A DNA stretch of 64,000 bases from Clostridiales bacterium (GCA_918262735.1 CAKJYJ010000003.1:84883-148882), one strand, 5' to 3'; numbered from the stretch's first letter, positions 1 through 64,000 are shown. Notes: a model not told the origin generated them from the sequence alone. Numbers and translations are program-made.

Positions 1-1
1 T

Positions 2-223
2 TTAGGATTTTTAATAAACGCGTATTTCAACACGTACTATATGGACGAAGATGGATTTATGACCGACACAAACTACAAGTATTTGAACATAACAAATAGC
101 CAAACAAATAAAGATTTGGAAGACGGAAAAATAAAGTATATTCTATACGGAATTAACAGTGTCAACAAAGCGTTCACATATGACATTTCATTTATATTTG
201 ATTTTATTGAAGATACAGAATAA
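2..223 (+). CDS. 3' end of a gene cut by the window edge; hypothetical protein
   Basis: Frame is open from position 2 to TAA at 221-223. A hairpin terminator follows. No family recognised. Confidence 0.3.
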   Translation, partial: LGFLINAYFNTYYMDEDGFMTDTNYKYLNITNSQTNKDLEDGKIKYILYGINSVNKAFTYDISFIFDFIEDTE

Positions 224-244
224 TCATTCAATTAGAATTTAATA

Positions 245-280
245 AAAAACACATTAAGATTTGTCTCAATGTGTTTTTTT
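245..280. terminator. Hairpin terminator between convergent genes
   Basis: Stem aacacatt(248-255)/aatgtgtt(268-275), flanked by an A-run upstream and a T-run downstream, so it could work on both strands. Confidence 0.55.
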
Positions 281-300
281 ATAATTCTTTATTAAAAATA

Positions 301-534
301 TTACAAAATTGCAGCAATCATACCGGCAAGAATCATAACAAGGGCAAATGTTAATATTCCAACATATGTTTTGTCAGACAAATCAACATGAGATTGTTTT
401 TTTGCAACTCTTGTTAATTTTTTTGCTAAAAAAGCAAGCGCAACACCAATAATAATTAATGTTAATCCAGCAATTCTTGGAGGTGTGAGTAAATAATCAT
501 TATAAAAATCGTTAACTAATAATAAACCAAACAT
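301..534 (-). CDS. Small two-helix membrane protein, hypothetical
   Basis: Two hydrophobic helices. An AGGAG (complement of 542-546) lies 7 nt before the internal ATG at 534, so I prefer this start to the ORF-track start at 558. Confidence 0.5.
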   Translation of the reverse strand: MFGLLLVNDFYNDYLLTPPRIAGLTLIIIGVALAFLAKKLTRVAKKQSHVDLSDKTYVGILTFALVMILAGMIAAIL

Positions 535-662
535 AATAAATCTCCTATAAAACAACAATAGTTTACCATACTTTTTTCAATATTTCAATACTTATTTTGA
601 AAAAAATAAAAAATTAACACAATTTATTATATCTGAATAGAATAATGTGGAAAGGAGGTAGA

Positions 663-1676
663 ATGAAAAAACTTTGTTTATTATTGGCTTTAATTGTTTG
701 CTTTGTTTCGGTTGCAATGGTTGGTTGTGGAGAAACAAAAAGTGATATTATAACTGTTAAGGTTAATGAGGTAACACATAGCATTTTTTATGCACCATTT
801 TATGTTGCAATAAATAATGGCTATTTTGCGGATGAAAAAATCAGTATTGAATTAACAAATGGGGGTGGCGCCGATGCATCAATGAGTGCAATTCTAAGTG
901 GTGATGCCAACATAGGCTTAATGGGGCCAGAAGCATCAATCTATGTTATTCAAGGTCAGGCAAATGACAAGCCGGTGGTTTTTGGTCAACTAACTAAGCG
1001 TGATGGCTCTTTTATTGTTGCAAAACACGAATATCCAGATTTTGAACTGTCCGATATGGTTGGAAAAGAGATTATTGGAGGAAGACAGGGCGGTGTTCCT
1101 GCAATGACTTTGGAATATTGTATAAAAAGTGCAGGGTTAGAAATAGGAGCTGGTGTAAATCAAGTTAACCTAAACACCAGTGTTGCTTTTGCAAACACCG
1201 CAAGCGTTTTTGAAACAACGTCGGCAGAGTTTTGTACACTTTTTGAACCAACAGCAAGTGAACTATGTGCATCAAAAGGTTATCATATTGTTGCAAGTGT
1301 TGGTGAAATAAGTGGTGAAGTTCCATACACTTGTTTTCAAACAAAAACAAGTTACTTTGAAAATAATCCATATATTTGTGAAAGATTCTTAAGGGCTGTG
1401 TATCGAGGATATAAATTCTTAGTCAATGCCACTGTTGATGAAATATATAACGCAGTTTCGCCATCATTTGCTGGCGTTAGTAAACAGTCAATCATAACCA
1501 GCATAAACAGCTATGTTAGTTCGGATGCATGGGTTTCAAATCCAGCAATGACAACTCAGGCGTTTGATAGCCTTCAAACAATTATGATGACGGCGGGATA
1601 CCTAGAGCAAAAAGCATCTTTTAATAGCGTTGTTAACAACAAAATTGCAAACAAAGTATACAAGTACTTTAATTAA
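663..1676 (+). CDS. ABC-transporter substrate-binding lipoprotein, NMT1/THI5-like (NitT/TauT-type)
   Basis: Lipoprotein signal MKKLCLLLALIVCFVSVAMVGCGE with a lipobox Cys. AAGGAGG lies just upstream of the ATG at 663. Periplasmic-binding fold signature (FYAPFYVA..NGYF, GGGADA). No permease or ATPase gene is adjacent. Confidence 0.7.
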   Translation: MKKLCLLLALIVCFVSVAMVGCGETKSDIITVKVNEVTHSIFYAPFYVAINNGYFADEKISIELTNGGGADASMSAILSGDANIGLMGPEASIYVIQGQANDKPVVFGQLTKRDGSFIVAKHEYPDFELSDMVGKEIIGGRQGGVPAMTLEYCIKSAGLEIGAGVNQVNLNTSVAFANTASVFETTSAEFCTLFEPTASELCASKGYHIVASVGEISGEVPYTCFQTKTSYFENNPYICERFLRAVYRGYKFLVNATVDEIYNAVSPSFAGVSKQSIITSINSYVSSDAWVSNPAMTTQAFDSLQTIMMTAGYLEQKASFNSVVNNKIANKVYKYFN

Positions 1677-1694
1677 ACAACAAAAGAATAATTG

Positions 1695-1719
1695 CCACAG
1701 CATGTGCTGTGGTTTTTTT
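1695..1719 (+). terminator. Rho-independent terminator
   Basis: ccacagca/tgctgtgg hairpin followed by T7. Confidence 0.7.
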
Positions 1720-1761
1720 ATAAGTATTATAAAAATAGTACGCAAATACACCACGTTTTAT

Positions 1762-1789
1762 TTGACAGTGATTATTGAAAAGTTATAAA
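1762..1789 (+). promoter_or_regulatory. Sigma-A-type promoter candidate for the LRR lipoprotein gene
   Basis: TTGACA (1762-1767), 16-nt spacer, TATAAA (1784-1789). Confidence 0.4.
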
Positions 1790-1855
1790 ATGTATACAAG
1801 CATAAAATGAAAGGCAAAATATTATTGAAATTAAAAGGAGGATAATAAAATAAAA

Positions 1856-3862
1856 ATGAATTTCAAAAAGAGTTTTTTAGGAATTGTACTTACTTTTGTT
1901 TTAGCATTAACGGGCCTTGGGCTTGTTGGCTGTGGCGGAGGTAGTCAAAATCAAGTTATTGATGATGGAGGACAGGACATACCACCAACATATAACGGTC
2001 AAGTTATTGTTAACAATGTTGCTAATGCAAATGTTGATTTGGCGCTATATGATGCGAGTGTTAAAGAAGAGAACATTTTAAGGTCAGTAACAACAAACAC
2101 CAATGCATCATTTGAGTACCAAGCATTAACATTTAACACAAGCGATGCACAAGAAGCATATGAAGTGCAAATGAAAGCGTTTGTGTTAACAGTAACAAAC
2201 AATTCAAACGCAGATCTTGGCGTATATTTCTGGAACAAGGCAGACACGGCCTCATTGCATAATGGTGTGGAAACAGCACCTCTAGAAGCAAAAATTGAGT
2301 TTGACACGGCAAAAAATGAAAAGAGTGACATATTATATGGTCATCATTTGTATGGTTCTAGTGATGATTTTGATGTTGAATATGAGTTTTATAACCATGT
2401 TCCGGCAGGAGTAACAGAAACAATGCATGTGTTTATAAGGGTAAACGAAATAACTGCAACAAACATGCAATTTAAGTCTCCAATCTATTTAAACATTGAA
2501 ACATATGTTCCAAACGAAGAAGAAGTTATGGCTGCTCATGATGAATTCTATGAAAATCTTGAGGAACCTGAAGATATTTCACAATTTCCGAACCCAGATG
2601 ATTACGATAATATGGAAGAGTATTATGCTGCTTATGAAAATGCAATGGCTGATTATTACATTGAATGTGGATGTTATGCTTTGCCAACATTTGTAAAGTG
2701 TGCTGAAAATGGCCATGGGTTTTATACTGGTCTAACTTCAATATCTATTGAAACAGATGCTGAAACTGGAGACGCCCAAACTGTTGTTGGTGAGGTTGTA
2801 AATTCTCCAGAAAATTATAGGGTTACACACTTGGTTCTAAACTATAATGACACTGGTTATTACCTAGCTGAAATGACATCTGAAAATTCTGCAGACATCT
2901 ATTTTTTTGGTAGCGAATCTGGTTATGAAGTAAGATGTCCAGAATTAGTTGCAATCAGTTTACCAGAATCTTTGGCAAATGCTCAAGCATTTGTTCTTCA
3001 TTCAGATAGCCTTGAATCTATAATACTTCCAGATGGCAATATACAACTAGCATGCTATAACCATGTTCGTGAAAGTCTTGAAAATCTTGATACTGAACTA
3101 GTTCAGCAATGGTTGGGTGAAGCAATGATGGTAGAATGTGGAGAAGAGATTGATGAAGAGGAGGCTGTAAGAGGTTTGTTTGTTCTTGGTTTACCAAACC
3201 TAAAAACATGCCTTATGGTAACCGAAAACACAACAGTATTAGCAATTTCCGGGTCAGCAACATTTCAAGTTGATGGTTTAGAATATGTTGGCACATTAGA
3301 CAATGCATTCTATACACTTGTTGGTGTGGATGGCGATTCTGAAGATTTAGATTGGGAAAATATTATTGTTCATGATGGTTGTGAAATAATAGCATATAGT
3401 GCATTTGCCTACAAATATTCTCTTGTGGGCATCACACTGCCAGAGAGTTTAAAGACTATTGAAAATAGTGCTTTTTGGAATTGCCGCAATTTAACAAGCA
3501 TCGTCATACCAGACGGCGTGGAAAATATTGGTGTTTATGCTTTTTCTAATTGCAGCAGATTAACATATGTTGCCATACCAGAGAGCGTAGAAAATATAGG
3601 CTATCAAGCTTTTGGTTATTGTAACAATTTAGTTGCGATTTACTTACCAAGCTCTGTTGGAACAATTGGGTGGGGTGCATTTTATTCATGTAATAGCAAC
3701 TTAGTTATATACACAGATATAGGCGACATAACAGAAGTCCCTGAAGGATGGGATAATAGTTGGAATAAGCGTTATGGTAACTATAGTCCTGAATATAATG
3801 TTGTTTGGGATTCAACTCTGGATGACTATTTAGATTATGTTGAAAACCTAAGCCAAGAATAA
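1856..3862 (+). CDS. Surface lipoprotein with a C-terminal BspA-type leucine-rich repeat (LRR_5-like) domain
   Basis: Lipobox LVGCGG. C-terminal repeats follow the pattern IPxSVxxIGxxAFxxCxxLTxI. The N-terminal beta-rich domain (VTNNSNADLGVYFWN) resembles the N-termini of the 4091 and 30454 proteins. Confidence 0.8.
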   Translation: MNFKKSFLGIVLTFVLALTGLGLVGCGGGSQNQVIDDGGQDIPPTYNGQVIVNNVANANVDLALYDASVKEENILRSVTTNTNASFEYQALTFNTSDAQEAYEVQMKAFVLTVTNNSNADLGVYFWNKADTASLHNGVETAPLEAKIEFDTAKNEKSDILYGHHLYGSSDDFDVEYEFYNHVPAGVTETMHVFIRVNEITATNMQFKSPIYLNIETYVPNEEEVMAAHDEFYENLEEPEDISQFPNPDDYDNMEEYYAAYENAMADYYIECGCYALPTFVKCAENGHGFYTGLTSISIETDAETGDAQTVVGEVVNSPENYRVTHLVLNYNDTGYYLAEMTSENSADIYFFGSESGYEVRCPELVAISLPESLANAQAFVLHSDSLESIILPDGNIQLACYNHVRESLENLDTELVQQWLGEAMMVECGEEIDEEEAVRGLFVLGLPNLKTCLMVTENTTVLAISGSATFQVDGLEYVGTLDNAFYTLVGVDGDSEDLDWENIIVHDGCEIIAYSAFAYKYSLVGITLPESLKTIENSAFWNCRNLTSIVIPDGVENIGVYAFSNCSRLTYVAIPESVENIGYQAFGYCNNLVAIYLPSSVGTIGWGAFYSCNSNLVIYTDIGDITEVPEGWDNSWNKRYGNYSPEYNVVWDSTLDDYLDYVENLSQE

Positions 3863-4002
3863 ACAATTAGAATTAAATAAAAGATTATGCAAATATTTGT
3901 GTAATCTTTTTTTTATTTGTAGGTTTAGTATGTTGTTGTGGAAAAATACTTGATTAAACAAATAATAATCGTTTTTATTCATAATAATAAATGTAAAAAC
4001 AT

Positions 4003-4030
4003 TTGACATTAAACGACTTTTTGTTATATA
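4003..4030 (+). promoter_or_regulatory. Sigma-A-type promoter with extended -10
   Basis: TTGACA (4003-4008), 16-nt spacer, TGtTATATA (4022-4030). Confidence 0.45.
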
Positions 4031-4090
4031 AGTAATATAACAACTTTGCAATGATATTAAAATATTATCATATTTTAAGGAGATGTGCAT

Positions 4091-7000
4091 ATGAAATTCA
4101 GAATAGGTTTAGCAATATTTACGGTTTTTGCAGTCATTGTTGGGGTGGCTGTATTTTTATTCTTACCAAAGGGTGGAATAAGAAACGGAATATTTTTTAA
4201 AACATACGAAGGAGTTTATGCAAAAATAACAGGTTCTGTTACTGGCGGTGCAAATGATATTGAACTGAATGATTTGGTTTATGGTGATGGCTCTGCACCA
4301 ACGGGGCAGGAACTATCATCTTGGCAAGTGAACCTTGATTTTGGCGACGGCGATGAAATTACCGTAACCATTAGGGTTGAAAATCAAAGTGCAGATTCAC
4401 TATATTTGTTCTTCCAAGATAACGGAAGCGAAATATATAATGTGACCAAAGCAATATACAATAATGGAAGACCATATCAAAGCGGAAAAATAATCTTTAT
4501 TGGTGCCTCTGGCGAAGTAGATGATGAAACAATATTAACAATAGTATTCAGAAAAGAACAAGATGTTACAACAAACATCAGGTATAGGTATGAACTAAAA
4601 CTAACAGGCGACCCAACAGTTGAAGAGGGGCTTGTTACCACAACCGACCTAATATTTGAATATGACCAAACAAACAACACAGCAATTGTAACTGGCATTT
4701 CAGCATCTTCAACCGATAGTGCAATAACAATTCCAGCAAAAGTAATAAAAGATGGAACTGCATACACGGTTAAAGGAATAGGTGATAGTGCCTTTGAAAA
4801 TAAAACAAACATAGCCAGCGTAATATTCCCATATTCACTAACTAGCATTGGTAATAGTGCTTTTTTTGGTTGCACTAACTTAAGAGATGTTGAAATACCA
4901 CCAACAGTATTAACCATAGGCAATAAGGCATTCCAAAAATGTACATCACTCGAAACAATAGTAATTCCAGATAGTGTTACATCAATTGGTAAAAACATAT
5001 TCACACAGTGCACAGCATTAACAAATGTTGAAATAGGAAGAAATTTAACAAATTTAGCTTCATATGCGTTCTCAAAATGCTCTGCATTACAACAAATAAC
5101 TATTCCACAAACAGTAACTTCATTTGGAACATATTTATTTCTGGACTGCATAAATTTAACAACAGTTAACATTCCATCAAGAGTAACCGAACTCCCAGAT
5201 AGAGTGTTCTCTGGTTGTAAAAAACTTCAATTATCAGCCATTCCAGAAGGAATAACCAAGATAGGTAACAATGCTTTATATGATTGTGAAAAAATAACAA
5301 ACTTAACACTGCCAACTTCACTGACAGAAGTATCATCTAATACATTTGCTGGGCTTGGTAATTTGGAAAATTTAATTGTTCCATGTTCATTTACACTAAC
5401 ACAAAATTCGCCATTTTTAAACATAAACGTTATGCCAGATATAACAGCTTATGCAACCACAGATTGCTCAATAATGGGTGATATATTTTGTAGTTCAAAC
5501 ATTTCAACAATCACACTTAGAGAGGGAATAACGGAAATATTAGAGTATGCATTTTATTACTGCCACTTTTTAACAGAAATCTCAATTCCAGCAAGTGTAA
5601 CCAGTATCGGTAACGCGGCATTTAATGAATGCAACAACTTAACAAAAGTAGTAACTCCAAGAATAGAAGATTGGCTTAATATTTCATTTAGCAATGAGTT
5701 CTCTAATCCATTATTCTATGCACATAACCTATACACAACAGATGGAGTTAATGAAACATTAATCACAAATCTCGTTGTACCAAGCACAGTTACAGCAATT
5801 AACAATTATTCATTGTATGGGTGCTTAAGCATCACTAGTGTAACAATTCCAGCTAGTGTGGCTAGTATAGGCACTAGTGCCTTTCAAGAGTGTAGTGGGT
5901 TAATAAAGGTGGTAACTCCAAGAATAGAAGATTGGCTACAAATATCTTTTGAGAATTATTACGCGAACCCATTATCCAATGCTCATAACCTATACGTAAT
6001 AGACGGATTAAGTGAATCATTAGTTACCAATCTTTATGTACCAAACACTGTCACAGCAATAAAAGACTATGCGTTCCGAGGTTGTAGCAGTATAACCAGT
6101 GTAACAATATCAAATGGCGTGAGCAGCATAGGTAATAGCGCATTTTCTAATTGTGGTTGTTTAACCGGTGTAACCATACCAAGTAGTGTAACTAGTATGG
6201 GTAACTATGCATTTTCTGGTTGTACCAGTCTAACCAGTGTGAATATTGGAAGTGGTGTAACCAGCATAGGAGATTCTGCATTCTCTGGTTGCTCTGGCGT
6301 TGTTACTATGGTAATACCTGCTAGTGTAACTAGTATTGGTAGATATTCATTCTCAGGTTGCTCTGGGTTGACTAATATTACTTTTGAAGACAACTCGCAA
6401 TTAGAAACAATAAAAGAGTATACATTTAATAATTGTTCAGCACTTAAACACATAATTATTCCAGCTAGTGTTAGAACAATTGAAAAAAATGCTTTTAAAT
6501 CTTGTTCTGGGCTTGAGAGCATTTACATTCCTAGTTCTGTGTTAACTATAAGTGCAACCTGGTATTATGACTCGCCATTTTACTATTGTTTGAGCATTTT
6601 GACCATTTATACCGATGTTGAGAATTCGAATAACAAACCAAACGGTTGGTCAACATGCTGGAATAGATATTCATCATCAAGTAATACATTAACCGTTATT
6701 TGGAATACCAGTTCAGAGAATTATATAACAATGATATCTCTAAAACAAAACAACCCCGACTTTAAATTTAATGGCACAAAAATAATAGGTTATAATGGCA
6801 ATTCAGAGAATATTGTTATTCCAGATGGTGTAACTGGCATAGGTGGTACCACTGAAACATTCCAAAATAAAACATTCATACAAAGTATTCAACTTCCAAA
6901 CACATTAACAAGTATTGATGCAAATGCATTTAATGGTTGCACAGGACTAACCAAGGTTATTGTTTTAAGTCTTGATGATTGGTTAAAAATATCATTTGTT

Positions 7001-8458
7001 AATAACACTGCAAACCCACTATATTATGCCCATCATTTATATGTTGATGAAGAAGAGATAAAAGATATAGTTATCCCAAGTACAATTTCGGAAATTAAGC
7101 AATATGCATTCTATGGGTGTAATGATATAACAAGTGTCACAATTTCAGAGGGTGTGACAAATATTAGTCAATATGCTTTTTATAACAATAAAAAACTTAG
7201 AAGTGTTGTAATTTCTTCCACTGTTGAGAGAATTGGTAATTATGCATTTGATTTATGTTATCAATTGACAGTAATTTATAACTTATCAAATAAACTTTCA
7301 TTTTCAATTGGTTCAACTGGCAATGGCAACGTAGCAAACTATGCCGTTGTTATATATGATAATTTGGATACGGTTAGTGAGTTTATCATAACAGATGGAG
7401 TGGTATACTACAAAGATAGCAATAGTAGTTACATTGCGATCGGTTTGAAAGACGATAGCAAAAAGGCCATAACGCTTAAAGCAGAAACCACACAAATAAA
7501 ATGTTATGCATTCTATGGTAAATCGTTAATCAGTGTATCATATGAAGAAAATGTACAACTAAAAACTATTGGCAAATATGCATTTAGTAATTGTAATCAT
7601 ATAAATAGTGTGATTATTCCAAGCTTGGTCACAAACATAGATAGTAAGGCATTTGATAATTGCCGTTATATTGCAGAGGTATATAATTATTCAAGTCTTA
7701 CTATAAGTAAAGGAAGTACATCCAATGGGGGAGTGGCTCAATACGCAGAGGTTGTGTATAGTGGAGCAAATCTAAATACAACAAGTAGAATTGAAGTGAT
7801 TGATGGTGTTATTTATTACAAAAATTCAGAAACGGATTATGTGGTTGTTGGATTGAGTGAAAACAGAGAATCAATAATACTTAATTCAAATTCTACAAAA
7901 ATAAGATCATATGCATTCTATGGAAATACAACTCTAGTTAGTATCACAATTCCTAACAATGTAACACAAATTGGTCGAGATGCATTCTATCATTGCATAA
8001 ACCTTGAATCGGTTTTATTAGGTAATGAGTCAAAGCTAGAAACAATAAGCACAGAGGCTTTTCAACAATGCAGTAATCTTACAAATATAAGTTTGCCAGA
8101 AACACTTACAACTATAGGTAGTTATGCTTTTCAAAGTTGTTATAAATTGCCAAGTGTTATTATTCATGAACAAGTCAACACAATAAATACATATGCCTTT
8201 AGTTTTTGTTATAACTTGAAAACTGTTACAATAGATAGTGCAAATATATACAAAAAGGCAGTGGGAACTTCATACAATCAGGCGGGGAGTTTACTTTTAA
8301 ACGCAACCACAATTAATGTTCTTGCAAGCGTGGTTGATGGGGATGGAAACACAAATAGTTTCTTAAACGATACAACAAAATTCACAAAAGGCGAAAACGC
8401 TGTTAAGATAAGTGAAGACAATGAGAACCTATACTATGTTTACACAAAAGTTCAATAA
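4091..8458 (+). CDS. Very large BspA-like leucine-rich-repeat surface protein (about 1455 aa)
   Basis: N-terminal signal/anchor helix, followed by dozens of ~23-aa units (IPxSVTSIGxxAFxxCxxLTSV). AAGGAG lies 8 nt before the ATG at 4091; the ORF-track GTG at 4085 sits too close to the RBS. Confidence 0.85.
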   Translation: MKFRIGLAIFTVFAVIVGVAVFLFLPKGGIRNGIFFKTYEGVYAKITGSVTGGANDIELNDLVYGDGSAPTGQELSSWQVNLDFGDGDEITVTIRVENQSADSLYLFFQDNGSEIYNVTKAIYNNGRPYQSGKIIFIGASGEVDDETILTIVFRKEQDVTTNIRYRYELKLTGDPTVEEGLVTTTDLIFEYDQTNNTAIVTGISASSTDSAITIPAKVIKDGTAYTVKGIGDSAFENKTNIASVIFPYSLTSIGNSAFFGCTNLRDVEIPPTVLTIGNKAFQKCTSLETIVIPDSVTSIGKNIFTQCTALTNVEIGRNLTNLASYAFSKCSALQQITIPQTVTSFGTYLFLDCINLTTVNIPSRVTELPDRVFSGCKKLQLSAIPEGITKIGNNALYDCEKITNLTLPTSLTEVSSNTFAGLGNLENLIVPCSFTLTQNSPFLNINVMPDITAYATTDCSIMGDIFCSSNISTITLREGITEILEYAFYYCHFLTEISIPASVTSIGNAAFNECNNLTKVVTPRIEDWLNISFSNEFSNPLFYAHNLYTTDGVNETLITNLVVPSTVTAINNYSLYGCLSITSVTIPASVASIGTSAFQECSGLIKVVTPRIEDWLQISFENYYANPLSNAHNLYVIDGLSESLVTNLYVPNTVTAIKDYAFRGCSSITSVTISNGVSSIGNSAFSNCGCLTGVTIPSSVTSMGNYAFSGCTSLTSVNIGSGVTSIGDSAFSGCSGVVTMVIPASVTSIGRYSFSGCSGLTNITFEDNSQLETIKEYTFNNCSALKHIIIPASVRTIEKNAFKSCSGLESIYIPSSVLTISATWYYDSPFYYCLSILTIYTDVENSNNKPNGWSTCWNRYSSSSNTLTVIWNTSSENYITMISLKQNNPDFKFNGTKIIGYNGNSENIVIPDGVTGIGGTTETFQNKTFIQSIQLPNTLTSIDANAFNGCTGLTKVIVLSLDDWLKISFVNNTANPLYYAHHLYVDEEEIKDIVIPSTISEIKQYAFYGCNDITSVTISEGVTNISQYAFYNNKKLRSVVISSTVERIGNYAFDLCYQLTVIYNLSNKLSFSIGSTGNGNVANYAVVIYDNLDTVSEFIITDGVVYYKDSNSSYIAIGLKDDSKKAITLKAETTQIKCYAFYGKSLISVSYEENVQLKTIGKYAFSNCNHINSVIIPSLVTNIDSKAFDNCRYIAEVYNYSSLTISKGSTSNGGVAQYAEVVYSGANLNTTSRIEVIDGVIYYKNSETDYVVVGLSENRESIILNSNSTKIRSYAFYGNTTLVSITIPNNVTQIGRDAFYHCINLESVLLGNESKLETISTEAFQQCSNLTNISLPETLTTIGSYAFQSCYKLPSVIIHEQVNTINTYAFSFCYNLKTVTIDSANIYKKAVGTSYNQAGSLLLNATTINVLASVVDGDGNTNSFLNDTTKFTKGENAVKISEDNENLYYVYTKVQ
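5648..6169 (+). repeat. Tandem 261-bp (87-codon) duplication inside the LRR gene
   Basis: The unit starting gt(a/g)gtaactccaagaatagaagattggct occurs at 5648 and again at 5909. The encoded modules KVVTPRIEDWL(N/Q)ISF...NPL...AHNLY...LRR are colinear. A more diverged third copy lies near 6955-7200. Confidence 0.7.
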
Positions 8459-8692
8459 AAAATTAGCAGAACATATTAATTAAAATTAGATAAGTTAATA
8501 TTGAATAATTAATTATTTATTTAATATTTTCTTATCTTTTTTTTAATAATTATTAATATTAAAAAATGGCGAAAATAAAGGGAATTCCGATTATTTGATA
8601 TTTTTTTATTTTAATTAATAATTATTTTTTAATTAATTTTTAATATTTTTTATTTATATGTAAAAACTATCACTAATTGAGGTATAAATATA

Positions 8693-9331
8693 ATGACTTT
8701 TTCGGTTATGTTTTTGGGGCTCTTAATCATATTAACTGCATTCAATGTTGGGGAGGGTATTTGGAAAAAGATTGGTTTTGAGAAAAAAGGAATATTAACG
8801 TTGTTAATACTTTGTTTGGTTTTATACTTTGTTCCAAACATTGTGATTAGCGGTATAACTTTCACATGGGTTGGGTTTGTTTTGCCAATTATTTTTTCAA
8901 CTGTCATTATTTTAAATGTAAGGAATATCAAAAAGTATGTAAGAATGTTTGTTGCGGCATTGATTGCTTTTTGCTTTGGAATAATTTATAACTTAATAAC
9001 TTTTGATGTTTACGAAACAAACATAATGCAACCAAACTTAGTTTTGGCGTTGATTGTTGGGAGCATACCACTAATTGCTGTTGGAGAGCCTAAGCGTTTG
9101 TTTGCGTCAAATACTATTGGCTTTCTTTTCGCTGAATTAGTCTTCTATTTGTCTAGATACTCACTATATGGTGATTATTATTTAACACTCGGTAGTGAGA
9201 AAATAATTACTATTTTACTTGTTGGCTTTGTTTTTTCAGAAATAGTTTATATGCTGTATAGAAAAATTCGTGTTAAGATGCTTAGAAGGAAACTGTTAAA
9301 AAGGGAACATGAAAAAATGTTGGCGGGCTAG
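8693..9331 (+). CDS. Polytopic membrane protein, hypothetical (sits upstream of der, as yphA does in B. subtilis)
   Basis: About six hydrophobic helices and a basic C-terminal tail. GAGGT RBS upstream. No motif recognised. Confidence 0.5.
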   Translation: MTFSVMFLGLLIILTAFNVGEGIWKKIGFEKKGILTLLILCLVLYFVPNIVISGITFTWVGFVLPIIFSTVIILNVRNIKKYVRMFVAALIAFCFGIIYNLITFDVYETNIMQPNLVLALIVGSIPLIAVGEPKRLFASNTIGFLFAELVFYLSRYSLYGDYYLTLGSEKIITILLVGFVFSEIVYMLYRKIRVKMLRRKLLKREHEKMLAG

Positions 9332-9355
9332 TAGTTTTTTAATTGCTCAATTTGT

Positions 9356-9384
9356 TTGAAAATATCTTTGTTTTGTGCTATTCT
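9356..9384 (+). promoter_or_regulatory. Sigma-A-type promoter candidate for der
   Basis: TTGAAA (9356-9361), 17-nt spacer, TGcTATTCT (9376-9384). Confidence 0.4.
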
Positions 9385-9403
9385 ATTTGCGTAGAGGTAT
9401 TAA

Positions 9404-10732
9404 ATGAAGAAACCATTAGTGGCAGTTGTTGGACGACCAAATGTTGGTAAAAGCACATTCTTTAATAAAATTTGCGGAAGAAGAATAAGCATTGTTGATG
9501 ACACTCCAGGTGTAACAAGAGATAGAGTATATTCAGATGCTGAATGGTGTGGCTATAATTTTAGAATGGTTGACACCGGTGGCCTTGACAAAAAATCCGA
9601 TGACGTATTTCAAAATAACATAAAAGCACAGGTGGACATTGCTGTTGATTTGGCAGATGTTATTGTTTTTATTGTTGACGGAAGTGAGGGACTAACACAA
9701 AACGATAGTGAAATAGCAGACTATTTAAGAAAGTACAATAAAAAAGTTATTCTTGTTATTAACAAGCTAGATAATTTTGAAGTGGAGAACACATATGAAT
9801 TCTATGGTCTTGGCCTTGGTGAACCGTACCCAATTTCATGCGAACAAAGCAAGGGGCTTGGTGAGGTTTTAGATGCCATTGTTGAGGGCTTTGGCGAAAG
9901 GAATATGGATGAAGAAGACACCGGTAAAATTAAGATTGCAATAGTTGGAAGGCCAAATGTTGGCAAAAGTAGCATAACAAACAGAATTTTGGGTGAAGAA
10001 AGGGTTGTTGTTAGTGATGTTGCAGGCACAACCAGAGATGCAATTGAAACAGATTTTAACCATAACGGAAAAACATACACACTAATAGACACGGCGGGTC
10101 TTAGAAGAAAAAGAGCCTTTGACAACGAAACTGTTGAGGGTTATTCAGTTATTAGGTCAATGGAAGCAATCAAAAGGGCAGATGTTGTTTTAATCGTCTT
10201 TGATTCTAGTGAAGAAATAACAGAGCAAGATGTTAGAATTGCTGGATACGTTCACGAAGAGGGTAAGCCATCTGTTGTTGTTATGAACAAGTGGGATAAA
10301 ATTCCAAACAAAGATGGTAAAACAATAAATGGATATTTAGATAAATTAAAGATGCAACTATCTTTTATGGACTATTTTGTTCCAGTTTTCACATCTGCAC
10401 AAACAGGTAAAAGACTTTATGATGTTATTGAAGCGGTTGACATGGTTTATGAAAATAGCACAAGAAGAATACCAACGGGAGCACTAAATGAATTATTAGC
10501 AAATGCAATTCTTTCAAATGAGCCACCATACCGAAATGGTAAAAAACTAAAAATACAATATATAACACAAGCACAAGTTGCACCACCAACTTTTATTTTG
10601 TTCGTTAATGATGCAACCCTGATGCATTTTTCATACTTAAGATATCTTGAAAATAGGTTCAGAGATGCTGTTGATTTTAAAGGTACGCCAATAAGGTTTA
10701 TAACAAGAAGTAAAACTGACGAGAAAAAATAA
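9404..10732 (+). CDS. der: Ribosome-biogenesis GTPase Der (EngA)
   Basis: Two tandem GTPase domains (GRPNVGKST..DTGG..NKLD and GRPNVGKSS..DTAG..NKWD) plus a KH-like C-terminus. der-plsY synteny. Confidence 0.95.
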   Translation: MKKPLVAVVGRPNVGKSTFFNKICGRRISIVDDTPGVTRDRVYSDAEWCGYNFRMVDTGGLDKKSDDVFQNNIKAQVDIAVDLADVIVFIVDGSEGLTQNDSEIADYLRKYNKKVILVINKLDNFEVENTYEFYGLGLGEPYPISCEQSKGLGEVLDAIVEGFGERNMDEEDTGKIKIAIVGRPNVGKSSITNRILGEERVVVSDVAGTTRDAIETDFNHNGKTYTLIDTAGLRRKRAFDNETVEGYSVIRSMEAIKRADVVLIVFDSSEEITEQDVRIAGYVHEEGKPSVVVMNKWDKIPNKDGKTINGYLDKLKMQLSFMDYFVPVFTSAQTGKRLYDVIEAVDMVYENSTRRIPTGALNELLANAILSNEPPYRNGKKLKIQYITQAQVAPPTFILFVNDATLMHFSYLRYLENRFRDAVDFKGTPIRFITRSKTDEKK

Positions 10733-10801
10733 ACATCTTTTTATTTAAAATAATTGTATTTTAACAAATAATGTAGTATATATTTATAAGAAGGTCATTT
10801 T

Positions 10802-11500
10802 ATGCCAGATGTGGTAAAGTTTATAATAATTATTGTTTTTGGATATTTGCTGGGCAATTTCAGTTCAGCAAAGTTTTTGTCACACATCGTTAAAGACGAC
10901 ATAACAAAACATGGAAGCGGTAATCCCGGAACAATGAATATGCTTAGAACGTTTGGTGTTAAGCTTGGCGCACTAACGCTTTTAATGGACGTTCTAAAAG
11001 GTGCAATTCCATCTCTTATTGGATATTTCATGTTTGGCGGTGGCGCAACAATACCAGCATATATTGGTCTTTTTGTTGGTGGTTTTTCTGCCGTTATTGG
11101 TCATATATTTCCTGTGTTCTATAAGTTTAAGGGTGGGAAGGGTGTTGCATGCATAATTGGTATGTTTGCCGTTGCAGAACCACTTTGGGCACTTGGTGTT
11201 CTTGTTATTTGTTTTGTATATTTGTTATTGTTCAAGTATGGCGTTTTGGCTTCGTTTATATTCATTACAATACTAACAATTATTGAGGGGTATAGGTTTA
11301 GAGGCAACCTTGTTATTTGCCTTTTGTTATTTGGTGTTTTTTGTATGACGTGGTTTATGCATAGACAAAACTTTTTCAGGCTTTTAATTGGTAAAGAAAA
11401 TAAGGTTAATTTGTTTAAGAAGAAAAGTAAAGAAACAAAGGTAAACAAGGCTGAAAAGAAAAAGCTTGCAAAAGAGAAAAAAATAAAGGAAATAGGTTAG
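10802..11500 (+). CDS. plsY: Glycerol-3-phosphate acyltransferase PlsY with a lysine-rich C-terminal extension
   Basis: GSGNPGTMN and HIFPVFYKFKGGKGVA motifs, multiple TM helices. Tail KKKSKETKVNKAEKKKLAKEKKIKEIG. Confidence 0.9.
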   Translation: MPDVVKFIIIIVFGYLLGNFSSAKFLSHIVKDDITKHGSGNPGTMNMLRTFGVKLGALTLLMDVLKGAIPSLIGYFMFGGGATIPAYIGLFVGGFSAVIGHIFPVFYKFKGGKGVACIIGMFAVAEPLWALGVLVICFVYLLLFKYGVLASFIFITILTIIEGYRFRGNLVICLLLFGVFCMTWFMHRQNFFRLLIGKENKVNLFKKKSKETKVNKAEKKKLAKEKKIKEIG

Positions 11501-13587
11501 TGAGATCTGTTGAATTACTTTCACCAGCAGGTGATTTTGAAGGGTTAAAAATGGCGGTGTTTGGAGGTGCAAACGCCGTTTATTTTGGTGCCAAAGGTTT
11601 TAATGCTAGGGCAAAAGCCAATAATTTCGGTGAAGATTTACCACGTGCTGTTGCATTTTGCCATATGTTTGGTGTTAAGGCATATTTAACGCTTAATACA
11701 ATTGTTGAGAATGATGAAATTAATGAGCTTATTGGCACGGCAAAATATGCACTAGAGTGTGGTATTGATGCGTTTATAGTTCAAGACTTTGGTGTTGTGA
11801 ACATATTAAAGAACTGTTTTTCAAATATTGAAATACACGCAAGTACACAAATGGCGGTTAATAACTATCTTGGTGCATTAAAATTAAAAGAGATGGGTAT
11901 TAAAAGAGTTGTTTTATCAAGGGAAACGTCTTTAGAAGACATAAAGTTAATTAAACAAAAAACAAATCTAGAAATTGAATATTTTGTTCAGGGTGCTTTG
12001 TGTGTTTGTTTTTCAGGCAATTGTTATTTGTCTTCTAGGCTGTTTGGTAAAAGTGGAAACAGAGGGGAATGTATGCAACCCTGCAGGCTTCCATACAAAG
12101 CATTTTTAAAAGGAAAGCAATTAGCAGATGGATATTTGCTTTCAGCAAAAGATATGAATATGTCTAAGCGATTAAAAGAGCTAATTGATGCGGGTGTTGA
12201 TAGCTTCAAAATTGAAGGAAGGCTCAGAAGACCGGCATATATTGCAGGGGTAACAAAAATATATAGGAAAATTATTGACAATAACTTTTTGGTTGCAGAT
12301 GAAGATACAACAGTTCTAAAAAAATGTTTTAATAGGGGGGATTTCACCGAAGGGTACTTTGGTGGTAACGGAAATATTATTGATAACAAAATTCAGGGGC
12401 ACAAAGGATTAAAAATAGGAATGGTCGTGGACTTTGTTGTTGGGAACAAGTTTAACATTGTTAAAATTAAGTCAAGCCACAATATTATGAGGGGTGATGT
12501 TCTCAAATTCATAAATAACGGAGTTGAAAATGCAACAATAACCGCTGTCGACATTAAAAATAGCAATGGAATATACACCATAACAACAACCAATAAGGTG
12601 GTAGTGGGTAGTGATGTCCATTTAATTTCAGATGTTTGTTTAGAGACGGAGTTAATGGGGCATATAAAAAAATTGCCAGTGAATTTTAGTTTATTGGCCA
12701 ACGTGGGCGAAAAACTTAAATTAGAATATGAGTTTAACGGCAAATCTGGAATAGTCTATGGTGAAGTTTGTCAAACTGCCAATACTCAACCATTAACAGA
12801 AAATGAAGCCAGAACACAGTTATCAAAAATGGGCGCTACAAACTTTTATCTAAACGATTTTAAGTTGCAAACAAATGGGGTTTTTGTTAGAAAACAAGAA
12901 TTAAACAGCCTTAGAAATATGGCAATAGAAGAAATTGAAAATTCCTTTATACATAAAGGAATTGTTGATGTTGATTATAGTTACATTAGTGAAGATTTAC
13001 CATATAGCAACACCAAAAACAACAATCTTACATATGAAATTGGAGAACTATATAACACAAGTCGGGATATTCTAATTGTTAGGCCTCAGAATTACAAAGA
13101 TTTCAACTATTCAAAAATAAGCCACAAAAACGCATTTTTATTTGTTCCATCATATTTAACGCATAAAGATATTGATATGATTAACGAGATTTTAGACAAT
13201 AATGAAAATCTGGGCGTGTATGCAGATAATATTTCGTATGTTGGTTACAAAAATAAAAGAATTATTCTTGGTGCAAAACTAAACATTAAGAATGTTTATG
13301 CAATAAAAGAACTAATTAACGATAGGGTTTTTGCAATTATGACATCTCCAGAATTAACAGAAGAAAGATATGACGAATTGTCAAAATTCTATTCTGTCCC
13401 TGTGCTGAAATCAAATTTTGATGGTTTTGACTTGATGACACTTGTTCATTGTCCAATAAAAATGATTTTTGGCAATAATTGTGCCAATTGCAAATACCAA
13501 GATGGCATAACGTACAAAATGGAAAACGGTAGAATACTAACGTTAAAGAGGTATAAAATTCACTCTTGTACATTTGTGCTAAGATAA
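11500..13587 (+). CDS. Peptidase U32 family protein (collagenase-like)
   Basis: The GTG start overlaps the plsY stop (TAGTG). U32 signature EYFVQGALCVCFSGNCYLSS. N-terminus ELLSPAG. Confidence 0.85.
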   Translation: MRSVELLSPAGDFEGLKMAVFGGANAVYFGAKGFNARAKANNFGEDLPRAVAFCHMFGVKAYLTLNTIVENDEINELIGTAKYALECGIDAFIVQDFGVVNILKNCFSNIEIHASTQMAVNNYLGALKLKEMGIKRVVLSRETSLEDIKLIKQKTNLEIEYFVQGALCVCFSGNCYLSSRLFGKSGNRGECMQPCRLPYKAFLKGKQLADGYLLSAKDMNMSKRLKELIDAGVDSFKIEGRLRRPAYIAGVTKIYRKIIDNNFLVADEDTTVLKKCFNRGDFTEGYFGGNGNIIDNKIQGHKGLKIGMVVDFVVGNKFNIVKIKSSHNIMRGDVLKFINNGVENATITAVDIKNSNGIYTITTTNKVVVGSDVHLISDVCLETELMGHIKKLPVNFSLLANVGEKLKLEYEFNGKSGIVYGEVCQTANTQPLTENEARTQLSKMGATNFYLNDFKLQTNGVFVRKQELNSLRNMAIEEIENSFIHKGIVDVDYSYISEDLPYSNTKNNNLTYEIGELYNTSRDILIVRPQNYKDFNYSKISHKNAFLFVPSYLTHKDIDMINEILDNNENLGVYADNISYVGYKNKRIILGAKLNIKNVYAIKELINDRVFAIMTSPELTEERYDELSKFYSVPVLKSNFDGFDLMTLVHCPIKMIFGNNCANCKYQDGITYKMENGRILTLKRYKIHSCTFVLR

Positions 13588-13624
13588 ATATTTTGAAATA
13601 AAACAAAAAATCGTAGACAACGAG

Positions 13625-13640
13625 GCACAATATATTGTAT
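13625..13640 (+). promoter_or_regulatory. Candidate NrdR box overlapping the nrdR -10 element
   Basis: gcACAATATATTGTat contains the perfect 12-bp palindrome ACAATATATTGT (13627-13638). This resembles the published NrdR-box consensus acaCwAtATaTwGtgt. TATAAT lies at 13638-13643. Confidence 0.4.
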
Positions 13641-13673
13641 AATAGGGCGTAAATTAAAACAGATGAGGTATAT

Positions 13674-14126
13674 ATGAAGTGTATGTATTGCGGTTGCGAA
13701 GATTCAAAAGTTATGGATTCTCGTGCAACCATAGAAACAAATGCAATTAGAAGAAGAAGGGAATGTTTGAAATGTGGGAAACGTTGGACAACCTATGAAA
13801 CGGTTGAAAACACTCCAATTTTAGTTATTAAAAAGAACGGCTCAATTCAACCATTTAACAAAAACAAAATAATTAGCGGACTTATTAAAGCGTGTGAAAA
13901 ACGCCCAGTTTCTTTAACTCAAATTGAAGACATTGCAAATGATATTGAAAAAGAGTTAAGAGACAGTTTGACCCAAGAAATTCGTTCAATTAAAATTGGT
14001 GATATGGTTATGGAAAGATTAAAACAATATGATGAAGTATCATATATTCGTTTTGCTTCTGTTTATCGTCAATTTAAGGATGTTTCAAGTTTTATAGATT
14101 TTTTATCAGATTTTAACGAGAATTAA
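13674..14126 (+). CDS. nrdR: Transcriptional repressor NrdR
   Basis: N-terminal zinc ribbon CxxC...CxxC (MKCMYCGC...CLKCGKRW) followed by an ATP-cone. Confidence 0.93.
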   Translation: MKCMYCGCEDSKVMDSRATIETNAIRRRRECLKCGKRWTTYETVENTPILVIKKNGSIQPFNKNKIISGLIKACEKRPVSLTQIEDIANDIEKELRDSLTQEIRSIKIGDMVMERLKQYDEVSYIRFASVYRQFKDVSSFIDFLSDFNEN

Positions 14127-14127
14127 T

Positions 14128-15129
14128 ATGCGTAATAAATATAATATCAAAGACGGCTCAAAAGTATTTTTATTAGCTTTGTTTTTACCACAAGTAATAT
14201 CAATATTACTTGTTACTATTTTGTCGTGCTTTTTTACTGCTGAACAATTGCAAAATTCAAATGCATATATTGTTGCAATGATGCTTGTAACACAGTTTAG
14301 CTTTTTCTTAATATTTGTTTTTTACAACAAATATCGCTCAATAGACTGTGTAAAAGAGTGTGGACTAAAAACAAAGGTTAGTGCAAAAAATGTCCTTTTG
14401 GCTATACTAATATCTTTCATCGCAGTTGCTGGGTTTATAAACTTTGTTGGTGTTTTTGCAAAACTTGTTGGGCTTATGGGTTTCAAAGAGGGTGGACGTT
14501 CAATTCCAATTAACACACCCGCTTGGCTTATTGTTAATGTTGTAATAACTGCCATAATACCAGCCTTTTTTGAAGAAATAATATTTAGAGGAATGATTTT
14601 TAACGGCTTAAAAAAATGTGGGCTTTTTGTTGCAGTTGCTTTAAGTTCTGTGTTTTTTATGATTGAACACCTATCTTTTTACAGTTTTGTTTATCCATTA
14701 ATAATGGGCGTTGTTTTTTGCTTAATATACCACAAAACAAAGTCAATTGCATACACAATGATAACTCATTTTTGTAATAATTTCCTTGTAATTTTAATAG
14801 ATTATTTTAATGAAATTACAGGCAATGATTTTGGAATGTTTAACATAACAACATGGTGGGGTGTGGTGCTTGCCGTGCTTGCTGCCATTTTGGCATTTGT
14901 AATAATTTTCTTTATTGTTAAAAAATTAATGGTGTGTCAGTCATGCGATAATAGTGAAAATGAGAAGACTGATGCTGAAGATGTTGTTGTAATTGAAGAT
15001 AGCAATGAAAAAAGCGAATTTGCTTCTAAAGAAGCTTCGCAAGATGATAAAAGAAACAAATATTTCTTGTTATTAACGTCTTTGGCAAGTTTTGCTTTTT
15101 GGCTGATTGTAATAATATTGGTTAAGTAG
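14128..15129 (+). CDS. CPBP family intramembrane glutamic endopeptidase (CAAX protease-like)
   Basis: Polytopic. Motifs EEIIFRG and HFCNN. Acidic C-terminal region. Confidence 0.8.
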   Translation: MRNKYNIKDGSKVFLLALFLPQVISILLVTILSCFFTAEQLQNSNAYIVAMMLVTQFSFFLIFVFYNKYRSIDCVKECGLKTKVSAKNVLLAILISFIAVAGFINFVGVFAKLVGLMGFKEGGRSIPINTPAWLIVNVVITAIIPAFFEEIIFRGMIFNGLKKCGLFVAVALSSVFFMIEHLSFYSFVYPLIMGVVFCLIYHKTKSIAYTMITHFCNNFLVILIDYFNEITGNDFGMFNITTWWGVVLAVLAAILAFVIIFFIVKKLMVCQSCDNSENEKTDAEDVVVIEDSNEKSEFASKEASQDDKRNKYFLLLTSLASFAFWLIVIILVK

Positions 15130-15137
15130 GAGAAATA

Positions 15138-16301
15138 ATGAACACAAAAAGAAGTCTATTCTTTGACACTAGTTTAATATACTTTTTGGTTATTGTGGGT
15201 TTTGTTGGAATCCGCATTGCTTCTAACTTGGTTCAGTTGCCGGGTGCTTTTAGTGAAGTGTTTAATATTTCAATTCAAGTTATTTTAATGCTTCTTCTTC
15301 CATTTTTGGCATATAAAATTTTAAGAAAGAAAAAAACTATCGAGGTTTTTAAGGATTTTAATATTAAAGCCATAGGAATCAAAGCAATATTAATTACGTT
15401 AGTGATTGGTTTTTTAATATATTTCTTAAATTTGGTTGTTGCTGGTTTTTTTAATATATTTATTTATTCAACTGGCTACGACCCAAGCTTTGGGCTTTCT
15501 AGTGCTTCTGCAGAAAACGGCTATTCAACAATTATGTTTTTGGGTGATATTCTTGTAACGGCAATTCTGCCAGGAATATGTGAGGAGTTTTGTCATAGGG
15601 GTCTTTTAGTAAATGGATATAAACAACTAGGGACAAAGAAAACAATATTTCTTGTTGGTTTTTTGTTTGGTTTAATGCACCTTAACATAGAACAATTCTT
15701 TTATGCTAGTATTATTGGAATGTTTTTAACTTATTTGGTTTTTGTTACCGGCTCAATAATTCCATCAATGATTGTACACTTTATGAATAATGCAATGGGA
15801 CTTTACGTTTCGTTTGCAAGTTATCATAACTTGCCACTTGGGAACCTTCGTTCAAATCTGGTTAGAATTTTATCTGGTAATGTTATTTCAGTTTTAACGA
15901 CCATGCTTTTCATTATGTTTATATTGGTTACAGTTTTAACATGGCTTGTTTTCTCACTATTTAAGCAAACGAGGGTAAGAGAGTATAAAAAACTTGCAGA
16001 AGATGCAATCGCAAGAAAGGAGAGGGAATCAATTTTAGATTCATTTAATCTCGACATTAATGAATTAGATGTTTTGCAGGGCATAAAAAGAAACGAAGAT
16101 GAGCCAGAAGTAATAATGTCAAGTGATACTGGAACGTATGGTAGAAAGGGCGTTATATTAGACATAAGATTTCAAAACCAAATATTAAATGGTGATTGTT
16201 CTATTAGAAAGCCAAGCATAACCGATAAGGCATTTTTAATTGGAACAATATTCATAGGCATATTTATAACAATTTCAACTTTAATATGGGGGCTTTTGTA
16301 A
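15138..16301 (+). CDS. CPBP family intramembrane glutamic endopeptidase, tandem paralogue
   Basis: Polytopic. Motifs CEEFCHRG and HFMNN. Confidence 0.8.
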   Translation: MNTKRSLFFDTSLIYFLVIVGFVGIRIASNLVQLPGAFSEVFNISIQVILMLLLPFLAYKILRKKKTIEVFKDFNIKAIGIKAILITLVIGFLIYFLNLVVAGFFNIFIYSTGYDPSFGLSSASAENGYSTIMFLGDILVTAILPGICEEFCHRGLLVNGYKQLGTKKTIFLVGFLFGLMHLNIEQFFYASIIGMFLTYLVFVTGSIIPSMIVHFMNNAMGLYVSFASYHNLPLGNLRSNLVRILSGNVISVLTTMLFIMFILVTVLTWLVFSLFKQTRVREYKKLAEDAIARKERESILDSFNLDINELDVLQGIKRNEDEPEVIMSSDTGTYGRKGVILDIRFQNQILNGDCSIRKPSITDKAFLIGTIFIGIFITISTLIWGLL

Positions 16302-16759
16302 TGCTTAAGATTAATATTGTTTGTGTTGGAAATCTTAAAGATAAGTTTTTTATTGAAGCAAGCGAGGAGTACACAAAAAGGCTCTCTCGCTTTTGTAATG
16401 TTAGCATAAATGAATTAAAGGAATTCACGAATCTTTCTTCAGTAGAGCAAATAAAAAAAAGTGAAGGGGAAGAAATAATTAAAAACATTAAAGGCTACTT
16501 TATTTTGTGTGATGTTAAGGGTGAAGAATGCTCAAGCGAGGGGCTTGCTGAGAAAATTGAAAGAATTAGCCAAACAAATGACCAAATAACATTTGTTATT
16601 GGCGGTTCGTATGGGGTTAGTAATGAAGTTAAAAACAAGGCAAATGAATTGCTTAGCGTTTCAAAAATGACATTTCCTCACAGGTTGTTTAGAGTTATGT
16701 TACTCGAACAAATATACAGGGCAGAAACAATAATAAATGGCATAAAATATCATAAATAG
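16301..16759 (+). CDS. rlmH: 23S rRNA (pseudouridine1915-N3)-methyltransferase RlmH
   Basis: N-terminus MLKINIVCVGNLKDKF, and the protein ends in YHK (SPOUT family). The ATG at 16301 overlaps the upstream stop (TAATG), so I prefer it to 16286. Confidence 0.9.
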   Translation: MLKINIVCVGNLKDKFFIEASEEYTKRLSRFCNVSINELKEFTNLSSVEQIKKSEGEEIIKNIKGYFILCDVKGEECSSEGLAEKIERISQTNDQITFVIGGSYGVSNEVKNKANELLSVSKMTFPHRLFRVMLLEQIYRAETIINGIKYHK

Positions 16760-16769
16760 TTGGTGAAAT

Positions 16770-17210
16770 ATGAATATTAAATATATGAATGAGGCATATA
16801 AACAGGCATTAAAAGCCAAGGATAACAACGAAGTTCCAATAGGGGCGGTTATTGTTTGCGGTGATAAAATAATATCCAGGGCATATAACACCCGAAATAA
16901 AACTCAAAACGCCGTTAATCATGCGGAAACGATAGCAATAATTAAAGCTTGCAAAAAGCTAAAATCTTGGCGTCTTGATGATTGTGATATATATGTAACA
17001 TTAGAACCTTGCCCAATGTGTGCTGGTGCAATATTAAATGCTAGAATAAAGAATTTATATTTTGGAGCATATGATAAGACGAGTAATACAGATTTATTAA
17101 ATATTATCCTAAAAGATGATAGGTTAAATCATAAAATTAGTGCAACCGGCGGAATAATGGAGCAAGAATGTTCAAACCTTTTAACCGATTTTTTTAAGAA
17201 AAAGAGATAA
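16770..17210 (+). CDS. tadA: tRNA adenosine(34) deaminase TadA
   Basis: Cytidine/deoxycytidylate deaminase zinc motifs HAE and PCPMCAGA. Typical size. Confidence 0.92.
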   Translation: MNIKYMNEAYKQALKAKDNNEVPIGAVIVCGDKIISRAYNTRNKTQNAVNHAETIAIIKACKKLKSWRLDDCDIYVTLEPCPMCAGAILNARIKNLYFGAYDKTSNTDLLNIILKDDRLNHKISATGGIMEQECSNLLTDFFKKKR

Positions 17211-17247
17211 TTAAATGGTATAGAACGAACTATTAACATAAAGCATT

Positions 17248-17276
17248 TCATTTTATATATCTATTAAGCATACAAT
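17248..17276 (+). promoter_or_regulatory. Sigma-E-like sporulation promoter candidate upstream of yqfC
   Basis: TCATTTT (17248-17254), 14-nt spacer, CATACAAT (17269-17276). Compared with the B. subtilis sigma-E consensus as I recall it (kmATATT-N14-CATACAmT). The ATG lies 7 nt downstream. Confidence 0.35.
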
Positions 17277-17283
17277 ACTTTGT

Positions 17284-17544
17284 ATGTTTAATTTTTTTAA
17301 TGAACTTAAAGAGAAATATCTGTCAATTTCGAATAGAATATGTCCATATCAAATGGTAATGATGGGTGATTATTTGCTGTATGTTGAAGGAAATGTAACA
17401 ATAATGACTTTGTCAGCAAACAATATTGTTTTTAAGTTAAAAGATTGTATTTGTACTGTTTGTGGAATGGGACTAGGAATAAAAGAGATAACAGAAAACA
17501 CATTAACAATAATCGGTAAGATTAGTCAAATTGAGAGGGTTTAA
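17284..17544 (+). CDS. yqfC: Sporulation protein YqfC (YabP/YqfC family)
   Basis: Small protein with the YabP-like core (MMGDYLLYVEGNVTIMTL). Lies immediately upstream of yqfD, coupled to it by TAATG. Confidence 0.7.
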   Translation: MFNFFNELKEKYLSISNRICPYQMVMMGDYLLYVEGNVTIMTLSANNIVFKLKDCICTVCGMGLGIKEITENTLTIIGKISQIERV

Positions 17545-18665
17545 TGGGCGGGTATATAAGGTATACAATAAAAAACCTTAACAGAGAAAAATTAATAAGG
17601 GAAATGGTTAAAATTGCTATAGTTAAGAATATTAAACTATATGAAGATAAATTGTCATTTGTGGTTAAAGAGAATTGTATAAAAAAGATTGACGCAGTCC
17701 TTCAAAAAAGAGGATCAAAAGTCATATCAAAGACGGCGGTTGGTTTACTTAATTATATACATACATCCATATTTCGTGTTGGAGTAATAATACCATCGGT
17801 TTTATTCATATTAGCCGTTATTATTTGTAATGGTTACATATTTAACATAAAAGTTCTTGGCACTGAAATGGTTAATAAAAATGATGTTATAAAAATTATT
17901 AATAATTGCGGGGTATATTCAATTTGCAATAAAAACCAAATAGACACAACCACAATAGAAAATGATATATTAAAGATAGATAAGGTCAGTCTGGTTTCGG
18001 CTATAGTTAAGGGTAACACACTTGTTGTTAACATTAAGGAAAAACTATACAACCCGGAATTTGAAGATAAGGATGGTTTTTTACCCATTTTAAGCCTATA
18101 TGACGGAATTATAACTGAAATTAATATAATTCAAGGAACAAGCCTTGTTAAGGTCGGACAAACAGTTAAAAAGGGTCAGGAGATTGTTGCACCATATGTT
18201 ATGGACGCTTCTGGCGACGTTTTAAGTGTTTTACCAATGGCGGATATAAAGGCGGACGTTTTTTACACAATAACACAAGAAGTTCCCGATAAAAAAATAG
18301 AACAGATTGACACCGGCAATGTAATTCGGTCAAAAAAAATAATGCTTAACAATATGGTAATTTATAATCAAAATATTAGAGTAAGTTTTCCATCATACAG
18401 GGCATCAGAAGAAATAAGTGTACTAACAGATAGAAACTTTTTGCCAATAAAATACGTAAACTATGTTTATTATGAAACTAAGTTTATTGAAATAGATGAC
18501 TATTTTATTAATAATAAAACACAAATTTTGGAGCAATTGGCTCAAAAAACTAGACAACTAGTTGATGAATATGACATAATTAAAGAGGAATATGTGAATG
18601 TGTTTAGCGTTGCGGGTATTAACCGAATAACACATACAATAATTGTAAACAAATCAATTTGTTAG
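17544..18665 (+). CDS. yqfD: Sporulation protein YqfD
   Basis: Size, a single internal TM helix, and position in the yqfC-yqfD-ybeY-era order as in Bacillus and Clostridium. Confidence 0.75.
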   Translation: MGGYIRYTIKNLNREKLIREMVKIAIVKNIKLYEDKLSFVVKENCIKKIDAVLQKRGSKVISKTAVGLLNYIHTSIFRVGVIIPSVLFILAVIICNGYIFNIKVLGTEMVNKNDVIKIINNCGVYSICNKNQIDTTTIENDILKIDKVSLVSAIVKGNTLVVNIKEKLYNPEFEDKDGFLPILSLYDGIITEINIIQGTSLVKVGQTVKKGQEIVAPYVMDASGDVLSVLPMADIKADVFYTITQEVPDKKIEQIDTGNVIRSKKIMLNNMVIYNQNIRVSFPSYRASEEISVLTDRNFLPIKYVNYVYYETKFIEIDDYFINNKTQILEQLAQKTRQLVDEYDIIKEEYVNVFSVAGINRITHTIIVNKSIC

Positions 18666-18672
18666 GAGAAAT

Positions 18673-19137
18673 ATGAGGGTCAATTATAACCAAAATGATG
18701 AAAATGCAAATTTACAACAAGATATAAACAATATTCTTAAAACGGCATTAGAGTTTGCAAATAAAACTGATAGAATTAGTGTAAATATTGTGGATATATC
18801 ACCCGAGGAAATATGTGAGCTTAATAAAAAATACAGGGGTGTTGATAGGGTAACAGATGTTTTGTCATTTCCAATGATAGAAGATTTTAATAAAATTGAA
18901 GAGGAACCAGATTATATTTTAGGAGAATGTAATATTGGCGATATATATATTAATCCACAACGGGCACGTGAGCAGGCTGAGGAATACGGACATAGTTTTC
19001 AAAGGGAATACTGTTTTTTAGTTCTTCATGGTTTTTTACACCTACTTGGCTATGACCATATAAAAAAAGATGATGAAGAGGTAATGACAGGGCTTCAAAA
19101 GCGTGTTATGGAGCATGTTAACATAAGGAGAGGGTAA
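18673..19137 (+). CDS. ybeY: rRNA maturation endoribonuclease YbeY
   Basis: Zinc motif HGFLHLLGYDH. Confidence 0.93.
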   Translation: MRVNYNQNDENANLQQDINNILKTALEFANKTDRISVNIVDISPEEICELNKKYRGVDRVTDVLSFPMIEDFNKIEEEPDYILGECNIGDIYINPQRAREQAEEYGHSFQREYCFLVLHGFLHLLGYDHIKKDDEEVMTGLQKRVMEHVNIRRG

Positions 19138-20039
19138 TGGAATACAAATGTGGTTATGTGTGTTTGGTTGGTAGGGCGAATGCTGGTAAAAGCACATTAA
19201 TTAATGCTCTTACAGGGCAAAAAGTTGCAATTGTTTCTCCAAAACCACAAACAACAAGAAACAATATATTGGGCATTTTAACAAAGGAAAGTAGCCAAAT
19301 TGTTTTTGTTGACACGCCAGGAATACACACTACTAAAAATGCACTAGACAAGTATATGATGAAAAATGTTCGTTCTGCTCTTGGTGGGTGTGATGTTGTT
19401 GTGTATTTGGTTGATGGAACAAAAAAACTGCAAGAAGACGAGAAGAAATATATTAACAACCTTATTGCAAAAGAGTTAAAGGTAATTGTTGCAGTAACAA
19501 AAGTTGACATATTAAACTATAATAAAGTATATCCAATATTAGCAGAACTTGGCGAAATTAAAGGTGTGTGTGATATAATACCAATTTCATCAATAAAAGG
19601 GCAAAATTTGGATGTTTTAGAAGACGCTATATTAAAGTATATACCAGCATCTAGTGAGAAGAATTTTATATATCCAGAAGATGAATACACCGATAAGTCT
19701 GTAAGGTTTTTAGTTGCAGAAATAATTAGAGAAAAAGCGTTATACTTATATTCTGATGAAATCCCGCACGGCATAGCGTTAGATATAGTTAAATTTGATG
19801 ACAGCGATAAAATAACCAATATTGAAGTTGATATAATATGTGAAAAAGATACGCATAAATCAATAATTATTGGAAAGGGCGGAGCCAAGATAAAAAAACT
19901 AGGGGAAGATGCAAGGCTAGATATTGAAAAATTGCTAGGTAAGAAGGTGATGCTTAAAATGTTTGTTAAGGTTGAACCAAATTGGAGAAATAAACCAAAT
20001 AATCTAAGCGAATTTGGATACAATGATGGTTTGAAATAA
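19137..20039 (+). CDS. era: GTPase Era
   Basis: GRANAGKSTL, DTPG and TKVD motifs, plus a C-terminal KH domain (GKGGAKIKKLG). Confidence 0.95.
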   Translation: MEYKCGYVCLVGRANAGKSTLINALTGQKVAIVSPKPQTTRNNILGILTKESSQIVFVDTPGIHTTKNALDKYMMKNVRSALGGCDVVVYLVDGTKKLQEDEKKYINNLIAKELKVIVAVTKVDILNYNKVYPILAELGEIKGVCDIIPISSIKGQNLDVLEDAILKYIPASSEKNFIYPEDEYTDKSVRFLVAEIIREKALYLYSDEIPHGIALDIVKFDDSDKITNIEVDIICEKDTHKSIIIGKGGAKIKKLGEDARLDIEKLLGKKVMLKMFVKVEPNWRNKPNNLSEFGYNDGLK

Positions 20040-20249
20040 TGTTCTGCAACTTCACAACGATACTCGTTGACAATTACATTAAAAATATTCACAAAAAAAA
20101 ATAAAATATTTTTGAATACGCTTTGACAAATATTAAAAACTTTAATACACTTTAATTGTAGGGAGTGAATTATTCTTCACTTTCTGCATAGAATATTAGT
20201 GTGATAAACAAATCAAATAGTTAAAAAACAACAAAAGGGGGAAGAAAGT

Positions 20250-20399
20250 ATGAACAAAACATTTGTAAGTGAAGCATCAGAAATTGTGTGGAATGCTTTT
20301 AAGCAAACTGGCTATATTGGCTATTATATGCTTTTTTCACATATTGAGAATCCCCCAAAAGAACTTCAAGAAATAAGAGACGAAGGTCGAGATTATTAA
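20250..20399 (+). CDS. yqzL: YqzL-like small protein (49 aa), below the ORF-track length cutoff
   Basis: GGGGGAAG RBS before the ATG at 20250. The ORF (MNKTFVSEASEIVWNAFKQTGYIGYYMLFSHIENPP...) ends in TAA at 20397-20399. The WxxFxxTGxIxxYL-type core and the position between era and recO match yqzL. Confidence 0.55.
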   Translation: MNKTFVSEASEIVWNAFKQTGYIGYYMLFSHIENPPKELQEIRDEGRDY

Positions 20400-20405
20400 G
20401 CATTA

Positions 20406-21134
20406 ATGGAAGAAACAAAGGTAAAAGCCATAGTTCTTGGCGGAAGAGATTATAAAGAAAAAGATAAGTTAGTTGATTTATTCACACTGGAACAGGGCAT
20501 TGTTTCTGTTCTTTTTAAGAGTGTAAAAAGCGCAAATGCAAAATTAAAGTCAGCAAAAGAGATGTTTTCTTTTGGTGATTTTATTTATGCAACCGGTAAA
20601 TTTAATGTTGTTACCTCTGCTGAAATAATAGACACTTTTTATGGTATAACAAAAGATATTAAAAAGTATTATACGGCTTGTATGATTTTAGAAATAATAA
20701 AATGTGTTTTGCCAGTGGGTGAACAAAATGTTAATTTATTTTTAGAAACACTAAAAGCATTGAAAACGGTGGCATATGATAATGCAGACAACCTAACAAT
20801 TATTAATAAGTTTCTAGTTGTTGTTTTTGAAGGGCTTGGCTATAAATTTGCTCTTAACACGTGCAATACTTGTGGCTGTAAGTTCATGAATTATAGATAT
20901 ATGAATCTGGAATATGGCGACATAACTTGCCACAACTGCAAAACATTGAACAGTGTTGAAATATCGGTTGGTGAATATTCTGCACTTAGGTTAATATCAA
21001 TAACAGAATTTGAAAAATTGTCAACACTAAAATTAAATGGCGAAGTGTTAAACAAGTTATTTAATTTGCTATGTATGAATTTTGAGCACAGGTTCAATAA
21101 AAAACTAGAACTACCAGATATTCTTAAGACTTAG
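20406..21134 (+). CDS. recO: DNA repair protein RecO
   Basis: N-terminal OB-fold region, C-terminal CxxC...CxxC zinc motif (CNTCGC...CHNCK). Lies downstream of era. Confidence 0.8.
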   Translation: MEETKVKAIVLGGRDYKEKDKLVDLFTLEQGIVSVLFKSVKSANAKLKSAKEMFSFGDFIYATGKFNVVTSAEIIDTFYGITKDIKKYYTACMILEIIKCVLPVGEQNVNLFLETLKALKTVAYDNADNLTIINKFLVVVFEGLGYKFALNTCNTCGCKFMNYRYMNLEYGDITCHNCKTLNSVEISVGEYSALRLISITEFEKLSTLKLNGEVLNKLFNLLCMNFEHRFNKKLELPDILKT

Positions 21135-21195
21135 TTATATAAAATGCTTCAGTCACAATGAGGCATTTTTTATATGGCAAAATTATATTATTAAT

Positions 21196-21224
21196 TTCAC
21201 AACAGGCAAATAATATGATATAAT
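21196..21224 (+). promoter_or_regulatory. Sigma-A-type promoter placed for a leaderless rnhB mRNA
   Basis: TTCACA (21196-21201), 17-nt spacer overlapping TGaTATAAT (21216-21224). The ATG is 8 nt downstream and there is no SD. Confidence 0.4.
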
Positions 21225-21232
21225 ACCAACAT

Positions 21233-21844
21233 ATGTTAGAGTTTGAAAATGAAATGATTAGTAAAGGGTATAAATTAATTGCTGGAGTTGATGAGGCTGG
21301 ACGAGGCCCACTTGCCGGTGCTGTTTTTGTTGCAATGGCAATTATGCCACTGGATGAAAATAGCATTATACCAGGTGTTGATGATTCTAAAAAACTCTCA
21401 CCAACAAAAAGAAAGTTTTTGTTTGATAAAATAAAAAGTAAGGCAATTGCATATTCAATATGTTCGATTGATGAAAAGATAATAGATAGAATAAACATTT
21501 TAGAGGCAACAAAGCTAGGAATAAATAAGTGTTTACAAGAAATATCAATTAAGCCAGATTATTGTTTGGTTGACTATGTTGCAAAGCTTAATTTAGATGT
21601 GCCATTTTCAACAATAATTAAGGGTGATGCTCTTTCATACAGTATTGCCTGTGCAAGCATTCTAGCAAAGGTTGCAAGGGATGAATATATGGACGAAATG
21701 GATAAAAAATATCCAAACTATAACTTTACAAAACACAAGGGTTATGGAACAAAACTGCATTATGAGTGTTTGGATAAATATGGAATGTCTGAAATACACA
21801 GAAGAACTTTTCTTAAAAGGTATGAGGTAAAAAGTGGAAAATAG
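21233..21844 (+). CDS. rnhB: Ribonuclease HII
   Basis: GVDEAGRGPLAGAV and DSKKLS motifs. Confidence 0.93.
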   Translation: MLEFENEMISKGYKLIAGVDEAGRGPLAGAVFVAMAIMPLDENSIIPGVDDSKKLSPTKRKFLFDKIKSKAIAYSICSIDEKIIDRINILEATKLGINKCLQEISIKPDYCLVDYVAKLNLDVPFSTIIKGDALSYSIACASILAKVARDEYMDEMDKKYPNYNFTKHKGYGTKLHYECLDKYGMSEIHRRTFLKRYEVKSGK

Positions 21845-22205
21845 TGGTATGTTACCTTCTAGGGCAAAAAATAGAATAAAGGGTAGAACAGGTGAGGCTC
21901 TTGCTATTTGTTATCTTAAGAATAACAACATAAAAGTTTTAGAAACAAACTACACTAACGCAATTGGGGAAATAGATATTATTGCAAAGGACAATGATAA
22001 CAGACTTTTGTTTATTGAAGTTAAAATGAGAAGTTCGGCAGTTTTCGGATATCCAAGAGAGGCGGTTAATTATAAGAAACAGCAAAAAATTAGAAGGGTT
22101 GCTGAATTGTATTTAAAAATTAATCATTTAATAGATGCATACACAAGGTTTGACGTTATTGAAATACTTGGCGACAATATAACTCACATAAAAGCAGCGT
22201 TTTAA
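21834..22205 (+). CDS. yraN: YraN family endonuclease (UPF0102)
   Basis: GEIDIIAKD...LLFIEVKMR core. The GTG at 21834 is preceded by GAGGT; the ATG at 21849 is an alternative start. Confidence 0.8.
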   Translation: MENSGMLPSRAKNRIKGRTGEALAICYLKNNNIKVLETNYTNAIGEIDIIAKDNDNRLLFIEVKMRSSAVFGYPREAVNYKKQQKIRRVAELYLKINHLIDAYTRFDVIEILGDNITHIKAAF

Positions 22206-22267
22206 TAATATGGCTGAATATATTCTAAATGGAATATGAATATGTGCTCATAAAGTTTATTATAAAT

Positions 22268-22291
22268 AAAGACAGGCAAGCACCTGTCTTT
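22268..22291. terminator. Hairpin terminator between convergent yraN and rpmB
   Basis: aaagacagg / cctgtcttt stem with a 6-nt loop. The T-rich tract is on the minus-strand side. Confidence 0.6.
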
Positions 22292-22366
22292 AATAATTAC
22301 TAAGTTAAATATATCAATATTTGCTCATATACCCATACATTCATTATGTGTTATAATGCAAACAAA

Positions 22367-22549
22367 CTATGCTTTTTTTGCTGTTTTAATACACTTTGTG
22401 CAAGCAAGAACTTTTTTTTCTTCTCCGTTAACAGTTATAGTTGTTTTTTGAAGATTAGCTGAATATTGTCTATTTGCTTTACGATTGCTGTGGCTAACCG
22501 TGCAACCAGCCATTTTACTTTTTCCACATATTTCACAAACTCTGCTCAT
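22367..22549 (-). CDS. rpmB: 50S ribosomal protein L28
   Basis: MSRVCEICGKSKMAGCTVSHSNRKANR is the canonical L28 N-terminus. AGGAGG RBS. Confidence 0.95.
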   Translation of the reverse strand: MSRVCEICGKSKMAGCTVSHSNRKANRQYSANLQKTTITVNGEEKKVLACTKCIKTAKKA

Positions 22550-22739
22550 AATTCCTCCTAAAATATTAAATAAGCATGAAATTGCCTATAATTCTAAAAA
22601 ATACTAAATCAATATATCACGAATGTTAAACTTTTGCAAGAGATTTTTACTTTTTTCTTGAAAAAATAAAAAAACAGTTGAAAAATTAAGAGATTTAGTT
22701 TAATATATATATTGGCAGATATTAAAAGAGAGGGGCAAA

Positions 22740-23093
22740 TTGTCAGTTTCAACTAAAAATTATTACGGAACAATTGACATTTCAAACAACGCAATTGCAG
22801 CTGTTGCTGGTTTTACCACGCTTGAATGTTATGGTGTTGTTGACCTTGTTCAAAAAAACATAAAAAGAAGTATCTGTAACTTATTCAACAAACAACCATA
22901 TACCAAAGGTATAGTTGTAAATTATAATAGTGAAAATAGAATCTTCATCGACATATATTGCATTTTGAAATATGGTGTTTCACTTGGTGCAGTTGCTGAA
23001 AGCCTTAAAAAAACAGTTAAATATACTGTTGAGGATTTCACTGGCATGATTGTTGACACCGTTAATGTTCATGTGGTTGGTGTAAGGGTTTAG
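22740..23093 (+). CDS. Asp23/Gls24 family envelope-stress protein (YloU-like)
   Basis: TTG start after GAGAGGGG. ISNNAIAAVAG...ECYGV core. Divergent from rpmB and upstream of the DAK2 gene, as in B. subtilis. Confidence 0.85.
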   Translation: MSVSTKNYYGTIDISNNAIAAVAGFTTLECYGVVDLVQKNIKRSICNLFNKQPYTKGIVVNYNSENRIFIDIYCILKYGVSLGAVAESLKKTVKYTVEDFTGMIVDTVNVHVVGVRV

Positions 23094-23104
23094 GAGAATA
23101 TATA

Positions 23105-24742
23105 ATGCAGAAAACAATAAACGGTGTTACGCTCCGTAAAATGTTTGTGGGGGGCGTTGCGCTTTTAGATCAAAATAAAAAATTAGTAGATGCTTTGAAC
23201 GTATTTCCAGTTCCAGATGGTGACACAGGAACAAATATGTTCCTTACATTAAAATCAGCTGTAACAGAAGTTAATAATTGTATCGGAAATGACATACCTG
23301 AGTTATGCCACGCTTTTTCAAAAGGTGCGCTTCGTGGTGCAAGGGGTAACTCCGGTGTTATAACATCACAAATCATTAAAGGTTTAGCATCAATTCTTGG
23401 AACAAGCAAAGAACTCAACACAAAGGCTTTTGCAAAAGCAATACAAGAAGGTTGTAAAGTTGCATATAAAGCGGTAACAGTTCCAAAGGAAGGAACAATT
23501 TTAACTGTAATTCGAATTATGAGTGAGGCAGCTGTTGAAATTGCTAAAAAAACCTCAGATATGGAACAATTCTTAAAAGAGGTTATTGATAAAGGAGAAG
23601 AAATTCTTCAACAGACCCCAGAAATGTTACCTGTTCTTAAAAAGGCTGGCGTTGTTGATGCTGGTGGTAGAGGTATTATTGTTGTATTTACCGGTTTTTA
23701 TAGGGCGCTTGTTGGTGAAGATTTTGACTTTGTGTTTGCAGATAGTAAGCCTGTTCAAACAGCAGATGATGTTATTGCCGACATTGCAAATCTTGCAGAT
23801 ATTGAATTTGGATATTGCACAGAGTATATGATTATAAATATGAACAAAAAAACAACAGAGGCAGACATTGATAAATTGCGCGAAAAGTTGATGCAAATAG
23901 GTGATAGTGTTATTTGTCTTGGAGATTTGAATCTTGTTAAAGTTCATGTTCATACAAACACACCAAACATTGCACTTGGCTATGCTTTGGAACTAGGTGA
24001 ATTATTTAACCTTAAAATCGAAAATATGAGAGAGCAGAATCGTCAACTTAAAAAACAAGCACAAAATCAGGAAAGTGTTGAAGTTAAAGAAAATGGAATG
24101 GTTTCTGTTGCTCCTGGCAAGGGAATTGCGGATTTAATGAGGGATTTAACCGTTGATAGTATTATTGAAGGCGGTCAAACAATGAATCCTAGTGCAAACG
24201 ATATTGCACAGGCTGCAGACAAGGTTCCAGCTAAAAATGTATACGTTTTCCCAAATAATAAGAATATTATTCTTGCATCAGAGCAAGCAAAAGACTTAAC
24301 AGCAAAAAATTTAATAGTAATTCCAACAAAGAGTGTTCCTGAGGGTATTTCGGCAGCATTAGCGTTTAATCCGGAAGCAACAGTTGAAGAAAATACCCAA
24401 GCGATGATGGATTCAATATCTGCTGTTAAATCTGCTTCAGTAACATACGCTGTTCGTGCAACTCATGTTGATGGGTTTGATTTAAGTGTTGGAGAAATCA
24501 TTGGTCTAGATGATAAAGCAATATTAGCAAAGGGAACACAAATTGGCGACACAACGAAAGATTTGATTTCAAAATTAACTAACGATTCAATCACATCAAT
24601 TACCCTGTTCTATGGTGAAGATGTTAAGCCAGTTGAAGCAGAACTATTACAAAAAGAGCTTCAGGATAAATATCCAAACACAGAAGTAACGGTTATCTAT
24701 GGTGGTCAACCAGTTTATTATTACATTATTTCATTAGAATAA
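23105..24742 (+). CDS. DAK2 domain-containing protein (YloV-like)
   Basis: Dak2 signature PDGDTGTNM. Two-domain, ~545-aa architecture. Confidence 0.88.
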   Translation: MQKTINGVTLRKMFVGGVALLDQNKKLVDALNVFPVPDGDTGTNMFLTLKSAVTEVNNCIGNDIPELCHAFSKGALRGARGNSGVITSQIIKGLASILGTSKELNTKAFAKAIQEGCKVAYKAVTVPKEGTILTVIRIMSEAAVEIAKKTSDMEQFLKEVIDKGEEILQQTPEMLPVLKKAGVVDAGGRGIIVVFTGFYRALVGEDFDFVFADSKPVQTADDVIADIANLADIEFGYCTEYMIINMNKKTTEADIDKLREKLMQIGDSVICLGDLNLVKVHVHTNTPNIALGYALELGELFNLKIENMREQNRQLKKQAQNQESVEVKENGMVSVAPGKGIADLMRDLTVDSIIEGGQTMNPSANDIAQAADKVPAKNVYVFPNNKNIILASEQAKDLTAKNLIVIPTKSVPEGISAALAFNPEATVEENTQAMMDSISAVKSASVTYAVRATHVDGFDLSVGEIIGLDDKAILAKGTQIGDTTKDLISKLTNDSITSITLFYGEDVKPVEAELLQKELQDKYPNTEVTVIYGGQPVYYYIISLE

Positions 24743-24757
24743 CCATTAGAATACATT

Positions 24758-24791
24758 AAAAAACACAGCCTTTATAGGCTATGTTTTTTTT
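24758..24791 (+). terminator. Rho-independent terminator
   Basis: acacagcc-tttata-ggctatgt hairpin followed by a T-run. Confidence 0.7.
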
Positions 24792-24867
24792 AGCACGCAA
24801 TAATAATAGAAGGGTGATTGCTTCCATATATAATTTTGTGCGTTTAGTCTTAAATTATAACTGTGTG

Positions 24868-25467
24868 TTACTCTTTATTTTTCCTTTGAATATTGCTTGA
24901 AATTGTTGACCAAAGAATAACACCAATCTGCATTGGAATACCAATTAAGAATATTGGCCAAATATTATACTGAACTAAACTAATATAAACACAAACAAGA
25001 ACCGACCATATCAGAACAGATATAAACACAAAGTTAAACATATATTTGCCCCAAATGCTATTAAATATGATTGCAACAATGCAAGTTACAGGAATAGCAC
25101 AAACAAAAATTTGCCAAAAATATACATTGTTTATTAAACCAATATACACGAAACCTATTGTTGCTATAAACCAAACCAATAGAACAGCGAGTAGTGAAAT
25201 GGCAAGTTTTGTTCCAATTTGAATTTTATATGATTTTTTTATTTTTTCTGTTGACATATTTTCTTCAAATAGTTTAGAAATGGGAACATTAAAAATTTCG
25301 CTTAATTTATTTAGTGTTTGAATGTCTGGTGTAACGTCACCAGACTCCCATCTGGATATTGTCTTATTAGAATAATTTAATTTTTCAGAGAGCTCATATT
25401 GTGTTAATTTATTTGCCTTTCTGAGTGTTTTTATATTGTTTCCAATTATTATATTTATATTTTCCAT
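24868..25467 (-). CDS. Membrane-tethered XRE-family helix-turn-helix regulator
   Basis: N-terminal HTH (LTQYELSEKLNYSNKTISRWESG) followed by four hydrophobic helices. Confidence 0.75.
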   Translation of the reverse strand: MENINIIIGNNIKTLRKANKLTQYELSEKLNYSNKTISRWESGDVTPDIQTLNKLSEIFNVPISKLFEENMSTEKIKKSYKIQIGTKLAISLLAVLLVWFIATIGFVYIGLINNVYFWQIFVCAIPVTCIVAIIFNSIWGKYMFNFVFISVLIWSVLVCVYISLVQYNIWPIFLIGIPMQIGVILWSTISSNIQRKNKE

Positions 25468-25673
25468 GTCACAAGTATATCACATTTCTCGCCAAAAGTA
25501 CAATAATTTTGCAAAAAATAATAAAATTCTCAGCTGGCGAGAATCAAAAATTTATTGGACATAACGCCATGTACAATTCTATTTTGGTGGGTTTAATGTT
25601 TAGACTTTTTTATTTATATATGCCTTGATAATTAATAACAAATATGTTAGTATGGCAACGTACAGAGGACAAT

Positions 25674-26459
25674 ATGAAACAAAAAACAATATACTATGAA
25701 GACGAGTTGAATGATGAATTTTCTGGTGAAGCACCAAGAAAAACCATCAAAATTGATGGTGATTTTGAATATATAAAAAGAAGTCCTTTTTGGAATTTGT
25801 GTGCTTTTTTTGCGTATAGAGCAATAATGGTTCCTTTTGCCTTTATATATAATAAGTTGGTTTTACGCCAAAAATTTATTAACAAAAGTTGTCTAAAAAA
25901 ATCACGTGGTGGGGGGTATTTTGTTTATGCAAACCACACATTAAAGGCAGGAGATGCTTTTATTCCAAATATGCTTAATATGCCACGAAAAACCTACACA
26001 ATTGTTCATCCAGACAACATTTCTCTAAAAGGGGCCAAAAATTTTATATTAATGAATGGTGCAATTCCATTGCCATCAACAACAACCGCAACAAAGAATT
26101 TTATGGAGGCAATTGAAAAAAGAGTCGTTGAAGGGAATGCAATTCAAATATATCCAGAGGCACACATCTGGCCATATTACACAAAAATAAGGCCATTTAA
26201 GGCGATTAGTTTCAGATATCCAGTAAAACTTGACGAGGCGGTTTATTGTTTCACAAACACGTTTCATAAACGTAAATTCTGCAAAAAACCCAAAGTAATC
26301 ACATATGTTGACGGCCCATTTTATCCAAATAAAGAGTTGAGCCCTAAGGAACAAGAGCAAGATTTGCGAGACAGAGTTTATGAAACTATGTGCAAAAGGG
26401 CAGAGCTAAACACATACGAATTTATAAAATACGAAAGAAAGGAGAAAAAAGATGATTAA
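25674..26459 (+). CDS. Lysophospholipid acyltransferase (PlsC/AGPAT-like) family protein
   Basis: ANHTLKAGD (an H..D catalytic-type motif with atypical spacing) and IYPEAH (FPEG-like) motifs. AGAGGA lies before the ATG at 25674, which I prefer to 25644. Confidence 0.65.
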   Translation: MKQKTIYYEDELNDEFSGEAPRKTIKIDGDFEYIKRSPFWNLCAFFAYRAIMVPFAFIYNKLVLRQKFINKSCLKKSRGGGYFVYANHTLKAGDAFIPNMLNMPRKTYTIVHPDNISLKGAKNFILMNGAIPLPSTTTATKNFMEAIEKRVVEGNAIQIYPEAHIWPYYTKIRPFKAISFRYPVKLDEAVYCFTNTFHKRKFCKKPKVITYVDGPFYPNKELSPKEQEQDLRDRVYETMCKRAELNTYEFIKYERKEKKDD

Positions 26460-27261
26460 TTTAATGCAGGCTGGTAACTATAAAGTGTTTGATGGTATGG
26501 TCATTTCAGCACTTTCAATTGTTAAACACTGTAAAGACCCAATAACTATGTATATATTAACCATGGATTTAACAGATCTTAAGGAAGAGTACAGGCCAAT
26601 ATCGGACGAAAATATTAAAACCTTGGATAATATATACAAAAACGCAAACAGCGAAAGTAAAGTGGTAAAAATTGACCTAACAGATATGTATAAGAAAGAA
26701 TTTGAAAACTCACCAAGCAATGAAAATTTTTACACACCATACACCTTTTTGCGCCTATTTGCAGACCAACTTGAAATGTTGCCAGAAAAGATAATATATT
26801 TAGACACCGATGTTGTTGCAAATGGGAATATTAAGGAACTATTTGATGTGGATATAACTAACTATGAAATTGCAGCGGTAAAAGATTATTATGGAAGATT
26901 CTTCATTAACCCAAGATACTGTAACGCTGGTGTTATACTTTTTAACATGACAATTCTTAAGCAAACAAAAATGTTAAACAAAGCAATGCACTTATGTGCA
27001 ACAAAAAAGATTTTTCTTAATGATCAAACCGCAATACATAGACTAACAGAAAAGAAATTGATATTACCAAGAAAATTTAACGAACAACACAAACTTAGAA
27101 AAGACACAATAATCAGGCATTTTGCAATGAGCTTAAAATTTTTCCCATACTTTAGGAAACAGAACATTAAGCCATGGAATGTTGACGGATTACATAACAT
27201 TCTTAAGTGCCATGAATTTGATGACATAATTGAAAATTGGCAAAAAATTACACAAAAATAG
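26452..27261 (+). CDS. Glycosyltransferase family 8
   Basis: YLDTDVV DxD motif and NAGVILFN. The start overlaps the upstream stop. Confidence 0.75.
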   Translation: MINLMQAGNYKVFDGMVISALSIVKHCKDPITMYILTMDLTDLKEEYRPISDENIKTLDNIYKNANSESKVVKIDLTDMYKKEFENSPSNENFYTPYTFLRLFADQLEMLPEKIIYLDTDVVANGNIKELFDVDITNYEIAAVKDYYGRFFINPRYCNAGVILFNMTILKQTKMLNKAMHLCATKKIFLNDQTAIHRLTEKKLILPRKFNEQHKLRKDTIIRHFAMSLKFFPYFRKQNIKPWNVDGLHNILKCHEFDDIIENWQKITQK

Positions 27262-27320
27262 CAAAAAAATAAATAAAAAATATTAAAATTTTTGAAATTT
27301 ATATAATAAGGAGCAAATAA

Positions 27321-28271
27321 ATGAATACAAACGAAAAACAAATTATACCAATATTTTTTGCAAGTGATGATAACTACATACCATTTTTGGGAGTTGCAAT
27401 CAAGTCACTTTTAGACAATGCGTCTGATAAATATTTTTACAACATTCACATTTTAACTGAGGGTCTACGTGAGGATAATATTAAAAGAATAAAGGCGCTT
27501 GAAACTCCAAATTGTAAAATATACTTTAAGGATTTATCACAGAATATTGCAAGAATCAAAGAAAGACTTTCAGCCATTTTAAGAGACTACTATAGCGTTT
27601 CAATATTCTATAGAATTTTTATTGCTGCACTATATCCAGAATATCATAAAGCAATTTATCTAGATTGCGATATTGTTTTGGTTGATGACATTTCAAAAAT
27701 GTATGAGATTGATATTAAAGACAATATTCTAGGAGCCGCAACAGATGATGTTGTTTACACCAGTGATGTGTTCACAAAATACGCTGAAGATGGTGTTGGT
27801 ATATATAATCATCAATATTTTAATTCTGGCGTTTTATTAATGAATCTAGATGCCTACAGAGAAAACAAAATACAAGAAAAATTTGTATATCTTTTAGTTA
27901 AGTATAATTTTGATACAATATGTCCAGACCAAGACTACCTAAATGTTTTGTGCAAAGATAAGATATTTTGGTTGGATAAGGGTTGGGACAGAATGCCAGT
28001 TGGTGAGTTTGATGGGGAGCTCCACTTAATTCATTATAACAATTTCAAAAAACCTTGGTATTACGATGATGTTAGATATTCAGAGTATTTTTGGGAGTAT
28101 GCACGTAAGGCCGAGGACTTTATTGATGAAATATTGAGTATTAAAAACAGTTTCACATCAAAGATAGCAAAAGAAAAAGAGCAAGGCATAATCAATCTTG
28201 CCAACCAGGCAATTAAAATTTATTCAAGTGAGAATAATTTCTGCAAAGTTCTTGCCGGTAAAAAAATATAG
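27321..28271 (+). CDS. Glycosyltransferase family 8
   Basis: IPIFFASDDNY, YLDCDIV (DxD), FNSGVLLMN and HYNNFKKPW motifs. Confidence 0.8.
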   Translation: MNTNEKQIIPIFFASDDNYIPFLGVAIKSLLDNASDKYFYNIHILTEGLREDNIKRIKALETPNCKIYFKDLSQNIARIKERLSAILRDYYSVSIFYRIFIAALYPEYHKAIYLDCDIVLVDDISKMYEIDIKDNILGAATDDVVYTSDVFTKYAEDGVGIYNHQYFNSGVLLMNLDAYRENKIQEKFVYLLVKYNFDTICPDQDYLNVLCKDKIFWLDKGWDRMPVGEFDGELHLIHYNNFKKPWYYDDVRYSEYFWEYARKAEDFIDEILSIKNSFTSKIAKEKEQGIINLANQAIKIYSSENNFCKVLAGKKI

Positions 28272-28286
28272 TTTTGGGAGAAAAGA

Positions 28287-29111
28287 ATGGAAGAGAGTAA
28301 AATTCCAAAGGAAAGGCGAGAGGTGTTGGACAGGATTAAAGAATACGAAAAATTAGGTGGTGAAAACTTTTTTAATGATGTTGAAAATGACCCACCAACA
28401 AAAGTTCTAATGCCCGAAGATGTTGATTATCTTAAAAAGAAGTTGTCAAATAAAATAAAAAATTTGTCCTGTAGACGAATTGTAACAAAGATGTTAAAAA
28501 AATATGCAGTTGAACACCAAATTGAAATTGTGGGTATGGAAAATTTGGAAAAAATTAGTGGTGGAGCGATACTAACAACAAATCACTTTCACCATTTTGA
28601 TTCTGCACCACTTGTTTATGCTTTAAAGAAACTAAGACCAAAGCATAAGTTTCATATTGTTATAAGAGAAGGTAATTATCAAATTCCAGGATTTTTTGGG
28701 TTTTTATTAAAAAATTACAACACATTTCCATTGTCAAGCAATATGAGGACTATGGTAAACTTAAATAATGCCATAGGCACTGTGTTAAAAAAGAACCATT
28801 TTGTTGTTGTTTATCCAGAGCAGTCAATGTGGTGGAAGTACAGAAAACCAAGATATTACAGGATTGGTGCATTTAAGTGGGCATCAAAAAATAACGTGCC
28901 ACTTGTTCCTTGTTTCGTAACCATGGAAGATATGGACACTTTAGAAGAAGATGGATTGCCAGCTCAAAAACTAACACTTCATATTGGAGAGCCAATATAT
29001 CCTGATTCAAAATTAACGGTAAAAGAGAACGCAGATATAATGTTAAATAAAAACAAAGAGTTTACTGTTGGTGTTTATGAAAGCACTTATGGTGTGAAAT
29101 ACGACTTATAA
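28287..29111 (+). CDS. Lysophospholipid acyltransferase (PlsC-like) family protein
   Basis: NHFHHFD (HX4D) and VYPEQS motifs. Confidence 0.7.
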   Translation: MEESKIPKERREVLDRIKEYEKLGGENFFNDVENDPPTKVLMPEDVDYLKKKLSNKIKNLSCRRIVTKMLKKYAVEHQIEIVGMENLEKISGGAILTTNHFHHFDSAPLVYALKKLRPKHKFHIVIREGNYQIPGFFGFLLKNYNTFPLSSNMRTMVNLNNAIGTVLKKNHFVVVYPEQSMWWKYRKPRYYRIGAFKWASKNNVPLVPCFVTMEDMDTLEEDGLPAQKLTLHIGEPIYPDSKLTVKENADIMLNKNKEFTVGVYESTYGVKYDL

Positions 29112-29297
29112 GTATTGATTAAAAGTTGAGTTGAATAATTAACGTTGATTAATTTTTGCAATTAAATCTAATGATTGTTTATTCATATCTTGACTTTTTT
29201 TTATTATATGGTAAAATTAATATGTTGGTTTAGTTGAGAGTGATTATATTTTGAGAAGTAATAAAAACCATATCAACTAAAACACGGGGAGAGATAT

Positions 29298-30173
29298 ATG
29301 TCAGATAATAATACGAAGGATTTATATAATGATTATGTAACGCTATGGTCAAAATATGTTTTAACTGGCGACTATAATTTAATTTCAAAAGAACTTGAGG
29401 CACTTGCAGAACTTGGGCAAATTGATGCGGTTGAAAAGTATTTAGTTAATAATGGCGTGGGTAACCCAATGATTGACTATCGTGCAAGAACACATAAAGT
29501 TGACGGATATCAAGCTGATTTCGTAAAAGGAATATATAAAACCAAGAGGCATACAGAAGCGTACGAGAAGCTTTTTAACAGGGCGCTTGAAGTGTATAAA
29601 AATTATAAAATCATTGAGGATAGCCCGGTAAGCAGATATTTTGGTGGTGCGGTTTACACAGAGCAACAAGAGCAGTTGATGCTTAAATTGAGGAAAAAGA
29701 TTAATTTGTATTTTAGTTTACTCAGAAAGGTTGATGGACATTGTTTTGTTGCAAAGAAAAAAATTGATGAAGAATTAAATGAAAGTAAAGACGCATTATT
29801 AATTCACAACAAAGCAAAAATAGTAAACTTTATTTCAAACTTAGCACTGTTGCCAAAGACAAAAGAAAAATATCAACAGGAATGTAAAAAGCTTGAAAAA
29901 GAGGCGGCAAATAAACTTTACAAAGAATACAAAAATTTTGTAAAATCAAAAAAAGAAGTTGACCCTTCGGTTGCACTTGCGCTTGCAGAGCATTACATAA
30001 ATTCAAAAAATGCAAATAATCAAATTATTGCAAAAGCGCTACTTTCAAACTATTCAGATAGGGAATTATCTGAACGCCTAAAAGAGTATATGACACGAAA
30101 AGAAAAAGAAAATACTAACAATAATAATAGCAGTGTTGTTTCAAACAAAACGGGTGATGAGCAGGTAAAATAA
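29298..30173 (+). CDS. Hypothetical cytoplasmic helical protein with an Asn-rich tail
   Basis: GGGGAG RBS. Long open frame with no TM helices. No family recognised. Confidence 0.4.
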   Translation: MSDNNTKDLYNDYVTLWSKYVLTGDYNLISKELEALAELGQIDAVEKYLVNNGVGNPMIDYRARTHKVDGYQADFVKGIYKTKRHTEAYEKLFNRALEVYKNYKIIEDSPVSRYFGGAVYTEQQEQLMLKLRKKINLYFSLLRKVDGHCFVAKKKIDEELNESKDALLIHNKAKIVNFISNLALLPKTKEKYQQECKKLEKEAANKLYKEYKNFVKSKKEVDPSVALALAEHYINSKNANNQIIAKALLSNYSDRELSERLKEYMTRKEKENTNNNNSSVVSNKTGDEQVK

Positions 30174-30224
30174 TAAATCAAAAATCACTTTGAAAAATTA
30201 TTATTAAATTAAAAAAAATAAATT

Positions 30225-30253
30225 GGAGAAAATTAATATTTTCTCCTTTTTTT
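30225..30253 (+). terminator. Rho-independent terminator
   Basis: ggagaaaat-taat-attttctcc hairpin followed by T7. Confidence 0.75.
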
Positions 30254-30453
30254 ATTAAAAAAATACTGATTTTTTGGCAGAAAATAAGCGAATCAACCAA
30301 TTTAAATTGTTAAATTTTCAAAAAATTAAACCTCAGTATAAATATTTATTTATAAATTATTAAAAAATGGGTTTATTTTAGTTGTAAAAAATAAAAAAAT
30401 AGGTTAAACTAAAACCTAGAATATTATGTGGGGAATTACGCAAGGAGGAAATC

Positions 30454-33400
30454 GTGAATAAAATAGCTAAAATTATTTTCTATATATTTGCCATTGCTGT
30501 AAGTGCAGGAATGATTGTTTTTATTGCGATTGGTCCAACCGACACTGGTAAAAATCAACTTAATGGAAAATTTTCATTTTCAACCAACACGGAAGCAGCA
30601 TGTAATATAACTGGCAGAATTGAGGGTTCTGAAAACGAAGTTGAATTAAGCAATCTTACATACACTGAAACACAAGCACCAACAATTAGTTCTCTTAGCA
30701 CATGGTCCAACTCACTTTTCTTTGATGGTGAGCGTTCAGACATTGTTGCAACAATAACCATCGAGAACACAAATTTTAGCTATCCACTTAGTGTTTCATT
30801 AAATGATAAGGTTGGCGAACTAACAAACATTGTTAAGCACATGACGGTAAATGGTGAGGATTATGAAAGTAGCAAGCGCATTGTGTTACAACAGGCAACA
30901 GAAACATCAACCGATAAATTAACTTTTAGAGTCGTTTTTAGTGTTGAAAATTCGGAAATTGATGTTGTTGGTGCAAAGTATAACTTTGTTATAAGGCTGG
31001 TTGGAGGAAATATCATCGATATAAACGAAGATGACCCAACACAACCAGTTAATCCGATACATGATGATTCAAATGATTTTGCAGATAGTTATACAACCGG
31101 GTTAACATTTAGTTATGACGACACAAGTTATGAGGCAACTGTAACCGGGGTAAGTTCAAGCGGATCGGGCAAAACCGAATTCAGAATTCCGGCAAATATT
31201 GTTAACAACAAAAACTTTTATAAAGTAACTGCCATAGCAGCCAACGCATTCAAAAATAATTCAAAAATCACATCAGTAACCTTGCCAAATATGGTTAAGA
31301 GCATTGGTTATAGGGCGTTCTATAGTTGTCCTAGTCTTAGAAGTATTTATATTTCAAAAACAGTATCATCAATAGGCGGTGAAGCATTTCGGGATTGCAC
31401 TTCTTTGTCAACCATAACCATAATGAGCGACAATGTTTATATTGCAGATTATGCTTTCAATAACGCAGCGTATTCACCAAAGGTTTACATAGAAAGCATC
31501 AAAACATGGTGCAAATATAGTTTTGCAAGTGCGTCAGCGAATCCTTTGTATAGCAGATCCGGAAGCAGTAATGGTGCTCTATATCTATATGGCAGCTCGT
31601 ATCCAATAAGTGAAGTCGTTATTCCAGATAGTTTTAGCCAAATAAAACAATACGCCTTCAGAAACTGTGGAAGCATTAACACAATCACCATTCCTTCAAC
31701 AATCACACAAATTGGGAATAGTGCATTTGAGAATTGTAATGGCATAACCAAGGTTAATATTTCAGATGTTGATGCTTGGAGCAAAATTGATTTTGCCACA
31801 TCATCTTCAAATCCTGCACATTCAAATGGAAAATTATGGAAAGATGGTCAACAACTAAGCACCGTTGTTTTAACAAATGTAGTAACATCAATTAGTAAAT
31901 ATGCCTTCTACAATTGTAGAGGAATAACAAACATACTAATTCCATCAAGCGTTACTTCAATAGGCACGGAAGCATTTTATTCATGTTATGATATAACGGC
32001 GGTTCAAACACCAAGTTTGCAGTCTTGGTGTGCAATTAGTTTTGCAAATGCAAGTGCAAATCCATTGTATTATGGAAAGAAATTATATAACGACGGAACA
32101 CTTGTTGTTAATTTGACAATTCCAAACACAATTACTCAAATAAAGAATTACACATTCTATAATTTAACCTCGCTAGAAGTTTTATCTTTAAACAATGTAA
32201 CGTCAATTGGTGATAGTGCATTTAATGGATGTGCCGGTCTTAATATGGTTAATGTTCCAACAACACTTACAACAATTGGAAACGAAGCATTTGCAAACTG
32301 CAAAAATACATATGGGGTTTACATCAGCGATATAACCGCTTGGTGTAACATTGCGTTTGCGTCAGCAACATCAAATCCATTGTTCAATGGACATAACCTG
32401 TTCTTGAATAATATTCAACAAACATCAATTGAATTGCCCGGTATTTCAACAATTAAAAAGTATTCATTTGCTGGCTGTGGTGCTTCATCAATAATATTCC
32501 CAGACACAATAACAAAAATAGAAGCCGGAGCTTTCAATAATTGCAAAAATATAACAATATTAGACTTAAAAAACAATCTTACAACAATTGAAGAGAATGC
32601 ATTTGGCGGAGATTCAGCCTTAACAACAGTAAACATTCCAAGTAGTGTAACACAAATTAAAAATGGCGCTTTTAGTTATTGTTCTTCACTAAATAGAGTT
32701 AACATTACCGACATTAACAAATGGGTTGCAATATCATTTGAAAACGGAACTGCAAACCCACTAAATTGTGCTCACAATTTATATCTAAATAATGCACAAA
32801 TTACAGATATTCCAGCATTAACTGCAACCCAAATTAAACAATATGTTTTCTATGGCCTGGGATTAACTTCTATAACCATTCCAGACGGAATAACAAGTAT
32901 TGGCAAATACTCATTTGCAGATAACAAAAATTTAAGGGATGTTCGTGTTCCAACAACATTAACAACCTTTGGAGTTGGGGCATTTAATGGTGACACAAAC
33001 ATACAAAATGTTTACATAAGCGACATGTCAGCTTGGTGCAGTTCAGCTTTTGGTTATGAAACAGACAACAGTATTTATTCTAATATTACCACGCAACCAC
33101 ACTCTAATCCATTATTCTATGGTGGTAGCTTATATTTAAACAACACAAAAGTTCAAGACTTAACATTACCAACGGGAATAACAAGAGTAAAGGACTTTGT
33201 ATTTGTTGGTTGCTCAAGTTTGCAATCGGTAGCAATCCCAAGTGGTTTAGCAAGCATTAATCGAGGTGCATTTTATGGATGTTCTTCGCTTCAAACGGTG
33301 AGTGTTTCAGATTCATTAACCACTATTGCAAGAGATGCGTTTGGATATTGTAACCATATAACAAAAGTGAATATAACCTCTCTGGCAACGTGGCTTGCAA

Positions 33401-33828
33401 TTAATTTTGGAAATGAATATTCAAATCCACTTGCATATGGCTCCGGCATATATTTATCAAATGCTGTTCTTAGCACAATAACAATTCCAGCAGGAGTTTC
33501 AACAATTAAAAAATATGCCTTCTATGGTTCAAAAGCAATAACAACAGTATTTATTGGTAGTGGTGTTACATCAATTTCAGACAATGCTTTTTCTGGTTGC
33601 TCAAACCTTAATGTCGTTTATATTGACAGCTCTTCAGTTATACAATCAATTTCATCGCAGTCATCATGTGGTTATTTGATTAATTATATATCCAAAGCAA
33701 GTGGTGGGTTATATATTAGCAATAGAATAACCGCATATCGTTCAACATATATATCAACAAACTACACTGTGACAGTTACCTCAGAAACAATTAACAACGT
33801 TGAATATACAAAGTGGACAAAAAAATAG
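30454..33828 (+). CDS. Large BspA-like leucine-rich-repeat surface protein (1124 aa)
   Basis: GTG start after AAGGAGG. Signal/anchor helix, an N-terminal domain homologous to that of the 4091 protein, and LRR units interleaved with seven W-x-x-I-x-F...NPL...LY modules. Confidence 0.85.
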   Translation: MNKIAKIIFYIFAIAVSAGMIVFIAIGPTDTGKNQLNGKFSFSTNTEAACNITGRIEGSENEVELSNLTYTETQAPTISSLSTWSNSLFFDGERSDIVATITIENTNFSYPLSVSLNDKVGELTNIVKHMTVNGEDYESSKRIVLQQATETSTDKLTFRVVFSVENSEIDVVGAKYNFVIRLVGGNIIDINEDDPTQPVNPIHDDSNDFADSYTTGLTFSYDDTSYEATVTGVSSSGSGKTEFRIPANIVNNKNFYKVTAIAANAFKNNSKITSVTLPNMVKSIGYRAFYSCPSLRSIYISKTVSSIGGEAFRDCTSLSTITIMSDNVYIADYAFNNAAYSPKVYIESIKTWCKYSFASASANPLYSRSGSSNGALYLYGSSYPISEVVIPDSFSQIKQYAFRNCGSINTITIPSTITQIGNSAFENCNGITKVNISDVDAWSKIDFATSSSNPAHSNGKLWKDGQQLSTVVLTNVVTSISKYAFYNCRGITNILIPSSVTSIGTEAFYSCYDITAVQTPSLQSWCAISFANASANPLYYGKKLYNDGTLVVNLTIPNTITQIKNYTFYNLTSLEVLSLNNVTSIGDSAFNGCAGLNMVNVPTTLTTIGNEAFANCKNTYGVYISDITAWCNIAFASATSNPLFNGHNLFLNNIQQTSIELPGISTIKKYSFAGCGASSIIFPDTITKIEAGAFNNCKNITILDLKNNLTTIEENAFGGDSALTTVNIPSSVTQIKNGAFSYCSSLNRVNITDINKWVAISFENGTANPLNCAHNLYLNNAQITDIPALTATQIKQYVFYGLGLTSITIPDGITSIGKYSFADNKNLRDVRVPTTLTTFGVGAFNGDTNIQNVYISDMSAWCSSAFGYETDNSIYSNITTQPHSNPLFYGGSLYLNNTKVQDLTLPTGITRVKDFVFVGCSSLQSVAIPSGLASINRGAFYGCSSLQTVSVSDSLTTIARDAFGYCNHITKVNITSLATWLAINFGNEYSNPLAYGSGIYLSNAVLSTITIPAGVSTIKKYAFYGSKAITTVFIGSGVTSISDNAFSGCSNLNVVYIDSSSVIQSISSQSSCGYLINYISKASGGLYISNRITAYRSTYISTNYTVTVTSETINNVEYTKWTKK

Positions 33829-33848
33829 CATTGTTGTAAAATAGATTA

Positions 33849-33887
33849 AAACGCCTTAAAAATTTACATTTTTGAGGTGTTTTTTTT
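33849..33887 (+). terminator. Rho-independent terminator
   Basis: ~15-bp stem (including G-U pairs) around the loop ttac, followed by T8. Confidence 0.7.
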
Positions 33888-34021
33888 GTGTGAATATTAG
33901 CCATTTATTGTAGATGAAATCACTTTGGAATAGTTAATAAAAAGAACAATTTTGTTTAAGGGCAAATAAAAAAAAGAAACAGGCAGAATTGTTCAATGAT
34001 TGGGTTTGTTGTGGCGTTATG

Positions 34022-34050
34022 TTGACATTTTTAGAAGTTTGTGCTATAAT
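34022..34050 (+). promoter_or_regulatory. Near-consensus sigma-A promoter
   Basis: TTGACA (34022-34027), 17-nt spacer, TGcTATAAT (34042-34050). It lies inside the ORF-track N-terminal extension, which argues for the ATG at 34093. Confidence 0.55.
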
Positions 34051-34092
34051 ATAAAATCGATAGTAAAAATATGGTTACATTTAGGAGGTAAC

Positions 34093-35073
34093 ATGAATAA
34101 AATAACGAGCGATATAGATTCCTCGAAAAAAATTGCCATTTTTTCGCACGTTTCACCAGATGCAGATGCACTATGCAGTTCGTTTGCATTAAAAAACATT
34201 ATCAATCAAAACTTTGGAATAAAATTTGTTGATGTTTTTATTGATGGTGAGGTTGGTGAACTATACAGACCGATTTTAAGAGACGAAACAATTTGCCAAA
34301 GCCCTTACGGGAAGTATGATTTAGCAATTGTTTTAGATAGTCCAAATTTAGACAGAATAGGTAAATATAAGTCATTGGTTGAGTCGATTCCACATGTAAT
34401 TAATATAGACCATCACGAAACCAATGAAAAATTTGGAGATGATAATTACGTTTCAAAATTTGCTTCAAGCACTGCAGAATTAATATATTTGATATCAAAA
34501 GGTTCACACTATAGTATGGATGATAAAATTGCAAAGCAATTATATCAAGGCATAATAACTGACACAAATTGTTTTACTTCATTTGCAATTTCAAAGAGAA
34601 CATTTCAAGTTGTTAGCGAGCTTTTGGCATATGATTTTGATGCAGAAGCAATAAAAGAGTATTATTTTAAGAATAATTCAAAAGCAAAAACAATTTTGCT
34701 TTCAAAGGCATTGTCTTCAATGAAATTCTATAAAGGTGATAAATTTATAACCATGCGAATTCCATATGAGTTGTTCACAAAAATTGGAGCAAGTTTTGAG
34801 GACACATTCGGAATTATAGATAACGGCATAAATGTTAGCGGAACCGAGGTTTGTGCAATCTTAATTGAAAAAGAGCCATCAAAAATATATGTTAGCTTGC
34901 GTAGTAAAGGCTTGGTTAATGTTGGTGAAATTGTTAAAAAGTATGGCGGTGGTGGAAGCCAAATGGTTGGGGCATATCAAAAAGATGGAAACATTAAAGA
35001 TATAGAACAAGAGCTAGTAAATGACATATCGCCACTTCTTCCAGATGAAGAAATTCCAGAATTCACGTTTTAA
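34093..35073 (+). CDS. DHH/DHHA1 phosphoesterase (NrnA-like oligoribonuclease/pAp phosphatase)
   Basis: HVSPDADALCS, NIDHHETN and GGGGSQMVGA motifs. AGGAGG lies before the ATG at 34093. Confidence 0.85.
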   Translation: MNKITSDIDSSKKIAIFSHVSPDADALCSSFALKNIINQNFGIKFVDVFIDGEVGELYRPILRDETICQSPYGKYDLAIVLDSPNLDRIGKYKSLVESIPHVINIDHHETNEKFGDDNYVSKFASSTAELIYLISKGSHYSMDDKIAKQLYQGIITDTNCFTSFAISKRTFQVVSELLAYDFDAEAIKEYYFKNNSKAKTILLSKALSSMKFYKGDKFITMRIPYELFTKIGASFEDTFGIIDNGINVSGTEVCAILIEKEPSKIYVSLRSKGLVNVGEIVKKYGGGGSQMVGAYQKDGNIKDIEQELVNDISPLLPDEEIPEFTF

Positions 35074-35082
35074 TTTTTAGTA

Positions 35083-35111
35083 TTGACTAATGAGAGTTTG
35101 TGGGGTAATAT
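35083..35111 (+). promoter_or_regulatory. Sigma-A-type promoter placed for a leaderless transcript
   Basis: TTGACT (35083-35088), 17-nt spacer, TAATAT (35106-35111). The ATG is 6 nt downstream and there is no SD. Confidence 0.4.
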
Positions 35112-35117
35112 ATAATT

Positions 35118-36188
35118 ATGAGTAAAAGAGTATTTGAACAGGAATGGGTTGAGGAAAAATCTCCAATTAATAATCTTATAGAGCGCAACGCACTCTGTGA
35201 TTTATTTGAGTGTTTTCGAGATATTAGGGAAGATATAAAATATATCATTAAGCACGATAAAGAAGTGTTCAACAAACTTTCAAAAAAACCCATCGAAGAG
35301 TATTATAAATTAGTTGATAAGAGATTTCATCAACTATATGAACTATGCGTTGAAAAGGGTGATGATGGAAAACCTGTTTACTATGATAGAAGCATGGAAC
35401 ATATAAAAAAAGAAGTTTACGTTCAAAATGGAAGTTGGTATAGGGTTAATGACAAATACTATAAAGCAATATCAAAACTTGCAAAAAGCGTTTTTGAAGT
35501 TGAAGATGAAATTGCATTAATAGTTGAAAAGCTGTGGATTAAAAAATTGTCAAACATTGAAAATTATTCTCCAAATGGTGAATATTCGCTTCTTGCACAT
35601 GTTGATTATAAAACTATGCCTCATGGCCAAATGAGTCCAAAGTTTAAACACTATAACGAAAATCAACAGGGTCTTTGTTTCTCATATGTTTGTGATAAAA
35701 AAACAAGATTGTTTGACACATCACAAAGTTACTACAATCTTTATTCTCATCCACAGGGGCTAGTTGGTATAATTGCAAAACCAAAGCCTGGCTCAATTGT
35801 TGGAATGGCATATGATGACATGCTTTCAACCGAGTATATTGATGGAGATTGTGCACTTTTAAGGCATTTTAATCATTCAAAGGTCTATAGATGTTTTGAA
35901 AGGGGTAACTCAGAAATATATTGCAGAGGAACAAAAATACTTCCACCTGAGGCAATTTTTGAAATTGGAGTTGACACAATTAATGAAATAATACTAGATT
36001 CAAAAAATATTGACGTTCAAGCCATATTCTATGTTAAAAATGGTCGGGGAGAACCACCAGAAAGAATCACAGAATATAAAAAACAACAAGAAAAACTATG
36101 CGGTCACAAGCTACCAGTTATTGAGCTTTGCCCAAGAAACCGCATGAATCAAGTTAATCTTGATGCTGTTTTGGATGGATATTATTAG
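35118..36188 (+). CDS. Hypothetical protein, Cys/His-rich C-terminal half, no family recognised
   Basis: 356-codon open frame with ordinary codon usage, bracketed by a promoter and a strong terminator. Confidence 0.45.
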   Translation: MSKRVFEQEWVEEKSPINNLIERNALCDLFECFRDIREDIKYIIKHDKEVFNKLSKKPIEEYYKLVDKRFHQLYELCVEKGDDGKPVYYDRSMEHIKKEVYVQNGSWYRVNDKYYKAISKLAKSVFEVEDEIALIVEKLWIKKLSNIENYSPNGEYSLLAHVDYKTMPHGQMSPKFKHYNENQQGLCFSYVCDKKTRLFDTSQSYYNLYSHPQGLVGIIAKPKPGSIVGMAYDDMLSTEYIDGDCALLRHFNHSKVYRCFERGNSEIYCRGTKILPPEAIFEIGVDTINEIILDSKNIDVQAIFYVKNGRGEPPERITEYKKQQEKLCGHKLPVIELCPRNRMNQVNLDAVLDGYY

Positions 36189-36232
36189 AATTAAGACATC
36201 ATTTAACTTAATAAACGGTACGAGTTATTTAT

Positions 36233-36261
36233 AAGATAGGAAAATATTTTCCTATCTTTTT
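36233..36261. terminator. Bidirectional hairpin terminator between convergent genes
   Basis: aagatagg-aaaatatttt-cctatctt hairpin followed by T-run, with an AT-rich (ttat-ataa) tract upstream. Confidence 0.7.
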
Positions 36262-36279
36262 AATTATAGTCAAAAAAGA

Positions 36280-37437
36280 TTAACTATCATTTTTGGTTAA
36301 AAAAAGTGTTGCAATTCTTTTAATGGCATTTACAAACGTTTCACATTCTGTATATGTGTTGTAATAGCAAATTGAAACACGAACAACTCCTGTTTCAATA
36401 GTATTTAGTGCTTTATGCTTTAGACCTGCACAATGAAGTCCAGCACGAACACAAATTCCATATTTTTCTGACAGAATGTCGGCAACTTCTTGGGAGTCTG
36501 CCCCTTTTATATTAAAAGCAATAACGCCAAACATAACATTTTCTGGGCTGGTGTATGTTATAATATTTTCTATTTTATCAAGCTCAAAGAGTAAATATGT
36601 TGCTAGGTCATCAATTTTTTTATTGATTTTGTCAAAATTATTGGTTGTCCAACTAAACCCAGCACCAAGTGCTATTATATTTGGTGTTGAAAGCGTACCA
36701 CTTTCCAAACACTCGGGATAATCTTTTGGTTGATAAACATTTAATGAATCCGTGCCAGTTCCACCGTATTTTATTGGCTTTGGATTGGCTCGCACACTAA
36801 AAGCAAAAACTCCAACTCCTTGCAGAGAATAAAGTGCTTTATGTGGTGCAAGTGCAAGCATATCAATATGGTCTTTTTGCATGTCAATTTTAACGTGACC
36901 GGCACTTTGTGCACAATCAACCAAAAACAATATACATTTTTTAGCGCAAAGTTCACCAATTGAGTGTATGTCTGCCATGTCGCCATTAACGTTACTAACA
37001 TGATTAACCGCAATTAAATATGTGTTTTCTTTAATGTATGGCTCAATATCGTTTGCCGTTAATAGTTCTTGTTTCTGGGGATTAACAACAGTAACTTCAA
37101 CTAGGCCTTGCTTTTCAAGTTCAAAAATTGGTCTTACAAGTGAATTATGGTCGTTACACGAGCAAATAATATGTCCCCCTTTTAGTGCAGTACCTAAAAC
37201 GGCAATGTTAAGAGCTTCAGTACAACTTTGTGTAAATATAACATTTTCCGGTTTGTCACAATTAAGAAACCCACAGATTTTTTCTCTAACTTCATACACC
37301 TTTTCACCAGCAAGCATGCTTAAGCTATGGCCACTTCGCCCTGGGTTTGCTGTGTATTTTGATGTTGCAACCATAACGGCTTTAATAACCTCTTTAGGTT
37401 TAATATATGTGCTTGCAGAGTTATCTAGGTATATCAT
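36280..37437 (-). CDS. Cysteine desulfurase family protein (class V aminotransferase fold)
   Basis: PLP-lysine region LALAPHKALYSLQGVG. NifS/SufS-like N-terminus (IYLDNSASTYIKP) and C-terminal GLHCA. Confidence 0.85.
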   Translation of the reverse strand: MIYLDNSASTYIKPKEVIKAVMVATSKYTANPGRSGHSLSMLAGEKVYEVREKICGFLNCDKPENVIFTQSCTEALNIAVLGTALKGGHIICSCNDHNSLVRPIFELEKQGLVEVTVVNPQKQELLTANDIEPYIKENTYLIAVNHVSNVNGDMADIHSIGELCAKKCILFLVDCAQSAGHVKIDMQKDHIDMLALAPHKALYSLQGVGVFAFSVRANPKPIKYGGTGTDSLNVYQPKDYPECLESGTLSTPNIIALGAGFSWTTNNFDKINKKIDDLATYLLFELDKIENIITYTSPENVMFGVIAFNIKGADSQEVADILSEKYGICVRAGLHCAGLKHKALNTIETGVVRVSICYYNTYTECETFVNAIKRIATLFLTKNDS

Positions 37438-37510
37438 ATTAACTTTTTAATCTCCCTTTTAATAAAATGATATGAAATATATGGGAATTTGTGCATAAGA
37501 GGGGGTATTT

Positions 37511-37726
37511 ATGGTTATTGCAACTTTTAGGTCAAGGACGGAAACGTTAAACTTTGCATCAATTTTAAGATCATACAATGTTTGGTGCTTAGTGATAAAC
37601 ACACCAAGATATATAAACGTATCTTGTGGTATATCTGTAAAATTTAATTCTGTCGATATTGATGTGGCAAAAATGATTATTTCAAGAAGGGGATTCAGCA
37701 CGTTTGGTGGCTTTTATGAGATATAA
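37511..37726 (+). CDS. DUF3343-like small protein (putative S/Se carrier)
   Basis: 71 aa, with NTPRYINVSCGISVKF matching the P..(I/V)s.gCG.a(I/V).F core of that family. Divergent from the cysteine desulfurase gene. AGAGGGGG RBS. Confidence 0.5.
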   Translation: MVIATFRSRTETLNFASILRSYNVWCLVINTPRYINVSCGISVKFNSVDIDVAKMIISRRGFSTFGGFYEI

Positions 37727-37760
37727 ATGCAAGACGTCTGGATTGTTTTATATAATAAAA

Positions 37761-37781
37761 AAGCACTCATTTAGAGTGCTT
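37761..37781. terminator. Hairpin terminator (the T-run is on the minus-strand side)
   Basis: aagcactc-attta-gagtgctt hairpin. Confidence 0.55.
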
Positions 37782-37806
37782 AATGTTTAATTGCAATTGG
37801 TTTTTG

Positions 37807-38070
37807 TTATCTTAAAATAATGAAGACAACAATTAAAACAACAGCAATGGTGTATGCAATATACCACCAAACATTGCGTTTTGTTCTAACATAGAAGAAC
37901 GCAGAAACTGCTGTAACAAAATATGCTATGCATGAGCCAATGATGCTAAGAGCACCAACCAAGCCTGCGTTTGCATTGAAGATTCTTTGAAGAATTAAAA
38001 CAACAGCAACGCAAACAAGACCAACAAATGCAATTAAATTAAATAATTTGTTATAATTGTTCTTTGCCAT
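37807..38070 (-). CDS. Small three-helix membrane protein, hypothetical
   Basis: AAGGAG RBS upstream, hydrophobic helices, terminator downstream. Confidence 0.45.
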   Translation of the reverse strand: MAKNNYNKLFNLIAFVGLVCVAVVLILQRIFNANAGLVGALSIIGSCIAYFVTAVSAFFYVRTKRNVWWYIAYTIAVVLIVVFIILR

Positions 38071-38178
38071 AACTATCTTATCTCCTTATCATAATAGAGT
38101 ATACATTAATTTTGAAAATAATGTCAACAATATTAAGATAAAAATGATAAATATATGCTTATTTATTAATATTAGATA

Positions 38179-38207
38179 TTGACAATGCTAATATGTTGGT
38201 GTATAAT
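38179..38207 (+). promoter_or_regulatory. Consensus sigma-A promoter
   Basis: TTGACA (38179-38184), 17-nt spacer, TATAAT (38202-38207). The ORF-track TTG start at 38179 is the -35 hexamer itself. Confidence 0.55.
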
Positions 38208-38238
38208 CTCAAGGAAAACAATTTTTATAGAGGTGTAT

Positions 38239-41028
38239 ATGAAGAAGTTTTTAGTATATGTTGTTGTAATAGTAACATTGTTATTCTTGGGTTTCACTGT
38301 TTATTACCTAGCACAAAATGATGAAACAATTTCATTAACAATGGCAACAGATGAGTCTTATTACATGAATAAGGGCGATGTTTTTGAATTGCCAATTAAA
38401 TGGACAAAACCATCAAGAGGAACAACTTTAACTGTTTCTGGCGATAATAGTTCGGTTTTAAGCTATGACAAAGACACAAAAATGTTCACAGGTGTTGGTG
38501 GTGGTTTCACAACAGTAACAATAACCACTTCAAATCCACATTTTGGACCTTTTGTTCTTCAGGTTTACGTTGGGGATGGGGAACTTAACAGTCCATATGT
38601 ACTTTCAACTGCAAGTGATTTAGCAAGAATTGGAACAGATTCTTTATTCACAGACAGTAAGTATTATAGATTAATTAATGATATTGACTTATTAACATAT
38701 AATAATGGTGTTTGGTCACCACTCGCAGAGTTTAGTGGTCATTTAGATGGAAATGGGCACGCAATTCATCACTTAAAAGTTAACAGCACAGAAAATGGTG
38801 GCTTATTTGGAAAAGTAACACACAGTGGTTCTGTTGAAAATGTTAAACTTCTTAATGTTAACATAACGGGTGAGTTTACCAATGTTGGTGCTGTTTGTGG
38901 TGTTAATAATGGATTAATTGGTAAGGTTGAAGTAACCGGTGCAGTTAATAATGAAAAAACAAACAGCAACACTGGTTTACTTGTTGGTGCAAATGATTGG
39001 GATTCTTCCGCAGCATATATTAATATGTGTTCAGTAAGAGGCAGTATTACGGCTAAGGGTAATGCAGGCGGTCTTGCTGGTTACAACCATTCAAGCGTTA
39101 TTCTTAATTCAAGAGCTTTAATAACCGAATTAACAGCAAATGAAGCAAATATTTCACTTGGTGGTATTGTTGGAAAAAATGAGTCATTGTATGATAACGA
39201 AGAGTATTTTGCTTCAGCAATTGTTAAATGTTATTCGGTTATAGAAAGTACTCAAGGAAATGCAAACATTGGTGCGGTTGTAGGTAATAATGCAGAGAAC
39301 AATAATAGTAATGCATTATTCTACAACAAATATGAAGATATCTATTTTGCATGTGCAGACGAGGTTAATTTAACTGCTGTTGCAACAGGTGCCAACTTAA
39401 TTAATGCAACAGTTGCAGCACAATTACAATCGGTTACAAAAGATGCACTTTTAAGCAAAACAACTTATGCTAATTACAATTTTGAAACAGTATGGAACAA
39501 AATTGAAACAGAATATGCAAACCTCAACTATCTTGGAACATACGAAAATGTTTACATTAAAGGTATGAAAAAGGAAATCACATTACTAGATAAATCTCTT
39601 ATTGAATTCTTAGATACAATTAGGGGAACAACTAACAATTCTGTATTTATTGTTGATAGCGATAGGGTATATGACCTACAAGGAAGACATTGGGAATCTG
39701 TTGGAAAACAATTGGGAACACCAATGCTTGCAGGAATTATTGTTGAACCTGGTGTAAGTTGTGTTATTAAAAACTTTGTTCTAGATGACGACAACACAAG
39801 TTTCTTCGGATACATTTCTGGTAACACAAAAATAAACGGAATAACATTTGAAGATGTAACAGTTAATCATCTTGCAAATGAATTATCAAATTCAGCAGTT
39901 GTTGCAACGAACCTTTTAAATGGTGCAACACTTGAAGGAATCACAGTTAAAAACTTGGTTGAATATAAAACAAAGTCAACCAGCGTAGGCGTTATTTCAG
40001 CACAGAATAAAGGTAACATTATTAACTGTAATGTTGTTGCAGATTCTGTTAAATCTGTAATAATCAATCCAAAAGAGGCAGTTGTTAACTATGGAACAAT
40101 TGTTGGTTACAACGAAGGTACTATTTCTGGTTGTCGTGTTAATAACATTCAACTTGAAATTGATACATCAAGAATTGTTAAAGCAAACTTTAACATTGGT
40201 GGTGCAGTTGGAACAACAACAAAAAGTTTAACAAATGTTGGAGTTAATGGATTTAATTTAGATACAAATAACGAAGGTGTTATGTATGTTGGTGGCGTTG
40301 TTGGTTACACAACAAACGAGAAAATAACAATTGATAAATGCTATTCAAAAGCAAATATATTTGTAAATATGTATAACACAGATGCATTCGTTGGCGGTGT
40401 TGTTTCATATGTTTCTGCAAACACAGATGTTATTGGTTCATTATACACAGCCGGCACATTAAAAGCTGCCAACATTGGCGGTATAATTGCAGTAAATAAC
40501 GGAGCTTTGGCATCATCATATAGTGAAGGAACATTACGTGGTGTATATGTTGCTGGCTTGGTTGCAAGAAACTTTGGTAAGGTTGAAAACTGCTACACAT
40601 TAAGCACACTTCAAGGCGAAAATGGTTCAAGCGTTGTTTCTGGTCTTGTTGGTGTTCTTGCAAAAGACAGTGAAGTTGACAGATGCTTTAGTTCTGCAAC
40701 ATTTGCTGGAGAAGGAACCAAGTATGCTGAAACCGAAACTCCATTCAGATGGAATGGCTTAACAACAACGGTTAAGAGTTGGTTTGGTAGTGATGTATCT
40801 CATGGAACACTTCAAAGATGTATAATAATTAATTACGGTAAGGCAGAAGTTCAGGTTAACTCAATCTTCCAAGGAAAAGATGGTTGGATTGATGCCACAG
40901 AAGAAGATTGCAAGGGTAAAGATGACTATGCAGTATTCAGAGAAAAAGCAAGTTTTGGTAATTCTGTATGGAACTTCACAAACACTGGATATTACCCAAC
41001 ATTAATTAATGTTGCAACTGTTGACTAA
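38239..41028 (+). CDS. Large membrane-anchored surface protein with an Ig-like (Big_2-type) domain and GLUG-motif repeats
   Basis: N-terminal anchor MKKFLVYVVVIVTLLFLGF. Ig-like segment TLTVSGDNSSVLSYDKDT...TVTITTSN. Recurring GGLFG, GGLAG, GGIVG, IGGAVG, VGGVVGY and IGGIIA motifs about every 25-30 aa. Confidence 0.65.
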   Translation: MKKFLVYVVVIVTLLFLGFTVYYLAQNDETISLTMATDESYYMNKGDVFELPIKWTKPSRGTTLTVSGDNSSVLSYDKDTKMFTGVGGGFTTVTITTSNPHFGPFVLQVYVGDGELNSPYVLSTASDLARIGTDSLFTDSKYYRLINDIDLLTYNNGVWSPLAEFSGHLDGNGHAIHHLKVNSTENGGLFGKVTHSGSVENVKLLNVNITGEFTNVGAVCGVNNGLIGKVEVTGAVNNEKTNSNTGLLVGANDWDSSAAYINMCSVRGSITAKGNAGGLAGYNHSSVILNSRALITELTANEANISLGGIVGKNESLYDNEEYFASAIVKCYSVIESTQGNANIGAVVGNNAENNNSNALFYNKYEDIYFACADEVNLTAVATGANLINATVAAQLQSVTKDALLSKTTYANYNFETVWNKIETEYANLNYLGTYENVYIKGMKKEITLLDKSLIEFLDTIRGTTNNSVFIVDSDRVYDLQGRHWESVGKQLGTPMLAGIIVEPGVSCVIKNFVLDDDNTSFFGYISGNTKINGITFEDVTVNHLANELSNSAVVATNLLNGATLEGITVKNLVEYKTKSTSVGVISAQNKGNIINCNVVADSVKSVIINPKEAVVNYGTIVGYNEGTISGCRVNNIQLEIDTSRIVKANFNIGGAVGTTTKSLTNVGVNGFNLDTNNEGVMYVGGVVGYTTNEKITIDKCYSKANIFVNMYNTDAFVGGVVSYVSANTDVIGSLYTAGTLKAANIGGIIAVNNGALASSYSEGTLRGVYVAGLVARNFGKVENCYTLSTLQGENGSSVVSGLVGVLAKDSEVDRCFSSATFAGEGTKYAETETPFRWNGLTTTVKSWFGSDVSHGTLQRCIIINYGKAEVQVNSIFQGKDGWIDATEEDCKGKDDYAVFREKASFGNSVWNFTNTGYYPTLINVATVD

Positions 41029-41048
41029 TTGTTAAACAATAAACATTA

Positions 41049-41076
41049 AATGCAGGCATTCCGCCTGCATTTTTTG
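41049..41076 (+). terminator. Rho-independent terminator
   Basis: aatgcaggc-attcc-gcctgcatt hairpin followed by a T-run. Confidence 0.75.
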
Positions 41077-41111
41077 TGTCAAAAAACATATCATTATAAT
41101 AATATAATATT

Positions 41112-42146
41112 ATGCTCAATGTTAAAATAATCAAAAAAGATGCTTTAGTAAATAATTATTTGTTTTGTGTATCAAAATGTAAGAGGGTTATGGCTATAGT
41201 TAAGGCCAATGCGTATGGGCATGGCATGCGAGATATAGCTACTATTTTAGAAAAATACTGTGATTGGTTTGGTGTTGCAACTTTTAATGAAGCAATAGAA
41301 CTAAGCGAAATTCTTAACCATAAAAAGAAAATTCTTGTTATTGGCAAAAGTGAAAATTATTATCAATTAATAAAAAATAGAATTCATATTACAGTTGATA
41401 ACATAGAGGACATACACACCATTAGTAAAATATGTAAATTGTTAAAAAAGAAAGCATACATACACATTGCAATAAATACAGGAATGAATAGAATTGGCGT
41501 AAAAACGGTCGAAGAATATAAAGCAATTTTGGATGAAATAAGAATTAATAACAGCATTGTTTTGGTTGGCATTTTCACACATATGTTTGATGGTGATAAA
41601 AAAGATAATCATAATATAAATCAATTATTAGAATTTGAAAAATATGTCAACCAAACGAACAGAAAAGTGCTTGTTCACATTGGAGGGAGTTATTGTATTA
41701 ACAATTTCATACCAAGTTATGTTGATTTTGTTAGAGTTGGTTATTTCTTGTATGGTTATGGCAATGAATGCGTAAAGCCGGTTATGGAAATTACATCACG
41801 AATAATTAAAATTGTAAAATGCAATCATGGAGAGAATGTTGGCTATGGTTCAAATGTGCTAAAAAAGAATAGAACAATTGCAATTGTCCCATTTGGTTAT
41901 GCTGATGGCTTGCCCCAAAGGATATCTAATAAGGGATATGTTTTGGTAAATAATACTAAGTGTAGAATAATTGCAAAAGTGTGCATGGATAGTATTATAG
42001 TGGATATATCTAAAACAAGTGCTGTGGTTGGGGATACTGTTAAAGTTTTGTTCGATGCTGAAAAAATTGCAAATTGGGCAGGAACATCTAACTATGAAGT
42101 GCTAACAAATTTTGGCAAATCGCGAACAAAAAGTTTGATTATTTAG
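41112..42146 (+). CDS. alr: Alanine racemase
   Basis: PLP motif VKANAYGHG and colinear alr features (ending YEVLTNFG..R). Confidence 0.9.
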   Translation: MLNVKIIKKDALVNNYLFCVSKCKRVMAIVKANAYGHGMRDIATILEKYCDWFGVATFNEAIELSEILNHKKKILVIGKSENYYQLIKNRIHITVDNIEDIHTISKICKLLKKKAYIHIAINTGMNRIGVKTVEEYKAILDEIRINNSIVLVGIFTHMFDGDKKDNHNINQLLEFEKYVNQTNRKVLVHIGGSYCINNFIPSYVDFVRVGYFLYGYGNECVKPVMEITSRIIKIVKCNHGENVGYGSNVLKKNRTIAIVPFGYADGLPQRISNKGYVLVNNTKCRIIAKVCMDSIIVDISKTSAVVGDTVKVLFDAEKIANWAGTSNYEVLTNFGKSRTKSLII

Positions 42147-42163
42147 AATAGATATTGTATAAT
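42135..42163 (+). promoter_or_regulatory. Sigma-A-type promoter placed for a leaderless rsmD mRNA
   Basis: TTGATT (42135-42140), 17-nt spacer, TATAAT (42158-42163). The ATG is 7 nt downstream and there is no SD. Confidence 0.45.
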
Positions 42164-42170
42164 ACAAAAC

Positions 42171-42695
42171 ATGAGGGTTATATCAGGAAAGTATGGGGGT
42201 AAAGTGCTTAAATCGCCGGTTTCAAACAATATTAGACCAACTGGAGATAAGGTAAAACAGGCGCTATTTACAAAGTTACAGTTTTTTATTCCGGGGAAGG
42301 TGGTTTTGGATTTATTCTGTGGAAGTGGTGCTCTTGGTATTGAAGCAATTAGTCATGGTGCGGACAAGGTATATTTTGTTGATAAAGATGCTAGAAGCAT
42401 AAAACTAACAAAGCAAAACCTTACCGGAATTGATGGCAAATACAGAGTTCTGAATATGGATTATAAAACTGCACTTAATAGCATAGATGTTAAATTTGAT
42501 TTAATATTAATCGATCCACCATATGCCAGTGGATATTATGGCGATGTATTAAATATTATACATGAAAACAAATTATTGTCAGATGACGGAATAATTGTGT
42601 GTGAGCATCCAAACGAGCTTAAAATTGAAACAGAATTCAATATTTATGACATTAAACGTTATGGCACGGTTTCCTTAACTTTTATGAAAAATTAA
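42171..42695 (+). CDS. rsmD: 16S rRNA (guanine966-N2)-methyltransferase RsmD
   Basis: N-terminus MRVISGKYGGKVL, SAM motif LDLFCGSGALGIEA, and DPPY. Confidence 0.85.
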   Translation: MRVISGKYGGKVLKSPVSNNIRPTGDKVKQALFTKLQFFIPGKVVLDLFCGSGALGIEAISHGADKVYFVDKDARSIKLTKQNLTGIDGKYRVLNMDYKTALNSIDVKFDLILIDPPYASGYYGDVLNIIHENKLLSDDGIIVCEHPNELKIETEFNIYDIKRYGTVSLTFMKN

Positions 42696-42842
42696 TAAAA
42701 ATTATCAAAAAAAACAATAATTTTCTAAAAAAAATAGTATTTTTTGCAAATTTTACTAAAAAATAATAAAAAATATAGAATTAGGTATTGTAATTTATTT
42801 AATTATGTGTTAGAATAATTGCGATATTCAAATAAGGAGAAG

Positions 42843-44129
42843 ATGCATATGATTTTAGATGTTATGATTTTAGATGTATTAAAGTACATTCTTGTGGTTC
42901 TTGGAATTGTTGCTGTTGGAGCATTCATTGTTTGGGGTCTTGTTAGTTTAATTCTATTAATTATTGAGCCTCATGGAAATGGCGAACAAAACGCAAACAC
43001 AAACAACAACTATTACGATAACAGCCAAATAACATATCAAAATTATGAACCACAAAAACTTATTGCTAATGACTACACAAAGCAAGAACCAGTAGTTGGG
43101 CAAAAAGATGTTCAAGATGTTGACCTTGACAAAGCAAGAGCAGAAGAGGAAGCTTTAGGTCAAGGCACTAATTTTGATGAGCTTGAACAAGAAGAAGACC
43201 TATTCATCAAAGAAAAACAAAGAAAAATTGAGGAAAGACTTGCAGAAAAAGCAGCAAAAGAAGATGACCAAGATGAAATCAATATTGATGATATCTTTGT
43301 TGATGATGAAGAAGTAAAAGAAGAACCTGCTGAGGCTGAGGAAGCAGAAGTCAATGAAGAAGATGACGACATTGAAGATTTAATCAACAAAATTCTTGAT
43401 GAAGACGAAGAAACCGATAATGCTGAAGAAGCAAACGAAGAAGAAGTTGTTGAAGAACAAGAAGAAGTAAAAGAAGAACCTGCAGAAATTGAAGAAGATG
43501 AAGCAGATAGAAGAATTAAAGAACTTGAAGAAGCACTTGCTCGTCAAAAAGAAGAATACGAAAACAGATTAAAAGAAGCAGAAACAGAAAAAGATAATGA
43601 AGCAAACGAAAGAATTGCAGAACTTGAAAGACAACTTGCCGAAAAAGAAAATGCCGAAACTGTAACTGCTCCAGCACTTTCATTGGAAGAATACGAAGCA
43701 AGACTTGAAGTTTTAAGAGAAAGATTAAAAGCAAATGAAAAAGAATTAAAAGTTGTTAAAAAAGACTTTATTCCTTTATATAAAATACATAAAACCCTCG
43801 AACGTGATAATGTTAAACTTCGTAGAAAAGAAGCACTTGTTGCAAAACAAAAAGTTGTTCTTTATGGTGTTAACAATTATGTTGATATTGATGAAGAAAA
43901 AGCAAAGAAGCTTGCAGAAGATTTGGATTTACTAGAAGGATTAAGATTATCTGTTCAACATTGCGAAGAAGTAATGAAGGCTAATGAAGAAAGATATCCA
44001 ATTCTTGAAACAGCATACAAAACTCTTGTTGCAACAAATGAAGATATTAAAGCTGATATAAAAGAATGTACAGACAAAATTGAAGAAATTAAAGCAAACA
44101 ATGATACTGATAATACAGATGCAGAATAA
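42843..44129 (+). CDS. Membrane-anchored, highly acidic coiled-coil protein, hypothetical
   Basis: AAGGAG lies before the ATG at 42843. One TM helix, then Glu/Asp-rich low-complexity sequence and heptad-like regions. Confidence 0.5.
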   Translation: MHMILDVMILDVLKYILVVLGIVAVGAFIVWGLVSLILLIIEPHGNGEQNANTNNNYYDNSQITYQNYEPQKLIANDYTKQEPVVGQKDVQDVDLDKARAEEEALGQGTNFDELEQEEDLFIKEKQRKIEERLAEKAAKEDDQDEINIDDIFVDDEEVKEEPAEAEEAEVNEEDDDIEDLINKILDEDEETDNAEEANEEEVVEEQEEVKEEPAEIEEDEADRRIKELEEALARQKEEYENRLKEAETEKDNEANERIAELERQLAEKENAETVTAPALSLEEYEARLEVLRERLKANEKELKVVKKDFIPLYKIHKTLERDNVKLRRKEALVAKQKVVLYGVNNYVDIDEEKAKKLAEDLDLLEGLRLSVQHCEEVMKANEERYPILETAYKTLVATNEDIKADIKECTDKIEEIKANNDTDNTDAE

Positions 44130-44138
44130 TTAAGGTTA

Positions 44139-44168
44139 AAAAACAAGTCCCTCGGGGCTTGTTTTTTT
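44139..44168 (+). terminator. Rho-independent terminator
   Basis: caagtccc-tc-ggggcttg hairpin followed by T7. Confidence 0.75.
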
Positions 44169-44318
44169 ATAAAATTTTATGCTTCAAAACCTTTTTAATG
44201 ATGTTACAAAAAAAAATTATAAATATTTGAAATCATTTTTGATAACATTAAAAGTGTGTTATAATATTAAAGACAGTAATATTTGCAGTGTTAAAAATTT
44301 GTTTTGTGAGAGTTGCTT

Positions 44319-45266
44319 ATGAACAAAAACGATAATTACAGCGAGTTTAACAACGCATCTTTTGATGAGTTTAATTCATGCTGCAATGAAAACAATAATG
44401 TTTTGTTAACAAATGACCACACACACACAAATAACGAAACAAAAGAGAGGGGTGATATATTTGTTAAAAAGAAAAACACTCATCTTCAGTTTCTTATTCA
44501 TAGTCTGGTTTTTGTTACTGCTGTAGCATTGGTTATTGAACCTGCGTTTAATATTTCGATTGTAGGTTACATATTTAACCAAACTCAGCCAGCAACTCAG
44601 CAGGCATCGGTGTCATATTCAAGTGAGGCAACAACTGTTTCATATAAAGATATAACATATACCATTAAAATAGATAACGATGATGACAATCTTAAAGAAT
44701 ATTCACTAATACTTGTTAAACAGGGGTGTGACAATGAGACATACATTGATTCACTTTCTGCAAATGATTTAGGTTTTCATAGTGTTTCGGTAACAAATAA
44801 AACAACTACACACACGTTTAACACATATATAACGCCTAGTGGTTGTTTCAATTTATTACCAGATTCCAATTATGTGTTGCTGGTAATAAAAGATGGCGAA
44901 ATTGTTGATAGATGCCATGAGCATACATATGAGTTTACATACATCAACAGCCTTGCCTTTACACCATCTTCAGGTTCTGACTACATCAATATAACAGTTG
45001 ACTATAACGATTTTGATTTTGATTATCTATACATAGAGATAACGGCTGATGATGGAACATTTTTAACATATATGCACCCACAGAAATCATCTATGTATCC
45101 GGCTTTTGAAAGATCATCACTTGGCCTGTCATCGCTAGTAAATATTAATATTTACATGTTACCCTTATATGGGGAAGTGTTTGAAACAGATAAAAAAATG
45201 GTATTCAGTGGGAATACATATTATTTAATTTATACGCAGGAAAGCGTTAACCTATCTGGTATATAA
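44319..45266 (+). CDS. Hypothetical single-pass membrane protein with an extracytoplasmic beta-rich domain
   Basis: I prefer the ATG at 44319 to the TTG at 44313. One TM helix (LIHSLVFVTAVALVIEPAF). No family recognised. Confidence 0.4.
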   Translation: MNKNDNYSEFNNASFDEFNSCCNENNNVLLTNDHTHTNNETKERGDIFVKKKNTHLQFLIHSLVFVTAVALVIEPAFNISIVGYIFNQTQPATQQASVSYSSEATTVSYKDITYTIKIDNDDDNLKEYSLILVKQGCDNETYIDSLSANDLGFHSVSVTNKTTTHTFNTYITPSGCFNLLPDSNYVLLVIKDGEIVDRCHEHTYEFTYINSLAFTPSSGSDYINITVDYNDFDFDYLYIEITADDGTFLTYMHPQKSSMYPAFERSSLGLSSLVNINIYMLPLYGEVFETDKKMVFSGNTYYLIYTQESVNLSGI

Positions 45267-45284
45267 TTATAGGAGGAAAATTAT

Positions 45285-46352
45285 ATGGAAGGAAGAAAAA
45301 TTAAATATGGAGTTGCAAGGAATGTATTTCACTATATGTTTTTTGCGTTGATGGTTGGAGCAACTGTTGTTGCCTACCTATTTAGAGAGGATATTGCAAA
45401 TTTCTTTGCAGTTGATTACACGGGTAATCAAATAGTAAACACAATTCTGCATTTTGTTCCAACAATCATTATTTCAATTCAAATAATTGTTTTGGCTTGT
45501 GTTATCAACTTTATTTTGGCGTTATTGTCTAAAATTAGCTTTGGTTTAACAGATAAGGGTAAAACGGTTATTAAGTTGATTAATAGCTTGTTAAAATGGG
45601 TTGTTATAATAATTGCAATTCTATGGATTTTAACCGTATGGGGAGTTAACACAACAACTCTACTTGCTGGTGCTGGAATTGTTGCATTGGTTATCGGGCT
45701 TGGTGCTCAAAGCTTAATTGCAGATATACTTGCAGGAATATTTATTGTTCTTGAAGGGAAGTATGTTGTTGGTGATATTGTTGTTATTGATGGTTGGAGA
45801 GGTAAGATTGTTGATATTGGCATAAGAACAACAGAACTTCAAGACATAGGTGGTAATATCAAAATAATCAACAATAGCGAAATAAAAAGCGTTATTAATC
45901 AAACAAAATTGCTTTCAATGGCTAATTGTTATATTAACATTTCTTCATCTGTTCAATTGGAGAATGTTGAAAACTTAATTATAAATCAACTTTCAGAAAT
46001 AAGGGAAAAAATTCCCGCAATTAAAGAGGATATTATATACAAAGGAATTGTTAATGTGACTGATGTTGCAACAGAACTATTATTTAGTGCAACATGTTAT
46101 GAAGAGGATTTGTACCAAGTTCAAAGAGATTTACACAGAGAATTAAAACTTCTTTTGGATAAACATTCAATAGATAGTTTCGCACCACCAACATATGTTA
46201 TTCAACAACGTATGGGGCAACAAAACTATAACCCTGTAACAACTAATCCACAAGGTGTTAATCCACGTGGTGGACAACAGGTTACGCAACAACCAGCAGG
46301 CCAACCAACAAATGCTGTGCAAAATGTTAAAAGGCCACCTCAAGCAAAATAG
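45285..46352 (+). CDS. Mechanosensitive ion channel (MscS family) with a Gln/Pro-rich tail
   Basis: TM helices followed by the MscS core GAQSLIADILAGIFIVLEGKYVVGDIVVIDGWRGKIVDIGIRTT. AGGAGG RBS. Confidence 0.8.
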   Translation: MEGRKIKYGVARNVFHYMFFALMVGATVVAYLFREDIANFFAVDYTGNQIVNTILHFVPTIIISIQIIVLACVINFILALLSKISFGLTDKGKTVIKLINSLLKWVVIIIAILWILTVWGVNTTTLLAGAGIVALVIGLGAQSLIADILAGIFIVLEGKYVVGDIVVIDGWRGKIVDIGIRTTELQDIGGNIKIINNSEIKSVINQTKLLSMANCYINISSSVQLENVENLIINQLSEIREKIPAIKEDIIYKGIVNVTDVATELLFSATCYEEDLYQVQRDLHRELKLLLDKHSIDSFAPPTYVIQQRMGQQNYNPVTTNPQGVNPRGGQQVTQQPAGQPTNAVQNVKRPPQAK

Positions 46353-46373
46353 TAACAATAAAGGAAACTTATA

Positions 46374-47186
46374 ATGATAAATATTTTTTATGCTGGTAAT
46401 AAAAAGGTGTTTGATATGATAATGATATCTGCACTGAGTATTGCAAAAACAGCAAGCGAGCCAATTACAGTTTATATTGTAACAATGGATTTAAGTGACG
46501 AAAATTCGAAGTATGTTCCAATTAATGAAAAACAAGCGGAATTTCTTGACGGTTTAATTAAAAAATATAATCCACAGAATATGGTTATTCGTAAAGACGT
46601 TACTAATATATATAAAAACAACATATTTGAATCAAAAAACAATTTAGACAGGTTCACCCCATATGCGCTTCTTCGTATTTTTGCCGATTATTATGATTTT
46701 CCAGATAAAATCATATATTTAGATGTCGACACAGTAATTAATAATGATATAGCAGAGCTATATAATCAAGATATTGAAGAGTATGAACTTGGAGTTGTTA
46801 GAGATGTTTTTATTTTTGGATTAAAACTGCATAAAACATATTTTAATAGTGGTATGCTACTAATGAATATGAAAAAGATAAAAGAAACAGGCTTTTTGCA
46901 AAAAACGAGAGATTTGTGTAAGAATAGAAAAATGACATTTTTAGACCAAGATGCATTAAATTTTTGTGTAACGTATAAAAAAATGCTTAATAGAAAATTC
47001 AATTCAATTCATGTACCACATAAGAGATATGATAAGGTTGTTGTTCACCATATGTGTGATTGTAGGCATCATTTAGTTTTTAGGTATAAATCAAAAGATT
47101 TTGATGCAGTTAAAAAATATATGCCTTTTTACACACCATTGATTAATGAGATAATTGAACTTAAAAAACTATCAGATTTATTATAA
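46374..47186 (+). CDS. Glycosyltransferase family 8 (colinear paralogue of 26452..27261)
   Basis: YLDVDTV DxD motif and FNSGMLLMN. The N-terminus MINIFYAGNKKVFDMIMISALSIAK parallels MINLMQAGNYKVFDGMVISALSIVK. Confidence 0.75.
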   Translation: MINIFYAGNKKVFDMIMISALSIAKTASEPITVYIVTMDLSDENSKYVPINEKQAEFLDGLIKKYNPQNMVIRKDVTNIYKNNIFESKNNLDRFTPYALLRIFADYYDFPDKIIYLDVDTVINNDIAELYNQDIEEYELGVVRDVFIFGLKLHKTYFNSGMLLMNMKKIKETGFLQKTRDLCKNRKMTFLDQDALNFCVTYKKMLNRKFNSIHVPHKRYDKVVVHHMCDCRHHLVFRYKSKDFDAVKKYMPFYTPLINEIIELKKLSDLL

Positions 47187-47207
47187 AATTGATTTGGAGA
47201 ATATTAT

Positions 47208-47423
47208 ATGAAAATGACACAGGAACAATCAAAACTAGTTGAATTAACAATGCGTTTGAATTTACTTGCAAAAGAGTATAATAAGTTATGTAAAGATTTG
47301 GATAAATTAAAAAAACTAAATATTTCGCCAAATTCCGAGGTGTATGTTAAGTTGTTAAAAAAATTTGAAGACAACAATAGACAAGTTCAAATTGTTGTGG
47401 AGCAGTTAAAGGCTCTTAAGTAG
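47208..47423 (+). CDS. Small coiled-coil protein, hypothetical
   Basis: GGAG RBS. 71 aa, helical and Lys-rich. Confidence 0.35.
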   Translation: MKMTQEQSKLVELTMRLNLLAKEYNKLCKDLDKLKKLNISPNSEVYVKLLKKFEDNNRQVQIVVEQLKALK

Positions 47424-47474
47424 TTACTATTGACAAAATAAAATATAAGTGTAAAATATAATTGTTTGCACTTT

Positions 47475-47829
47475 GGGGGCGACATGGCTTCGACAGGGAA
47501 TAGCAACAAAAATAAAAGCACGTGGTGGTTTGACCAGTGCCACCTAAAAAAAGGTCAAGCGAATAAACGCAAACAATAGAAATAGCCTTGCTATGGCTGC
47601 TTAATAGTTAAGCAAATAGCAAGTTTAGAGGAATGTGTTGGGTGCTCTAAACTTTTATTTACCGACACAAATTTTAATTCAATTCCTTGAGGATTAATCT
47701 TATAAATTAGGATTGGGTTTTAATTGTTTGTTTATGAACAATAAAGCCTGAAATTAATCATAAACTAAACGTGTAGAAAGATTTTATGGCATTTCTTGGA
47801 CGAGGGTTCAATTCCCTCCGCTTCCACCA
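47475..47829 (+). ncRNA. ssrA: tmRNA (SsrA)
   Basis: The 5' GGGGGCGACATGGCTTCGACAGGG pairs with the 3' CGCTTCC-ACCA, including a G3-U pair. T-arm GAGGGTTCAATTCCCTC. Candidate tag ORF GCA AAC AAT AGA AAT AGC CTT GCT ATG GCT GCT TAA TAG (47569-47607) encodes ANNRNSLAMAA. Confidence 0.92.
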
Positions 47830-47858
47830 GAAAAAAACATCGACCTTATGGCAGGTTT
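47810..47858 (+). repeat. Direct repeat copy 1 (49 nt): the last 20 nt of ssrA plus 29 nt downstream
   Basis: aattccctccgcttccaccagaaaaaaacatcgaccttatggcaggttt. Confidence 0.85.
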
Positions 47859-47898
47859 ACTATCGTAAACCGTAAGCCCGTAACGGTCGTGTTTTTTT
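47836..47898 (+). terminator. Long imperfect hairpin plus T7, the probable ssrA terminator
   Basis: acatcgacc...ggtttac-tatc-gtaaacc...ggtcgtgt followed by ttttttt. Confidence 0.55.
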
Positions 47899-48094
47899 CT
47901 TACCGACCAAACGCACTCACTGTTGTTCGTGGTCGGTACTCTCGTGCGAAGAAAAATTCTGCGAGTCAAAATTCAGCGGTATTATACAATTTACAATAAA
48001 TCAACTGAGGGAATTGAACGCGTGCGTTAAAAAAAGTTGCCGGTGGCAAGTTTTTTAGCACCAGGCATGAAAGGTGAACAGCGTTCACCGGAGT
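47859..48094 (+). mobile_element. 236-nt hairpin-rich segment between the two tmRNA-3'-end repeats; possible remnant of an ssrA-targeting integrative element
   Basis: Bounded by the 49/48-nt direct repeats. Contains an exact 13-nt inverted copy of the T-loop region (48007-48019 is the reverse complement of 47806-47818) and several 5-9 bp stem hairpins. No credible ORF. Confidence 0.3.
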
Positions 48095-48142
48095 AATTCC
48101 CTCCGCTTACACCAGAAAAAACATCGACCTTATGGCAGGTTT
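48095..48142 (+). repeat. Direct repeat copy 2 (48 nt), a degenerate tmRNA 3' end
   Basis: aattccctccgcttAcaccagaaaaaacatcgaccttatggcaggttt. It differs from copy 1 by a C-to-A change that breaks an acceptor-stem pair and by one fewer A. Confidence 0.85.
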
Positions 48143-48165
48143 GGTATAAATATTAAAACTTTTTA

Positions 48166-48194
48166 TTGACATACACTTTATTTTAGCATATAAT
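48166..48194 (+). promoter_or_regulatory. Consensus sigma-A promoter placed for a leaderless GNAT mRNA
   Basis: TTGACA (48166-48171), 17-nt spacer, TATAAT (48189-48194). The ATG is 7 nt downstream and there is no SD. Confidence 0.55.
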
Positions 48195-48201
48195 ACTGGA
48201 C

Positions 48202-48750
48202 ATGTATACTTTTAGAAAATTTACATTAAAAGATGGAAGAGAGATTGAGTGTTGCATACTTAAAAATGATAATCATTCAAATGATTATTTTGTTGTTGCT
48301 GGATGCAGAAATAGAAAAGTTGGCTATTGTAATTTTGAAATTGTTGGTGACACTTGCAAAATAAAAAGAATTGCCGTTACCGATGGAGATTTTTTAGGTA
48401 AGGGCGTTGGTTCAATTATGTTTAATGCAATGGAATATTTTTGTGCAAGAAATGGTGCAAAATATATTTCAGGCGTCTTTACTCCAAGAGGTTATGATAA
48501 CGCATGGGAATTAACATCAAAATTTTATAAAAATCACCACATGAAATCAATGGATTATGAGTATGATTATTGTGATAGGGATGAAATATTTAAAACAATT
48601 GATAATGTGGACGAAAACTACAACATTCCAGTGCATACTGATGATATTTTGTTTAATAAGGTTAAGAAGTATTGCTACATAACTAATGACATATTTTCTT
48701 CAACCCACAGAAATAACAAAACAAATAGTTCATCAACCATTGAATTATAA
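48202..48750 (+). CDS. GNAT-family N-acetyltransferase (putative)
   Basis: Motif-A-like IKRIAVTDGDFLGKGVGSIMFNAMEYFCARNGAKYI. Confidence 0.6.
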   Translation: MYTFRKFTLKDGREIECCILKNDNHSNDYFVVAGCRNRKVGYCNFEIVGDTCKIKRIAVTDGDFLGKGVGSIMFNAMEYFCARNGAKYISGVFTPRGYDNAWELTSKFYKNHHMKSMDYEYDYCDRDEIFKTIDNVDENYNIPVHTDDILFNKVKKYCYITNDIFSSTHRNNKTNSSSTIEL

Positions 48751-48757
48751 TATCAAC

Positions 48758-48788
48758 AAATTCTCATTTTTGTATGAGAATTTTTTTA
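48758..48788 (+). terminator. Rho-independent terminator
   Basis: aaattctcat-ttttgt-atgagaattt hairpin followed by a T-run. Confidence 0.75.
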
Positions 48789-48888
48789 TTAATAATCATC
48801 CCGTAAAATTAATTGCCCTAATAATTTGTTAAAAAAAATTTTTTATGTTATTATAAAAGCAATTGATAAAAAGTAAGGGGAGCCATTT

Positions 48889-50046
48889 ATGGAAAACACA
48901 TTAATTGATTCTAAACTGGAATTATTTTTTGAGGGTGAATTAAATTCATATAATGCAGACAATATTTGGAAAGATGTTGAAAGCACATTATTGGACAAAG
49001 AATTCACAACACTTATATTAAATTTTGCTAAATTGAATTATATATCTAGTGCGGGGCTAAGGATTGTTCTAAAACTTAAGCAAGCATATAATGATGTTCA
49101 CATAACCGAAGCAAATATGGATGTTTATGATATTTTGTCAATGACAGGTTTTACTAACATTATGGATGTTAAAAAAGCATATAAAAGAATGTACGTTGCT
49201 GGCGCAGAAATTGTTGGAGAGGGTTATTTTTCAACCGTTTACAGAATAGATAAAGACACAATAATAAAAGTTTTTAACAGAACGAGCGATGAAAACCAGA
49301 TTCAAAGAGAATTAAATTTAGCAAAAAAAGCATTTGTTCTTGGAATTCCAACCGCAATATCCTTTGATATTGTTAAGGTTGATAATAAGCTTGGCGTTAG
49401 ATTTGAAATGCTTGATTGTGACTCATTGAAAAACACATACCTAAAAAACCCAGACAAATTTGATGAATTGACCGATAAATATGTTGGTCTACTAAAAAAA
49501 ATAAATACAACAGAGTGTGATGACCCGTCTCAACTTAGGAATATAAAAGAGTTCTATTTTGAGAAATTAGAGTTAATTAAAGAATTCTTAGAAACCGAAG
49601 ATTACAATAAGCTTTATGCACTGTTGCAGACAATTCCAGAAAGAAAAACATTTGTTCATGGAGATTGTCACTTTAAGAACATTATGGTTCAAAAAGATGA
49701 ACTTTTGTTAATTGATATGGACACTCTTTCTGTTGGGCATCCAATTTTTGAACTTGCTGCAATATACGCTCCATATATTGCATTTGATGAAGATGACCCT
49801 GGTAATTGTGAAAGATTTTTGGGAGTGTCTTCTGATTTTACAAAAAAATTATTTAATCAAATAATTATCAAATATTTTGGTAGGGAAGACCAATCTATAT
49901 TTGATAAAATAAAACTTGTTTCATATATTCATATGATGTGGTGGAATAGAACAAACGAGCCACAAAATGAAAAAAGATTACATGGTTGCAGGGAAAGATT
50001 GTTAAAACTTCTTAAAAAATATGATGATTTAAAATTGGAGATTTAA
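48889..50046 (+). CDS. Fusion of a STAS (anti-sigma-factor-antagonist-like) domain with an aminoglycoside-phosphotransferase/protein-kinase-like domain
   Basis: The first ~100 aa carry the STAS core LNFAKLNYISSAGLRIVLKL (compare DSSGLG of SpoIIAA/RsbV). The remainder has a Gly-rich loop GEGYFSTVYR, a Lys in IIKVF, the catalytic loop FVHGDCHFKNIMV, and LIDMDTL. Confidence 0.65.
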   Translation: MENTLIDSKLELFFEGELNSYNADNIWKDVESTLLDKEFTTLILNFAKLNYISSAGLRIVLKLKQAYNDVHITEANMDVYDILSMTGFTNIMDVKKAYKRMYVAGAEIVGEGYFSTVYRIDKDTIIKVFNRTSDENQIQRELNLAKKAFVLGIPTAISFDIVKVDNKLGVRFEMLDCDSLKNTYLKNPDKFDELTDKYVGLLKKINTTECDDPSQLRNIKEFYFEKLELIKEFLETEDYNKLYALLQTIPERKTFVHGDCHFKNIMVQKDELLLIDMDTLSVGHPIFELAAIYAPYIAFDEDDPGNCERFLGVSSDFTKKLFNQIIIKYFGREDQSIFDKIKLVSYIHMMWWNRTNEPQNEKRLHGCRERLLKLLKKYDDLKLEI

Positions 50047-51893
50047 TGGCAAATAATAACAACGAATACTACGAAATTTATCTAAAAAATGAATATGATG
50101 CAAATAAACAAATGTCATATGCTTGTGCATTTGGTGGTTTTTTGTTGTTTATAATGTGGATAGGAGTTTTGTTTGGGCTTTTTGTAACAACTCAAAGAAT
50201 GCATCTAATACTATCCATAACAATGCCAATAGCAATTATTGTTTTATTTTCACCGCTTTTTTATATAAAAACTGAAAGAATAAAAAAAACAAGATTTAAA
50301 AATTTTGTTTTGTATTCATTTATGTTTGTTGTTGCTTTTATAAACGTGTTACTTCCAAAACATGGAATAATTGGTTGGGCGCTTTGTATTGTTTTAACAA
50401 ATCATTATTACAATCCAAAGTTATGCAAAAAAATATACTTTTTTACGATAATTTCAATGCTGATTTGCATCTATCTTGGAATGTTTTTTGGAGAATATGA
50501 CCCAGGACTTCTCGGAAATGGTGTTGTTGTTGATGGAAACATTGTTGAACCAGACACCCCTTATGATAGGTATATTATGATGAAAGACCTTATGAGTATT
50601 GGTATAAACAGATATCTTAGGGTGTTCATGTTCTACTATTTATCGAGGTTGGCATTTATAAGCATTTTGTTCTTCATATCTAACTCGCTCAATAAACGAA
50701 CATACACACTATTTATGGATGAAATAAAAGTTAATAGTAAGCAAGAGAGGTTAAACACAGAATTAAACGTTGCAAGGAATATTCAAATGTCAACACTGCC
50801 AGAAGATTTTGTTGCAACAGAAGATGTTGAAATATTAGCTGATTTGAAACCAGCGAAAGAGGTTGGTGGCGATTTTTACTATTATTTTAATGTTGATGAA
50901 AGTCATATAGCATATTTGGTAGGTGATGTTTCTGGCAAGGGTATTCCATCAGCAATGTTTATGATGCGTGCAATAACAAGTTTTAGAGATTGTATCAAAA
51001 TTGACAAAACACCAAGTCAAATATTAAAAGAAGTTAACAAACTTCTCCATGTTGGTAATGACGATTCAATGTTTATTACATGTTTTTTTGCAATTTTGAA
51101 CACAAAAAATGGTAATGTTATATATTCAAATGCGGGGCACACTCCACCAATTGTTGGTAAAAACTCGTGTTATTCTTATCTTAAATGTAATCCTGGGTTT
51201 TTGCTTGGTTGCACTGATGATTTGCCGGTTATTGATGAAACAGTAAGACTGAATAAAAATGACTCAATGATATTATATACCGATGGAATAACGGAAGCAA
51301 AAAATGATGGTGGAGAACTATATGGTGGAAAACGTTTACTGGATTTTTATAATTCAAAAGAGTTTTCGTGCCTACTTGAACAGCATTTAGATTTAATGGA
51401 TAGCATCGAAAAGTTTTCGAACGGCACAGAGCAAAGTGATGATATAACACTACTTACTCTCAAATACCAAGGCAATAAGATGTATATTAAAGAAAAAACC
51501 CTCAATAGCACAAAGGAGAGTGTGCAAAAATCTATTGAACTTGTTAATGAATATTGTGATGTTATAAAAGCAGATGATAAGTTGAAAAATGATTTTTCAA
51601 TAGTTATTGATGAATTGGTATCAAATATTGTTAAATATTCATACGACAACGCAATTGGAACAATATATTTAAGATTATTGTATGACTATGATACCAGAGA
51701 TGTTGTTTTCACAATAATAGACAAGGGCAAGGAATTCAATCCAACTGTCAATGTTGGTAAGGAACTCAATACAGATGTTAATAAAAATAAGGTGGGCGGT
51801 CTTGGTATATTAATTGTTAAAAATATAATGGACAGTGTTGTTTACGATAGGAAAAACGGCAAAAATATACTGACCTTGAAAAAACACATATAA
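50046..51893 (+). CDS. Polytopic membrane protein with a PP2C/SpoIIE phosphatase domain and a C-terminal RsbW-like GHKL serine-kinase domain
   Basis: About 6 N-terminal TM helices. PAKEVGGDFYYYF, GDVSGKGIPSA, YTDGITEA and SDDITLL (SpoIIE-type PP2C). ELVSNIVKYS, IIDKGKEFNP and GGLGILIVKNIM (HATPase). The start overlaps the upstream stop (TAATG). Confidence 0.75.
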   Translation: MANNNNEYYEIYLKNEYDANKQMSYACAFGGFLLFIMWIGVLFGLFVTTQRMHLILSITMPIAIIVLFSPLFYIKTERIKKTRFKNFVLYSFMFVVAFINVLLPKHGIIGWALCIVLTNHYYNPKLCKKIYFFTIISMLICIYLGMFFGEYDPGLLGNGVVVDGNIVEPDTPYDRYIMMKDLMSIGINRYLRVFMFYYLSRLAFISILFFISNSLNKRTYTLFMDEIKVNSKQERLNTELNVARNIQMSTLPEDFVATEDVEILADLKPAKEVGGDFYYYFNVDESHIAYLVGDVSGKGIPSAMFMMRAITSFRDCIKIDKTPSQILKEVNKLLHVGNDDSMFITCFFAILNTKNGNVIYSNAGHTPPIVGKNSCYSYLKCNPGFLLGCTDDLPVIDETVRLNKNDSMILYTDGITEAKNDGGELYGGKRLLDFYNSKEFSCLLEQHLDLMDSIEKFSNGTEQSDDITLLTLKYQGNKMYIKEKTLNSTKESVQKSIELVNEYCDVIKADDKLKNDFSIVIDELVSNIVKYSYDNAIGTIYLRLLYDYDTRDVVFTIIDKGKEFNPTVNVGKELNTDVNKNKVGGLGILIVKNIMDSVVYDRKNGKNILTLKKHI

Positions 51894-52010
51894 TTTTTAC
51901 AACAATGGTATAAATTAAAATAGCAAATTTGAAACATATTATGTTTTTTCCTTGCTATTTTTTTTATTTTTGTGTAGAATATATGCGTATTTTTTTCAAA
52001 GGAGATAAAA

Positions 52011-54647
52011 ATGAGCAAAAAATACGTTTATTTGTTTACTGAGGGTGACGCCACAATGCGTGAACTTCTCGGTGGAAAAGGTGCTAACCTTGCAGAAATG
52101 ACAAAACTGGGATTGCCTGTTCCTCAAGGTTTCACAATTTCAACTGAGGCTTGTACACAGTATTATGAAGACGGCCGTCAGATAAACGCTGAAATCCAAG
52201 CCGAAATAATGGAATACATTGGCAAAATGGAAAAGATTACCGGCAAAAAATTTGGTGACAATGAAAATCCACTTTTAGTTTCTGTTCGTTCTGGTGCAAG
52301 AGCATCAATGCCAGGAATGATGGACACAATTCTTAACCTAGGATTAAACGAAAAAGTTGTTGAAGTTATTGCCAAAAAATCTGGTAATCCAAGATGGGCT
52401 TGGGACTGCTACAGAAGATTCATTCAAATGTATTCAGATGTAGTTATGGAAGTTGGGAAAAAATACTTCGAACAACTTATCGATGAAATGAAGGAGAAAA
52501 AGGGTGTAACTCAAGATATTGAACTTACAGCCGAAGATTTAAAAGAACTTGCAAACGAGTTCAAAGCCGAATACAAAGATAAGATTGGCGTAGCATTCCC
52601 AGATGACCCTAAAGAACAATTGTTCGGGGCAATCAAAGCGGTGTTCCGTTCATGGGACAACCCAAGAGCAAATTATTACAGAATGCAAAACGACATTCCT
52701 TATAGTTGGGGAACAGCTGTTAACGTTCAAATGATGGCTTTTGGTAACATGGGCGAAACATCAGGAACTGGTGTTGCATTCACAAGAGACCCAGCAACTG
52801 GCGAAAAGAAACTTATGGGTGAGTTCTTAATGAACGCTCAAGGTGAAGACGTTGTTGCCGGTGTTAGAACTCCAATGCCAATTGCAAAAATGGCAGAAGT
52901 AATGCCAGAAGTTTATGAGCAATTCCAAAAAATTTGCAATACTTTGGAAAATCATTACAGAGACATGCAAGATATGGAATTCACAATTGAGGATAAACAC
53001 CTCTATATGCTTCAAACCAGAAATGGTAAAAGAACAGCTAGGGCAGCAATTAAAATTGCATGTGATTTAGTTGATGAAGGTATGATTACCGAAAAAGAAG
53101 CATTGATGCAAATTGATCCAAAATCATTGGATTCACTTCTTCATCCACAATTTGATCAAAAAGCATTGAAAGCAGCTGAGCCAATTGCTCAAGCACTTGC
53201 AGCATCACCTGGTGCAGCTTGTGGTCATATTGTATTCACAGCAGAAGATGCTGTTGAAGCAGGAAAGAGAAAAGAAAAAGTTGTTTTAGTTCGTCTAGAA
53301 ACATCGCCAGAAGATATTGAGGGCATGCACTATGCACAAGGTATCTTAACAGTTCGTGGTGGTATGACATCTCACGCAGCCGTTGTTGCTCGTGGAATGG
53401 GAACATGTTGCGTTTCTGGTTGTGGCGATATTAAAATGGACGAAGAAAACAAATGCTTTACTTTGAATGGTAAGGTGTACAGAGAAGGAGATGTTATATC
53501 TCTTGATGGTTCAACTGGTAAAATTTATGGCGAGGCTATCGCCACTGTTCCAGCAAACACAAATGATGGTGAATTCGGAAGAATTATGCAATGGGCTAAC
53601 AAATATAAAGCGCTAAGTGTTAGAACAAACGCAGACACTCCAAAAGATGCTCATCAAGCATTTGTATTTGGTGCAGAAGGTATTGGCCTTTGTCGTACAG
53701 AACACATGTTCTTTGATCCAGACAGAATTTCTGCAATTAGAGAAATGATTTGCAGCGATACTGTTGAACAAAGAGAAAAGGCTCTTGCAAAACTTGAACC
53801 AATGCAACAAGGAGACTTTGAAAAGCTTTACGAAGAAGCAAAAGGTGCTCCAGTTAACATTCGTTTCTTAGATCCACCTCTTCACGAATTTGTTCCACAA
53901 GAAGAGGAAGATATTAAACTTCTTGCCGATTCACAAGGCAAAACCGTTGAAGATATTAAGCAAATCATTGCTTCTCTTCACGAGTTTAACCCAATGATGG
54001 GGCATAGGGGTTGTCGTTTGGCAGTAACATTCCCAGAAATTGCAAAAATGCAAACAACAGCGGTAATTAAAGCTGCAATAAACGTTAACAAACGTCATCC
54101 AGAATTCCACACGGAACCAGAAATTATGATTCCACTTGTTGGTGAAGTTAAAGAACTTGCATTTGTTAAGAAAGTAGTTTGTGAAACTGCAGATGCAATT
54201 ATTAAAGAGGCAGGTGTCAAACTAACCTACAAGGTTGGAACAATGATTGAAATTCCTCGTGCAGCAGTTTTGGCTGATGAAATTGCAAAAGAAGCCGAAT
54301 ATTTCTCATTCGGAACAAACGATTTAACTCAAATGACATTTGGTTTCAGCCGTGATGATGCTGGTAAATTCTTAGGTTCATACTATGGTAATAAAATCTA
54401 TGAATCAGACCCATTTGCAAGGCTTGACCAAAAGGGCGTTGGTAAATTGATGAATATGGCTGTAACTCTTGGTAAACAAGAAAGACCAGACATAAAACTT
54501 GGTATTTGTGGCGAGCATGGTGGCGACCCATCTTCAATTGAATTCTGTCATAAAATAGGATTAACATATGTATCTTGTTCTCCATACAGAGTTCCTATTG
54601 CAAGACTTGCCGCCGCACAAGCAAATATTAAATTTCCAAGAAACTAA
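52011..54647 (+). CDS. ppdK: Pyruvate, phosphate dikinase
   Basis: 878 aa. ATP-grasp N-terminus, phosphohistidine swivel motif GGMTSHAAVVARGMG, and PEP-utilising C-terminus (RTEHMF, GICGEHGGDP). Confidence 0.96.
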   Translation: MSKKYVYLFTEGDATMRELLGGKGANLAEMTKLGLPVPQGFTISTEACTQYYEDGRQINAEIQAEIMEYIGKMEKITGKKFGDNENPLLVSVRSGARASMPGMMDTILNLGLNEKVVEVIAKKSGNPRWAWDCYRRFIQMYSDVVMEVGKKYFEQLIDEMKEKKGVTQDIELTAEDLKELANEFKAEYKDKIGVAFPDDPKEQLFGAIKAVFRSWDNPRANYYRMQNDIPYSWGTAVNVQMMAFGNMGETSGTGVAFTRDPATGEKKLMGEFLMNAQGEDVVAGVRTPMPIAKMAEVMPEVYEQFQKICNTLENHYRDMQDMEFTIEDKHLYMLQTRNGKRTARAAIKIACDLVDEGMITEKEALMQIDPKSLDSLLHPQFDQKALKAAEPIAQALAASPGAACGHIVFTAEDAVEAGKRKEKVVLVRLETSPEDIEGMHYAQGILTVRGGMTSHAAVVARGMGTCCVSGCGDIKMDEENKCFTLNGKVYREGDVISLDGSTGKIYGEAIATVPANTNDGEFGRIMQWANKYKALSVRTNADTPKDAHQAFVFGAEGIGLCRTEHMFFDPDRISAIREMICSDTVEQREKALAKLEPMQQGDFEKLYEEAKGAPVNIRFLDPPLHEFVPQEEEDIKLLADSQGKTVEDIKQIIASLHEFNPMMGHRGCRLAVTFPEIAKMQTTAVIKAAINVNKRHPEFHTEPEIMIPLVGEVKELAFVKKVVCETADAIIKEAGVKLTYKVGTMIEIPRAAVLADEIAKEAEYFSFGTNDLTQMTFGFSRDDAGKFLGSYYGNKIYESDPFARLDQKGVGKLMNMAVTLGKQERPDIKLGICGEHGGDPSSIEFCHKIGLTYVSCSPYRVPIARLAAAQANIKFPRN

Positions 54648-54688
54648 TTAAAAATTTGCTTTTAATATTAACCCAATTAAAAGTAACT

Positions 54689-54722
54689 AAAAACCAAGGA
54701 ATAACCCACCTTGGTTTTTTTA
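54689..54722 (+). terminator. Rho-independent terminator
   Basis: aaaaccaagg...ccttggtttt hairpin followed by a T-run. Confidence 0.75.
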
Positions 54723-54910
54723 TTCACACGAGAACAAAAGGGCAATGGGACTGTTTTCAATATATTTTTTATTAATACATGATGTATTGTAAATGTTTAT
54801 AAAAAAATTTTAACCAAAATAAAGGAATTTTGTTTTTTGTGTCTAATAATAAAACTGTAAGAACTCAAAATCGGCGACATGGCTGATTTTTAACCTTTTG
54901 GAGAAATTGT

Positions 54911-56692
54911 TTGAAAGATGAAGAATTTAGAAATTGGGTAACTGAGCTAAAGTCCCGCTGTGACATCGTTACTGTTATATCTAGGTATTGTAACGTTGTG
55001 CAAAGGGGAAGAAATTATTGGTGTTGTTGTCCATTTCATATTGAAAAAACGCCATCACTTTGCATTTATGACTACGAACAAGTGTATCACTGTTACGGTT
55101 GTAAAGAGCATGGTGATGTTATCACTTTTGTTAGAAAAATGGAATCTTGTGACTATATGCAAGCTGTTGAAATTCTTGCAAAAAGTGTTGGAATGGAAGT
55201 TCCAACTTTCACAAAATCTAACGAAGAAGAAATCGTTAAAAGAAAAAAAGAAAAAGATGCAGTATTTTCTGTTTTGGCAGAGGCGAACAAGCACTACCAA
55301 GCTAATTTGTTAACGCCTGATGCTAAACTTGCACAAGATTACATAAAAAAAAGAAAATTAGGAAGACGAGAACTAGAAGAGTTTGGATTGGGTTATTCAA
55401 TTTCTCCACAAGAAATCATCACATACTTAAAAGATAAAGGCTACTCAACCGAAACAATGAGTAAGGCTGGATTGATTGATAAGGGTGAGTGGGGTGGTTT
55501 TTATGACCATTTTTCGCAAAGGTTAACATTTCCTCTATATAATATTCATGGCGATTGTATTGGCTTTTCTGCTAGAATATTGGTAGATGACAAAACAAAA
55601 GCAAAGTACAAAAATTCTCCAACAACAATTGTGTTTGATAAAAGTAACACAATTTTTGGAATTAATTTAGTTAGAAAAAATAAACAAACAATGAATTTTA
55701 ACAATGTTGTTATTGTTGAAGGGCAAATGGATGTTATTGCAATGCATAAGGGCGGTTTTAGAAACGCAGTTGCATGCCTTGGAACAGCATTTACAAATCA
55801 ACATGCAAAACTGTTAAAGCTAATTTCAAATAATGTTGTTGTTTGTTTAGATGGTGACGGAGCTGGTCAAAAAGCTGCATACAAAATTGTTGATATTTTA
55901 GCAGAAAATGGGTTTAATGTTAAGTGTGTTTTAATTCCCGATGGCAATGACCCTGATGAGTATATCAATAAGTTTGGTGCAGAAAAAATGAAGGAATTAT
56001 TGGATAATGCAATAAATTATATTGACTTTCAAATTGATTATTTGGCTCGAGATGTTGACTTTTCAAAATCTGACGAGAAATCTAAATTTGTTAGGAATGC
56101 ATTAGATTTATTAAATAAACTGGGAACTGGAAGCGAAAAACAAGTGTATCTTAAGCATATTAAACAGCTAAGTGGCGTACCAATAGACATTTTGCAACAA
56201 GATTTATTTAATTCTGGAAAGGTCATCAGTAAAGAAATTGATGTTAGTTCAAACATTCATAACATTGAGGATGGAAATAATAAAGCAATTAAATTTATAC
56301 TTGCTTCAATGGTGTATAAAAAAGAATATGTTAAACCATATGATATTGGAAGATTTTTACACAATGACACATACAAGCGTCTTTATGAGTTAATTCTTAA
56401 CAAAAAGAAAAATGGCGAAGAACTAAAAATTAGTTTATTATATGACGAATTTGATCTGGAAGATGAACCTAATCTTGTTGATATTATAAACTATAATTTT
56501 GAACAAAATGGCAATAATGAAAAATACTATGAAGAATGTTTATGGAACCTTTACGAAAAGGAATATAAACAAAAACAAGCAGAGTTAAACGACAAGTTTA
56601 AGGAATGCACAGATGTAAATAAACGAAAAGAAATATTAAATGAGATATCTCAATTGTCAAGAAAACTAAAGAATAAGGTTATGGAGGAATAG
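54911..56692 (+). CDS. dnaG: DNA primase
   Basis: TTG start after GGAG. Zinc-binding CCCPFHIEKTPS...CYGCKEHGDVITF. TOPRIM VIVEGQMDVIAM...DGDGAGQKA. Confidence 0.93.
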   Translation: MKDEEFRNWVTELKSRCDIVTVISRYCNVVQRGRNYWCCCPFHIEKTPSLCIYDYEQVYHCYGCKEHGDVITFVRKMESCDYMQAVEILAKSVGMEVPTFTKSNEEEIVKRKKEKDAVFSVLAEANKHYQANLLTPDAKLAQDYIKKRKLGRRELEEFGLGYSISPQEIITYLKDKGYSTETMSKAGLIDKGEWGGFYDHFSQRLTFPLYNIHGDCIGFSARILVDDKTKAKYKNSPTTIVFDKSNTIFGINLVRKNKQTMNFNNVVIVEGQMDVIAMHKGGFRNAVACLGTAFTNQHAKLLKLISNNVVVCLDGDGAGQKAAYKIVDILAENGFNVKCVLIPDGNDPDEYINKFGAEKMKELLDNAINYIDFQIDYLARDVDFSKSDEKSKFVRNALDLLNKLGTGSEKQVYLKHIKQLSGVPIDILQQDLFNSGKVISKEIDVSSNIHNIEDGNNKAIKFILASMVYKKEYVKPYDIGRFLHNDTYKRLYELILNKKKNGEELKISLLYDEFDLEDEPNLVDIINYNFEQNGNNEKYYEECLWNLYEKEYKQKQAELNDKFKECTDVNKRKEILNEISQLSRKLKNKVMEE

Positions 56693-56695
56693 TCT

Positions 56696-57754
56696 GTGAG
56701 AGATAAAGTAGAGCAAGAAGTTAAAAAAATGCTAGAAATTGCAACAAAAAAAGGTTCTATCAATGAAGAGGATATATTTTATAGACTTCTAAAATATGAA
56801 GCATCAAAAGATGAAATTGAAGAAGTTGTTAAATATATGGAGAGTAACGGAATTAAAGTTATTCAAACAAAAGAGCCAGATATTTCAAAAGAGGATTTTG
56901 CAGAACTTGTTGCAAGTGTTAATGTTGATGATCCAGTTAAGATGTATCTAAAAGATATTGGCAGATCCCAACTTTTAACAGGTGAGGAAGAGGTTGAACT
57001 AGCAAGAAGAGGAAGAGAGGGCGACCAGTATGCCCTAACAAGACTATCTGAATCTAACCTAAGGTTAGTTGTAAGCATTGCAAAAAGATATGCAGGAAGA
57101 ACCAATATGCAATTTTTGGATTTAATTCAAGAAGGTAATATTGGATTAATAAAAGCTGTTGAAAAATTTGATCCAAATAAAGGTTTTAGGTTTTCAACAT
57201 ATGCAACCTGGTGGATTCGTCAATCAATAACAAGAGCAATGGCAGACCAAGCAAGAACAATTAGAATTCCTGTTCATATGGTTGAAACAATTCATAAATT
57301 AACACGTGCAAAAAGGCAACTATTGCAAGAGTTGGGTAGAGATCCAACATCAGAAGAATTAGCAAATGCATTGGAGATGCCAGAAGATAAAGTTGCTGAA
57401 ATTTTAAGAATTGCACAAGATCCAATTAGTTTGGAAAATCCTGTTGGTGAAGAAGATGATTCAAAAATATCGGATTTTATTGAAGATGAAACAATTAAAT
57501 CTCCAACAGAAGTTGCATCACAAAACTTGCTTAGAGAGCAACTTTTATGCGTTATTGAAACTCTAACGCCAAGGGAACAAAAAGTTATAAGATTAAGATA
57601 TGGTTTAGATGACTCACACCCAAGAACCCTTGAGGAAGTTGGTAGGGAGTTTAATGTAACTCGTGAAAGAATACGTCAAATTGAAGCAAAAGCACTTAGA
57701 AAATTAAGAAACCCAACAAGAAGTAAAAAGCTTCTTGGTTTTATGGAAGATTAG
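56696..57754 (+). CDS. sigA: Primary RNA polymerase sigma factor (SigA/RpoD)
   Basis: GTG start. Regions 1.2-4.2 including [16 protein letters not shown] and [15 protein letters not shown]. dnaG-sigA synteny. Confidence 0.96.
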
Positions 57755-57763
57755 GAGGTATAA

Positions 57764-58465
57764 ATGGATTTAAGTAAAATTCTAGAGTATCAAAAAAGAG
57801 ATTCAGAAATATTTAAGCTTGAAAGGCAATTAAACAATAATGAAAATAAAAAAATATATACACAGATGATTTCTGTTGTTAAAGATGCCCAAAATCAAAG
57901 TGCAGCGCTTGAGGCTCAGGCTGGTCAGATTATTGCAAGTTATGAAAATCTAAAAAAATCATATTTAGATAATTCAAAATCAACCGGTGCTGTTGCAGGA
58001 AAAAATATTGACTCACTCTCTGTTGAAGAATTGTCTGCGATGGAAAATGTTACACAAACAATATTGAATAATCTTTCAATTTTAGAGAAAAAACTTCTTG
58101 GTGAAGCAGAAAAGGTTAGAACGGTTTTGCAGGAATTTGAGAATGCAAAGAAGAGGTATAATTTAGCAAGGGATAAATATAATAGCCACAAACAAGCATT
58201 TGATGAGGAGAGCAAGAGTATTCAACCACAAATTGATGAAAAAAATAAAGAATTAAAATCACTTGAAAATGGAATAGACCCTAGTTTGCTTGCAAAATAT
58301 AAACAAAAAAGACTTGAAAGAATATACCCAGTTTTTGTTCCATGCACAGACAAAACATGTGGTGGATGTAGAATGGAACTACCATCAGCAAGTCTTTCAA
58401 TACTAAAAAAAGATGGAATTTTAGAGTGTGAGCACTGCAGAAGAATAATTTATTCGCAAGATTAA
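57764..58465 (+). CDS. Coiled-coil protein with a C-terminal C4 zinc ribbon (COG1579/DUF164-like)
   Basis: Long coiled coil followed by CGGCRMELP...CEHCRRIIY. Confidence 0.6.
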   Translation: MDLSKILEYQKRDSEIFKLERQLNNNENKKIYTQMISVVKDAQNQSAALEAQAGQIIASYENLKKSYLDNSKSTGAVAGKNIDSLSVEELSAMENVTQTILNNLSILEKKLLGEAEKVRTVLQEFENAKKRYNLARDKYNSHKQAFDEESKSIQPQIDEKNKELKSLENGIDPSLLAKYKQKRLERIYPVFVPCTDKTCGGCRMELPSASLSILKKDGILECEHCRRIIYSQD

Positions 58466-58515
58466 TTGACATAATTAAAAAAAAGAATTAAACTCATATG
58501 TGAAGAGAGGAACAT

Positions 58516-58926
58516 ATGGGTTTTTTTAATAGTTTTTTAAGAGGACTGGGTTTTGAAGATGAAGAAGAAACCCCAAAAGCCAAAGTAAAAGAGAAAAAAG
58601 ACAAGAAAGAAAAAAAAGTAACAGCATCTTTTGACTTAAACAAATTTGAAGAAGAAACTCTTGAAAAAAAAGAAGATAAAGAAGAGCAACCAACAGAGCA
58701 ACAAGCCAATGGTGCACAAGGTTCGTTTGAAATAGTTAATGTTAGTTCACAGGTTGATGTGCAAGAGGTTGTTAATAAATTAAAAAAGGGTGATAAAATT
58801 TTAATTAATTTATCAAAGTTATCTGGTAATGACTTAACGCGTTCTCTAGATTTTTTAACTGGTGCTGTTTATGCACTAAATCTTGGAATGCAAAAAGTTG
58901 ACGGAATGGTATATTTAATTCAATAA
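58516..58926 (+). CDS. sepF: Cell division protein SepF
   Basis: N-terminal MGFFNSFLRGLGF amphipathic helix, charged linker, and the DUF552 core (LINLSKLSGNDLTRSLDFLTGAVYAL). Confidence 0.8.
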   Translation: MGFFNSFLRGLGFEDEEETPKAKVKEKKDKKEKKVTASFDLNKFEEETLEKKEDKEEQPTEQQANGAQGSFEIVNVSSQVDVQEVVNKLKKGDKILINLSKLSGNDLTRSLDFLTGAVYALNLGMQKVDGMVYLIQ

Positions 58927-58937
58927 GGATAAAACAA

Positions 58938-59453
58938 ATGAATAATAATAAAAGTAAATTTCAATTAATAAAATATGATATTGCAATACTTTTAATTTGT
59001 GTAATTGTTGTTGCAATAGACACAATAGCAAAACTTATAACAGATGGTGAAACATTAGATGGCATACCAGGTTTCATTAGTATTTTTTCAACACATAATT
59101 TTGGTGGCGCTTGGAGTATTTTTAGTAATGCAACGCTTGTTTTAACAATAACATCAATTGCACTTTTAGTTGTAATTTTGTTCTTCAATGCAGTATATAA
59201 GGATAAATCTGGACTATACACATTTGCAATTGGCCTTGTTTGTGGAGGTGCGGTTGGAAATATAATTGATCGTGTGTTCTTGGGCTATGTAAGGGATTTT
59301 ATTAAGTTGGAATTTATGAAATTTCCAGTTTTTAATATTGCTGATTGTGCAATAACAATAGGAACAATACTTCTGTGTATATACTTTGTTATATTCACAA
59401 AAAAAGATAAAAAACAAGAAAAACAAAATCTTGAAGATAAAACAGATAATTAG
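58938..59453 (+). CDS. lspA: Lipoprotein signal peptidase II
   Basis: Four TM helices. GGAVGNIIDR and FNIADCAITIG motifs. Confidence 0.88.
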   Translation: MNNNKSKFQLIKYDIAILLICVIVVAIDTIAKLITDGETLDGIPGFISIFSTHNFGGAWSIFSNATLVLTITSIALLVVILFFNAVYKDKSGLYTFAIGLVCGGAVGNIIDRVFLGYVRDFIKLEFMKFPVFNIADCAITIGTILLCIYFVIFTKKDKKQEKQNLEDKTDN

Positions 59454-59472
59454 CCACTTCACAAAGGGATGT

Positions 59473-60399
59473 ATGACATATAACTACATTGTTAATGATG
59501 AAAATAATGGAAAAAGGTTGGATATTTATATCCAATCAATTTTTTCAAATTTAACGCGTTCTCACATAAAAAAGTTGATAGAAGACGGATGTGTTCAATA
59601 CAATAATAAAACTGTAAAGTGTGGTGAAAAAATTAAGTTTGGAGCAAATATCAATGTTACAATTGAAGAACCTAAACCATTATCTGTTGAGGCTGAAAAT
59701 ATAAAACTTGATATTGTTTACGAAGATGATGATTTGGCTGTTATAAATAAGCCAAGTGGAATGGTTGTGCATCCTGCAAATGGGAATACTAACGGAACAT
59801 TAGTTAATGCACTTTTGTTTAACTTAAAAAATTTAAGTGGAATAAATGGCATAATTAGACCTGGTATTGTTCATAGATTAGATAAAGACACATCTGGTCT
59901 ATTAATTGTTGCTAAAAACGACATTTCTCATGTTAATCTTGCAAAACAAATAGAAACAAAAAAGTGTCATCGTTATTATCTTGCTCTTTGCAATGGAAAT
60001 TTTAAGGACGATGTAGGCATTATTCAAACAGGATATGGTAGAAGTCCAAAAAATAGAAAACAAATGGCTGTTTTTGACTTGGGTGAGGGTAAAAAAGCCA
60101 TAACAGAATATAGGGTTATTGAACGGTTTGGAAATTATACTCTTGTTGAATATAAGTTGCAAACTGGTAGAACGCATCAAATAAGAGTTCATTCAAAATA
60201 TATTGGCCATTCAATTGTTGGTGATTTAACATATGGTGTAAAAAACAAAGAATTCAAAACAAATGGGCAATTACTTCATGCATATAAAATTGAATTTGAA
60301 CAACCAACAACAAAAAAATGGCTAACATTTGAAACAAAATTACCAGAAGAATTTGAGAAAATATTAAATATATTAAAAAGTAAGAAAAAAACTAATTAA
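59473..60399 (+). CDS. rluD: RluA-family 23S rRNA pseudouridine synthase (RluD-like)
   Basis: S4-like N-terminus (RLDIYIQS...SRSHIKKLI) and catalytic HRLDKDTSGLLIVAKN. I prefer the ATG at 59473 because the longer ORF overlaps lspA. lspA-rluD synteny. Confidence 0.88.
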   Translation: MTYNYIVNDENNGKRLDIYIQSIFSNLTRSHIKKLIEDGCVQYNNKTVKCGEKIKFGANINVTIEEPKPLSVEAENIKLDIVYEDDDLAVINKPSGMVVHPANGNTNGTLVNALLFNLKNLSGINGIIRPGIVHRLDKDTSGLLIVAKNDISHVNLAKQIETKKCHRYYLALCNGNFKDDVGIIQTGYGRSPKNRKQMAVFDLGEGKKAITEYRVIERFGNYTLVEYKLQTGRTHQIRVHSKYIGHSIVGDLTYGVKNKEFKTNGQLLHAYKIEFEQPTTKKWLTFETKLPEEFEKILNILKSKKKTN

Positions 60400-60588
60400 A
60401 TTAAAAATTTACAGTTATTAATAAAATATTGATAATTGTATTTTTTTTTAATAAATATAGTTAATTTCCGTTATTTTGATTGGGAGAAAAATATATTTAT
60501 GTATTTATTATTTTTTAAATAATATATACATTTGGATTGCATTTATTTTTTTTTTGTGTTAGAATATCAACAAAGGTGGTAGCAATTT

Positions 60589-61011
60589 ATGATTATTGAC
60601 GAAATTAATAAAGCAAATGTTCAGGCATTTAAGGAAAGGAACACAGTTGTTAAAGATGTTATTAGCGTTATTAAAAGCCGAGTAAAGCTATTAGAGGTCG
60701 AGAAGAGAACAACTGGAACAGAACTTAAAGATGCTGATGTTGTTCAACTTATTCAAAAATTAATAAAAGAGTTGTCAGAAGCGATCGAGAATTATAAAAA
60801 AGTAAATAATGCTGTTGAGGTTGAAAACCTTGAAAAACAAATAGCTTTTTGTCAGGGGTATTTGCCAAAAGCATTGTCTAAAGATGAAATTAAAAACATA
60901 ATATTATCTTTGGACGATAAATCAATCCCAAATGTAATGAAACATTTTAAAAACAACTATGCTGGCGCTTGCGATATGAGAGATGTTCAAGAAGTATTAA
61001 AATCACTATAA
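60589..61011 (+). CDS. GatB/YqeY domain-containing protein
   Basis: 140 aa. The pattern ...AFKERN...VISVIKSRV... and C-terminal LP..LS.DEI match the YqeY family. AAGGTGG RBS. Confidence 0.8.
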   Translation: MIIDEINKANVQAFKERNTVVKDVISVIKSRVKLLEVEKRTTGTELKDADVVQLIQKLIKELSEAIENYKKVNNAVEVENLEKQIAFCQGYLPKALSKDEIKNIILSLDDKSIPNVMKHFKNNYAGACDMRDVQEVLKSL

Positions 61012-61019
61012 GGAGAAGA

Positions 61020-61721
61020 ATGAAAATTTTTGCAATTTCCGATTTGCATCTATGTTTAAGTGGTGCAAAACCAATGGAAATATTTGGTGATGCTTGGGAT
61101 AATTATTTAGAGCAAATTAAAGAGGATTGGCAATCAAAGGTCGGAGATGACGATATTGTTTTAATGTGTGGAGATATGTCTTGGGCATTAAGACTTGATG
61201 AGGCAAAAAAAGACCTTGAATATGTGTCATCATTAAACGGCAAAAAAATAATAATAAGAGGTAATCACGATTATTGGTGGAAAAGCATATCAAATCTTAG
61301 GGCAGAACTTCCAAAAGATATTTACCCGCTTCAAAATGATGCAATTAAGATTGGTAATTATATAATTTGTGGAACAAGAGGGTGGACCGTTCCTGAAAAA
61401 AACAGGCAACAGACTGAAGAAGATGAAAAAATATACAAAAGAGAACTAATACGGCTAGATTTATCATTATCATTTGCAAGTAAACTAAAATGTAGTGAAG
61501 ATGATAAATTGATTTGTATGTTACATTATCCGCCATTTAATTCTAGTTTAGAAAATAGCGATTTTACAGAGATTCTGGAAAAGTATAGTGTTGATAAAGT
61601 AATATATGGACACTTGCACGGAAATACCTGCAGGAGCGTTAATTATACAAACATCAATGGTATTGATTATTTTCTAACCAGTTGTGATAAACTAAAAAAT
61701 AAGTTAGTACAAATTTATTAA
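61020..61721 (+). CDS. Metallophosphoesterase family protein
   Basis: ISDLH, CGDMSW, RGNHDYWW and GHLHG motifs. AAGGAG lies before the ATG at 61020, which I prefer to 60969. Confidence 0.75.
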   Translation: MKIFAISDLHLCLSGAKPMEIFGDAWDNYLEQIKEDWQSKVGDDDIVLMCGDMSWALRLDEAKKDLEYVSSLNGKKIIIRGNHDYWWKSISNLRAELPKDIYPLQNDAIKIGNYIICGTRGWTVPEKNRQQTEEDEKIYKRELIRLDLSLSFASKLKCSEDDKLICMLHYPPFNSSLENSDFTEILEKYSVDKVIYGHLHGNTCRSVNYTNINGIDYFLTSCDKLKNKLVQIY

Positions 61722-61732
61722 GGAGAGTGTAT

Positions 61733-64000
61733 ATGGAACCAAGTTTAATATCTTTGATTATTGATGGAGTGTTTGGTGTATTTATTCTATTTGGCTTTTT
61801 ATTTGGCCTTAGGGGAATAAAAAAGGCAACAAAATCACTTGTTACGTTTATTGTTAACATCATTGTTGTTTTAATAATAACGCCAATGGTGTCAAAATTG
61901 CTTCTAGGCATAAAAATTGCAGGGTTATCAGTATATGAAAGAATATATAACGTTGCAAAACAGGCAGTTGGTGAAGAACTTGCGGCAAATAATATTGTTC
62001 AGGAAGTAATTAAAAATATACCAGTTTTAATTGCAGACATTGTTGTTGCAATAGTTCTTTTGTTCTTGGTTGGTATCTTAATTAGGATAATTGCCGGAAT
62101 AATTGGTTTAATTGTACACAGAAAACCAAAAGAAAAAGTTGTGGAAACTGTTGAAATGGTTGACGGGGAGCCACAAGTTGTTAAAAAAACTGTAAAAGAA
62201 AAGAAGTACAGGCTTGCAGGTGGATTAGTTGGAGCTGTTCATGGTTTAATTTTGGTTTGTGCAATTATTCTTCCACTTTTTGGGCTTGTTAATATTTTTA
62301 ATGATTTATCAGGCGTTTCTTCCGCAAGTGCTGCAACAGAATCATCTAATAACATGCAGATTAAGCCAATGGATGAATTAATTCAAGATTATGTTCCAGA
62401 AGAGGCTTTTGATTACCTAAAAGGTGTTAATAATTCGGTTTTCTTCAAATTAAGTAAAACTGCAAGTATGTCTGAATTGGCATTAAATTTTGTTTCTAGA
62501 TGCAATATTAATGGTCATACAATTAGGCTTGGAAATGAAATTAGAACGCTTGCTAGTGCATATGATAATTTTGTTGATTTTGCCTTAAGTTCAACCTCTG
62601 AACTTGAGAATTATTCGCCACAAACAATATTTAATGACGTTGTTGATAATCCAGGTAATTATGATTTTAATAAATTAGATAAATCAATAGATGCTTTATT
62701 TAATTCAAAAATTGTTTTGGCTCTTGGAAACGATGTCATGATATTTGCTGTTGACACGGTAAACAATCAAATTACCGATGTTGAAACAACAAAGCTGTTA
62801 GACCACGTTAGCGTTGCGTTAACAAATTATTCAAAAGCAAGATATGATATGAAAGAGGATTTCAAAAATCTCGTTTCTTTCTTTGAGGTTAGTGCAAACA
62901 GTGGTTTAATTGCCGAATTTAAAAAACCAACAATTGAGCTTGCGGGAATTAAAACAAAGTTATTTAATAATGATAATAGATTGTTAAATCAATTAACACA
63001 AAAAATTTCAAATTCAAATTTGTTGCAAAAATTAATATTAGAGGGAACAAATTATGGTGTTGAGAGATTAGAAACAATATTGAATAACAATCTTGTTTTT
63101 GATGGCACCGACCACGTTTCTCTAAAACAAATTGATTCATCAAAGAGATATGTTATAACAGCAGAGCAGTTAAATGACATTGTTGTAACAGGTATTGATG
63201 GTTATGAGGCAATTGAGGGGCTAGATTTTAATGCAATTTCAAATGATTTTTATGTAATATTTGATGGAGATGTTGTTGAACTTACTAAATCGGTTGGTGA
63301 ATTAGTTGCTTCTATTACTGATTTATCAATGCTAAAAGATACTGGCGTTTTTGATAGTGTTTGTGATAGTCTTGCAAAAACAAAATATTCAGAATATGTT
63401 AGCTTTGATGAATTAAAGAATGGCAGAAACATATCAGGACAATTTAACTTATTATCTCAATCTATAAAAGAGTTAGTCGATTCTGGTGTTATTGCATCAA
63501 TCAGAGACACAGCCGTAACAGGAAGTGAAAAAACTAATGCAATAATTGATAAACTTGCAGAAGTTGTTGAAGAAAAAACAAGAGCAAACAGGATATTGGT
63601 TCCAATTCTTAACTGTAATGTATTTAAGAACACAGTTATTTATGGTATGAACTACCTTCATGATGAATTAGAATCTGGTTTAAAATCACTAAACGAAAAC
63701 GCTGAAATTTCAAAATTTAACACTTCAAACATATTAACCAACGCAGAGAACCAAAAGTTATTATCAATGGTTGATAATATGGTTACATTCTTAAAGGATG
63801 TTGATATTGGGGCTTTGGGTGCTGATGACGTTGTTGAAACAATAGTAAACAGTGACCTTTCTCTTCTTGGTAATGCATTAGATTCATTAAAATCAACAAC
63901 ACTATTCTCACCATCTGGTCAAAACTTGGGTGCATATGTTGATATATTAAATGCATTACAAGAAACAGAATTTGCAAAGATATTTGATTTTACCATTGCA
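61733..64000 (+). CDS. Large protein with a CvpA-like N-terminal membrane domain; the 3' end runs past the window (not in the ORF track)
   Basis: AAGGAG lies before the ATG at 61733. I read the frame codon by codon to 64000 (756 codons) without a stop. The N-terminus LIIDGVFGVFILFGFLFGLRGIKKA plus further TM helices resemble the colicin V production (CvpA) family. The remainder is a novel soluble region. Confidence 0.5.
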   Translation, partial: MEPSLISLIIDGVFGVFILFGFLFGLRGIKKATKSLVTFIVNIIVVLIITPMVSKLLLGIKIAGLSVYERIYNVAKQAVGEELAANNIVQEVIKNIPVLIADIVVAIVLLFLVGILIRIIAGIIGLIVHRKPKEKVVETVEMVDGEPQVVKKTVKEKKYRLAGGLVGAVHGLILVCAIILPLFGLVNIFNDLSGVSSASAATESSNNMQIKPMDELIQDYVPEEAFDYLKGVNNSVFFKLSKTASMSELALNFVSRCNINGHTIRLGNEIRTLASAYDNFVDFALSSTSELENYSPQTIFNDVVDNPGNYDFNKLDKSIDALFNSKIVLALGNDVMIFAVDTVNNQITDVETTKLLDHVSVALTNYSKARYDMKEDFKNLVSFFEVSANSGLIAEFKKPTIELAGIKTKLFNNDNRLLNQLTQKISNSNLLQKLILEGTNYGVERLETILNNNLVFDGTDHVSLKQIDSSKRYVITAEQLNDIVVTGIDGYEAIEGLDFNAISNDFYVIFDGDVVELTKSVGELVASITDLSMLKDTGVFDSVCDSLAKTKYSEYVSFDELKNGRNISGQFNLLSQSIKELVDSGVIASIRDTAVTGSEKTNAIIDKLAEVVEEKTRANRILVPILNCNVFKNTVIYGMNYLHDELESGLKSLNENAEISKFNTSNILTNAENQKLLSMVDNMVTFLKDVDIGALGADDVVETIVNSDLSLLGNALDSLKSTTLFSPSGQNLGAYVDILNALQETEFAKIFDFTIA

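Follow-up and report, generated by a model that had tools for sequence, protein, structure and literature searches.

A putative sigma-independent serine phospho-switch with a fused kinase as its probable direct output in gut and rumen Bacillota

What does a serine phospho-switch of the RsbU/RsbV/RsbW type control when the gene bearing its STAS domain also encodes an enzyme? The question is raised by two adjacent genes of a Clostridiales bacterium, found in a stretch of 64,000 nucleotides (hereafter the window). Gene 1 joins a STAS domain to a kinase-like domain of the aminoglycoside phosphotransferase (APH) type, and gene 2 has a membrane domain followed by a PP2C phosphatase and then an RsbW-like serine kinase. 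The initial annotation, made from the sequence, had called the pair a partner-switching module with a kinase as its output, and at the level of architecture that interpretation holds. The STAS, kinase and PP2C parts are all present, but partner switch is a loose name for them, as the two-gene form lacks a gene for an alternative partner; phospho-switch is more accurate. We consider it probable that the pair works as a serine phospho-switch that is complete in itself, needs no sigma factor and descends from the RsbU/RsbV/RsbW toolkit, with an enzyme as its direct output.

Both open reading frames were confirmed where they had been placed (Table 1), as was the TAATG overlap, in which the stop codon of gene 1 (TAA, 50044-50046) shares its last base with the ATG of gene 2 (50046-50048). 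The two genes form their own transcription unit. The terminator-like hairpin at its end has a folding energy of -13.1 kcal/mol (z = -4.68) that was equalled by none of 200 shuffled sequences, and the hairpin on the 5' side (-9.5 kcal/mol, z = -4.05 against shuffles) sets the upstream GNAT gene apart from the module. The promoter candidate found in a consensus scan 5' of gene 1 has 9 of 12 consensus matches and an extended -10 TG; it counts as weak evidence, since such sites are no commoner in the region than expected by chance. The locus had also been described as an accessory-looking spot beside an att-like scar at the tmRNA gene. The scar is real: about 54 nt covering the 3' end of the tmRNA and its flank (47810-47863) recur at 48095-48147 with 94-96% identity, and the tmRNA gene is intact, scoring 154 bits in Rfam. 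The accessory character found little support. The module falls outside the repeat pair and has the same GC content as the neighbouring genes (0.30), so that it bears no mark of an island.

Table 1. Features of the two-gene locus and its surroundings, numbered from the first nucleotide of the window.
Feature	Position	Strand	Description	Basis
Terminator-like hairpin and U-run	48758..48790	+	3' of upstream GNAT gene	RNA fold
Sigma-70-like promoter candidate	48826..48854	+	5' of gene 1; TTGTTA, 17-nt spacer, TATTAT	
Shine-Dalgarno AAGGGGAG	48875..48882	+	6 nt 5' of gene 1 ATG	sequence reading
Gene 1	48889..50046	+	385 aa, STAS-APH fusion	ORF, Pfam STAS and APH
STAS (anti-sigma-antagonist-type) domain	48889..49188	+	gene 1 residues 1-100	Pfam PF01740, TIGR00377
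Ser54 codon	49048..49050	+	predicted phospho-acceptor in YISSAGLR	alignment to SpoIIAA Ser58
APH/choline-kinase-like kinase domain	49201..50043	+	gene 1 residues 105-385	Pfam APH, TIGR02172, Foldseek
Catalytic loop H257-G-D259-C-H-F-K-N264	49657..49680	+	HxDxxxxN	H257, D259, N264 invariant
Asp276 codon in IDMD	49714..49716	+	metal-binding, equivalent to DFG Asp	invariant in alignment
TAATG stop/start overlap	50044..50048	+	couples gene 2 translation to gene 1	sequence reading
Gene 2	50046..51893	+	615 aa, membrane domain, PP2C and RsbW-like Ser kinase	ORF, Pfam
6-helix membrane domain	50046..50681	+	gene 2 residues 1-212; outside loop about residues 149-188	hydropathy, AF2
Continuous helix from TM6 through linker to PP2C	50610..50795	+	gene 2 residues 189-250	AF2 secondary structure
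SpoIIE/RsbU-type PP2C phosphatase domain	50898..51467	+	gene 2 residues 285-474	Pfam 6e-44, over curated cut-off
HATPase_c_2 (RsbW/SpoIIAB-like) Ser kinase domain	51507..51884	+	gene 2 residues 488-613	Pfam 8.7e-19, over curated cut-off
Terminator-like hairpin and U-run	51917..51970	+	end of two-gene operon	RNA fold
rpoD	56696..57754		directly downstream of dnaG; only sigma gene in window	

Profile searches matched all four expected families (STAS, APH, SpoIIE and HATPase_c_2), each over its curated cut-off. In gene 1, the STAS match covers residues 11-96 (PF01740, 8.7e-10; TIGR00377, 7.5e-12), and the ISSAGL phospho-serine context read in the initial annotation starts at residue 52. The family profile of gene 1 matches the SpoIIAA structures 1TH8 and 1AUZ at 3e-08, HMMER alignments pair Ser54 with Ser58 of SpoIIAA, and both S54 and G56 are invariant across 47 homologues of gene 1 that are 32-61% identical. 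Gene 1 thus appears to have the phosphorylatable-serine STAS antagonist feature of RsbV/SpoIIAA-type systems.

The remainder of gene 1 is predicted to adopt a kinase-like fold, as had been proposed; the AF2 model of gene 1 has a mean pLDDT of 91.8 and its Foldseek matches are of the APH/choline-kinase type. Pfam APH (PF01636) matches residues 109-294 at 1.1e-12 (48.7 bits, cut-off 23.2). On profile scores, TIGR02172 (the 'Fb_sc' paralogous family) appears to be the closest named family (100.8 bits, E = 1e-28, model positions 8-194 of 226), with gene 1 below its curated cut-off of 228.2 bits. Some homologues of gene 1 carry the JGI label 'TIGR02172 family'. All the motifs quoted in the initial annotation are there (GEGYFSTVY at 110, IIKVF at 125, HGDCHFKN at 257, IDMD at 275), and proper alignment keeps the catalytic residues: H257, D259, N264 and D276 are invariant across the same 47 homologues, and K127, E141, G110 and G112 are conserved in at least 90% of them. 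The domain is predicted to be catalytically competent. The gene 1 model shares with APH and choline-kinase-like enzymes a bilobal fold, a Gly-rich loop, a Lys/Glu pair, the HxDxxxxN loop and a metal-binding Asp, and the Foldseek probability against APH(3'), APH(2''), Cph and choline-kinase family structures is 1.00. Searches of the PDB by sequence or profile gave no match to the APH-like domain. Weak matches to the atypical protein kinases RIO1, Bud32, SrkA, CotS and HopBF1 make a protein substrate possible.

The best structural matches (E ~1e-9) are APH(3')-Ia, APH(2'')-IIa, capreomycin phosphotransferase, choline/ethanolamine kinase and maltokinase. The presence of aminoglycoside and capreomycin phosphotransferases at the top of this list would fit a regulated kinase for antibiotic or xenobiotic resistance, with the membrane domain as drug sensor and the switch activating a drug-inactivating enzyme of the APH type; a GNAT acetyltransferase gene does lie just 5' of the module, and one also lies beside the pair in another locus (L087). 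However, the similarity to resistance enzymes is remote, with 11-17% identity and a TM-score of ~0.5 on target length for the solved structures, and the NCBIfam APH(6) model, whose cut-off is 325, gives 20.7 bits. The GNAT gene ends at a separate terminator. The gene 1 family is carried on chromosomes and is both widespread and well conserved among anaerobic gut Bacillota, and its recurring neighbours are alarmone-type and other phosphohydrolase genes, not resistance genes. We therefore hold a resistance function to be very unlikely.

Gene 2 was modelled by AF2 with a mean pLDDT of 84.7. Its N-terminal part has the six or so transmembrane helices expected ahead of the PP2C domain, both in a hydropathy scan and in the model, where the helices span residues 2-42, 50-73, 84-102, 108-121, 124-148 and 189 onward. 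Among the invariant residues of this domain are N100, P104, H120, Y122, G149, E150 and D152. The six-helix domain matched no Pfam family and no PDB fold, and its assignment as 5TMR-LYT was rejected (hhalign probability 0.3%). The SpoIIE-type PP2C and the C-terminal GHKL kinase seen in the initial annotation were both recovered with Pfam. The metal-binding residues D276, D294, D413, D465 and D466 of the PP2C domain are invariant in 120 homologues, D276 lying just N-terminal of the Pfam SpoIIE envelope, and its fold matches those of RssB, SiaA, RsbX and SpoIIE (Foldseek). The kinase domain scores on the NCBIfam models of RsbW (4.7e-08) and SpoIIAB (1e-05), and superposes on SpoIIAB (1TID_A) with a TM-score of 0.82 on target length (Foldseek). 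Its N-box E523 and N527, G1 D559 and G2 GGLG are invariant in at least 119 of the 120 homologues. The occurrence of both domains in one chain is mirrored in the best PDB match of gene 2, the RsbU and RsbW domains of Rv1364c (3KE6; E = 7e-18, 23% identity over ~370 aligned columns).

The module is widespread among gut and rumen Bacillota. More than 6,000 homologues share the architecture of gene 1 and more than 5,000 homologues of gene 2 were found; the STAS-APH family comprises 567 clusters at 50% identity with E<=1e-30, and matching stretches number at least 600 in species-representative genomes of these gut and rumen bacteria. Identity is 64-69% for gene 1 within its closest clade and about 47-53% for gene 2 homologues. 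Of 23 related loci of equal arrangement, 21 have a junction of 1-3 nt between the two genes, while the flanking genes vary. Co-occurrence was observed in both directions, since a search that started from gene 2 homologues found STAS-APH directly upstream. Among 53 species-level STAS-APH loci with good flanks, 41 have an RsbW-like kinase (HATPase) gene no more than 3 kb away, and 37 have a PP2C gene at that distance. Neither was present within 8 kb in 9 of the 53, which suggests that the kinase can stand without a linked switch or that its regulators act in trans. Natural STAS-APH-HATPase fusions were found at six species-representative loci, one of them confirmed with Pfam.

The initial annotation had reported no sigma factor nearby, a statement that needs qualifying: rpoD lies 4.8 kb downstream of the module, yet in no related locus are the two linked. 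A housekeeping sigma gene is typically found directly downstream of dnaG, as here. No sigma gene is consistently encoded beside the orthologues. An RpoD-derived HMM gave no match in ~85 loci from many genera, and no recurring sigma family was present among 199 neighbours scanned with Pfam; an RpoD spike-in control in one Pfam batch was recovered and was the sole sigma match there. The co-encoded cognate sigma factor that is usual in RsbV/RsbW/RsbU-type systems is thus absent from the loci examined. The pair could still be a canonical partner switch that acts on a sigma factor from another part of the genome. In that case the RsbW-like domain would sequester the factor, gene 1 would be the antagonist and the APH-like domain would serve as an extra input, for instance through ATP or metabolite sensing. 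The survey of sigma genes covered 64 kb of this genome, the HATPase_c_2 domain of gene 2 resembles RsbW and SpoIIAB, and the closest solved structure, Rv1364c, is described as an anti-sigma-factor-domain fusion (eLife, PMC12143880). Against this, the ~85 loci show no linkage of a sigma gene to the module, and the sole such gene in the window is the unlinked rpoD beside dnaG. The catalytic residues of the APH-like kinase are invariant, which a pure sensor or scaffold would not need, and the fusion of HATPase onto STAS-APH in some species points to STAS-APH as the main partner of the HATPase. We therefore regard regulation of a sigma factor encoded elsewhere as unlikely, and favour a phospho-switch resembling SypE/SypA or All4160 that would have the fused kinase as its direct output.

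In Vibrio fischeri, the STAS effector SypA is under the control of SypE, a single protein with kinase and PP2C domains (PMC10120452; PMC8256260). Gene 2 likewise has an RsbW-like serine kinase and a PP2C in one polypeptide, and as with SypE/SypA a conserved STAS serine would be the phospho-site and a sigma factor would not be the immediate target. The enzyme fusion and the lack of a linked sigma gene suggest that the STAS protein would here, too, be a downstream effector and not an upstream regulator. SypE is cytoplasmic and has a central REC domain in the order kinase-REC-PP2C, whereas gene 2 has a six-helix membrane input followed by PP2C and then kinase, with no Pfam match to a REC input domain; SypA is a single-domain STAS protein, whereas in gene 1 the STAS domain is covalently fused to an enzyme of the kinase fold. 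Relatives of SypE/SypA include HsbR/HsbA of Pseudomonas and CrsR/CrsA of Shewanella. The fusion itself has a parallel in the STAS-glycosyltransferase All4160 of Anabaena PCC 7120, an enzyme that is the direct, sigma-independent output of its module. The PP2C HenR and RsbW-type kinases, among them Alr3423, act on its STAS serine, and phosphorylation there switches the function of the enzyme (bioRxiv 10.64898/2026.04.08.717354; PMC8256260). Both proteins have an N-terminal STAS domain with a conserved serine joined to an enzyme domain, but the output of All4160 is a glycosyltransferase for heterocyst polysaccharide and that of gene 1 an APH-like kinase. The Anabaena phosphatase and kinases are separate proteins found by genetics and two-hybrid assays, whereas gene 2 unites kinase and phosphatase in one membrane protein that is translationally coupled to its presumed target.

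The Mycobacterium tuberculosis protein Rv1364c (3KE6) has the same order as gene 2, PP2C then RsbW-like kinase in one chain. It has an N-terminal PAS sensor and a C-terminal anti-sigma-factor domain fusion, and is listed with general-stress-response phosphatases (eLife, PMC12143880). Gene 2 differs in having a membrane sensor and no STAS domain, its presumed substrate being a separate STAS-kinase fusion. Rv1364c carries its own C-terminal STAS domain and acts on sigma F. The Bacillus systems RsbU/RsbV/RsbW and SpoIIE/SpoIIAA/SpoIIAB draw on the same three families, with a homologous phospho-serine position (Ser54 and SpoIIAA Ser58). Unlike them, the module has no cognate sigma factor in the loci examined, its kinase and phosphatase form one membrane-anchored protein, and its antagonist bears an enzyme and, in the two-gene form, has no alternative partner encoded with it. 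Gene 1 also differs from characterised APH-family enzymes: it is not close to any, and we found none with an N-terminal STAS fusion. Nor did we find a description of a STAS-APH/PP2C-kinase module in the searchable literature.

From these comparisons, gene 2 would be a membrane sensor in which the six-helix domain is joined by a long helix to the PP2C and then to the RsbW-like kinase. Its two opposing catalytic domains would set the phosphorylation of Ser54 through putative contacts of the STAS domain with the HATPase and with the PP2C. The membrane signal would most likely bias the PP2C via the linker helix, in the manner of RsbU-type PPM phosphatases, which receive sensor signals and are controlled through helical linkers (PMC12143880). 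We infer that the state of Ser54 would in turn gate the fused APH-like kinase, either by allostery within gene 1 or because unphosphorylated STAS would be held by the membrane-bound RsbW-like domain; either phospho-state may be the active one.

The gene neighbours of relatives bear on the substrate. A gene resembling RelA/SpoT-type small alarmone hydrolases (SAH-like, HD_4) lies directly upstream of STAS-APH in 21 divergent loci, and in 18 of them it ends between -17 and +21 nt from the STAS-APH start; other phosphohydrolase neighbours are PHP (five loci), PAP2 and NUDIX (one each). Neither SAH nor PHP genes accompany the module in any of 18 loci of the window's own clade, nor in the window itself. 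Since the nearest folds are all small-molecule kinases and phosphohydrolase neighbours recur, we lean towards a small molecule as substrate, and the APH-like domain most likely phosphorylates a hydroxyl of such a molecule, perhaps nucleotide-like, and does not act on transcription.

According to one account (PMC9765508), SAHs often lie beside toxic alarmone synthetases and confer self-resistance. Together with the close SAH-STAS-APH junctions, this would suit a conflict, toxin-antitoxin or defence module, with the APH-like kinase as a growth-arresting toxin held by the switch and, in other clades, by an SAH-like antitoxin; weak TCAD9 matches, a fusion to a YezG-like immunity domain and a paralogue that adjoins a Fic gene point the same way. 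Yet gene 1, gene 2 and the SAH match no PADLOC family, the module in the window has no SAH or other candidate antitoxin, and composition shows no sign of mobility. Defence and toxin modules are expected to be patchy in distribution, whereas the STAS-APH gene is conserved over many species. The chance that the module is of this kind seems slight to us.

The same neighbours allow a more specific and quite speculative version of the enzyme output, for which we see only a small chance: the module would make a phosphorylated messenger of the nucleotide type, with the APH-like domain as its synthetase, and in sister clades the coupled RelA/SpoT-type hydrolase (or the PHP, NUDIX or PAP2 neighbours) would strip that phosphate. 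The acceptor might be, for example, a ribose hydroxyl on a nucleotide, on a cofactor or at the 3' end of an RNA. If true, this would represent a second-messenger or alarmone system of gut and rumen Bacillota that is driven by a membrane sensor and gated by a partner switch, and a new wiring of STAS switches to nucleotide signalling.

In relatives the switch can have a further component. The STAS domain of gene 1 is alone in the 64-kb window, but an extra stand-alone STAS gene lies within 3 kb of STAS-APH in 28 of the 53 loci, and in these relatives the two STAS partners may compete. In many relatives the stand-alone protein shares the phospho-site motif of gene 1, and the serine equivalent to Ser54 is invariant across 40 stand-alone STAS neighbours.

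The two open reading frames and their TAATG overlap (50044-50048), in which the TAA stop of gene 1 shares bases with the ATG of gene 2, lie exactly where the initial annotation had placed them. The coordinates of the module, and of recurrent genes in related loci, are collected in the table. Since a hairpin with a U-run lies on each side of the gene 1/gene 2 pair, the pair forms a transcription unit of its own. The tmRNA gene is complete (47475-47829), and about 54 nt covering its 3' end and flank (47810-47863) recur at 48095-48147 with 94-96% identity. The two copies are 285 bp apart, with a small hairpin between them (48037-48049). The att-like scar at ssrA noted earlier is thus a real duplication, and it looks like a remnant of integration and excision at this gene. 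The suggestion that the module occupies an accessory-looking spot gained little support: an island origin was rejected, since the repeat pair encloses no more than 285 bp, ahead of the GNAT gene, and leaves the module outside, and the GC content is flat across the module and its surroundings.

Features of the module in the window and of recurrent genes in related loci (L numbers)
Feature	Position	Strand	Details
Gene 1 (STAS-APH)	48889..50046	+	ORF, 385 aa
Gene 2 (TM-PP2C-HATPase)	50046..51893	+	ORF, 615 aa
Shine-Dalgarno of gene 1	48875-48882	+	strong; AAGGGGAG
Hairpin and U-run 3' of the upstream GNAT gene	48758-48783		-9.5 kcal/mol, z = -4.05
Hairpin and U-run 3' of gene 2	51917-51961		-13.1 kcal/mol, z = -4.68
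STAS in gene 1	residues 11-96		Pfam E = 8.7e-10
APH in gene 1	residues 109-294		Pfam E = 1.1e-12
SpoIIE in gene 2	residues 285-474		Pfam E = 6e-44
HATPase_c_2 in gene 2	residues 488-613		Pfam E = 8.7e-19
Triple fusions STAS + APH + HATPase_c_2	L043:7941-9560, L049:8004-9590, L058:7992-9563, L065:1103-2698, L072:7989-9581, L083:8294-9883		~530 aa
SAH-like genes	L055:7427-8017, L061:7417-7986, L079:7423-8001, L081:3460-4035		also in 17 further loci

Elsewhere in the window, a second ORF of 385 aa (36280..37437, minus strand) was considered and rejected as a paralogue of gene 1, as it encodes a class-V aminotransferase. Two ORFs, 38179-41028 (949 aa) and 44313-45266 (317 aa), matched no Pfam family at the thresholds used, and the product of another (42819-44129, 436 aa) is extremely rich in Glu, Asp, and Lys.

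Profile-HMM searches against Pfam found all four domains attributed to the two genes (STAS, APH, SpoIIE, and HATPase_c_2). The STAS domain of gene 1 also matched the NCBIfam anti-sigma-antagonist models, and Ser54, within YISSAGLR, was aligned by HMMER to the phospho-acceptor Ser58 of SpoIIAA. When 47 STAS-APH proteins (32-61% identity) were aligned, ten columns proved invariant, among them S54 and G56 in STAS and H257, D259, N264, and D276 in the kinase; ATP-binding K127 and E141 as well as G110 and G112 of the Gly-rich loop are at least 90% conserved. The catalytic residues, read at first from short motifs, are therefore retained on proper alignment. The AlphaFold2 model of gene 1 is confident (mean pLDDT 91.8, pTM 0.79), and the PDB structures most similar to it are APH(3')-Ia, APH(2'')-IIa, capreomycin phosphotransferase, choline/ethanolamine kinase, and maltokinase, with E ~1e-9 and probability 1.00 but with 11-17% identity and a TM of ~0.5 on target length. 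In agreement with the Pfam APH match, the predicted structure confirms the kinase-like fold proposed for the C-terminal part of gene 1, as a fold of the small-molecule-kinase type without a close characterised relative. The closest named family of this part is TIGR02172 (NCBIfam), at 100.8 bits against a cut-off of 228.2, and PDB sequence and profile searches returned STAS structures only, with none for the kinase domain. A regulated antibiotic kinase could be imagined from the remote fold similarity and from the adjoining GNAT gene, but the latter has its own terminator, and we consider this reading very improbable.

The six or so membrane helices expected ahead of the PP2C domain of gene 2 were seen at residues 1-212, both in a hydropathy scan and in the AlphaFold2 model (mean pLDDT 84.7). 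In this model, one helix (residues 189-250) carries TM6 on into the PP2C domain. The kinase domain was matched by the NCBIfam RsbW and SpoIIAB models. Among 120 gene 2 homologues, the metal-binding D276, D294, D413, D465, and D466 of the PP2C are invariant, and E523 and N527 of the HATPase N-box, D559 of G1, and GGLG of G2 are invariant in at least 119. The best PDB match of gene 2 is the RsbU+RsbW tandem of M. tuberculosis Rv1364c (3KE6, E = 7e-18); further structural matches are RssB, SiaA, RsbX, and SpoIIE, with SpoIIAB for the kinase domain. The membrane domain carries conserved motifs, for example, TNHYYNPK and GEYDP, and had no match in Pfam and no fold match in the PDB. G149, E150, and D152 are conserved in its outside loop. 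A divergent form of 5TMR-LYT, which is present in relatives, was ruled out for this domain (hhalign probability 0.3%).

The module is no one-off, as its family amounts to hundreds of clusters at 50% identity. More than 6,000 homologues of gene 1 with the same architecture are present in a 90%-clustered database, the closest being 64-69% identical; most come from uncultured "Bacilli bacterium" MAGs, and their only labels are "phosphotransferase", "anti-sigma factor antagonist", and "TIGR02172 family". An exhaustive search of the 50%-identity representatives gave 2,615 clusters at E<=1e-3, of which 567 reach E<=1e-30, and nearly all of the best 150 of the 2,615 span both domains. At least 600 matching stretches were found in species-representative genomes. 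The carriers are rumen and gut Bacilli, Erysipelotrichaceae, Clostridia, Oscillospiraceae, and Lachnospiraceae, and one of them, Butyrivibrio sp. AC2005 (L077), is cultured, which makes experiments feasible.

Some longer database proteins were also seen. P0196 (1004 aa, L088:274-3288) was rejected as a natural four-domain fusion and is a gene-calling artefact, because its reading frame holds a TAG (1423-1425) with an ATG immediately after it, leaving two ORFs as in the window. Six others (P0262, P0374, P0384, P0320, P0336, and P0305) are single metagenomic gene calls and serve as leads only; in these, STAS-APH is fused to an HD-CE, Na+/H+ exchanger, GH3, PHP, PolyA_pol/CCA-type nucleotidyltransferase head, or YezG-like immunity domain. 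One genome with a window-type pair (L001) has a second STAS-APH paralogue (4726-5850, 374 aa) with a weak HopBF1_kinase match, and a Fic-domain gene lies directly 3' of it (L001:5920-6891).

Domain-specific HMMs were run on all ORFs of 85 loci, and four arrangements were read from them: (a) [STAS-APH][TM-PP2C-HATPase], the form seen in the window; (b) form (a) with a stand-alone STAS of 97 aa ahead of it; (c) [STAS][PP2C][STAS-APH-HATPase triple fusion], found in six species and confirmed by Pfam in one; and (d) every component as a separate gene. YISSAGLR is present in 40/40 stand-alone STAS proteins. In the 53 loci whose flanks reach 3 kb or more in each direction, an RsbW-like HATPase lay within 3 kb of STAS-APH in 41, a PP2C in 37, and a stand-alone STAS in 28; neither PP2C nor HATPase was found within 8 kb in nine. 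The junction between gene 1 and gene 2 measures 1-3 nt in 21 of the 23 loci of type (a) or (b), while the flanking genes vary from locus to locus. A reverse look-up from two gene 2 homologues found STAS-APH directly upstream, again in other surroundings. The expected co-occurrence of STAS-APH with PP2C-HATPase across genomes is thus borne out, and the constancy of the pair in changing surroundings argues that it behaves as a unit. Other clades have a PP2C-HATPase partner of ~940 aa with an N-terminal 5TMR-LYT membrane sensor (L041:9445-12315, L061:4605-7412), and the one in L061 carries HAMP as well. These different sensors on the partner phosphatase indicate modular inputs to one common output.

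Regulation of sigma factors is the textbook role of partner-switching modules, and the initial annotation had reported no sigma factor nearby. This holds for linkage, as no sigma factor was matched in the 85 loci and no sigma family recurred among 199 neighbour proteins, but not for the window, where rpoD is located 4.8 kb downstream of the module. It stands directly after dnaG, the typical place of the housekeeping sigma gene, and has no linkage to the module in the other loci. A single-sequence HMM made from the window RpoD recovered RpoD itself (E = 1.7e-179) and, with the threshold relaxed to E<=10, still matched no other ORF, whether in the window or in the 85 loci. Because its sensitivity for ECF sigma factors is unproven, neighbours were also scanned in bulk against Pfam, with a spike-in control. 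The 199 neighbours (120-330 aa, within 3 kb of modules) were scanned one by one. No sigma-70 family was among the recurrent families of the first 150, single-member families being unlisted, and with the last 49 plus an RpoD spike each sigma-70 region was matched only by the control. That the module acts on a sigma factor in trans, encoded outside the 64-kb window, is unlikely given the invariant catalytic residues of the kinase and the lack of a linked sigma gene in the loci examined.

The best-supported reading is that the module is a sigma-independent phospho-switch. The 6-TM domain would sense a membrane or extracellular cue, and the continuous linker helix would pass it on, biasing the PP2C. 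Such control of the phosphatase by a linker helix was shown for RsbU and put forward as a general mechanism among PPM phosphatases that carry diverse sensors at the N-terminus (PMC12143880). The RsbW-like kinase would work against the PP2C, both together setting the phosphorylation of Ser54 on gene 1, and the state of Ser54 would in turn control the fused APH-like kinase. This control could be allosteric inside gene 1, or it could work through capture of the STAS, in its unphosphorylated state, by the membrane-anchored HATPase domain. If gene 1 behaves like SypA and All4160, its active form would be the unphosphorylated one. True partner competition for the kinase is plausible in loci with a stand-alone STAS; the two-gene form of the window has no second partner, so "phospho-switch" fits it better than "partner switch".

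Direct action on enzymes is emerging only now, with SypA and with All4160 (2026 preprint, bioRxiv 10.64898/2026.04.08.717354). SypE/SypA of Vibrio fischeri has in common with gene 2/gene 1 a bifunctional kinase/phosphatase on a STAS effector (PMC10120452), All4160/HenR/Alr3423 of Anabaena PCC 7120 shares with gene 1 a STAS-enzyme fusion as direct output, and Rv1364c shares with gene 2 the PP2C-kinase tandem. By these likenesses, the concept has precedent. New are the APH-like kinase as output enzyme, a PP2C-kinase partner anchored in the membrane and bearing a new sensor domain, the size of the family, and its link to alarmone-type hydrolases in sister clades. The literature searched held no paper on a STAS-APH fusion, on TIGR02172, or on SAH (RelA/SpoT-type small alarmone hydrolase) together with STAS. 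The module joins the RsbU/RsbV/RsbW toolkit to a kinase that, judged by its residues, appears catalytically intact, and it offers a compact two-gene system for studying the control of a STAS phospho-switch over a fused enzyme.

The most recurrent neighbour outside the switch is an HD_4 protein of ~190 aa, whose gene immediately precedes STAS-APH in 21 loci of the divergent set, mostly labelled Clostridia, Oscillospiraceae, or Lachnospiraceae. It was taken as an SAH-like enzyme on the strength of a match (1.5e-26) to the RelA/SpoT model TIGR00691 over model positions 1-122. All 21 proteins keep the HDxxED catalytic motif unchanged, and in 18 of the 21 loci the distance from the SAH-like stop to the STAS-APH start is -17 to +21 nt, often an overlap. 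A PHP-domain phosphoesterase gene is found ~15 nt 3' of the triple fusions in L043, L058, L065, and L072 and directly 3' of an unfused STAS-APH gene in L080, which makes five PHP loci altogether; PAP2 and a NUDIX NADH pyrophosphatase are single cases beside relatives. The SAH and other phosphohydrolase neighbours are absent from the window and from the 18 loci of its own clade (0/18), and they are thus a lead to the substrate class and no evidence on this locus. A toxin or defence module, which the SAH adjacency in other clades might suggest, is hardly probable here, as PADLOC gave no match and the window is without an antitoxin candidate. For the phospho-switch, the SAH link in sister clades provides a concrete, testable lead to the kinase substrate.

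Near one further STAS-APH module, the C-terminus of a MatE (MATE efflux) transporter carries a fused RsbW-like HATPase_c_2 domain (L075:11135-12886), and relatives of this protein cluster in L038, L072, and L080.
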